Made by a program: the position numbers and the translations under genes
Notes under the pieces: model-generated
What the model saw: the letters and a program-made list of their open reading frames with translations, nothing else
The model's database searches: none
Told to the model about the DNA's origin: nothing
DNA from: an uncultured bacterium
GTDB lineage: Bacteria; SAR324; NAC60-12
Direction: 5' to 3'
Assembly (NCBI GenBank): GCA_964010765.1
Contig: CAXGMD010000045.1
Span: forward strand, 1 to 28,122
Length of the DNA: 28,122 bases
In this document: positions 1-28,122 of the stretch, piece after piece
Layout of the letters: every line of letters starts with the position of its first letter
Position numbering within the stretch: position 1 is the first letter of the stretch

Positions 1-102
1 TCCCTTTAACTTGTCTGGATGCATGTTGGAGCCAATCGCAAAATTCCAAATATCTTCCGTAGTTTGTTCTGGAGGATTTTCAGCAGATGTCGGTGGGATC
101 AT
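1..102 (-). CDS. Gamma-glutamylcyclotransferase-like protein, 5' part (runs off the window edge)
   Basis: Manual translation from ATG at 102: MIPPTSAENPPEQTTEDIWNFAIGSNMHPDKLKG. WNFAIGSNM resembles the GGCT/AIG2 N-terminal motif YFAYGSNM. Not in the ORF track. Confidence 0.6.
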   Translation of the reverse strand, partial: MIPPTSAENPPEQTTEDIWNFAIGSNMHPDKLKG

Positions 103-221
103 GGGGTTAAATTGCGGTTGAAAGCAAAACTAAGTTGCTTGGGCTTTTTTTGGCAACGTGATTATCAATTGAGCGAGCGAAGCAAGCTACGGTCAATGGT
201 GAGTTGACCAAATGTGAATTC

Positions 222-1151
222 CTACATGTTGACAAGTTCACACATCTGTTCAGCTGTTTCCTGTAAGACCGGCCAATTTTCTGTATGTGAATTGTATGCG
301 ATATGATCCAAACCAATGTGAAGATAACAAGCGCTAAGTCGTTCTTCTAGATTTGTTGGTGTGTAACCAACTTGAATCCATCGATTTTCCAGGGCTTCTC
401 GAAGCAGGGGAACATCGAGATTTGTGTGCCAGGGCGCCCAGAATTCAAACCAGGCCAAATCGTAGAGGTGATCTCCCAAACGTCCACAGCCCCAATCAAA
501 GACTGCGTTGATGCGTCCTCCATCAACTAGGACATTACGATTCATCAAATCGCAGTGCAGCAAAGAACGAGGGACATCCGTTAAGGCAAAATTCTTCAAC
601 TTATCCAACCCTCGCTCAAAAACATCCCTTCCTGATGGAGAATTCTGTTCCAGTTTGCGACGCCAACCGTGAGTCCGTTGGGTCGGCTTGTCTTCAACAA
701 CAGTGAGCAGATGTTCCCTCCAAGTAGCACAATTAGCGGTGCCATCTTTGTCCCAATGTCCCACTCCAGCGGTCTCTTTGAGATCTGCAGTTCGCAAAGC
801 CTCCAGTACATTGACCAAATCCGGAATCACGCCCCGCCAAATCTCAGGGGCCACATTCTCAAGAGGAATCCCATGTGCTCTGCGAGAGATAGCAAAGTAG
901 CCATCCAGCGCTTCCCCCACCTCAAAAACCTCAGGAATGGGGAGCAGTGCTGAGCTAAATCTGGCCGCCCAGCGATCTTTTTGAAAATCTTCGATGTAAC
1001 GCCCAAAGCGGATTGCATATTCCTGGTCTCCAACAATGTATCCAAAACAACGAGACCAAGCGCCCTGGCCGATCATCGTAAGCTGTTGAGGCTCAGCTGA
1101 GAGATGGCTTCGTAGAAAATGATGGGCTTGATTTGGGGATACCGCTGACAT
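222..1151 (-). CDS. Aminoglycoside phosphotransferase (APH) family kinase, hygromycin-B kinase-like
   Basis: HCDLMNRN catalytic loop and DWG motif. N-lobe GQGAWSRCF..KDR..LPIPEV..ISRRAHG resembles APH(4)/Hph. Start moved from 1244 to ATG 1151 (MSAVSPNQ). Confidence 0.85.
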   Translation of the reverse strand: MSAVSPNQAHHFLRSHLSAEPQQLTMIGQGAWSRCFGYIVGDQEYAIRFGRYIEDFQKDRWAARFSSALLPIPEVFEVGEALDGYFAISRRAHGIPLENVAPEIWRGVIPDLVNVLEALRTADLKETAGVGHWDKDGTANCATWREHLLTVVEDKPTQRTHGWRRKLEQNSPSGRDVFERGLDKLKNFALTDVPRSLLHCDLMNRNVLVDGGRINAVFDWGCGRLGDHLYDLAWFEFWAPWHTNLDVPLLREALENRWIQVGYTPTNLEERLSACYLHIGLDHIAYNSHTENWPVLQETAEQMCELVNM

Positions 1152-1236
1152 CGATCTTGAAGTGAAGGCCGTGTTCCAAAAATCTGGGAGTTGAATCAAC
1201 CCTTTGAAACAACGTAGGAGCTTGGCAATTGTGAGT

Positions 1237-1655
1237 ACTGACAAGAAGTTTGTCTAGACCGACCCCTTAGATGGATGATCTAAGCAAATTAATCCAGTTC
1301 TTTGTCAGCGTCGGCAAGATGATGGGCAGGAGCCAGAGAATGGGAGAGGATGTGGGATCTGTTGGCACAGCCAGGAAAAGTGACTTTAAAACCTGGCTGT
1401 GCCTTCAGGTGAGAGGATTGGGCTAAGTCAAGACCCTCACCTGAGGTCGTTGTAGAACTATGCAAACAAAGATACGCCTCAGCACCCAGAGAGACTCGTT
1501 GTAAACCCTCTGGGCGTGAGAATCAGCAGAGAGTGAAACACTCCCCGTTTGAGCAAGATAGTCATGAAGATTTTCTCGGTTCCACTGCTGGGCCCCGAAT
1601 CTTCATAATATAGGCATCCTGTCCTGGAAAATCCGGACTCTCAACCTATGGTCGG
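1237..1655 (-). ncRNA. Candidate structured RNA (sRNA or long 5' leader) made of tandem hairpins
   Basis: Stems at 1610-1649, 1562-1608, 1527-1547, 1478-1520, 1405-1444, 1364-1403 (perfect 12 bp GGCACAGCCAGG/CCTGGCTGTGCC) and 1237-1309. Most stem mismatches become G-U pairs on the minus strand. No ORF of 60 aa or more lies inside it. Confidence 0.6.
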
Positions 1656-1662
1656 GTAAGCT

Positions 1663-1732
1663 AGTCTTTAGTTGATTATTTACCAGCAAAGTTTGAGAGC
1701 AGATTGAGCAGATTTAAATTAAGTTATTGATA
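1663..1732 (-). promoter_or_regulatory. Duplicated promoter-like element, copy L
   Basis: Reverse complement of 1679-1730 matches 4721-4772 at 42/52 nt ungapped. TATCAATAACTTA (1732-1720) fits the IHF consensus WATCAANNNNTTR. CTCAA at 1708-1704 and 1697-1693. TTGCTG-N15-AAGACT. Confidence 0.65.
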
Positions 1733-1851
1733 AATTTAATGAAAATTTCAAAGCGCGAAAAGCGTAATTCCAAAAAAAATCTTTTTTTATTTTATCGAAA
1801 AACCTATCGTGCCGATTTTAAAACCAACTGCTCTGCTCTCTATTGCTGACC

Positions 1852-4611
1852 ATGCTTTACAGATACTCATTCACAATTTGGATGCTGATCTTCGTTGGGA
1901 GTATTCTCTCAGGTGTCCATAGCTGGGCGAAGTCACCCGTTGAACTCAATGCCGGGTTTGAGTCAATCTATCTTCGCTCCGAATTGGAGTTCCTTGAAGA
2001 TCCCTCAGGATTGATATCATTGGAGCAGGTGCTGAGTGCTGAAAATCAGCAGCGCTTTCAACCCAACGGAGAAAAGGTTTTTAATCAAGGAAATACAAAC
2101 TCGGTCTATTGGTTGCGTTTCAGTGTTGCGAATCCCACCGCCAAATCCATTCCCCTAATCTTCAGTATTGAGAACATTTACGGATCCCTTGAACTCTATG
2201 GAATAAAGCCGACTGGAGAGAGTTCCTTGGTTTTCCAGAAATCAGCCCGACAGCTTGTCAAGGAGGGAGGAACAACCTGGGATCTGCAGAATACTTTGAT
2301 ATCGGCAAATGCTAATCAGCAAACAGAATACTACCTGCGTCTTGAACCCAACCTGATTCTACGAGCAGAAATTTCAATTTGGGAACCAGAGGCGCTTAGA
2401 GAGGATTTCACTGACAGATACAATCTACTAAGTCTTAGCTGGGGGGCGATTAGTTGTAACGCATTTTTCAGTCTTTTGTTCTTCTTTTTTCTTCGCGATA
2501 GAACCTACTTATTCTACGGCCTGCATCTACTTTTCTTCACCTTCCACCGCATGTTTACTAAGGGATGGTGGATCACTGACTTTCCAAGCCTCGATTGGTT
2601 CAACTGGGTACGCATCTATGTTGTGGGATTGTCAATCATCACCGTCTTACTTTTCTTCTCAAAAGTCCTAGATCTAAAAAAGAAACATCCAATTTCGCAC
2701 AAGATCATCAGATCTGCTGTGCTCTGCATTCTTGGAATCTCATTCCTAGTGGCTTGGTTCGAGCCCCATCAAGCATTTCGAGTCTTCATGACCCTCTCAG
2801 CCATTTCCACCCTGTTTCTGCTGATTCCTTACAGGGCTTGGAGAACTGGAGACAAGAACGCCCTCTTCTATTCCCTGGGCTGGGGACTCCTATGCGTATC
2901 TACTTTGATAGGAGCTCTAAATGCCATGGGATTTCTGGAGTTTCCAACTCCTGTCTACTTTGTAATGGAATTGGGTGCTTTTTCAGAGTCCCTCCTTTTC
3001 TCAATCGCATTGGCATTTCGAGTTCCTCAGAATGTTCGGGAACGCCAGAGAGCCCAAGAACAATTGTTGAAGCAAATGCAGGCGACGGAACGCTTCAAAA
3101 ATCAATTTCTGGCTAACACCTCTCACGAACTGAAAACACCCTTGCATGGCATCATGGGACTCGCAGAAAACCTGCTTACTGAAGCTCGTCAGCAAGGCAT
3201 GCAGCAGATGTCTGAAACGCTCCATTTGATGATCCAAAGCGGAAGGCGCTTGAATCTGCTCATCAATAATCTACTGGATCAGGCAGCACTAAGAGAGAAT
3301 CGATTAACAATGCATCCAGAGCTATGCTACCTGCAGCCGCTCGTGCGCTCTGCGGTGGACCTGGTCAACGTCCAATTTTCTACAAAAAAGCTCCGCGTCG
3401 AAAATCAGGTGTCTGAATTTGTCCTCCCAGTTCATGCGGACCCATCAAGGATTGAGCAGGTTCTGCTAAACCTCCTTTACAATGCATGTAAATTTACCTC
3501 GCAAGGACGAATTCAAATTCGATCCGCAACAGATGATGAGAGTGTACGAACCGAGATTCACGATTCAGGACCAGGTGTTCATGATGCTGATCGTAAAATG
3601 ATCTTCGAAGCCTTCGAACAACAAAACTCGGCTGTGACAGAAGGCATCGGCCTGGGCCTTTCAATCTCGAGAGAAATCATTGAGGAACATGGAGGTCAAA
3701 TCGGAGTAGAGCCTTCTCCTCTGGGCGGGGCGTGCTTCTGGTTCTCTCTGCCACTGGCTCAACCCACTCAAATCCCTTTGACGGAGGAGGGGCTCAATGA
3801 AAAAACCAGTGATGAAATTTCTTTTCCCTCCAGAGTCACATCAAATTTAAGGACTAGTGGGAGTATTTCCATTTTGATTGTCGATGATGATCCCGTAAAT
3901 CTGCACATCCTCACAGGGATGCTCACTGAAACTGACTGGACCTTCACCTGTTGCAGCTCTGGTCAGGAAGCCCTGGAGTTAATGAGTCAAACCTCAGACT
4001 TTGACTTAGTGTTACTGGACTTGATGATGGATGGAATGGACGGCATTGAGCTCTGCACAACTCTACGCCAACGATTTACCAAGGAGGATTTGCCGATTCT
4101 CTTTCTGACTGCACTGAGTCGGAGTGAGGAGTTGACCCAGGCTTTTGAAGCGGGTGCAAACGACTATCTGACAAAGCCAATTCAGAAAGCGGAATTGAAA
4201 GCCAGAATTTCTTCACAGCTCGAACTCGCGCAATTGCGCCATTCAAATCCACCGGCTGTTCATGGGAATAGTAAATCGATGAGAGATCTGCTCGCCCAAA
4301 CCATGCAGGTTGTAGTTCATTGCTGGGAACATTGCCAAGGGAAGGATCAAATTTCCTTGGCTCAGGAATCAAAACTTTGGGGGGCATACCTGGATAAGAC
4401 CAATGGGGTCTGGCGATCACCCGGAATTAGACAATACCTCTCCGCCTCCTCCATGCCTCAAAGGCCACGCTGGCGTAAAGTTGCTCAGACTGTTGAGTTT
4501 CTTCAAGCTCGGCTTCCAGAGGATGACTCCCACCAGCAAGAACTTTCAGAGTTACTTGCAGAAATCTACGAGAAGTCCCACCAGGAAGGCCCCAATTCAT
4601 CCGAGCCCTAA
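1852..4611 (+). CDS. 7TMR-DISMED2/7TM hybrid sensor histidine kinase (HisKA-HATPase-REC) with C-terminal ChiS-like DNA-binding domain
   Basis: Signal peptide; DISMED2-like LEFLEDPSG..YWLRF; about 7 hydrophobic helices; H-box FLANTSHELKTPL; N/G boxes NLLYNACKFT, DSGPG, GIGLGL; REC IVDDD..LLDLMM..LTA..TKP; tail LAQESKLWGAYLD..YL..MPQRPRWRKV. Start taken as ATG 1852. Confidence 0.92.
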   Translation: MLYRYSFTIWMLIFVGSILSGVHSWAKSPVELNAGFESIYLRSELEFLEDPSGLISLEQVLSAENQQRFQPNGEKVFNQGNTNSVYWLRFSVANPTAKSIPLIFSIENIYGSLELYGIKPTGESSLVFQKSARQLVKEGGTTWDLQNTLISANANQQTEYYLRLEPNLILRAEISIWEPEALREDFTDRYNLLSLSWGAISCNAFFSLLFFFFLRDRTYLFYGLHLLFFTFHRMFTKGWWITDFPSLDWFNWVRIYVVGLSIITVLLFFSKVLDLKKKHPISHKIIRSAVLCILGISFLVAWFEPHQAFRVFMTLSAISTLFLLIPYRAWRTGDKNALFYSLGWGLLCVSTLIGALNAMGFLEFPTPVYFVMELGAFSESLLFSIALAFRVPQNVRERQRAQEQLLKQMQATERFKNQFLANTSHELKTPLHGIMGLAENLLTEARQQGMQQMSETLHLMIQSGRRLNLLINNLLDQAALRENRLTMHPELCYLQPLVRSAVDLVNVQFSTKKLRVENQVSEFVLPVHADPSRIEQVLLNLLYNACKFTSQGRIQIRSATDDESVRTEIHDSGPGVHDADRKMIFEAFEQQNSAVTEGIGLGLSISREIIEEHGGQIGVEPSPLGGACFWFSLPLAQPTQIPLTEEGLNEKTSDEISFPSRVTSNLRTSGSISILIVDDDPVNLHILTGMLTETDWTFTCCSSGQEALELMSQTSDFDLVLLDLMMDGMDGIELCTTLRQRFTKEDLPILFLTALSRSEELTQAFEAGANDYLTKPIQKAELKARISSQLELAQLRHSNPPAVHGNSKSMRDLLAQTMQVVVHCWEHCQGKDQISLAQESKLWGAYLDKTNGVWRSPGIRQYLSASSMPQRPRWRKVAQTVEFLQARLPEDDSHQQELSELLAEIYEKSHQEGPNSSEP

Positions 4612-4718
4612 GGCCCCAAACTCCCACTAAATTCCCACTGTTTCCCCTATTCCTTCCAGTCTGCAAAGCAATTTTGAATCTGAATTTTTCCAATTGAGCT
4701 GATTAAATTTTCATATAT

Positions 4719-4788
4719 ATTCAATGACTTGTTCTAAATTTACTCAAAATGCTCTCAATCTTTGCTGGCAAAAATTTGGGGGCAAACT
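4719..4788 (+). promoter_or_regulatory. Duplicated promoter-like element, copy R
   Basis: 4721-4772 matches copy L at 42/52. ATTCAATGACTTG (4719-4731) is one mismatch from the IHF consensus. CTCAA at 4743 and 4754. TTGCTG-N15-CAAACT. Confidence 0.65.
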
Positions 4789-4843
4789 ACTGTCTCTCCC
4801 AGCGTTTCAATCCAAATCAATTGTTTTTCCTCGCAGTCACCCC

Positions 4844-5053
4844 ATGGTTGTTCAATACAAAAGAACCGATAATCAACATCAATTCAGTATCCAGGGGGAA
4901 GCAACTGAAAAGGAGGTAGAGGCACTTCTGCAACGATTCCAGGAGTTGCTTCATCCTGAACCGGACTTGCAGGTCAATCTTGTTTTGGATTGTTCAGACT
5001 ATTTAGGGAGACGTTCTGAAGACCCTGCTCCTCCCGAAGGCAGCGAATCCTGA
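4844..5053 (+). CDS. Small hypothetical protein (69 aa), weak resemblance to the N-terminal half of a STAS/SpoIIAA fold
   Basis: ATG 4844. FSIQGE..EVEALLQRFQELL..VNLVLDCSDY gives a beta-alpha-beta pattern. No clear SD. The upstream ATG at 4724 lies inside the promoter element. Confidence 0.45.
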   Translation: MVVQYKRTDNQHQFSIQGEATEKEVEALLQRFQELLHPEPDLQVNLVLDCSDYLGRRSEDPAPPEGSES

Positions 5054-5249
5054 CTTTGCTTCCGTTAGGGGAATCCAACGTCTCCTCCTAGTCCGATTTA
5101 CAAAGAATTCGGAACCAGATGGTTCCAGACGTAACAGGCGGGATGCCCATGAAATCATTGCCATATCGGGTTTCTCGCCACCACAAAATAGGATGCTTGC
5201 TCGTTGAGCAACAGTGGTGTGAGAGACCGTGACACCTGAACCTCTCTCA
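5039..5249 (+). ncRNA. Candidate structured RNA or leader of tandem hairpins
   Basis: Stems 5039-5063, 5078-5132 (inner TCCGA/TCGGA and GGAACC/GGTTCC), 5137-5179, 5179-5219 and 5220-5249. G-U pairs favour the plus strand. Confidence 0.45.
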
Positions 5250-5269
5250 GCATTGGAAAGGAGAGCACC

Positions 5270-5548
5270 ATGTCATTTTCTCAGCCTTTGAATCCAACCA
5301 AGAAATTCGCAACACACCCGATGTCCTCTCGACTTCGTGATTGGGAAGACCTTAAAGTTCATTTGATCTTCTCGGCAGGTCGCCTTTCGCCAGAGTTGTT
5401 TGATTTGTTGCTCCGATGGCTGGGTCGACGAAAGGAAGAGCCTCAAATCTGCTTGTTGTTCTGGCTCGCCACCTACAATCCAACTTTGTTTCATTTGACC
5501 CTGGCCGTTCGTCGTTTCTTACTCAGCCCTATGCAGTTGATCAAATAG
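5270..5548 (+). CDS. Hypothetical protein (92 aa)
   Basis: Strong SD AAGGAG 6 nt before the ATG; helical Leu/Trp-rich sequence; no family recognised. Confidence 0.6.
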   Translation: MSFSQPLNPTKKFATHPMSSRLRDWEDLKVHLIFSAGRLSPELFDLLLRWLGRRKEEPQICLLFWLATYNPTLFHLTLAVRRFLLSPMQLIK

Positions 5549-5638
5549 ACTCTGGAACATCACTGAACTCGTTCTGAGCAAGAAATACTATCAGCAGCAC
5601 CCCTCTCAATTAGACTTACTTTTTAAGCAGTGACAACC

Positions 5639-5881
5639 ATGATTCACTTTCCTAGGAGGGTTCTCCCCAAACAATCTCGTAAAGCTGAGAGCAAGCGGCC
5701 AACTCGTGAAGAGATTGAAGATCAAGTGGCCAAGTTCCTACAGCAAGGAGGAGTGATTCAGCAGCTTCATCCTGAAACAACCCAAAACACTGGGCTAGCA
5801 GAAATCGGTTCGCAAATTGATTTGAACATTCAAGGGTTGAACGAGGAAGCTCGCTTGAATCTGGATAATTTCAGCAAATAA
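5639..5881 (+). CDS. SutA-like small protein (putative RNA polymerase-binding domain)
   Basis: PTREEIEDQVAKFLQQGGVIQQL resembles the SutA core (EEFLARGGKVQEI type). Start is ATG 5639 or GTG 5630. Confidence 0.65.
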   Translation: MIHFPRRVLPKQSRKAESKRPTREEIEDQVAKFLQQGGVIQQLHPETTQNTGLAEIGSQIDLNIQGLNEEARLNLDNFSK

Positions 5882-5888
5882 TTGAACG

Positions 5889-6323
5889 GTGCAAAGATTG
5901 AATCCAAGAATATTACTCCTGGAAAATGCTAAAGAAAACGCTGCTCCATTCGTCAATAATTTAGAACAACTAGGCTGGCAGGTTGATTTTGTTCAGGATG
6001 GTATCGACGCTCTGGTAATTGGCCTAACAACGCATTTCGATACTGCATTGCTCGACCTCGACATCATGGATATCGATCCACTACGCTTGGTGCAGCATCT
6101 CCATCAGCATTCTGCATCCCTTCAAATCATTGGAATGAGCCACTTTACTAGTTCAGAGGATTTTCAAAGAGTGATGAAAGCAGGAGCGGCCCACCTGCTA
6201 GCAAAGCCACTTTCGCTTGGTCAACTTGTTCAGTTGTTACCTCCACGAATTCGAGTTGCTCCATCGCATCTTGCCACTTCCAAAACTACAGTCCCCAACT
6301 TTCAGGCAAACTCCTTTCGCTAA
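5889..6323 (+). CDS. Single-domain response regulator (REC), atypical acidic pocket
   Basis: ILLLEN..DGIDAL..FDTALLDLD..IIGMS..KAGAAHLLAKP; no output domain. Confidence 0.85.
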   Translation: MQRLNPRILLLENAKENAAPFVNNLEQLGWQVDFVQDGIDALVIGLTTHFDTALLDLDIMDIDPLRLVQHLHQHSASLQIIGMSHFTSSEDFQRVMKAGAAHLLAKPLSLGQLVQLLPPRIRVAPSHLATSKTTVPNFQANSFR

Positions 6324-6729
6324 CTCCTCCCGTAAGCTCATCGCTTTCATAAGTTTACTAAATCCAAAAACAAGCATTGCACTTGAATTACCACTGGAGG
6401 ATCGTCAATTTGTCATGCGGTTTACCGGGCGGTTTCTACTTTTTAAAGTATTTCGGTGCTTTACTCTTCTTAGCCTGGATTAAAAAAAGTGATAACTGGT
6501 CATACAGATTGAATGCATCAACGAGCTTGAACACCTATTCATCAGAAGACTTTAACTTTATCCAAAATATTAATATTATTAATTAAATTTAGAATCATCA
6601 ATCCTCTCTAAAATTTTCCTCCCCCCGCTCTCCTCTGAATTCAGCATCTCTTTTGATAAGACATTAAGTAGACGGTCGGTGCAACGGTCACTGACAAATT
6701 CGAAAATATGAACGCTAGAGGAGATTTCC

Positions 6730-6906
6730 ATGAATGCGCTGAACAACCTCTTTTTTGGATTCATCAAGGTCGGTATCCTCTTGGTCATCGTATCTCTGAT
6801 TGTGGCAGGAATCATGTCGGAAGGTACGGGCTTCGTACTGGGGATTGCGTGCGCTGGCTTGGTGAGTATGGTCTTTGTGGTAGCTCTGCTGGAACAGAAG
6901 TCCTGA
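6730..6906 (+). CDS. Small two-helix membrane protein (58 aa)
   Basis: SD GAGGAG then ATG 6730: MNALNNLFFGFIKVGILLVIVSLIVAGIMSEGTGFVLGIACAGLVSMVFVVALLEQKS. Below the ORF-track cutoff. Confidence 0.7.
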   Translation: MNALNNLFFGFIKVGILLVIVSLIVAGIMSEGTGFVLGIACAGLVSMVFVVALLEQKS

Positions 6907-7032
6907 TTGGTCAATTCCGCTTAATCTCGTTTTGTGGCAGGAGAGCTTATATCTTCTGCCAGATCCTCTCCACTCCGATAACACGCCCATTCCCGTTTAA
7001 AGCAAGCATCACCTCAAACTTTCTACTTCCCT

Positions 7033-7794
7033 TCAATGGGCATCCATCGTCCAGCAATCCCTGAAAGACCTTCGGACATTTGGCAAGATCGAGTAGCATA
7101 ATTTCGCAGCTCGCAGCTCTGGAATAATGTAGCGACCATTTGTGACGATGGCCCCAGTGAGATTAGCATGGAAGAGGTTTGCTTCTTCAAAGTTCGCCTT
7201 CACCAAATTCGTATCTGAGAGATTTGTTCTTGTAAGCGTTGCCCCCAAAAGAGTTGCAGGAGAAAGATTGGCCTTTGCCAAATCAGCATCTGTCAGGTTG
7301 GCGCCAGAGAGATTGGCGCCAGAGAGATCCGCTTCTTTCAGTAGGGTTCCCTTGAGGATCGCATTACTAAGATCAGCATCCCTAAGGGTCACTCCAGTAA
7401 AATCTGCGTTGGAGAGATCAGATCCCGAAAGATTCGCCCCTGGCAAATAACTACCAGACAAATCTGCTCCTTGCAGATCCACTCCTGATAGATTTGCGCC
7501 CTCCAGATTGCAACCTGTCATACTCGCTGAGAACAAGTGAGCCCCTTGCAAGTTGACCCCAGTCAGATTGCTATTGTTCAAATTCGAACCCTCTAAATGA
7601 GCATTTGCCAAGTTGGCATTGCTCAGATCAAAATTGACGAACTGGACCCCCGCCAAATTTCCAGCTGCCAGGTTACAACTCCGGCACTCCCGATCTTCAG
7701 CGAGTCTCTTGGTCATGCTGTAGTCCATTGAGAGTCCCTGACCTGAATGGAAGGCAAAGAGAGCCACAAGCATGATCATTCGATAATTTGCCAT
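7033..7794 (-). CDS. Secreted pentapeptide-repeat protein
   Basis: Signal peptide, CRSCNL cap, long A(D/N)LxG pentapeptide tract; SD GGAG upstream. Confidence 0.92.
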   Translation of the reverse strand: MANYRMIMLVALFAFHSGQGLSMDYSMTKRLAEDRECRSCNLAAGNLAGVQFVNFDLSNANLANAHLEGSNLNNSNLTGVNLQGAHLFSASMTGCNLEGANLSGVDLQGADLSGSYLPGANLSGSDLSNADFTGVTLRDADLSNAILKGTLLKEADLSGANLSGANLTDADLAKANLSPATLLGATLTRTNLSDTNLVKANFEEANLFHANLTGAIVTNGRYIIPELRAAKLCYSILPNVRRSFRDCWTMDAH

Positions 7795-8086
7795 TTTAAT
7801 CTCCGTGGCCTAGTGGGAATGGAAAGGGCATCCAACTGCTCAAGTCACCACCTGCCCCTGAAACCTAGATTGGGCAACTCTCTTGACATAGCTAGATTTC
7901 GAATAAGGGCTAGACTTAAGATCTGTATCCTACCACGATCACATAATCAATTCAGCTATTCTCATGAGCTTGGTACGTCGTTCAAGCGGAGATCTTTTGC
8001 ATGGAAAGATAGGGTAGGTTTCAGGGAGATGAGAGGATGATCCTTGGCCCATACTGATTTGCTGACAAGCAAGCCAGGGAGAAGCT

Positions 8087-9625
8087 TCAGGCATTCACAG
8101 TGGATTTCAGTCCATAGGTTCGCAGGCCCAAAAGACGAGTTTTGCCCCCAACCGTGCTGATGGAGAGGTCGTTACTTTCTGGATTGGAGAAAATATTATT
8201 GGTCATAGTGGTCCGACCGTTATCCGTAAAGACTTCAATCGAAATACTGTCCAAAAAAATCCTGACCGTTATCTGAGATTGGCTCGCTGATTCCAGCAGG
8301 CACGTGCGTTTGAGAGCAGAGACATTCCCTGAGCGAGTACGATCAAAGATCATCTCACCTTTCGCTAGGTCAAACTCCAGCTTTGTCTCCTGCTCAGCAG
8401 AACCACGCAGGTGAAATGCAATTCGCTGAGCATTGGTTTCTGACAAATCAAAGCTAGCAATGATTTCACAATGTACTCCGTCGCCAGCAGTGAATGAAAA
8501 AGGTTTTGATTCTTCAATCACGCAGGGAGCGTAGTACTGTTCTTGCTCTCGGAGTTGTTCCACTTCCTGGACTGGTTCACTTGCCAGCTTTCCATCCGGA
8601 CACAGACGGATTTGACGCGGTAGCGTGAGACTACCGCACCATCCCAACTGTTCTGTCTCATAGCTGCCACGGTACCAAGGCATCCAAGGCCATGCACCTA
8701 CCCAAGCCATAATCAGATCCCGACCCTTTTCATCACGAAAGTGCTGAGGAGCATAGAAGTCAAAACCCAAATCGACTGACCCCATTGTCTGCCACTGGAA
8801 ATTCCCACTCTGCTCGTCAAAATCACCGGTCAGGTAAATCACCTGGCGATCCGGCAGACCCATCGGCGAAAACATCAGCACCCATTTACCGTCCAAGGGG
8901 AAAAAATTGGGACACTCCAACATAGTCCCCAGTTCCCCACTGCTCTCAACAAGGTAATTGACAAATTCCCAATTCTTGAGGTTCGTGGAGCGGTGCAGGG
9001 AGACCTTGCCTTGATTCCTGATCTGGCCGCCCTTTGCTGCCAAGGAATTGCTTTTCCTGGTGGAGACCCCAGTAACCATGTACCAGGTGTTCCCCTGTTT
9101 CCAGACTTTGGGATCTCGAAAATCATTTGGATCGATTTCAGGGGGAGGTTCAGCAAGTACTGGATTTTGTTCTGATTTTGAGAAGGTTAAGCCATCAGCT
9201 GAACTCGCCATACACTGCACCTGTCTATCTTTCGTGCAACCTGTATAGAAGAGAATCAGTTCATCCTGATGTTCAATCGCGGATCCGGTGAAGATGCCCC
9301 CACCTTCCCAGTCATCATAATCCTCACTCGGTACCAGTGCTTCTAGCTGATGCTCCCAATGCATCAGATCAGCGCTGATGGCGTGTCCCCAGTGCATCGC
9401 ACCCCACTTCCCACTGAAGGGATTGTGTTGGTAAAACAGATGAAACTTGCCCTGAAACTGAATCAAGCCATGGGGATCATTCATCCAACCCACAGAAGGT
9501 TGAAAATGGTAGTGTTCTCTCCATGGATGCTGTGCAAATGCTGCTTTGTGTTGGGCGACATGCTCTTCTACCCGGTGAATTTTTTCTTGGTGCCGCTTCG
9601 CATCGAAACTCAAAACATGACTCAT
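8087..9625 (-). CDS. Glycoside hydrolase family 32 (beta-fructofuranosidase / sucrose-6-phosphate hydrolase-like)
   Basis: WMNDPHG, WGHAIS, FTGS, FRDPKV, LECP, FYAPQ and D.ISIEVF motifs. ATG 9625 overlaps the upstream stop (ATGA). No signal peptide. Confidence 0.93.
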   Translation of the reverse strand: MSHVLSFDAKRHQEKIHRVEEHVAQHKAAFAQHPWREHYHFQPSVGWMNDPHGLIQFQGKFHLFYQHNPFSGKWGAMHWGHAISADLMHWEHQLEALVPSEDYDDWEGGGIFTGSAIEHQDELILFYTGCTKDRQVQCMASSADGLTFSKSEQNPVLAEPPPEIDPNDFRDPKVWKQGNTWYMVTGVSTRKSNSLAAKGGQIRNQGKVSLHRSTNLKNWEFVNYLVESSGELGTMLECPNFFPLDGKWVLMFSPMGLPDRQVIYLTGDFDEQSGNFQWQTMGSVDLGFDFYAPQHFRDEKGRDLIMAWVGAWPWMPWYRGSYETEQLGWCGSLTLPRQIRLCPDGKLASEPVQEVEQLREQEQYYAPCVIEESKPFSFTAGDGVHCEIIASFDLSETNAQRIAFHLRGSAEQETKLEFDLAKGEMIFDRTRSGNVSALKRTCLLESASQSQITVRIFLDSISIEVFTDNGRTTMTNNIFSNPESNDLSISTVGGKTRLLGLRTYGLKSTVNA

Positions 9626-10416
9626 TGATAAGTGAAACTCAGTGAAGCCCAATAGCTTTTCCAAACAGCCCCGTTCTTCTGTTCGACTTCCAGCATTTGC
9701 ACGGCATTCAGCAGGAAAAAGCCAGAGGCCGTCAGTGGGATTTGAGCTCGTCCTTCAGTATCCGTTCTGACCGTGGTCTCTTCTATGTCACCACCTCGAT
9801 GAAAGATACGAATCTGAATGTCGGGGAGTGGCTCCCCTTGCCAGAACAGCCGTACCGGAAGGCTATTTTTCTGAGTCACATAAGGGTTCTCCTCGGCCAG
9901 TAATTCCAACGGCATTCCCACCAGCTGATCCTGTCCTTCGGCGGTACCACCCACCGCCAAAGCCTTGGCACATCTTACATAGTCTTCCCGAAAACCGAAC
10001 TCGGGCAGACCACGCTCCTGGTGGCGTTCCAACACACCTGTCAGACCTTCGTATTCGATAAATCGCTCAAACTGTTCCTTTGAGCGGTAACGCATATCAT
10101 CTGTGCTCGACAAGTAATTGACGACTTGTAATCCTGGAGTACGGACCTTCATCGCAAAAGCAGGCATGTCGCCCTGCATTCCCTTAACAGGACGCATCCC
10201 TTCTGCATCTCGGATTTGAAACTCTTCAAACCAAGATTTGATGTAAGGTTGTTGATTGCCCTTGAGATGCTGACCGACTCTTAGTTTAATCTTCAAGGTA
10301 TCACCCACAGATACCGATGGATTTTCTGGTTCCATCCAAAACTCATGAGCTTGGAGGGAATTGGACACGATCAAGGCTGCGAATAAGCCCAAGCACACTC
10401 GTTGGAGAATTTTCAT
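9622..10416 (-). CDS. DUF4198 family periplasmic protein (Ni/Co uptake-associated)
   Basis: Signal peptide then mature N-terminus HEFWMEP; GMPLEL..NPY, RTDTEGRA, SYWASLSF. SD GAGGA before ATG 10416. Confidence 0.85.
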   Translation of the reverse strand: MKILQRVCLGLFAALIVSNSLQAHEFWMEPENPSVSVGDTLKIKLRVGQHLKGNQQPYIKSWFEEFQIRDAEGMRPVKGMQGDMPAFAMKVRTPGLQVVNYLSSTDDMRYRSKEQFERFIEYEGLTGVLERHQERGLPEFGFREDYVRCAKALAVGGTAEGQDQLVGMPLELLAEENPYVTQKNSLPVRLFWQGEPLPDIQIRIFHRGGDIEETTVRTDTEGRAQIPLTASGFFLLNAVQMLEVEQKNGAVWKSYWASLSFTYQ

Positions 10417-10504
10417 GAGATTCCTCTGTTTTTCAGACGGACTTAAAAATAATTGGGGGCTTGGAGAGAGCCCTCGGGGGATAAAGCAAGTATTCCATTT
10501 TCTG

Positions 10505-11617
10505 ATGTCCACAGTTTGCTTGATGCTCCTCCCTGGCCTACTGATGGCCCATGAAATTCGCCCAGCAATTGCGACCTTTGCAATGCAGCCCAACGGCAAC
10601 TACTCCATCACGATCAGTCTGAACTTGGAAGCGATTCTTTCCGGCATCGGTGCCGAACATGAAGACACCGATGACTCCCCTAATGCAGAGCGCTACAACA
10701 CTCTACGAGCACTGTCTCCGAATGAGTTGCGTTCAGCATTTCAACCCTTTGAAAAAGAGTTTCTCGAGGGAGTAACCCTGCGCTTTGGTGATGACATTGC
10801 GGAGAGTCCACAGCTTGGACAACTCACAATCCCAGAAATTGGAGATTTGGAACTGGCGCGGATTTCTGAATTTGTCTTGACCGGAGTAGTGCCTTACGGT
10901 GCTGAGAGTTTTGTTTGGCAATGGAAAGAAGCCTTCGGATCAAGCGTTATTCGGGTATTACCGCAAGGCGAAGGGGACGGGGTCTCCTTCTGGCTTCAAA
11001 ATGGAGATCCAAGTGAGCCGATCTCTATCGCAGGAATTGACCAACGGACCCGCTGGGAGCAGTTTCTGGATTACATCATCATTGGCTTTGAGCACATTGT
11101 CCCCAAAGGTTTGGATCATATCCTATTTGTGATTGGCATTTTTCTGTTGAGTTCCCACTGGAAACCTCTGCTGACCCAGGTCACTGCTTTTACAATCGCC
11201 CACTCCATCACACTGGGACTGAGCATTTATGGAATCGTTCAGTTACCCTCCAACATTGTGGAGCCCTTGATTGCAGCTTCCATTGTTTATGTGGGAATCG
11301 AAAATCTCTTCACTCAGAAACTTCAGAAGTGGCGAGCGGCCGTTGTCTTTGCCTTTGGATTACTCCACGGCTTAGGCTTTGCGAGTGTTCTCTTTGAAAT
11401 CGGTCTCCCTCGCGATGCATTTCTGGAAGGACTTCTCGCCTTCAACATAGGCGTAGAATTGGGACAACTGGCAGTGATTGCGGTAGCTTTTGTTCTCATT
11501 GGCGTCTGGGGCAGAAACAGAGAGTGGTATCGGCCCTGGGTAATTGTACCTGGGTCTCTGGCGGTATCAGTGGTTGGGGGTTGGTGGTTTCTGGAACGTA
11601 CAGTACTGGCAGGTTGA
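10505..11617 (+). CDS. HupE/UreJ family protein (putative Ni/metal transporter) with periplasmic N-domain
   Basis: A|HEIRP mature N-terminus; GFEHIVPKGLDHILF, TAFTIAHSITL, FGLLHGLGFA, FNIGVELGQL. Start uncertain. Confidence 0.9.
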   Translation: MSTVCLMLLPGLLMAHEIRPAIATFAMQPNGNYSITISLNLEAILSGIGAEHEDTDDSPNAERYNTLRALSPNELRSAFQPFEKEFLEGVTLRFGDDIAESPQLGQLTIPEIGDLELARISEFVLTGVVPYGAESFVWQWKEAFGSSVIRVLPQGEGDGVSFWLQNGDPSEPISIAGIDQRTRWEQFLDYIIIGFEHIVPKGLDHILFVIGIFLLSSHWKPLLTQVTAFTIAHSITLGLSIYGIVQLPSNIVEPLIAASIVYVGIENLFTQKLQKWRAAVVFAFGLLHGLGFASVLFEIGLPRDAFLEGLLAFNIGVELGQLAVIAVAFVLIGVWGRNREWYRPWVIVPGSLAVSVVGGWWFLERTVLAG

Positions 11618-11642
11618 AGAGTATTTAAGCTAACTCGATTCG

Positions 11643-12377
11643 TTAGATCTGACGCCGTGGCAACTTTGAAAATCGAAACTCTGGAGCTGACAAGCGTTCG
11701 GGCGGTCCAATCCAGGCATAGGCCAATAAGCAAGGTTCACGAATACCTACCGTGATCCGATGATGCTGAGTGGAACGATTCAAGATCAAAGACCCTGGGG
11801 CATAGACAGCATTATCATTCTCTGACCAAGCCCCCGCCAAGGAGATATAGCTCTCCTCAATCTCATCATGACGATGCTGGGGATAGGTAGTCCCCGGCGC
11901 AAAGAGCACCAAGCCCAGTATCAATCCTTCCGCTTGAATCGGACCCTGTGGTCCCATCATCTCGCAATAGGCGTAGCGCTTGGCAAGTTCCCTTGGAACT
12001 TTCTGATAGCCGTACTCCCAGGTGAGTTGGCTCTCCACCCGATACAACACTCGTGACAAATGGGCCAAGGGACCCGAATCTGCCAGATCAAGCGCCCGGC
12101 CCCAGTGTGCATTGACCGGCTTGTTCTCCGGTTGTCTTGGAGTGTAGTAAGGGTTGCTCTTCGTGATTTTGCTGATGGCCTCTCGCACACGCCGCTGATG
12201 GCTCCTGATGATGGCACTACCTCCCGCAGAGCCTAAGCGATAGACCTGGTCAATTTCCTGGAAAACGTACTTCCAGTCGGGTACGTCATTTAATCGAGTT
12301 TCCATCTGGCCCATAGCAGGGGTAAGAGGATTGACTGCTGGCAATTTTGTCGCCGAGGCCAGCTCTTCTTGGCTCAA
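11643..12377 (-). CDS. dddL: Dimethylsulfoniopropionate lyase DddL (cupin)
   Basis: GSAGGS..RRVRE, LTWEYGY, YAYCE..GPQGP, LFAPGTTYPQHRHDEIEESYISLAGAWSEN, APGSLILN..HRIT, EPCLLAYAW follow DddL as I recall it along the full length. Confidence 0.88.
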   Translation of the reverse strand: MSQEELASATKLPAVNPLTPAMGQMETRLNDVPDWKYVFQEIDQVYRLGSAGGSAIIRSHQRRVREAISKITKSNPYYTPRQPENKPVNAHWGRALDLADSGPLAHLSRVLYRVESQLTWEYGYQKVPRELAKRYAYCEMMGPQGPIQAEGLILGLVLFAPGTTYPQHRHDEIEESYISLAGAWSENDNAVYAPGSLILNRSTQHHRITVGIREPCLLAYAWIGPPERLSAPEFRFSKLPRRQI

Positions 12378-12571
12378 GGCCTAGCAGGTCGCCTGCCAGG
12401 CTCCGTGCAGAAAATGAGTTTTTTGCCTTTCGGACAGACCTTCCAAAACTTTGGTCAAAATTTGCTTCAAAATTTCTCTTATTTTCTGCTAAATTACAAT
12501 TTAAGTTGCAAATAAATGAAAATACTTGTCGCAACTTTTAGTTATTTCTTGAATTTTTGCAGGAGAGAAAA

Positions 12572-12769
12572 ATGGATTTCAAACCAAAGAAAAGATTTCC
12601 CAAGAAGGAGTTGAATTACTGGCTTCGCAGAAACTTCACCTGGGATCATAACAAGTGGAATGAACTACTGACTGATCTAGAGCAGCAAGGCTTCACGGAA
12701 TGGGTCGGTAATGCTGCGGGAAGAGATGCCCTTGGCTTATATCTGGAGACCAATCGCCAGCCCGCCTGA
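12572..12769 (+). CDS. Small hypothetical protein (65 aa), divergent from dddL
   Basis: SD AGGAG before ATG 12572; Trp-rich helical sequence YWLRRNFTWDHNKWNELL..LGLYLETNR. Confidence 0.7.
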   Translation: MDFKPKKRFPKKELNYWLRRNFTWDHNKWNELLTDLEQQGFTEWVGNAAGRDALGLYLETNRQPA

Positions 12770-12815
12770 AACACTCGTAAATGCCGACATTCAACACGGG
12801 AAAGGTTCTTTGAAA

Positions 12816-13445
12816 TCAGGCTTGTTTCTGGGCCTGCTCTTGATAAAGACAACCAATCACCCGCGGCACACTCTCTAAATAAAAGATTTGGATCGGCCTC
12901 ACTTGGAACGGCTGGGAGCATATAATCTGATCCATCGGACGGTTCAGATGACAGCCATCCCCCAAAATGGGCTGAATCGGATTCAGACGAGATTGCCAGT
13001 TCGCTACATTTGGATCCGGCGATAGTCCGTGCTCCAGAAAACAGAGCCGTCCACCCGGACGCAGCACCCTCCAGACCTCTTGCACTGCCTGGTACACCTT
13101 TGCAATACTGCAGAGCGTGAAGGTACTCACCACGAAGTCGAAGCTTTCATCTTCCATGGGCAAGGATTCGCCTGAGAGCACATGATGCTGAACAGGAAAT
13201 GGTTTTTCCTCAATCCGTTGCAAGGCTTTCGGAGCCATCTTTGGATTCACATCTACCGCATGCACCTCCACAACATCCTTGGAATAAAAGGGAAGATTCA
13301 ATCCGGTTCCAAAGCCAATCTCTAGTACTTTACCATGGACTCCATGCAAGCACTTCTGCCGAAGTGGATGTAGCACTTTGCTGGACATTGCCCAATCGCA
13401 GAGGCAGGGGAAAACGTGTTGAGAGTAGAGTTCTTGAAGTGACAT
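12816..13445 (-). CDS. Class I SAM-dependent methyltransferase
   Basis: VLEIGFGTG motif I, LPMEDESFDFVVSTFTLCS, RVLRPGG, GCHLNR. Confidence 0.92.
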   Translation of the reverse strand: MSLQELYSQHVFPCLCDWAMSSKVLHPLRQKCLHGVHGKVLEIGFGTGLNLPFYSKDVVEVHAVDVNPKMAPKALQRIEEKPFPVQHHVLSGESLPMEDESFDFVVSTFTLCSIAKVYQAVQEVWRVLRPGGRLCFLEHGLSPDPNVANWQSRLNPIQPILGDGCHLNRPMDQIICSQPFQVRPIQIFYLESVPRVIGCLYQEQAQKQA

Positions 13446-13461
13446 GAAACTCGATGAAGCT

Positions 13462-13779
13462 TCATTCCTTGCTTGTGAGGCTCAAGCGTGTGGAGCAGAC
13501 CTCAATCACGGGATCCACCAAAGTATTCATGATTTCTTCAGTATTGGCCAAGAAGTCTTCGTAGCTAAACAAAAAATCCAGCACTTCTGCATAACAGACA
13601 CACGATTCCTCCAGATTGGCTAATTCACTAGCGTTGAGACGACCCGTGCTCTCCAGTGCAGACTGAATACAACTCGCATTAAATTCTTCGATGTCCGCCT
13701 CAGGCCAATCCAATTCATAGTCCGCCAGCACGATCATGGGCATCAGCAAAAATGCGATCATTAGGAAAGACTGTTTCAT
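13462..13779 (-). CDS. Small secreted acidic Cys-containing hypothetical protein
   Basis: SD GGAG; MKQSFLMIAFLLMPMIVLA signal peptide; C..CxC..C pattern. Confidence 0.7.
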   Translation of the reverse strand: MKQSFLMIAFLLMPMIVLADYELDWPEADIEEFNASCIQSALESTGRLNASELANLEESCVCYAEVLDFLFSYEDFLANTEEIMNTLVDPVIEVCSTRLSLTSKE

Positions 13780-13855
13780 TCTGTTGTCTCCGAAACGGTT
13801 TAGATGAGCTGGCAAAAAGATGAAACAAGTGTCTGCTCTCCTTCCCTCTCCAGTT

Positions 13856-14521
13856 TCAATCTTTCACCTTTAATTGAACCTCGTTCTTTCGCAGAAACGG
13901 CAACGTCCAAGGCGGATCATAGCGAGCTGTGCGGACTGCCCCCTGGACTTCAATCTGTTGGTTCGCTACCCACTGCCTCAATTGTTGCTCTCTTTCTTTC
14001 ATATCATCTACCCCCATCAGTCCGCTAAACTGCAAAACCACAACTTTTTCAGCAGGTACTTCTCGCAATTGTACTCGTTGATCATTTGGAATCGGCACCG
14101 TCTCCAAGTTCCACTTGGAAGGCAGACTGAAGGCCATTCTCCATTGATTTGATTGCTCTCCCTGATCCATCTGAACAGGAGCGGTCATCGCGATGCTTTC
14201 GCTCTCTTTCTCTGCTTTCCCAGCCATTTGAACAGCTGATGAACGCGAGAGATTGTTGCCAAAGATGTAGTCAGCCAGAATTCGGAACCCATCCCCTGAA
14301 GCCTGTTCAAAATCTTCTCCCTCCATGTAGACTTCGGCGACTAGGTAGGGTTGGTATTCACGAATTTCAAATTTCCCATCATGCAGTTTTGTTTGATACG
14401 CTGGTTCTTCCCAGGCCCTTACTCCAACTACCGAACAGGCAGATAAAATCATGTTGAACATCAGCATCCACCCCAGCAAGCGTAACAATTGATTAGACCA
14501 CTTTGATCGATTTGCGCACAT
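13856..14521 (-). CDS. SOUL heme-binding family protein (probable lipoprotein)
   Basis: EEPAY, FEIREY, GFRILADYIFGNN, IAMTAPV, ARYDPPWTLPFLRKNEV; lipobox-like ILSAC. Start uncertain (14551, 14521 or 14467). Confidence 0.9.
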   Translation of the reverse strand: MCANRSKWSNQLLRLLGWMLMFNMILSACSVVGVRAWEEPAYQTKLHDGKFEIREYQPYLVAEVYMEGEDFEQASGDGFRILADYIFGNNLSRSSAVQMAGKAEKESESIAMTAPVQMDQGEQSNQWRMAFSLPSKWNLETVPIPNDQRVQLREVPAEKVVVLQFSGLMGVDDMKEREQQLRQWVANQQIEVQGAVRTARYDPPWTLPFLRKNEVQLKVKD

Positions 14522-14529
14522 TTCAACAA

Positions 14530-15309
14530 TCACTTTATAATGTTTTGCCATAACTCGGGATCTTGTAGCACTCCTGCAATGCCTTCGGAGGCAACTTCCA
14601 GCAACAACTCTCCTTTGGCGGCTGTTGCGACAGAGGGACTCCCGATTACACCATTTGCAGAAACTTCCTTGAAAGAAACCCAGCGGGAAACCCCGGATCC
14701 ATAAAAGGGAATCTCTGGCGTCCCATCAGCCTGATTGAGGATGGACTGATCGACCAGTTCTGGTTCCAAGGCCAACATCATCGACGTTTCTGCTTCACCA
14801 GCGTGACGCACATTCTGCTGGACTTCAAGGATCTCGGCAAACTTCTCAGCCACCTCAGGTAGCGTCCAATAAGTGCCAGAGACTACCCTCAATCCGTCCA
14901 ACTCTCTGACCAACTCCGAACAGATTACGTTCAGAGCAGCAATGTTTCCACCATGACCATTGAGAAGGAAGATTCGTCGAAACCCATGGTGGCGAATGGA
15001 GCGACAAAGATTTCTTAACAGCGCATGAAAGGTCTCAAAATCAAGGGTCAGCGTGCCACAAAAATCCATATGATGTTCAGCAAGCCCACACCAAACCGTT
15101 GGTGTCACCAATATTGGTTGATGTGTCTGAACTTTCAGCGCAGCCCGCCGCGCCACCTCTGTCGCTAGTAGTGCGTCTACCTTGACCGGGAGATGCGGTC
15201 CATGTTGCTCTATCGAACCCACCGGAACAACTACGATGGCATTGGCATCTGCTAGTGATTTCAATTGAGGAGACCGCAACTGCTCCCAATAAATTTGCTC
15301 GATCATCAC
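14530..15309 (-). CDS. Creatininase family amidohydrolase
   Basis: PVGSIEQHGPHLP, EHHMDF.GT, NGHGGN, HAGEAETS, NGVIG.P..ATAAKGE. Confidence 0.92.
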   Translation of the reverse strand: MMIEQIYWEQLRSPQLKSLADANAIVVVPVGSIEQHGPHLPVKVDALLATEVARRAALKVQTHQPILVTPTVWCGLAEHHMDFCGTLTLDFETFHALLRNLCRSIRHHGFRRIFLLNGHGGNIAALNVICSELVRELDGLRVVSGTYWTLPEVAEKFAEILEVQQNVRHAGEAETSMMLALEPELVDQSILNQADGTPEIPFYGSGVSRWVSFKEVSANGVIGSPSVATAAKGELLLEVASEGIAGVLQDPELWQNIIK

Positions 15310-15410
15310 TTATTTCCTCAGCACAATTGAATAAAGATTTTTGAACCCATTAATCATCTTGCTGCATTTTCTAACAAACGCCAATCACTTCGAAAAAATC
15401 TGTTTTTTGA

Positions 15411-15439
15411 TTGACACAAAATATTTCTCTGGTTATATC
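15411..15439 (+). promoter_or_regulatory. Possible sigma70 promoter for the ABC operon
   Basis: TTGACA-N17-TATATC; perfect -35, imperfect -10. Confidence 0.4.
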
Positions 15440-15466
15440 TCGCCCACTCACTATCCCTTAGGCTAT

Positions 15467-15481
15467 TTTGGTAAAACCAAA
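15467..15481. promoter_or_regulatory. Palindromic operator, GntR/FadR-subfamily-like
   Basis: TTTGGT-AAA-ACCAAA resembles the PdhR-type TTGGTnnnACCAA; lies between the divergent creatininase and ABC genes. Confidence 0.5.
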
Positions 15482-15638
15482 TTTTTTGTTTTGTCACTCC
15501 ACGAATAGCTGGCTGAAAAAGTGTGAATGGTCTCCCAAGAGAGAAATTCATTTCAATGAAAGCCCGATTCACATAGAAAGTGAGCCTTTCGGGGGATGCT
15601 GCCCCCCAAGTTTCCATACTCTTTAAAAGGATAAGATC

Positions 15639-16916
15639 ATGATGAAGAAATGGTTGACGATTGCTGCGCTTGCCTTGGTTGGTTGGGCAGCCCCTGCGTC
15701 TGCTCAGGATGTTGATGTAGAATTGACCGGGTGGCCCTATCAAGTTGATGTGGTCCGGGAAAACCTTGAACGCTTCACCAGTCAGTCTGGTTTGAGTGCG
15801 ACTTTCAACCCCTTCCCCAGCAACGAGTACCACACCAAGATGGTTTCGAGCTTTGCCTCGGGAACCAACTTTGACATTGTCTATGTTCGCGATAGCTTCC
15901 TCGCAGAGTGGGCTGCTGCTGGCTGGATCGTACCCTTGACTGGCTTACCCGGTGTGGATGAGTACATGGCCGATCTCCCTCAGGGGATCATTGACCAGAT
16001 GTCCTTTGAAGGTGAAGTCTACGGACTACCCTACTACTCTGGAAACTCCGTGTTTGTCTACAACGATCGTTTGATGAAACAAGCCGGCATTAGTTCACCA
16101 CCCAAGACTTGGAACGAATTGATGCAGCAAGCCCAGACAATGAAAGACAAAGGGGTCCTGGCAAGTCCCATTGTGATTGGTCTCGCAGCGAACGAAAATT
16201 CAATTCTTCGAACACTGGAAATTGTCTCAGCCGGCTTTGGTGGTCGCTTCTTCAATGACAAGTTGGAACCTGTATTCCAGGAGCCCAACAGCGGTGTTCG
16301 CAAGGCGCTTGCCTGGATTGCTGATGGCATGAAGAGTGGGTTGATCAATCAGGCCTCCATGAGCCAAGGGGACGGTGAGATCGATCAGTTTGTCCGCTCC
16401 GGTACTGCAGCATTCAGTCTTGTTACTGACTACGAGATGAAGGTGCTCAACGACTCTGAGCAATCCAACGAAGCAGGCAACATCAAGAACGCCTTAGTCC
16501 CAGGCTCTGCTGATGCCACCAGCGGTACGATTGGTTATGTGCGCCTCTATTCCATCACGTCGGAAGCCGATAAGGAGCAGGCCTGGAAACTGGTTCAGTT
16601 CCTTGGAGGTAAGGATGCCACTGGAGTGTACTACGTGCCCAAGCGCTGGGCCTTGGAGTTTGGACTCGGCTTCTCCCCAGCTCCACTCTACAAGGACGAC
16701 GATGTCCGTAATTCAATCTCTGGCTGGATCAACCCAGACCTGCTCCAGGAGCAAGCCAAGTATGCGATCAACCGAGGTTATCGCTTCGTACCCTATTTCT
16801 CTGACTGGGAGATTGAAGCCTGGGCTGGTTTCCAGGAAATCATCAATGGTGGAGACGCCGACCCGATCCTTGAAGAATTGGCGGAGAATTGGAATGAGTT
16901 GCAGTCCGAGTACTGA
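15639..16916 (+). CDS. CUT1 (carbohydrate-type) ABC transporter substrate-binding protein
   Basis: Signal peptide (ASA|Q), GEVYGLPYY, VYNDRLMKQAGISSPPKTWNEL. Confidence 0.92.
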   Translation: MMKKWLTIAALALVGWAAPASAQDVDVELTGWPYQVDVVRENLERFTSQSGLSATFNPFPSNEYHTKMVSSFASGTNFDIVYVRDSFLAEWAAAGWIVPLTGLPGVDEYMADLPQGIIDQMSFEGEVYGLPYYSGNSVFVYNDRLMKQAGISSPPKTWNELMQQAQTMKDKGVLASPIVIGLAANENSILRTLEIVSAGFGGRFFNDKLEPVFQEPNSGVRKALAWIADGMKSGLINQASMSQGDGEIDQFVRSGTAAFSLVTDYEMKVLNDSEQSNEAGNIKNALVPGSADATSGTIGYVRLYSITSEADKEQAWKLVQFLGGKDATGVYYVPKRWALEFGLGFSPAPLYKDDDVRNSISGWINPDLLQEQAKYAINRGYRFVPYFSDWEIEAWAGFQEIINGGDADPILEELAENWNELQSEY

Positions 16917-16950
16917 TGCACTGCTGCTTCCATTGATCCTATAACAAGAG

Positions 16951-16975
16951 GAGGGCATTCGTTCAGAATGCCCTT
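16951..16975 (+). other. Intercistronic hairpin after the binding-protein gene
   Basis: GAGGGCATTC-GTTCA-GAATGCCCTT, followed by only a short T run. Confidence 0.6.
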
Positions 16976-16981
16976 TCTACA

Positions 16982-17875
16982 ATGACCAAGAATTCCTCCT
17001 CAGAAATCCCCCAAGGAAGACTGGCGCTGATCTTCAGTGCACCAGCTTTGCTAATCCTTGCGGTGACCGTCCTGGTTCCACTGGCTTACGCCATCTATCT
17101 CAGTTTTCATCGCTATAACCTCAAACGAGCCAAGCGACCTTTTGCGGGTTTTCGGAATTACGAAAAAATTCTGACAGATGATAAATTCTGGGATTCCCTG
17201 GCAACTAGTTTTATCTTTGCGGCGAGTGCCGTGGCAGTTATCACCGTCGTCGCTTTCTTCCTCGCCTTGCTTCTGAATCAGGATTATCCTGGAAGAGGGA
17301 TCCTTCGAGCACTGTTACTGATCCCCTGGGCGATACCTGATGTGGTCAATGCTCTTCTCTGGAAGTGGCTGTTGCATCCAGCTTTTGGAGTAATGAACGC
17401 TCTATTTCAAATGGGGGGCATCATCGATCAGTATGTTGCTTGGTTGACCACGATGCCCAGCGCAATGATCTGGGTGATCATTGCCTATTCCTGGAAGAAC
17501 ATCCCCCTGGCCACATTGCTTATTCTTGCAGGACTTCAAACGATCCCCAAAACACTGCATGAAGCCGCAGAATTGGAAGGTGCAAATGCCTGGAAGCGGA
17601 CCCAATACATCACACTGCCTTTACTTCGTCCAACACTCACCGTCGTGCTGATCTTTGAAACCATCTTTGCTCTAAAGGTATTCGACATCATTTATGTATT
17701 GACTTCAGGAGGCCCGGGCAAGTCCACCACTGTCCTCGGTTGGAGCATCTATATCAACACCTTCAAGAAGCTGGATTTCGGAACGGGCAGCGCGCTGGCC
17801 ATGATTCTGGGCTTGATCACCCTCTTCATCGCCATCGTCTTCTATGCCTTCCTGGACCGTGGGGAAAAACAGTGA
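16982..17875 (+). CDS. CUT1 ABC permease (MalF-like)
   Basis: FAGFRNY, LLLIPWAIP, EAA loop LHEAAELEGA, TSGGPG..T. Confidence 0.93.
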   Translation: MTKNSSSEIPQGRLALIFSAPALLILAVTVLVPLAYAIYLSFHRYNLKRAKRPFAGFRNYEKILTDDKFWDSLATSFIFAASAVAVITVVAFFLALLLNQDYPGRGILRALLLIPWAIPDVVNALLWKWLLHPAFGVMNALFQMGGIIDQYVAWLTTMPSAMIWVIIAYSWKNIPLATLLILAGLQTIPKTLHEAAELEGANAWKRTQYITLPLLRPTLTVVLIFETIFALKVFDIIYVLTSGGPGKSTTVLGWSIYINTFKKLDFGTGSALAMILGLITLFIAIVFYAFLDRGEKQ

Positions 17876-18762
17876 AGCGTAATAACCTCACTCGCTATAT
17901 TCTCCTTTATCTTGCGTCTGCGCTTTTCCTGCTGGTCTTTATCGGTCCTTTCGTCTGGCTCGTCAGCTCCAGCCTGCAACTCGAACGGCAGCTCGTCAAA
18001 GTTCCTCCTGTTTGGTTGCCCGATCCTGTTAGCCTGGCAAGCTACAAGGAGATCTTCATGGGGGCTTTTTTCGATGAAGCAGAGGTTTCCTCATACGGTG
18101 TTAGTTCTTCCTACCAGTCACGGATATATCTCGGCTCTTTCCTCAACAGTGGAATCATTGCCCTCAGTGTCTCTTTCTTCAGTGTGGTTTTTGGGGCCTA
18201 TGCCGCCTACCCCATCGCTCGCCTCAACTTCCGAGGTAGATATACTCTGCTTTTTTCGATCCTGGTCGTACGACTTATCCCTGCCCTCGCTCTGGCGATT
18301 CCCATTGTGCTCTTCGCCAAGAAAATGGGGATGAATGACAACCTGCTGACGCTGATCTTCATCAACATGTCTTTCGTCCTGCCGTATTCGATCTGGTTGC
18401 TGCAGGCCTACTTCAAAACCATTCCTACTGAATTGGAAGACGCAGCTCGAATGGATGGCTGCAACCGCTTCCAGGTAGCCAACAAGATCATCATTCCCTT
18501 GTCGATCCCCGGGATGACTACTGCAGGAATTCTTGCCTTTCTTTTGTCCTGGGGGGAATTCCTCTTTGCTCTACTGATTACAGAGACGGAACAGTCCTAC
18601 ACGAGTACCGTGGTCGCCGCCATGTTTGCCAATGACGTCGATGTCAACTACGTCACCATCATCGCAGCAGGGGTACTGGCCGTGATCCCCCCCGTAATTT
18701 TTGCTCTATTTTTCCAGAAGTACATCATCAGTGGCCTGCTCTCCGGAGCTGTTAAAAATTGA
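17872..18762 (+). CDS. CUT1 ABC permease (MalG-like), copy 1
   Basis: GTG 17872 overlaps the upstream TGA; ELEDAARMDGC, FLLSWGEFLFAL, FQKYIISGLLSGAVK. Confidence 0.93.
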   Translation: MKRNNLTRYILLYLASALFLLVFIGPFVWLVSSSLQLERQLVKVPPVWLPDPVSLASYKEIFMGAFFDEAEVSSYGVSSSYQSRIYLGSFLNSGIIALSVSFFSVVFGAYAAYPIARLNFRGRYTLLFSILVVRLIPALALAIPIVLFAKKMGMNDNLLTLIFINMSFVLPYSIWLLQAYFKTIPTELEDAARMDGCNRFQVANKIIIPLSIPGMTTAGILAFLLSWGEFLFALLITETEQSYTSTVVAAMFANDVDVNYVTIIAAGVLAVIPPVIFALFFQKYIISGLLSGAVKN

Positions 18763-18923
18763 AAAAACCACCTAGCAAAACGGCCACTGGCCAAGCTACC
18801 GATCTTAGTGTGTGCAGCGATGCTCGAACTGGCCCTTGACGTAAAGCAAGCACTCATCACTGGCCAAGTCCCAATCGCGGTCTACCAAGACAAGCTTGCT
18901 CAGTTGAAATTGGGAGAATCTAA

Positions 18924-19811
18924 GTGAAGAGCAATCGGATCATTCGCTACATACTCCTCTATTTTGCTTCTGCGCTGTTTCTGGCTGTCTTCGTCGGCCC
19001 CTTTCTCTGGATGATTGGTGCGAGCTTACAACTAGAAAGACAGTTGATGCAGGTTCCCGCTTCCTTGTGGCCTGATCCTGTGAGTTTTGCCAGCTACAAG
19101 GAAATCATTTATGGAGCCCTGTTCGATGAAGCCGTGATTTCAACCGAAGGGTATAGCTCCTCGTACCAAGCTCGCGTCTACCTCGGTTCCTTTGTAAACA
19201 GCGGAATCATTGCCCTCAGTGTCTCTTTCTTCAGTGTCGTTTTTGGGGCCTATGCCGCCTACCCCATCGCTCGCCTCAACTTCCGTGGTCGCTACACCCT
19301 GCTTTTTTCCATTCTGGTTGTCAGACTTGTGCCAGCCCTATCCCTGGCTATTCCAATTGTGCTCTTCGCCAAGAAAATGGGGATGAATGACAACTTGGTG
19401 ACTTTGATCTTCATCAACATGTCCTTCGTCCTGCCGTATTCGATTTGGTTGCTGCAGGCTTACTTCAAAACGATTCCCACTGAGTTGGAGGACGCTGCCA
19501 GAATGGACGGCTGTAACCGCTTCCAGGTAGCCAACAAGATCATCATCCCTCTCTCCATTCCAGGCCTAACGACAGCAGCCATCCTCGCCTTCTTGCTCTC
19601 CTGGGGGGAATTCCTCTTCGCTCTGCTGATCACCGAGACCGAGAAGTCCTACACCAGCACCGTGGTCGCTGGGATGTTCGCCACAGCTCTAGATGTCAGC
19701 TATGTCACCATCATCGCTGCTGGAGTACTTGCCGTAATCCCCCCTGTTGTCTTTGCTTTGTTCTTCCAGAAGTACATCATCAGTGGCTTGCTCTCTGGGG
19801 CTGTCAAGTGA
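18924..19811 (+). CDS. CUT1 ABC permease (MalG-like), copy 2
   Basis: SD GGGAG, GTG start; same motifs as copy 1 and colinear with it. Confidence 0.93.
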   Translation: MKSNRIIRYILLYFASALFLAVFVGPFLWMIGASLQLERQLMQVPASLWPDPVSFASYKEIIYGALFDEAVISTEGYSSSYQARVYLGSFVNSGIIALSVSFFSVVFGAYAAYPIARLNFRGRYTLLFSILVVRLVPALSLAIPIVLFAKKMGMNDNLVTLIFINMSFVLPYSIWLLQAYFKTIPTELEDAARMDGCNRFQVANKIIIPLSIPGLTTAAILAFLLSWGEFLFALLITETEKSYTSTVVAGMFATALDVSYVTIIAAGVLAVIPPVVFALFFQKYIISGLLSGAVK

Positions 19812-20247
19812 TGTGACCTGCCTTGACCCCCAGGTTCTATCCTAGGCCTAAAACCTCCCCGCTCCCTCATTCTTGTGCCTGCACGACTGGAAATCCTCCA
19901 GAAATTCATTTTTTCCGATAAATAAATTTTTTTTATTGTTTTTTGACTCTCTATTGAGGTCTCTCCCTCTTTCGTAGCCACTCCCCTTTTTTCATTTCTA
20001 CCTCCGATTTTTCCAAAAGTTCAATTATTTACATATATTACATCAATCTTTTGTTCTACATTCTGGGGTGTTCATGCCATGAATTGAAGACTGTCGAATG
20101 GGATTTCAGTACAAATGCCAGAATACTGTAACGTCTAATATAGGTTCTATTTTTGATTTTACAATAAATTTTCAATGATTATTAATTTTTATTATCAATA
20201 AAAACAATAATTTATTAATTTTCATCTATAAAAGATAAATTTTCTTA

Positions 20248-20277
20248 TTGACAGTTATTGCTATTTATTTGTAACAT
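20248..20277 (+). promoter_or_regulatory. Sigma70-like promoter for the large lipoprotein
   Basis: TTGACA-N18-TAACAT downstream of a very AT-rich tract. Confidence 0.55.
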
Positions 20278-20339
20278 TAAAGCAACACAAACATCGGCGC
20301 GGTTCACAAGTGCTATTCGCCACTCTCTAAAGAGGAAAC

Positions 20340-23273
20340 ATGAAAGCTCTTCTCATCATCTTCACAAGTCTGATGCTCTTCGGCTGTATCGAAGAAGGAA
20401 CCATCGTCTACGATCAAGACTACCCAGAAGCTCCTGAGAATATCGGGGGATCCGGCTCAGGAGCAGATCGAGCTCCAGGTGATGGTGCTGGAAGTGCCAG
20501 CGGAACCTCTGATGGCTCTGGATCAACCGGAGGCTCCTCAGATGGAAGTGGGGTAGATGGTGGAGCTACGAGTACCGGATCGGATGGCAGTACTACCGGT
20601 GGTGATGGTAGTGGTGATGGCTCTACTGGTGGTTCCACAGGCGGAAGCACAAGCGGTGGAACTGGCACAGATGGTGGTGATACCAGCACTGGTTCTTCTG
20701 ACGGATCCGGAAGCACAGGTGGTTCAACAGATGGTGGCTCAGGTTCCGGTGACACAGGTGGGGATACTGGAAGTAGCTCAACTGGTGGGGATACCAGCAC
20801 TGGTTCCGATGGTGGGGAAACAGGTAATGGTTCTTCTGACGGATCCGGAAGCACAGGTGGTTCAACAGATGGTGGCTCAGGTGACGGCTCAACGGGAGGC
20901 TCTGCAGACGGAAGCGGTAGTGATGGCTCTGGATCAACTGGAAGTACAGGTGGTACTGACGGGGGAACAACTGATGGTTCCGGTTCCGGATCAACCGGAG
21001 GTTCCTCAGGTGGTACAACTGACGGTGCCGGAAGCACAGGCGGTGGAACTGGCACAGATGGTGGAGACGGTGCTGGTACTGACGGTGGCGATAGCGGTAG
21101 TGGTACTGGTGATGGTTCAGGTACAGGCGGAGGTGATGGAGCAGGTGACGGTGGCGACGGCACGGACGGTGGCACCGAGCTTGATGCCCCGACTGTAACA
21201 CTTACTGCCAAAGAGCAGAAGATTGTTGTTACCTGGAGCCCAGTAGATAACGCAACGAGCTACAATCTAACTTGGGTTTCATCAGATGGAACTGAGAACA
21301 TTATTGACGTGTCCGCTCAGCAGGTAGCCGATGGTGCTAATCCAATCGTGTTTGCTCATGCTCCATTGGTAGCAGGACAGAACTATACCTACACTGTAAC
21401 GGCAGTGGCTGCTGATGGTACAGAAGCAGTCGGCACTCCACTTACTGAATCAGCACTGGCACTTGGTTGTACTCCTTCCACATACGAACCTGAAGGATTA
21501 GTTGCTTACTATTCCTTTGAAGGTGACTTGAGCGACTCTGCTGGCTCATATGACCTAACTCCAACCGGTGATTCGATTGCTTATTCAAATGGTTGTGTAA
21601 ATGGTAAAGCAGGTCACTTTGATGGTGATGGAGGTTACGCTTACAACTTGGACTTCAACGACGAGAATGTTGATGAAGTTGCTGACAACACTTGGAGCAT
21701 CAGTGTATGGGCAAACGCAGATGAGGACATGAATAAGTTTGCTTCAATTGTTTCAACTACTGACAGACAAGAAGATGATTGGGACAACGGTTTCCAGTTG
21801 GATGTAAACAGTGACAGAGAGCTACGCTGGTTCTTCAGCAAGACTGGTAATGATCCTAACCAACTGAACAGTCGTGTAAAGATGACATTGGGTGAGTGGT
21901 ATCATGTTACTGTTACATACGACAACGGTGTAGGACGATTGTATGTAAACGGCGTAGAGCGCAAGAATGCTACAGGCTTGGACTTGGGCTTCAACAGACT
22001 GAAGTTAGGTATTAACAGGTTTGGGCAAGAGCCATGGAAAGGTTTTGTAGATGAGTTGATGGTGTTTGGTGAGACACTGAGCGCTGATGAGGTTATGAGC
22101 ATTTACAACAACACACTACCAGGCACACCTCAGAACGCCACAGCTACTAACTGGGTTGGTGATACTGTAGTAGTTGGCTGGGAGGCTGTAGAAGGTATTA
22201 ATGAGTATAATGTTTACTACTCAACTGGTGGAACTGTTAATGAAAACTCACCATATATTACTGTAACAGGTGGAACTGTTGTTAACTTTGACAATCTTAC
22301 ACAAGGACAAGACTATACATATGCAGTAGCAGGTGTAAGTCCACTTGGTGTAGGCGAACTTTCAGTTCCTACTACAATTACTGTTGATGGTATGTTGTTA
22401 GCTGACGAGCCAGCTTTTGAGACAACTGTTGATAATACTATTAACGGCACTGCTCGTAAGGCTGAAGCAATTGAGTTCAGTCCTGATGGATCCAAAATGT
22501 ACTTGATTATTGCCACTTGGACTGGGGAAGGTAGTTTTGTACAATATGATTTAGCTACTACTTGGGATCCAAGAACAGCTACACGAACAGAACGATTCCA
22601 ATTCTGTAACGCTTCACTCAATTTTGGGAATACTTGTTTCACCAATAACCTCAAATTTATCGCTGATGGCAGAAAGTTGATTGGATTGAATGATGCCAGT
22701 TACAACGGTATTCAGAGTAGTATTAGAGTATGGGACTTGGATGTCGCATATGATATTAGTACTCTTAATTCAGAAGTAGATTATACTCTTGAAACTTATG
22801 ATAATACTAGAGTTACACATCCAGCTGCGTTTGCATTCAATCCAGAAGGCACAAGGATGATTGTTGGTGGATATACAAGAATGGGCGACATTGGAATTAG
22901 TCAAGAGTGGGAATTAGCTGGTTCATATGATTTCTCAACAATGACTAAACTTGCTGAAACAGACGGAAGGTACTTTCGTCAGGGTACTTCAGCAGACACT
23001 CATCAAGAAATTATTTGGAAGGCTGACGGAACTAAGTTCATTATACTACAAGACGAGGGCTCCGTTCGTACTTATAATGTGAGTGTACCATTTGAGCTTT
23101 CATCATCAGTTTATGGTACTGAATCAGCATTAACATTAGATAAGGAGGTAATTAAGTTTCCTTACCAAAGCGTAAGAGCAATTCATTTCAGTCCAGCACA
23201 AGACAGACTGTATTATGTTAAAGATGAAGCAGATGGTACTGTAACAATTGGTTCAATGCCATTCAGCTGGTAA
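20340..23273 (+). CDS. Large surface lipoprotein: Gly/Ser/Thr/Asp linker, FN3, LamG-like, FN3, beta-propeller-like C-terminus
   Basis: Lipobox LFGC (Cys16); about 245-aa G/S/T/D tract; VTWSPVDNATSYNL and YTYAVAGV (FN3); LVAYYSFEG..WYHVTVTYD..LYVNG..VDELMVF (LamG); FSPDGSKMY, FNPEGTRMI and WKADGTKFI blades. SD GAGGA. Confidence 0.9.
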   Translation: MKALLIIFTSLMLFGCIEEGTIVYDQDYPEAPENIGGSGSGADRAPGDGAGSASGTSDGSGSTGGSSDGSGVDGGATSTGSDGSTTGGDGSGDGSTGGSTGGSTSGGTGTDGGDTSTGSSDGSGSTGGSTDGGSGSGDTGGDTGSSSTGGDTSTGSDGGETGNGSSDGSGSTGGSTDGGSGDGSTGGSADGSGSDGSGSTGSTGGTDGGTTDGSGSGSTGGSSGGTTDGAGSTGGGTGTDGGDGAGTDGGDSGSGTGDGSGTGGGDGAGDGGDGTDGGTELDAPTVTLTAKEQKIVVTWSPVDNATSYNLTWVSSDGTENIIDVSAQQVADGANPIVFAHAPLVAGQNYTYTVTAVAADGTEAVGTPLTESALALGCTPSTYEPEGLVAYYSFEGDLSDSAGSYDLTPTGDSIAYSNGCVNGKAGHFDGDGGYAYNLDFNDENVDEVADNTWSISVWANADEDMNKFASIVSTTDRQEDDWDNGFQLDVNSDRELRWFFSKTGNDPNQLNSRVKMTLGEWYHVTVTYDNGVGRLYVNGVERKNATGLDLGFNRLKLGINRFGQEPWKGFVDELMVFGETLSADEVMSIYNNTLPGTPQNATATNWVGDTVVVGWEAVEGINEYNVYYSTGGTVNENSPYITVTGGTVVNFDNLTQGQDYTYAVAGVSPLGVGELSVPTTITVDGMLLADEPAFETTVDNTINGTARKAEAIEFSPDGSKMYLIIATWTGEGSFVQYDLATTWDPRTATRTERFQFCNASLNFGNTCFTNNLKFIADGRKLIGLNDASYNGIQSSIRVWDLDVAYDISTLNSEVDYTLETYDNTRVTHPAAFAFNPEGTRMIVGGYTRMGDIGISQEWELAGSYDFSTMTKLAETDGRYFRQGTSADTHQEIIWKADGTKFIILQDEGSVRTYNVSVPFELSSSVYGTESALTLDKEVIKFPYQSVRAIHFSPAQDRLYYVKDEADGTVTIGSMPFSW
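20690..20882 (+). repeat. Exact 55-bp in-frame direct repeat in the Gly-rich linker
   Basis: TGGTTCTTCTGACGGATCCGGAAGCACAGGTGGTTCAACAGATGGTGGCTCAGGT at 20690-20744 and 20828-20882 (138-bp offset). Confidence 0.9.
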
Positions 23274-23297
23274 TCCAACCTAATACTTAACATTAAC

Positions 23298-23329
23298 AGG
23301 GAAGCGTGAAATACCGCTTCCCTTTTTTT
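23298..23329 (+). terminator. Rho-independent terminator
   Basis: GGGAAGCG-TGAAATAC-CGCTTCCC followed by T7. Confidence 0.9.
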
Positions 23330-23448
23330 GTGTCCTCCGCTTGCTTCTAACATATCCTCTTCCGCTGCTCTCATTATAAAATTTCTTCCGCTGCGTTGCT
23401 TTTCACTGAAAATTCTCTACTGCGCTACTTTCTCCATCAATCAGGTCT

Positions 23449-23495
23449 TCGGCTTCTCCATCAGGGAGAAGGTGGCCGACAGGCCAGATGAGGGG
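23449..23495. repeat. Degenerate palindromic intergenic repeat (RIME/CIR/REP-like)
   Basis: CTTCTCC-ATCAG-GGAGAAG hairpin followed by GTGGCCGACAGGCCAGATGAGGGG, like the widespread GGGAGAAGGTGGCCG..GGATGAGGG element. One copy in the window. Confidence 0.55.
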
Positions 23496-23626
23496 CTTCG
23501 AAAGCCTTCCCATCAATGCATGATTTCTCTGGCTTCCTGCTCGCATTTGGTGTCAAACTCAAGCACATCATCATTGGATTGTTGATCGATCCTTGCGTTT
23601 TGCCTCCTCATGAAGTTTGAGAATTC

Positions 23627-25174
23627 ATGAATTTAGCTCCTGAAGCCCAACTTTACCTGCAATTACGTGCTTCCCTGAATCTGCCTGACCTAACGACCCT
23701 GGCCCCTCCAGAGGCTCGAAGAATCTCAGAAGAAACCAGTCGCCGATGGCAGCTCAGCGAACCTCAACCTGTTGGCTCTGTGGAGCAGCGGCACTGTGAG
23801 GGCCCAAATGGTTCAATTCCCCTGCGGATCTATCGCCCCACAGTTGCAACAGCCACCGGATTGCCGGTGATGATCTTTTTTCATGGAGGTGGATGGGTTT
23901 TGGGGAGTCTGGATGGAGTGGATGGTTTCTGCCGAGCACTTTGCCAGGAAGCTCAATTGCTGGTGGTCTCGGTAGACTACCGGCTAGCCCCTGAACATTC
24001 CTTTCCAGCTGGACTGGACGACTGCTGGACAGCGACCCAATGGATTGCAGAAAACGCGGACTCGCTTGGAGGAGATTCGCACAAACTGTTAGTTGGAGGA
24101 GACAGCGCTGGGGGGAATCTAGCGGCAGCGGTGGCCCTCCGAGTCAAAGATCAGGCTCTGTTCAAATTGGCAGGGCAGGTCCTGATCTATCCAGTGACCG
24201 ATCTCACCCAAAGTCTACCCTCCTACGAATCCTTTGCTGAGGGCTACCTGCTCACTCGGGCATCCATGCGTTGGTTCATTCAGCAGTATCTGCCAACCGC
24301 CGTAGATCCCAAACACCCCGAGGCTTCCGTACTCTTTGCTGATTCCCTAACTGGTCTGCCTCCTACCATACTGTTGGTGGCCGGATTTGATCCGTTACGG
24401 GATGAGGGGCTGGCCTATGCCCAACGCTTACGCGACGCAAAGATTCCTGTGGTGGAGCGAAACTGGGAGGGAATGGTGCATGGTTTCATCAACCAGCGCG
24501 ACCTGTTGCCCCAGGCTAGAGAGGCCTCTCAGTGGATTGCCCAGGAAGTCAATCGCCTGCTATCGAAAGGATCAAATCAACGTTCGAAGATCCGTACAGG
24601 GGTTCTCCCCTTGACCAAGGCGCAGGGCAGCTTTGAAATTCGTGAAATGGAACTTGAGGACCTGCATCGGGTCTATGCCCTGGGCGAACAACTCTACACG
24701 GCAGAAGATTGGCCCAATCTCTATCGTACTTGGGACGAAACCGACTTTATCAACAATTTCAACACAGATGGAGAATTCTGCTGGGTGGCAGAGACAGAGG
24801 CCGGGGAGATCATCGGCTTTGCCTTGGGAGCGATGTTGGAGAAACGAAGAAGCGCCTGGGTCTATGGCTGGGTGGACTGGTTGGGAGTGCACTCCGCTTG
24901 GCAAGGCAAGGGGGTCGGCAAACGCCTGCTCGATAAACTGACCGATTTGTTCATTGAAGAGGGAGCTCGGATGATCCTGATTGATACCGAAGCCGATAAC
25001 GAGAAGGCCCTGCGTTTCTTCAAGAAAGAGGGATTTGGTAATCCCAATGAGCACGTCTATCTTTCACGGAATCTCACCCGTGATCCCGAATACCTCAAGC
25101 GCAAGCGGCGCACCTCCGCTCCCGGCAAATCCAGAACTCCAAACAACAGCCGTCCCAAGCCTCAACGACCTTGA
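23627..25174 (+). CDS. HSL-family alpha/beta hydrolase fused in frame to a GNAT acetyltransferase
   Basis: HGGGW, DYRLAPEH, GDSAGGNL, DPLRDEG, HGF; then FEIREMELEDL, LGVHSAWQGKGVGKRLL, NEKALRFFKKEGF. Confidence 0.9.
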   Translation: MNLAPEAQLYLQLRASLNLPDLTTLAPPEARRISEETSRRWQLSEPQPVGSVEQRHCEGPNGSIPLRIYRPTVATATGLPVMIFFHGGGWVLGSLDGVDGFCRALCQEAQLLVVSVDYRLAPEHSFPAGLDDCWTATQWIAENADSLGGDSHKLLVGGDSAGGNLAAAVALRVKDQALFKLAGQVLIYPVTDLTQSLPSYESFAEGYLLTRASMRWFIQQYLPTAVDPKHPEASVLFADSLTGLPPTILLVAGFDPLRDEGLAYAQRLRDAKIPVVERNWEGMVHGFINQRDLLPQAREASQWIAQEVNRLLSKGSNQRSKIRTGVLPLTKAQGSFEIREMELEDLHRVYALGEQLYTAEDWPNLYRTWDETDFINNFNTDGEFCWVAETEAGEIIGFALGAMLEKRRSAWVYGWVDWLGVHSAWQGKGVGKRLLDKLTDLFIEEGARMILIDTEADNEKALRFFKKEGFGNPNEHVYLSRNLTRDPEYLKRKRRTSAPGKSRTPNNSRPKPQRP

Positions 25175-25350
25175 ATTCTATATTTTGGATTTCCCTCATC
25201 TGACTTTCAGCCAGATTGTCTCAAATGAAGATGGAAAAACTTGATTGAACGATTATCCGGAAACTCTCGCCCCACTGGGCAACAGTTCTTGAAGTCTCAT
25301 TGAATCCAATTTTATTTGTAAATGGGCGTGGGATATGAGACTTAGGCTGA

Positions 25351-26613
25351 GTGAGTATTGATCTTGCTCCAATTTTTGAGGCACCCCCAACCCATCCTGT
25401 TTCATCCAGTCCCTTCATGCAGCATCGTCGAGTTCCAGTCCACTCCCTGGGCATCAGCCAGATTGTCAGCTTTGGCCTGTTGTTCTACGCATTTGCCCAA
25501 CTCAAAGCGCCGTTGGCTCAAAGTGCAGGTGTGAGCGAAACCACGATCCTGGCTGCGGTCAGTGGAGCTTTGGTGATTCAAGGAATGCTGGCGTTGGTGA
25601 TCGGCCGGTGGATTGATCGCTTTGGGGGCTTGCGCATCATGCAGGGAGGCTTCCTCATCGGAGCGCTGGGTCTCGGGCTACTCAGTCTCTATCCTTCATT
25701 CGTCTGGATTTGTGCCTGTCTTGGGTTGATTGGCGTTTCCTATGCGATGTGCACCTACGAGGTGGCCTTTGGTTCAGCCGTGCAGCTCGATGAGCCCAAA
25801 GCCCGTCGCCATATTTCAATCATCACTTTCTACGGCGGAGTAGCATCCACGGTCACTTGGTTGAGTGTTGCCCCGATGCTTGAGTTTTTTGGTCTCCAGC
25901 TGACCTGTTTCGGCTTGGCGTTTTTGATGCTGATGGGAGCATGGCGATTTTGGGTGCTGGGTCGGCATTATCAACAAGAAGCGCTTCATTCCTCGCTAGC
26001 CCTTGAGCCCTTCCGCTGGTCGATTTTGACCCAGACCGAAAAGTGGGCTTTAGTGACAATGGGGTCGATCAGCACCTTGGGTTATCTGACCTTCACGGCT
26101 ACCAGCATGTTCTGGATCAATCTCTTTTCTGAGAAATTTGCTGATCCTGCGCTAGCGGTGGTCTTGGCTAGTTTATATGGTCCCTTTCAGGTGGTGGGAC
26201 GATGGATCGAGATGAAGTTTGGACATCGTTTTGATGCACGGCTCTCTGGAGTGGGGGCGACCTTACTGATGCCCCTGGCGTTGACGATGATTCAAAGTGA
26301 TGCGGTCGAGGTGGCGGTCTTGGCAATGATTCTGTTCGGGATGGGACAAGGAGTATTGACAGTGACATATGGTTTTGTGACGAATCTTTACTTTCGGGCT
26401 GCGGTTTACGGTCGTGCCAAGGGAATGATGATTGCGCCCCGATCGGTGATCGCGTCGCTTGGGCCGAGTCTTGGAGGGTTGCTCTATGCGCAGGGATCAG
26501 ATCAGTTCCTCTATGTGATGACCGGCCTGATGGTGGGAGCCATGCTGCTGATGGCCAGTCTGTTGCGTCTGCCACCTACCAATGAAATTCATCTCCAGCC
26601 AAGCAATTCTTGA
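25351..26613 (+). CDS. MFS transporter
   Basis: About 12 hydrophobic helices; motif A IGRWIDRFGG; GPFQVVGR. Start uncertain (GTG 25351 or ATG 25417). Confidence 0.88.
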   Translation: MSIDLAPIFEAPPTHPVSSSPFMQHRRVPVHSLGISQIVSFGLLFYAFAQLKAPLAQSAGVSETTILAAVSGALVIQGMLALVIGRWIDRFGGLRIMQGGFLIGALGLGLLSLYPSFVWICACLGLIGVSYAMCTYEVAFGSAVQLDEPKARRHISIITFYGGVASTVTWLSVAPMLEFFGLQLTCFGLAFLMLMGAWRFWVLGRHYQQEALHSSLALEPFRWSILTQTEKWALVTMGSISTLGYLTFTATSMFWINLFSEKFADPALAVVLASLYGPFQVVGRWIEMKFGHRFDARLSGVGATLLMPLALTMIQSDAVEVAVLAMILFGMGQGVLTVTYGFVTNLYFRAAVYGRAKGMMIAPRSVIASLGPSLGGLLYAQGSDQFLYVMTGLMVGAMLLMASLLRLPPTNEIHLQPSNS

Positions 26614-26778
26614 ATTCCTGATTGAATACATTGTGACAATCGGTCAAGCTGATTGCAAAAATGAAAACTAACGCTCACCTTGTGAGAAGCTTTCTGATCC
26701 AATTATTATGAAAACTTCAAAGCTCTAGTAGATAAGGAGTGAGGTTTGAAGAATTTATTGATTGAAAAGGAGAAAAAC

Positions 26779-27978
26779 ATGTCTCTCGGTCATGGACGCC
26801 ACTACTTATCCATTCCTGGTCCCTCAGTGATGCCAGATCGTGTGCTGCAGGCGATGCACCAGGCTGCCCCAAATATCTATGAAGGCGCGCTCTATGAGAC
26901 CGTAGAAGGCATGTTGCCCGATCTGCGACGAGTGGCCCGGACTAATGGGGAGGTCGCTTTCTATATTGCTAACGGACATGGGGTTTGGGAGGCAGCCCTG
27001 ACCAATGCCCTCTCTCGGGGAGATCGGATCCTGGCGCTGAATACCGGTCGCTTTGTGGCGCTCTGGGCGGACATGGCGCAGAAGCTGGGAGTGGAGGTGG
27101 ATCTGATAGACTTTGGTAAGGCATCACCGGTCGCTTTAGATCAGGTGGAAGCGAAGCTGAAAGCAGACTCGCAACATCGCTATCGGGCCATTCTCGTAGC
27201 CCAAACTGATACGGCGAGCTCGGTGCGGAATGACATCGCAGCCCTTGGAGCCCTGGTCAAGTCCACCGGTCATCCTGCACTGCTGATGGTGGACTGCATG
27301 GCTAGCCTTGCCTGTGATGTCTTCGAGATGGATGCCTGGGGTGTCGACGTGATGATGGCAGGAAGCCAAAAGGGCTTGATGACTCCACCAGGGTTGGCCT
27401 TTCTCTATCTGAATGAGCGAGGAATGGCAGCTCGGGAACGGGCTGACCTCGTGACGCCCTACTGGGACGTGCGTCCACGCGTCAAGCCGGATGTCTTCTA
27501 TGAATATTTCTTTGGTACTGCACCGACTCATCATCTGTTTGGTCTGCGAGAGGCGCTGACGATGCTGTTGGAGGAAGAGGGATTGGAGCAGGTTTGGGCT
27601 CGACACGCCAAGCTCAGCCAAGCCGTCTGGGCGGCCTTTGAGGCCTGGAGCGTAGGCAGTTCGATAAAGCTGAACATCCAGGACCGACGATACCGCTCTC
27701 ACTCGGTCACCTCGATCTCGATGAAAGCCCCCTATGGCACGGAACTCCGCAAATGGACGGAACACCGCGCAGGGGTCACTCTCGGATTGGGGATTGGCAT
27801 GGCAGAACCGGATGATCCGGCTCGACACGGATTCTTCCGAGTGGCACACATGGGACACGTCAATGCCCACATGACACTAGGAATGCTGGGAGTGCTGGAT
27901 GCAGGCTTCAAGGCTTTGAAGGTTCCCCACGGTGATGGTGCCCTGGAAGCGGCGAGTCGAATTCTCAGTGAAGCTTAA
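26779..27978 (+). CDS. PLP-dependent class V aminotransferase (serine/alanine-glyoxylate aminotransferase-like)
   Basis: LSIPGPS, NGHGVWEAA, TDTASSVRND, VDCMASL, GSQKGLMTPPG (PLP Lys), FRVAHMGH. SD AAGGAG before ATG 26779. Confidence 0.92.
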   Translation: MSLGHGRHYLSIPGPSVMPDRVLQAMHQAAPNIYEGALYETVEGMLPDLRRVARTNGEVAFYIANGHGVWEAALTNALSRGDRILALNTGRFVALWADMAQKLGVEVDLIDFGKASPVALDQVEAKLKADSQHRYRAILVAQTDTASSVRNDIAALGALVKSTGHPALLMVDCMASLACDVFEMDAWGVDVMMAGSQKGLMTPPGLAFLYLNERGMAARERADLVTPYWDVRPRVKPDVFYEYFFGTAPTHHLFGLREALTMLLEEEGLEQVWARHAKLSQAVWAAFEAWSVGSSIKLNIQDRRYRSHSVTSISMKAPYGTELRKWTEHRAGVTLGLGIGMAEPDDPARHGFFRVAHMGHVNAHMTLGMLGVLDAGFKALKVPHGDGALEAASRILSEA

Positions 27979-28122
27979 ATGGAAAACGAATCCTGGCCCA
28001 TACCAGGAAAGCTTAACAAAAAATTGGCCAGGTGATTTGCCTTCTCCCTGAGGGCATAAGTATCTATACAACTCTGAGTCAAACGATTTGAAAGGAAGAG
28101 GATGCTAAAAAAAACTCACCAA

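Follow-up and report, generated by a model that had tools for sequence, protein, structure and literature searches.

A SAR324 hybrid sensor kinase with a ChiS-family DNA-binding tail and inverted candidate promoter modules on either side of its gene

In SAR324, an abundant and mostly uncultured marine lineage, a hybrid sensor kinase that ends in a DNA-binding domain of the ChiS family is encoded between two inverted modules that read as outward promoters. The stretch of DNA in question (the window, 28,122 nucleotides) and its relatives make it probable that this kinase is a membrane-anchored one-component activator equipped with its own local promoters. Related sensors appear to own repeats that change along with the tail, which suggests a testable rule for how this family recognizes DNA.

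The kinase (919 aa; 1852..4611, plus strand, from an ATG at 1852, the frame being open also from a TTG at 1843) carries 7TMR-DISMED2, 7TM, HisKA, HATPase and REC domains followed by the ChiS-family domain. The LadS-type architecture (7TMR-DISMED2, 7TM, HK and REC) is thus complete, and the motifs that hold the phosphorylatable His and Asp are intact. A reading made earlier from the sequence alone had proposed a 7TM-DISM hybrid kinase with a ChiS-like tail, and both the domain matches and the comparison with the ChiS structure 7KPO bear this out. The tail, a helix-sheet-helix domain (4273..4578, plus strand), matches 7KPO by sequence (E 1.3e-10), by profile (E 3e-33) and, as a predicted structure (pLDDT 96.6), by fold (TM 0.86, rmsd 1.7 Å). 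In the model a two-strand sheet (E39-41 and E46-48) sits between H26-33 and H50-54, inserted between helices 2 and 3 as a ChiS-family DNA-binding domain requires. Against the distant homolog L004 the tail core shows 13 synonymous and 1 non-synonymous changed codons, a pattern indicative of strong purifying selection. In the alignment of the tail with 7KPO, from which residue equivalence was taken and for which numbering was assigned in this analysis, the ChiS binding residues R1068, R1074, K1078, R1090 and R1092 become K, P, Q, R and R, with an Arg adjoining the Gln at the K1078-equivalent position. ChiS requires all five for binding, and the differences at R1074 and K1078 count against direct binding by this tail. 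K1078Q abolishes DNA binding in ChiS (PMC8092284; bioRxiv 2020.01.10.902320), and conservation of the five residues across the family is variable (PMC8092284).

The flanking element was confirmed as two inverted copies and exactly two genome-wide. Its 52-nt arms (1679-1730 and 4721-4772) are 81% alike, about 70 nt align at 80% (E 4e-9), and a third copy is absent from the 3.86-Mb genome, where the next-best ungapped match is 33/52. Each copy reads as a promoter module in which an IHF-like site is followed by paired direct repeats of 9 bp and then by -35 and -10 hexamers. The left module (1696..1769, minus strand) holds repeat pair B at 1696-1713, the IHF-like site at 1720-1730 and repeat pair A at 1752-1769; the right module (4683..4755, plus strand) holds a degenerate pair A (to 4700), the IHF-like site at 4721-4731 and pair B at 4738-4755. 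They are the top and second matches of the genome to a position weight matrix (28.9 and 27.2 bits), both being members of its training set. The IHF consensus is WATCAR-N4-TTR, which the left copy fits in full and the right copy with one mismatch; the fixed positions are kept while the middle four vary. Genes resembling IHF alpha and beta are present in the genome as best matches that fall below the NCBIfam cut-offs.

Downstream of the repeats, a sigma-70 promoter is predicted on each side. On the right (4765..4793, plus strand) the -35 would lie at 4765-4770 and the -10 at 4788-4793, with a start near 4800; on the left (1658..1686, minus strand), where the geometry is that of the right copy, the -35 would lie at 1681-1686 and the -10 at 1658-1663 across a 17-nt spacer, with a start near 1651. 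The -10 hexamer stands 32 nt past the repeat pair in both copies, and on the right it retains a TAnnnT pattern across homologs while the spacer diverges. Comparison therewith supports both elements as putative outward promoters. A generic promoter and terminator scan gave no excess over shuffles and missed both predicted promoters. A sigma-54 or sigma-28 reading of the element was rejected by eye, the spacing being unfit. That the inverted repeats instead mark the termini of a mobile element, or bound an invertible segment, is scarcely credible. Inverted orientation and an IHF-like site would suit such a reading, since IHF-like sites occur in some recombination sites, but kinase orientation is identical in 14/14 loci holding both flanks (25 examined), the arms have diverged to the extent given above, none of the 25 window proteins scanned is a recombinase or transposase, and in relatives the module stands alone or in direct copies. 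Together with the lack of a third genomic copy, these observations largely refute it.

Evidence that the kinase itself reads these modules comes from its relatives. In a sequence-agnostic scan with a background of 2 matches in 3.86 Mb, a module was found at 7/21 kinase genes of what is here termed the 'WG' clade as against 0/57 other ChiS-domain genes, and all seven lie downstream of the kinase on the same strand. At the remaining 14 members no module was detected; several have short flanks, and L138 lacks one despite full flanks and a similar helix. The window modules themselves fail the agnostic scan because their pair A is degenerate. When the matrix, trained on this genus alone, was scored over 977,474 positions in 75 other loci, its two best matches (20.4 bits each; next 15.6) both fell beside L137, a paralog whose recognition segment is nearly identical to that of the window kinase. 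Likewise, all 7 genome-wide matches to a repeat-pair pattern in G009 and G060 lie just downstream of 'WG'-clade kinases; the pattern was derived from those very sequences, and the informative part is its absence elsewhere. A second unit type, lying next to its own kinase, has one occurrence in G009, one in G051 and none in three other genomes. The type of repeat unit tracks the residues that open the recognition helix of the neighbouring kinase, a co-variation that comes down to some two or three changes of independent origin, as judged from a quick and incomplete tree. Bracketing by repeats could not be upheld as a general property of ChiS-domain genes: of the 65 testable ones, only 7 exceeded all 40 shuffles, mostly by a small margin, and the inverted twin layout was therefore seen in this genus only. 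ChiS-domain matches number up to 16 per genome in SAR324, and no other ChiS-domain gene was found in this genome. Given that the window kinase is the only such gene found and that the module is confined to neighbours of its clade, the kinase is the likely binder of the flanking elements, and there is good reason to expect that its tail contacts them directly.

A different regulator, whether a soluble response regulator or a global factor, might nevertheless read the modules, the kinase being a co-inherited neighbour or acting by phosphotransfer, for example to the lone receiver domain described below. The altered key residues of the tail and the intact phosphorylation motifs are in keeping with this, as is the recurrence of a single repeat pair upstream of rpoN, observed in 7 of the genomes from this genus; moreover, kinase and promoter are inherited together, so that shared descent alone could yield the co-variation. 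This explanation is unlikely, however. Two unit types at two different kinases of one genome (G009) are ill-suited to a global factor, no further DNA-binding gene is common to the loci with listed open reading frames, the receiver gene is often lost while the modules remain, and purifying selection on the tail core is strong.

The two sides of the kinase gene are not alike. The expectation that each copy points into a hairpin tract held on the left, where there is a folding signal on the minus strand, and failed on the right, where a 69-codon reading frame intervenes. This frame, ORF-A (4844..5053, plus strand), encodes a conserved 69-aa protein found beside ChiS-domain genes; its codons show 15 synonymous and 13 non-synonymous changes in frame as against 3 and 24-25 in the other plus frames, and 16 different sequences gave no folding signal over it (z from -1.9 to +0.6 on the plus strand). 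There are 12 matches to it in 10/88 genomes, and it is the partner kept across genera, representing a small protein family linked with these kinases. It possibly adopts a truncated STAS/SpoIIAA-like fold, the leads being weak (PF01740 matched by 1/18 members, E 0.0019; an Atlas row at 0.90). No complete STAS domain was matched by profile or fold, the protein being too short, and its low-confidence model (pTM 0.42) found no fold match in the PDB. Beyond it lies a structured intercistronic region (5054..5269, plus strand) with a hairpin at 5111-5126, an 18-bp stem at 5166-5232 and a possible alternative pairing at 5137-5179. The stem covaries (97.6% of cells paired, 2 compensatory pairs, 0/500 shuffles), and no covariation was detected in the alternative pairing. 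A covariance model of the element recovers 7/45 genomes, all of this genus and all training-like. There follow ORF-B (5270..5548, plus strand; 92 aa, containing an internal repeat roughly 30 residues long), which was found in this genus alone and has no Atlas or family match, a small protein of 80 aa with the RNA-polymerase-binding SutA-RBD motif (5639..5881, plus strand; PF20661, 40 bits, above cut-off) and a lone receiver domain (REC; 5889..6323, plus strand). Pfam upholds the families assigned earlier to both arms, a SutA-like protein and a lone REC on the right and an APH on the left. Among 19 related loci with the SutA-like gene, REC is present in 8 and was not found in 11, and on that distribution it is evidently dispensable. 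The SutA-like gene was rejected as a fixed partner, occurring in 62/88 genomes mostly on other contigs.

The left non-coding tract (1305..1650, minus strand; core 1356-1610) is a candidate RNA, roughly 300-350 nt long, for which five hairpins are predicted and the folding z is -4.4. Sampled intergenic windows reach z <= -4 in 5/73 cases and z <= -6 in 1/73. Its core is 78% identical to that of L004, as against 63-66% at fourfold sites and 47-64% in the adjoining DNA, which is also non-coding. A coding or pseudogene frame was rejected (synonymous excess in 0/6 frames), as was a diverged 6S, RNase P or tmRNA, each of these being encoded elsewhere in the genome. Substitutions are without strand bias (16 G-U, 19 A-C, 24 other, 3 Watson-Crick). 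Downstream lies the APH-family phosphotransferase (222..1151, minus strand; 309 aa; PF01636, E 7e-18), whose best NCBIfam match, APH(4)-Ia (NF000107), scores 118 bits, far short of the cut-off of 725.

RNA-library contigs were examined in runs X1, X3, X13 and X15 of the 18 metatranscriptome runs listed; they carry no information on strand, ends or level, and neither their depths nor the lack of one over the left tract in X13 entered a ranking of expression. In X1 and X15 the left tract does have contig cover. One X15 contig runs out into adapter sequence at 1634; in X1 nothing covers 1603-1869, and one contig runs from 1601 into APH. The left promoter region is covered by an X3 contig, and contigs of X1 and X3 span the right module, reflecting read-through or DNA. 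The left copy might be a recent, partly decaying duplicate, and its tract a long APH leader or a functionless relic. The X1 contig is compatible with such a leader, and a distant sub-clade (L004, L005, L008, L067) shows decay of the left -10 or repeat pair together with weak folding (z from -1.4 to -3.0); covariation in the tract is poor (2/67 pairs; 12-15 of 500 shuffles). Yet the core is conserved beyond both adjacent non-coding DNA and fourfold sites, and the tract is kept in all 7 genomes (this one included) that have that part of the locus. This reading is on balance unlikely.

The sequence-only reading had envisaged two structured RNAs as twin outputs, and this was not supported: the right promoter would feed a protein gene, the right hairpin is intercistronic, its structure lying about 300-430 nt downstream of the predicted start, and arm-against-arm comparison finds no common sequence beyond the element. 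A version in which each promoter turns on a structured small RNA of its own, whether Rsm-like or not, could draw on the conserved, structure-prone non-coding DNA of both arms, on contigs starting at 5006 in X15 and at 5015 in X13 that extend over the right stem, and on the presence of CsrA in the genome. It is quite improbable, since ORF-A, which separates the promoter from the stem, is kept across genera while both RNAs, the left tract included, are found in this genus only. A processed RNA from the right arm is conceivable. Rsm RNAs carry GGA in hairpin loops, and the flanking tracts are without that pattern. Neither tract has an Rfam match at gathering score, those at relaxed E being at chance level, and the proposed analogy with LadS and Rsm fails because only 1/5 predicted left loops, by inspection, carries GGA. 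The tracts are two unannotated candidate RNA elements.

The favoured account, a kinase acting as its own local activator, would then run as follows. A periplasmic signal would alter the state of the kinase, whose ChiS-type tails would bind the tandem 9-bp direct repeats adjoining the -35 region. IHF, just upstream, would bend the DNA and thereby turn the second repeat pair, at roughly the distance of one IHF turn, towards the same oligomer in the membrane, and transcription would be activated rather than repressed. The module would have been duplicated in inverted orientation within this genus, the right copy driving an operon of ORF-A, the structured element, ORF-B, the SutA-like protein and REC, and the left copy a genus-specific non-coding transcript of about 300 nt that may continue into APH. 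More speculatively, SAR324 ChiS-domain kinases might have been expanded into orthogonal, self-contained switches, each with a private, IHF-folded U-turn operator of tandem repeats next to its own gene and a residue-to-base helix code, of which this sensor would fire both ways, into an abundant new regulatory RNA and into an operon that includes an RNA switch and encodes an RNA-polymerase-binding protein; we regard this as a tentative extension that could well prove wrong.

The type of kinase tail is already known, having been catalogued in 2021: the ChiS-family data set of that year holds 7TMR-DISM fusions and three SAR324 proteins (PMC8092284). In a search outside most subscription journals, this paper was the only record joining ChiS, 7TMR-DISM and SAR324 to DNA binding, and no publication on SAR324 small RNAs was found. 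Pseudomonas LadS and RetS share the 7TMR-DISMED2 hybrid kinase architecture, and LadS works by phosphotransfer to GacS with no direct action on GacA (PMC7695008); the window kinase, in contrast, has its own DNA-binding domain. At PtfoR, ChiS offers an example of a membrane-tethered regulator on a small-RNA promoter, as proposed here, although there it recruits DNA for a second membrane regulator, its partner TfoS, phasing being unneeded (PMC11856585; bioRxiv 2026.01.21.700895). Rfam detected no TfoR-like sequence in the present locus. The notion that ChiS acts with IHF found no backing, IHF being absent from PMC11856585, bioRxiv 2020.01.10.902320 and bioRxiv 2026.01.21.700895, with one unrelated mention in bioRxiv 141812; ChiS target DNA is reported to be intrinsically bent (PMC8092284; bioRxiv 2020.01.10.902320). 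A close relative in design is Vibrio cholerae ChiS itself (PDB 7KPO; PMC8092284; bioRxiv 2020.01.10.902320), likewise a hybrid kinase with a C-terminal helix-sheet-helix and likewise with two sites in phase with the -35 region; by inspection, its published chb probe (PMC8092284 Fig. S1) holds two pairs of a 5-mer at a 9-bp period. The differences are nonetheless considerable. The window kinase has a 7TMR-DISM sensor without PAS, whereas the three 7TMDISM headings of the 2021 data set, so far as headings reveal, all include PAS; its recognition helix diverges from that of ChiS; its targets flank its own gene, unlike those of ChiS; and its site pairs, separated by an IHF-like site, are spaced by 56-68 bp, as compared with 30 bp in the Vibrio chb probe. 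In the literature searched, binding sites of the ChiS family are described for one protein only, and how the helix-sheet-helix reads DNA is stated to be open (PMC8092284). The modules hint at a way in which a protein held in the membrane could reach two sites far apart, by means of an IHF bend, and this locus and its paralogs add three types of candidate operator, each paired with its own helix variant, from which a recognition code can be tested in vitro.

Among the ChiS-family kinases of this phylum, the more general and more useful result lies beyond the window locus itself: a putative promoter module shared across a clade of related kinases, whose repeat unit tracks the recognition helix. 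Both arms of the flanking element are confirmed and are unique within the 3.86-Mb genome to which the window belongs. In the genus alignment each arm (left 1658-1769, minus strand; right 4683-4793, plus strand) reads outward as an IHF-like site in which four free positions vary across the genus, then, 6 bases on, a pair of 9-bp direct repeats (pair B) and, after 9 more bases, a weak -35 that 17 bases separate from a TAnnnT -10. Some 20 bases before the IHF-like site, on its upstream side, comes a further repeat pair (A), readily recognised in the left arm and degenerate in the right one. Genes resembling IHF alpha and beta occur in the same genome, as best matches below the cut-off. Seven of the eight other genus genomes match the stretch 200-6400 over long pieces at 77-96% identity; G001, a genome 94% complete, and 32 genomes outside the genus gave short matches to it at most, or none. 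As to the synteny that the sequence-only reading proposed to check, gene order and orientation are constant wherever they can be read, with both flanks held by 14 of 25 loci and none flipped.

The kinase (1852-4611, plus strand) carries 7TMR-DISMED2, 7TM, HisKA, HATPase_c and REC domains by Pfam, and its last 120 residues match PDB 7KPO, titled as the ChiS DNA-binding domain; an AlphaFold model of this tail, with 59 homologous tails in the alignment, has a pLDDT of 96.6 and superposes on 7KPO with a TM score of 0.86. A single match to the domain was found in the window's genome; phylum-wide, 44 of 88 genomes carry it, some with as many as 16 matches. In the available portion of Klancher 2021 (PMC8092284), 7TMR-DISM fusions and three SAR324 proteins are already among the ChiS-domain proteins, and the protein type is thus already known. 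Of five residues critical for binding in ChiS, R1090 and R1092 are kept, with R1068 replaced by K, R1074 by P and K1078 by Q, and this counts against DNA binding, although the tail segment is nearly invariant in the genus, the codons changed relative to a distant homolog there being 13 synonymous and 1 non-synonymous.

The survey of other genera drew on 76 regions around ChiS-domain matches, picked among 150 listed of 169, giving 78 domain-bearing genes with the window's included. When 977,474 positions were scored with a PWM built from the genus only, the two top hits were sites next to the kinase at locus L137, which has almost the same recognition segment as the window's kinase. Ranks 5, 6 and 11, amid unrelated hits, went to sites at L135, L136 and contig C43. 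A scan indifferent to repeat identity, requiring an IHF-like core and two pairs of any repeated 7-mer, placed the module at 7 of the 21 genes in the related-kinase clade called WG, versus 0 of 57 others, in every case downstream on the same strand; its background was 2 in the window's whole genome, where the window's own copies fail the scan. By eye, a -10-like hexamer stands 32-34 bases past pair B in L135, L136, L137 and C43. Where a kinase has Pro in place of R1074 (window, L135, L136, L137) the unit is of type one; Thr-Arg goes with type two (the minus-strand kinase of C43, and L151) and Arg-Gly with type three (L142, L206). Genome G009 has both of the first two types, each at its own kinase. 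Genome-wide, the type-one pattern has three matches in G009 and four in G060, all seven beside these kinases, as well as none in G020, three in G001 and five in the window's genome. The type-two pattern occurs a single time in G009 and in G051 and is absent from three further genomes. These are counts whose evidential value is rarity elsewhere alone because both patterns were derived from the same sites. A rapidly built tree joins the type-one kinases in a single group (SH-aLRT 93), so the co-variation of unit and helix has only two or three independent changes. On these comparisons, the proposal that the kinase reads its flanking elements as promoters gains real support, and direct binding by its tail is probable; the part of the proposal that had it switching on two RNA arms has been replaced.

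Several further occurrences deserve mention. Two modules in direct orientation flank an ORF-A homolog (L137:5993-6110 before it, 6584-6702 after it), an independent duplication. In other genera (L135, L137, L142 and L133), genes for predicted lipoproteins or for surface proteins rich in repeats come after the module or ORF-A, which suggests surface structures as the usual output. Two other ChiS-domain kinases (L141, L144) are flanked by direct repeats, 63 and 31 bp long; these differ from the IHF module and may be small repeats or operators of a further type. A lone type-one pair at G000:C248:1191-1240 (L232, orthologs L233-L238), between genes named lptB-like and rpoN-like from their translations, has counterparts in 7 of the genus genomes, in a region 92-96% conserved anyway; roughly 16 bases separate it from a clean sigma-54 -24/-12 motif directed away from rpoN, and it might be a third target or serve rpoN autoregulation.

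What the modules would feed differs from the twin structured RNAs first proposed, the right arm being a protein operon that includes a structured intercistronic element and the left a single candidate non-coding transcript. ORF-A (4844-5053, plus strand), the first feature downstream of the right module and a public gene call, is intact in frame in aligned homologs, with synonymous excess restricted to its own frame. Ten of the 88 genomes contain matches to it, 12 in all, 11 of them on a contig shared with a ChiS-domain match and at most about 2.4 kb downstream, the twelfth at a contig break; STAS-like leads are weak. Between ORF-A and ORF-B an 18-bp stem (5166-5232, plus strand) has 97.6% of cells paired, with 8 pairs varying one-sided and 2 two-sided, and beats 500 of 500 shuffles, a result that kin sequences reach without structure in 5-25% of trials. 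By our reading of the folds it is in the minimum-energy structure of 14 of 16 sequences; in the other two a nearly invariant upstream partner pairs instead (5137-5179), a pairing in which covariation was sought and none seen. We infer a two-state cis element that would govern ORF-B. Farther along, a REC deletion (5880-6279) is also present in RNA contigs of metatranscriptomes X1 and X15, and both REC forms therefore occur in natural populations. G001 is without a kinase ortholog; at its locus L146 (G001:C24) a different ChiS-domain kinase pair precedes a SutA-like gene, an ORF-B-like gene and two genes for REC proteins, which links the distal right arm independently to the ChiS-domain family. 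A hydrophobic 58-aa ORF (6730-6906, plus strand) lies in a segment 89-93% conserved in relatives otherwise at 80%, and nearby genes at 8087-9664, 11643-12377 and 20340-23273 include a GH32 fructan/sucrose hydrolase, a DMSP lyase cupin and a LamG/fn3 protein.

The left tract (1305-1650, minus strand), found in this genus only, folds with z -4.4, a background sample of 73 windows having 5 with z <= -4; over 1335-1620 the minus strand of 15 distinct homologs gives z -1.4 to -7.0, below the plus strand in 13. Its core is conserved above neutral sites, and a coding signal sought there was not found. Covariation is poor (2 of 67 pairs, reached by 12-15 of 500 shuffles; conservation index 0.48), and substitutions in the tract show no G-U bias. 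A nearly invariant block immediately 3' of it (1285-1310, minus strand) could be part of the APH promoter or an alternative pairing partner for 1452-1465. Eighteen metatranscriptome runs contain 33-61% of the locus words, and contigs of X1, X3, X13 and X15 were compared with the locus. One X1 contig crosses 1025-1601, with no cover over 1603-1869; an X15 contig covers at least 1502-1527 and ends at 1634 in adapter sequence. Their depths, 115 and 678, are the highest shown for their runs, a quantity unsuited to ranking expression and silent on strand. In X13 the tract is free of contigs, and thin X3 cover there includes the promoter and possibly derives from DNA. Both X1 and X3 have contigs that cross the right module. 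Of the outward starts anticipated on each side, these contigs are compatible with a possible left-arm transcript beginning near 1650.

A literature search, in which sources were available in part, found no description of a kinase with such flanking elements. ChiS had been said to act with IHF; the available portions of PMC11856585 and bioRxiv 2020.01.10.902320, 2026.01.21.700895 and 141812 name no such partner. LadS passes phosphate to GacS (PMC7695008, in the portion available). In the same portions of the ChiS papers, ChiS has two 13-bp binding sites whose phase with the -35 is required (bioRxiv 2020.01.10.902320), and at PtfoR it recruits DNA for TfoS (PMC11856585; bioRxiv 2026.01.21.700895). 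A likeness to the module lies in the published Vibrio chb probe for ChiS, in which the mutations shown alter the first unit of each pair and no other, and which by our own reading carries a 5-mer that recurs every 9 bp, as two pairs at a distance of 30 bp.

Follow-up and report, generated by a model that had tools for sequence, protein, structure and literature searches.

The uncultured SAR324 lineage is abundant in the sea, and the literature that we searched describes no small RNA (sRNA) from this phylum. The stretch of DNA analyzed here (the window) comprises the 28,122 nucleotides of contig CAXGMD010000045.1 (assembly GCA_964010765.1), from a SAR324 genome (G000, 92% complete) in which neither Hfq nor ProQ was found. 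Near its left end, a preliminary description made from the letters alone had proposed an RNA of about 400 nt on the minus strand (1237–1655), folded into seven hairpins and serving either as a standalone sRNA or as a ~500-nt leader of an aminoglycoside phosphotransferase (APH)-type kinase gene. This raises the question of whether a discrete RNA is made from this locus, where it begins and ends, and what it might act on. We find an RNA of ~278 nt that is uncatalogued, clade-limited and single-copy, and its expression is well evidenced. Within its last hairpin is a concealed segment that is complementary to the beginning of the cell-envelope gene tolR, a predicted target, and hence the RNA may have a regulatory role.

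Limits, fold and conservation of the RNA

Sixteen sequencing runs recorded as RNA, from 13 studies, contain 30–48% of the sampled words, and four of these (X1, X2, X5 and X6) were compared with positions 1–6000 of the window; 13 further runs that are labeled or guessed to be RNA (30–41% of words) do not enter the transcript evidence. Contigs begin at 1638, 1638 and 1637 in X1, X2 and X5, and end at 1355–1361 in X1, X2 and X6, that is, in three of the four runs for either end. Instead of the ~400 nt first proposed, the contig ends hence delimit a main RNA of about 278 nt, from 1638 to ~1361 on the minus strand. Three of nine metagenome loci also mark the 5′ end, one stopping at 1638 (L081) and two joining unrelated sequence at 1636 (L076 and L082). 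In the X1 metatranscriptome the contig depth, which is a poor measure of expression and the only sense in which we call the RNA abundant, is 1,965 over 1445–1638 and 277 for the portion down to 1361, compared with 2–25 for the listed contigs on other genes (3–16 for the two flanking coding genes, up to 25 near 5200–5900). In X5 the sole record over the 6,000 nt is 1289–1637. All of these records are contigs, not raw reads, from runs picked for containing the RNA sequence, and DNA is possibly present in them. An adapter remnant at 1356 in X1 has the opposite orientation to those on two plus-strand genes of the same library (4239 and 4824), which places the RNA on the minus strand; a remnant in X5 gives the same strand, provided that this library was stranded like X1. 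The strand call is based on one contig each, with adapter identities that we presume to be correct. Overall, we consider it very likely that the RNA is a discrete transcript.

Six hairpins lie where the preliminary description had placed them. From 5′ to 3′ on the minus strand they are H1 (1621–1638, its outer stem reaching ~1649), H2 (1562–1608), H3 (1523–1552), H4 (1477–1521), H5 (1405–1444) and the 3′-terminal H6 (1364–1403, with a 12-bp stem and a 16-nt loop), and a single-stranded linker (1445–1476) has a core that is nearly invariant in the alignment. H1, with 95.8% of its alignment cells paired and three pairs showing one-sided changes, probably shields the 5′ end. H3 is disrupted by a 2-nt deletion in two metagenome loci (L079 and L080). 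A candidate pseudoknot joins the H2 loop (1585–1579) to the linker (1458–1452) in a 7-bp helix; its pairing is intact in 98.8% of cells, and its changes comprise two that are one-sided and none that is two-sided.

The region 1237–1655 is much more stable than its shuffles whichever strand is folded (minus, −152.4 kcal/mol, z −4.4, 0 of 100 shuffles as good; plus, −149.5 kcal/mol, z −4.0). For the 278-nt core the minus strand reaches −114.4 kcal/mol (z −6.9) versus −96.6 (z −3.7) for the plus strand, with 40 shuffles each, and it has the lower energy in all eight genomes that carry the RNA and the lower z in seven. None of 509 equal-length intergenic segments of the source genome, which had arbitrary ends while the ends of the RNA were chosen, is as stable for its GC content. 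The most stable of these segments after GC correction is G000:C54:20159-20436 (residual z −4.5, plus strand).

Five of the six hairpins had been said to hold positions that form G-U pairs on the minus strand only. We count one such pair in H2, two in H3, five in H4 (−24.5 on minus versus −17.0 on plus) and one in H5, and none in H6 or the inner H1; the count of five is reached only if the outer H1 stem, which has one G-U pair in the fold, is included. The selection at the RNA level that was read from these pairs is partly upheld: 89.8% of alignment cells pair and the changes are mostly one-sided and tolerant of G-U, with G-U types exceeding A-C types 29 to 15 at paired columns. The suggested covariation check, on the other hand, came out negative, given that no measure rises above shuffles (12 sequences and 80 pairs, of which two have a two-sided change; 480 of 500 shuffles have as many), although the shallow alignment gives this test low power. 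The sole clear two-sided change sits in H6 (C-G / U-G / U-A). Homologues of the more distant clade described below fold weakly (z −1.4 to −1.9), and together with the mostly one-sided changes and a covariation not above shuffles this leads us to describe the structure as real but loosely kept.

The RNA is single-copy in the source genome, which speaks against a repeat or mobile element. Of 88 genomes from the SAR324 phylum, a covariance model detects it in eight, the source genome among them and all from one genus, and its absence extends over 79 genomes of other genera and one member of the genus itself, G001 (model R2). Seven of the eight other members of the genus have full-length matches with 74–92% identity, and the neighbors are unchanged as far as the contigs reach; the 3′ motif of the RNA is present in six genome records. 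The homologues form a near clade (~93% identity) and a distant clade (76%). In the distant clade the RNA is far better conserved than the adjoining tract and leader (76% versus 44–50%, Fisher p 1e-8), and marginally better than fourfold-degenerate sites (67%, p 0.06). In G001, the only genus member without the RNA, three features described below are missing as well: a 69-aa open reading frame (ORF), the repeat in front of rpoN, and a close orthologue of the kinase. Fold, conservation above the neighboring non-coding DNA and metatranscriptome contigs thus agree with the structured minus-strand RNA that had been postulated.

Several leads to wider relatives were rejected. Matches of ~20 bits to a covariance model R1, in G001 and at G000:C175, cover CU-rich DNA and a promoter-like box, not the hairpins; short blastn matches in G024 and G039 (27–32 nt, E ~8e-4) were treated as chance; and three viral loci with a 17-nt motif of the linker give no real model match (best 8.9 bits). 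No homologue was found beside the kinase paralogues of G009 and G057. As the preliminary description had stated, no Rfam family could be recognized: none of Rfam 15 reaches its gathering cut-off in the window, where the best score is 19.4 bits against a cut-off of 80.6 and the matches are weak (E 1–10). Transfer-messenger RNA, RNase P RNA, 6S RNA and SRP RNA are alike in size and apparent abundance, but all four have genes of their own elsewhere in the genome. The literature that we searched on SAR324 and RNA contains no description of this RNA, and neither do the parts that we consulted of PMC13414033, PMC7368042, PMC4962555 and PMC12379486; it may already be among the 66 psRNA groups of Shi et al. 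2009.

Probable promoter, 3′ end and neighboring genes

Upstream of the RNA lies an element of CTCAA repeats spaced by 11 bp, a probable activator site that occurs twice in the window, with relatives conserving both copies. Copy L (1679–1730, minus strand; 77–94% identity across relatives) ends 45 nt upstream of the RNA 5′ end at 1638 by hand count, and copy R (4721–4772, plus strand) ends 44 nt before the 5′ end of a second transcript at ~4812, where the X1 and X6 contigs open with the same 11 letters before 4824. These near-equal distances suggest that 1638 and ~4812 are start sites under one activator. The −10-like box of copy L, just downstream of which the hairpins had been said to begin, is ~33–40 nt upstream of the observed 5′ end by hand count, and hence too far to be the −10 element of the RNA unless that end is processed. 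No sigma-70 site is listed by the promoter scans at a spacing that would suit a start at 1638, and inspection by eye with sigma-54, sigma-32, sigma-28 and CIRCE motifs, in the consensus forms that we assume for them, was not convincing.

With a matrix of the 21-bp repeat core, three sites in the genome score above 21 bits: copy R, copy L and the gap upstream of rpoN. The third core (G000:C248:1189-1245, L117) lies in the gap whose flanking genes are rpoN and an lptB-like gene; it points the opposite way to rpoN, and is kept in six RNA-bearing relatives and lost in G001, G009 and G018. A box beside it, on the strand opposite rpoN, resembles what we take to be the sigma-54 consensus; G001 has kept this box and not the repeat.

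Between the two copies, and divergent from the RNA, is a hybrid sensor kinase gene (1843–4611, plus strand) with 7TMR-DISMED2, 7TMR-DISM_7TM, HisKA, HATPase and receiver domains in Pfam. Behind copy R a gene cluster opens with the 69-aa ORF (4844–5053, plus strand), which is weakly STAS/SpoIIAA-like: it has no Pfam or NCBIfam family, and an Atlas match at rank 8 (0.90) to a cluster that is 61% SpoIIAA-like is a lead only. It is followed by a small SutA-RBD protein (PF20661, 5639–5881) and a lone receiver domain. The second transcript (4812–5053) has a depth of ~90–170 in X1, is also seen in X2 and X6, and encodes a protein that resembles the N-terminal half of STAS domains. Relatives of the 69-aa ORF also stand behind 7TMR-DISM kinases in G009 and G057, which belong to another genus, with as many as three such cases per genome and neither the RNA nor the CTCAA element nearby. 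Based on these loci, the RNA gene probably arose together with the duplicated promoter. Long gaps with several hairpins separate the kinase paralogues from the 69-aa ORF relatives in these two genomes (L113:5800-6400 and L116:5810-6350), and they show no match to model R2. Farther along the window are two tandem ABC permease genes (17875–19811; 69% alike over their first 300 nt and 1052 nt apart) and a 977-aa ORF (20340–23273) that is lipoprotein-like and has an extended region of Gly/Ser/Thr/Asp repeats.

At the other end, the RNA is followed by an unpaired, C-rich and G-poor tract (1313–1360, minus strand; 17–22 C versus 3–6 G in 8/8 genomes) that is a candidate Rho-loading site. Rho is encoded in the source genome and terminator scans found no intrinsic terminator at the RNA 3′ end or in this tract, so the simplest reading is that Rho loads here and the transcript is then trimmed back to the H6 base. 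The anti-Shine–Dalgarno seed that had been seen in this CU-rich stretch does not hold up, because the stretch falls outside the main RNA and is the least conserved segment (44–46% identity in the distant clade, with CCUCC in only 2 of 8 genomes).

The proposed seventh hairpin, too, falls outside the main RNA. It lies with a conserved box (~1310–1296) at 1237–1312 on the minus strand and is kept in the near clade only, folding to −19 to −22.5 in four near sequences and to −10 to −12 in three distant relatives. In G002 the box runs into an extended −10-like hexamer that was seen by eye and not listed by the promoter scans. Judged by eye, 1237–1312 probably serves the kinase gene as promoter and leader. 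This gene (222–1151, minus strand, with a Met start at 1151) matches Pfam APH and is APH(4)-like at a score below the family cut-off (NCBIfam APH(4)-Ia, 117.7 bits versus 725; hygromycin-B kinase structures, E 7e-37), a hygromycin-B-kinase-like protein in a marine bacterium. The next gene in relatives presumably encodes a gamma-glutamylcyclotransferase, going by its translation.

The tolR match and competing readings

The best match to the RNA elsewhere in the genome is antisense to the start of a gene. A 28-nt segment comprising H6 loop, 3′ arm and tail (RNA 251–278; 1361–1388, minus strand) is complementary to tolR from +8 to +34 (G000:C53:1265-1291), over codons 3–12 and the tolQ stop. The genes at this locus encode OmpA-domain, MotA/TolQ/ExbB and ExbD/TolR proteins in a run, which their order lets us read as pal-tolQ-tolR. 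As tolQ and tolR overlap by 29 nt (G000:C53:1258-1286), the first ten tolR codons are doubly coding, and this explains the conservation of the target site.

All target scans used the start regions of the source genome (3,450 predicted; 3,540 gene calls) for every homologue, and among these tolR is the top antisense match for 8/8 RNA homologues. Shuffled sequences do as well in 2 of 500 cases for G000, G003 and G004 and in 43 of 500 for G002, and 26 of 200 find an equally good match at some place in the genome. Against tolR, the family consensus shows a perfect run of 19 nt (E 0.002 genome-wide), with a score reached by 0 of 1000 shuffles and a run length reached by 1 of 3000, and its next-best start-region matches have E values of at least 0.6; no extant genome has a perfect run longer than 14 nt. 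The tolR-matching segment is also the best conserved part of the RNA, with 25–26 of 28 positions identical in the distant clade versus 185–187 of 250 for the rest (p 0.017–0.06). The match stops exactly at the mapped 3′ end and takes in the open H6 loop. Net pairing energies of the RNAs with their own tolR are −4.1 to −15.4 kcal/mol in all seven genomes that have both, weak in G008 (−4.1) and G003 (−7.5), and at one site RNA and target co-vary through A-U, G-U and G-C, never A-C (7/7).

Other results are less favorable. Each lineage has one or two departures from complementarity, several of them uncompensated, for example at tolR codon 3 in G008, G002 and G004 and through a U-to-A change in the distant-clade RNA. 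When G-U pairs are treated leniently, tolR ranks fourth for the source genome and the top score is attained by 22 of 50 shuffles, and 5 of 300 hairpin-matched controls do as well as H6, with seven modules examined. On sequence grounds the match is probably not chance, and it may reflect a common origin without function. An arrangement in which each hairpin serves a different mRNA start was rejected, as the other short matches listed are mostly intragenic or on the wrong strand. In the literature that we searched on tolR and sRNAs, the titles and abstract openings mention no natural sRNA against tolR.

We favor, with a probability of roughly 0.45, a standalone trans-acting sRNA whose terminal hairpin would open onto the tolQ-tolR mRNA without Hfq. 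Its transcription would start at an activator-dependent promoter, a duplicate of that of the STAS-like/SutA-like cluster, and this duplication would place the RNA in a small regulon for stress or slow growth, together with the site upstream of rpoN. RNA polymerase would run into the C-rich tract, where Rho would end transcription, and trimming would follow to the base of H6, with the terminal hairpins stabilizing the product. Pairing with the tolQ-tolR junction would then nucleate at the 11 open nucleotides of the H6 loop and at the 3-nt tail, and the mRNA would displace the H6 5′ arm, giving a duplex of ~26 bp over tolR codons 3–12 and the tolQ stop that would lower TolR synthesis or trigger cleavage. 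Hfq and ProQ would not be needed. RNAs that depend on them go with an encoded chaperone and an intrinsic terminator with a U tail; neither chaperone was found in the source genome, nor was a terminator-like site at the RNA 3′ end. H2–H5 have their roles outside this model and may bind other targets or a protein. A very abundant RNA with a single modest predicted target is odd.

The standalone RNA might instead act by binding a protein, as a decoy or scaffold and perhaps for a transcription or stress factor, with the tolR match being chance or a relic of the origin of H6. The high apparent abundance, the nearly invariant single-stranded linker and loops, the possible pseudoknot kept by one-sided changes, the promoter element in common with the SutA-RBD cluster and the five of six hairpins without an outstanding target would all fit. 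We nevertheless regard it as somewhat unlikely, given that no partner was identified, that the fold is loosely kept and that conservation is highest in the very segment with the tolR match.

The RNA also contains an ORF of 28 codons (1479–1565, minus strand), the AUG of which lies in the 3′ arm of H2. Its coding status is doubtful, and a stable mRNA for a hydrophobic peptide of 27–28 residues with its start locked in H2, in the manner of a type I toxin or a dual-function RNA, is an unlikely identity for the RNA. Although the same ATG and an open frame are found in 8/8 genomes with the stop within one codon, behind a purine-rich stretch and with a mean hydropathy of 0.8–1.2, such an ORF is also yielded by 118 of 2000 column shuffles. 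Its pN/pS to the distant clade is 0.55–0.66 versus 0.29 for the kinase gene (the whole RNA gives 0.69–1.08 in all six frames), two of nine metagenome loci carry a frameshift (L079 and L080), and it has no Pfam family. The contigs, which would not be able to reveal one, show no antisense antitoxin.

The leader of the kinase operon that was originally offered as the second option, an attenuator or riboswitch that is mostly terminated early, fares worse than the standalone RNA that was offered as the first, because cover falls steeply below ~1361 (in X1 it is far lower there). The two features are adjacent and on the same strand in every relative, a Rho tract would suit attenuation, and some records do extend beyond 1361 (to 1289 in X5, over 1215–1365 in one record of X2, to 1193 in L082 and through the kinase gene in L081). 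However, the 210 nt from the RNA to the start codon are only ~50% identical in the distant clade and hold a separate promoter-like box (~1310–1290), and we found neither an Rfam riboswitch nor an alternative fold joining the RNA to the start codon, which makes a leader improbable.

Still less probable is a stable transcript without function from the duplicated promoter, or a set of DNA palindromes without a role as RNA. A restriction to one clade, a lack of covariation, a weak distant-clade fold and a conservation marginally above fourfold sites are what it would predict, but the RNA is far better conserved than the adjoining non-coding DNA, its paired columns favor G-U over A-C types, the minus strand folds better in 8/8 genomes and the contigs are discrete and of high depth. 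Finally, a CsrB/RsmZ-type sponge for CsrA, driven by the neighboring sensor kinase with its 7TMR-DISM hybrid architecture (which we take to resemble LadS) in a genome that encodes one CsrA, can be set aside as the RNA has only 4–8 GGA in 278 nt, near the 4 expected by chance, all five of the source genome are mostly paired (unpaired probability 0.00–0.33), and CsrA sits in what the translations presumably identify as a flagellar hook-filament cluster, beside a FliW-like ORF.

For the tolR-pairing sRNA, a more specific account is tentative but quite possible: a young sRNA gene from a duplicated stress promoter, with a near-perfect 28-nt antisense arm that is caged in a 3′ hairpin and released by a toehold onto the tolQ-tolR overlap. 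If true, a young sRNA would uncouple translation within the Tol-Pal operon, and it might also encode a small peptide. If the pairing with tolR is real, the locus makes it possible to test how the envelope-constriction machinery is regulated in trans and without a chaperone, by a young sRNA with a promoter origin that can still be read; if it is not, one clade still has an abundant RNA whose role is unknown. Short, single-copy and conspicuous in metatranscriptomes from coastal and marine waters, the RNA is also a ready marker of the state of the clade.

Relation to known regulatory RNAs

CsrB, RsmY and RsmZ are abundant multi-hairpin RNAs with many loop-exposed GGA motifs. The SAR324 RNA resembles them as an abundant multi-hairpin RNA beside a 7TMR-DISM hybrid kinase in a genome with CsrA, but differs in that its GGA are few and buried in stems and in having no Rfam match. 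The plasmid antisense RNAs CopA and RNAI hold a long complementarity in hairpins, nucleate through loops or single-stranded tails and work without a chaperone, much as predicted here. They are encoded opposite their own target with perfect complementarity, whereas the SAR324 RNA has its predicted target on a different contig and matches it imperfectly.

In origin, the RNA can be compared with the psRNAs of ocean metatranscriptomes (Shi, Tyson and DeLong 2009, as cited in the part of PMC13414033 that we consulted), which are abundant intergenic RNAs of uncultured marine bacteria; the SAR324 RNA is likewise abundant, intergenic, from an uncultured marine bacterium and of unknown function. In mode of action, the nearest is RNAIII of Staphylococcus aureus, with 514 nt, 14 hairpins and proven targets at ribosome-binding sites, whose 3′ hairpin loops pair in a way that can propagate into the stem, whose pairing is not affected by Hfq and which contains a 26-codon ORF (PMC4152353, in the sections consulted). 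Both would be long multi-hairpin, trans-acting RNAs that are switched by a two-component system, pair through a 3′ loop and carry a small ORF, features that are predicted from sequence for the SAR324 RNA. The latter is shorter (278 nt, six hairpins), with one predicted target located in the first codons and over an upstream stop, and the two share no sequence or Rfam similarity. By analogy, and as far as the consulted account of RNAIII goes, the SAR324 RNA would work most like RNAIII while being a member of neither that nor any other Rfam family.
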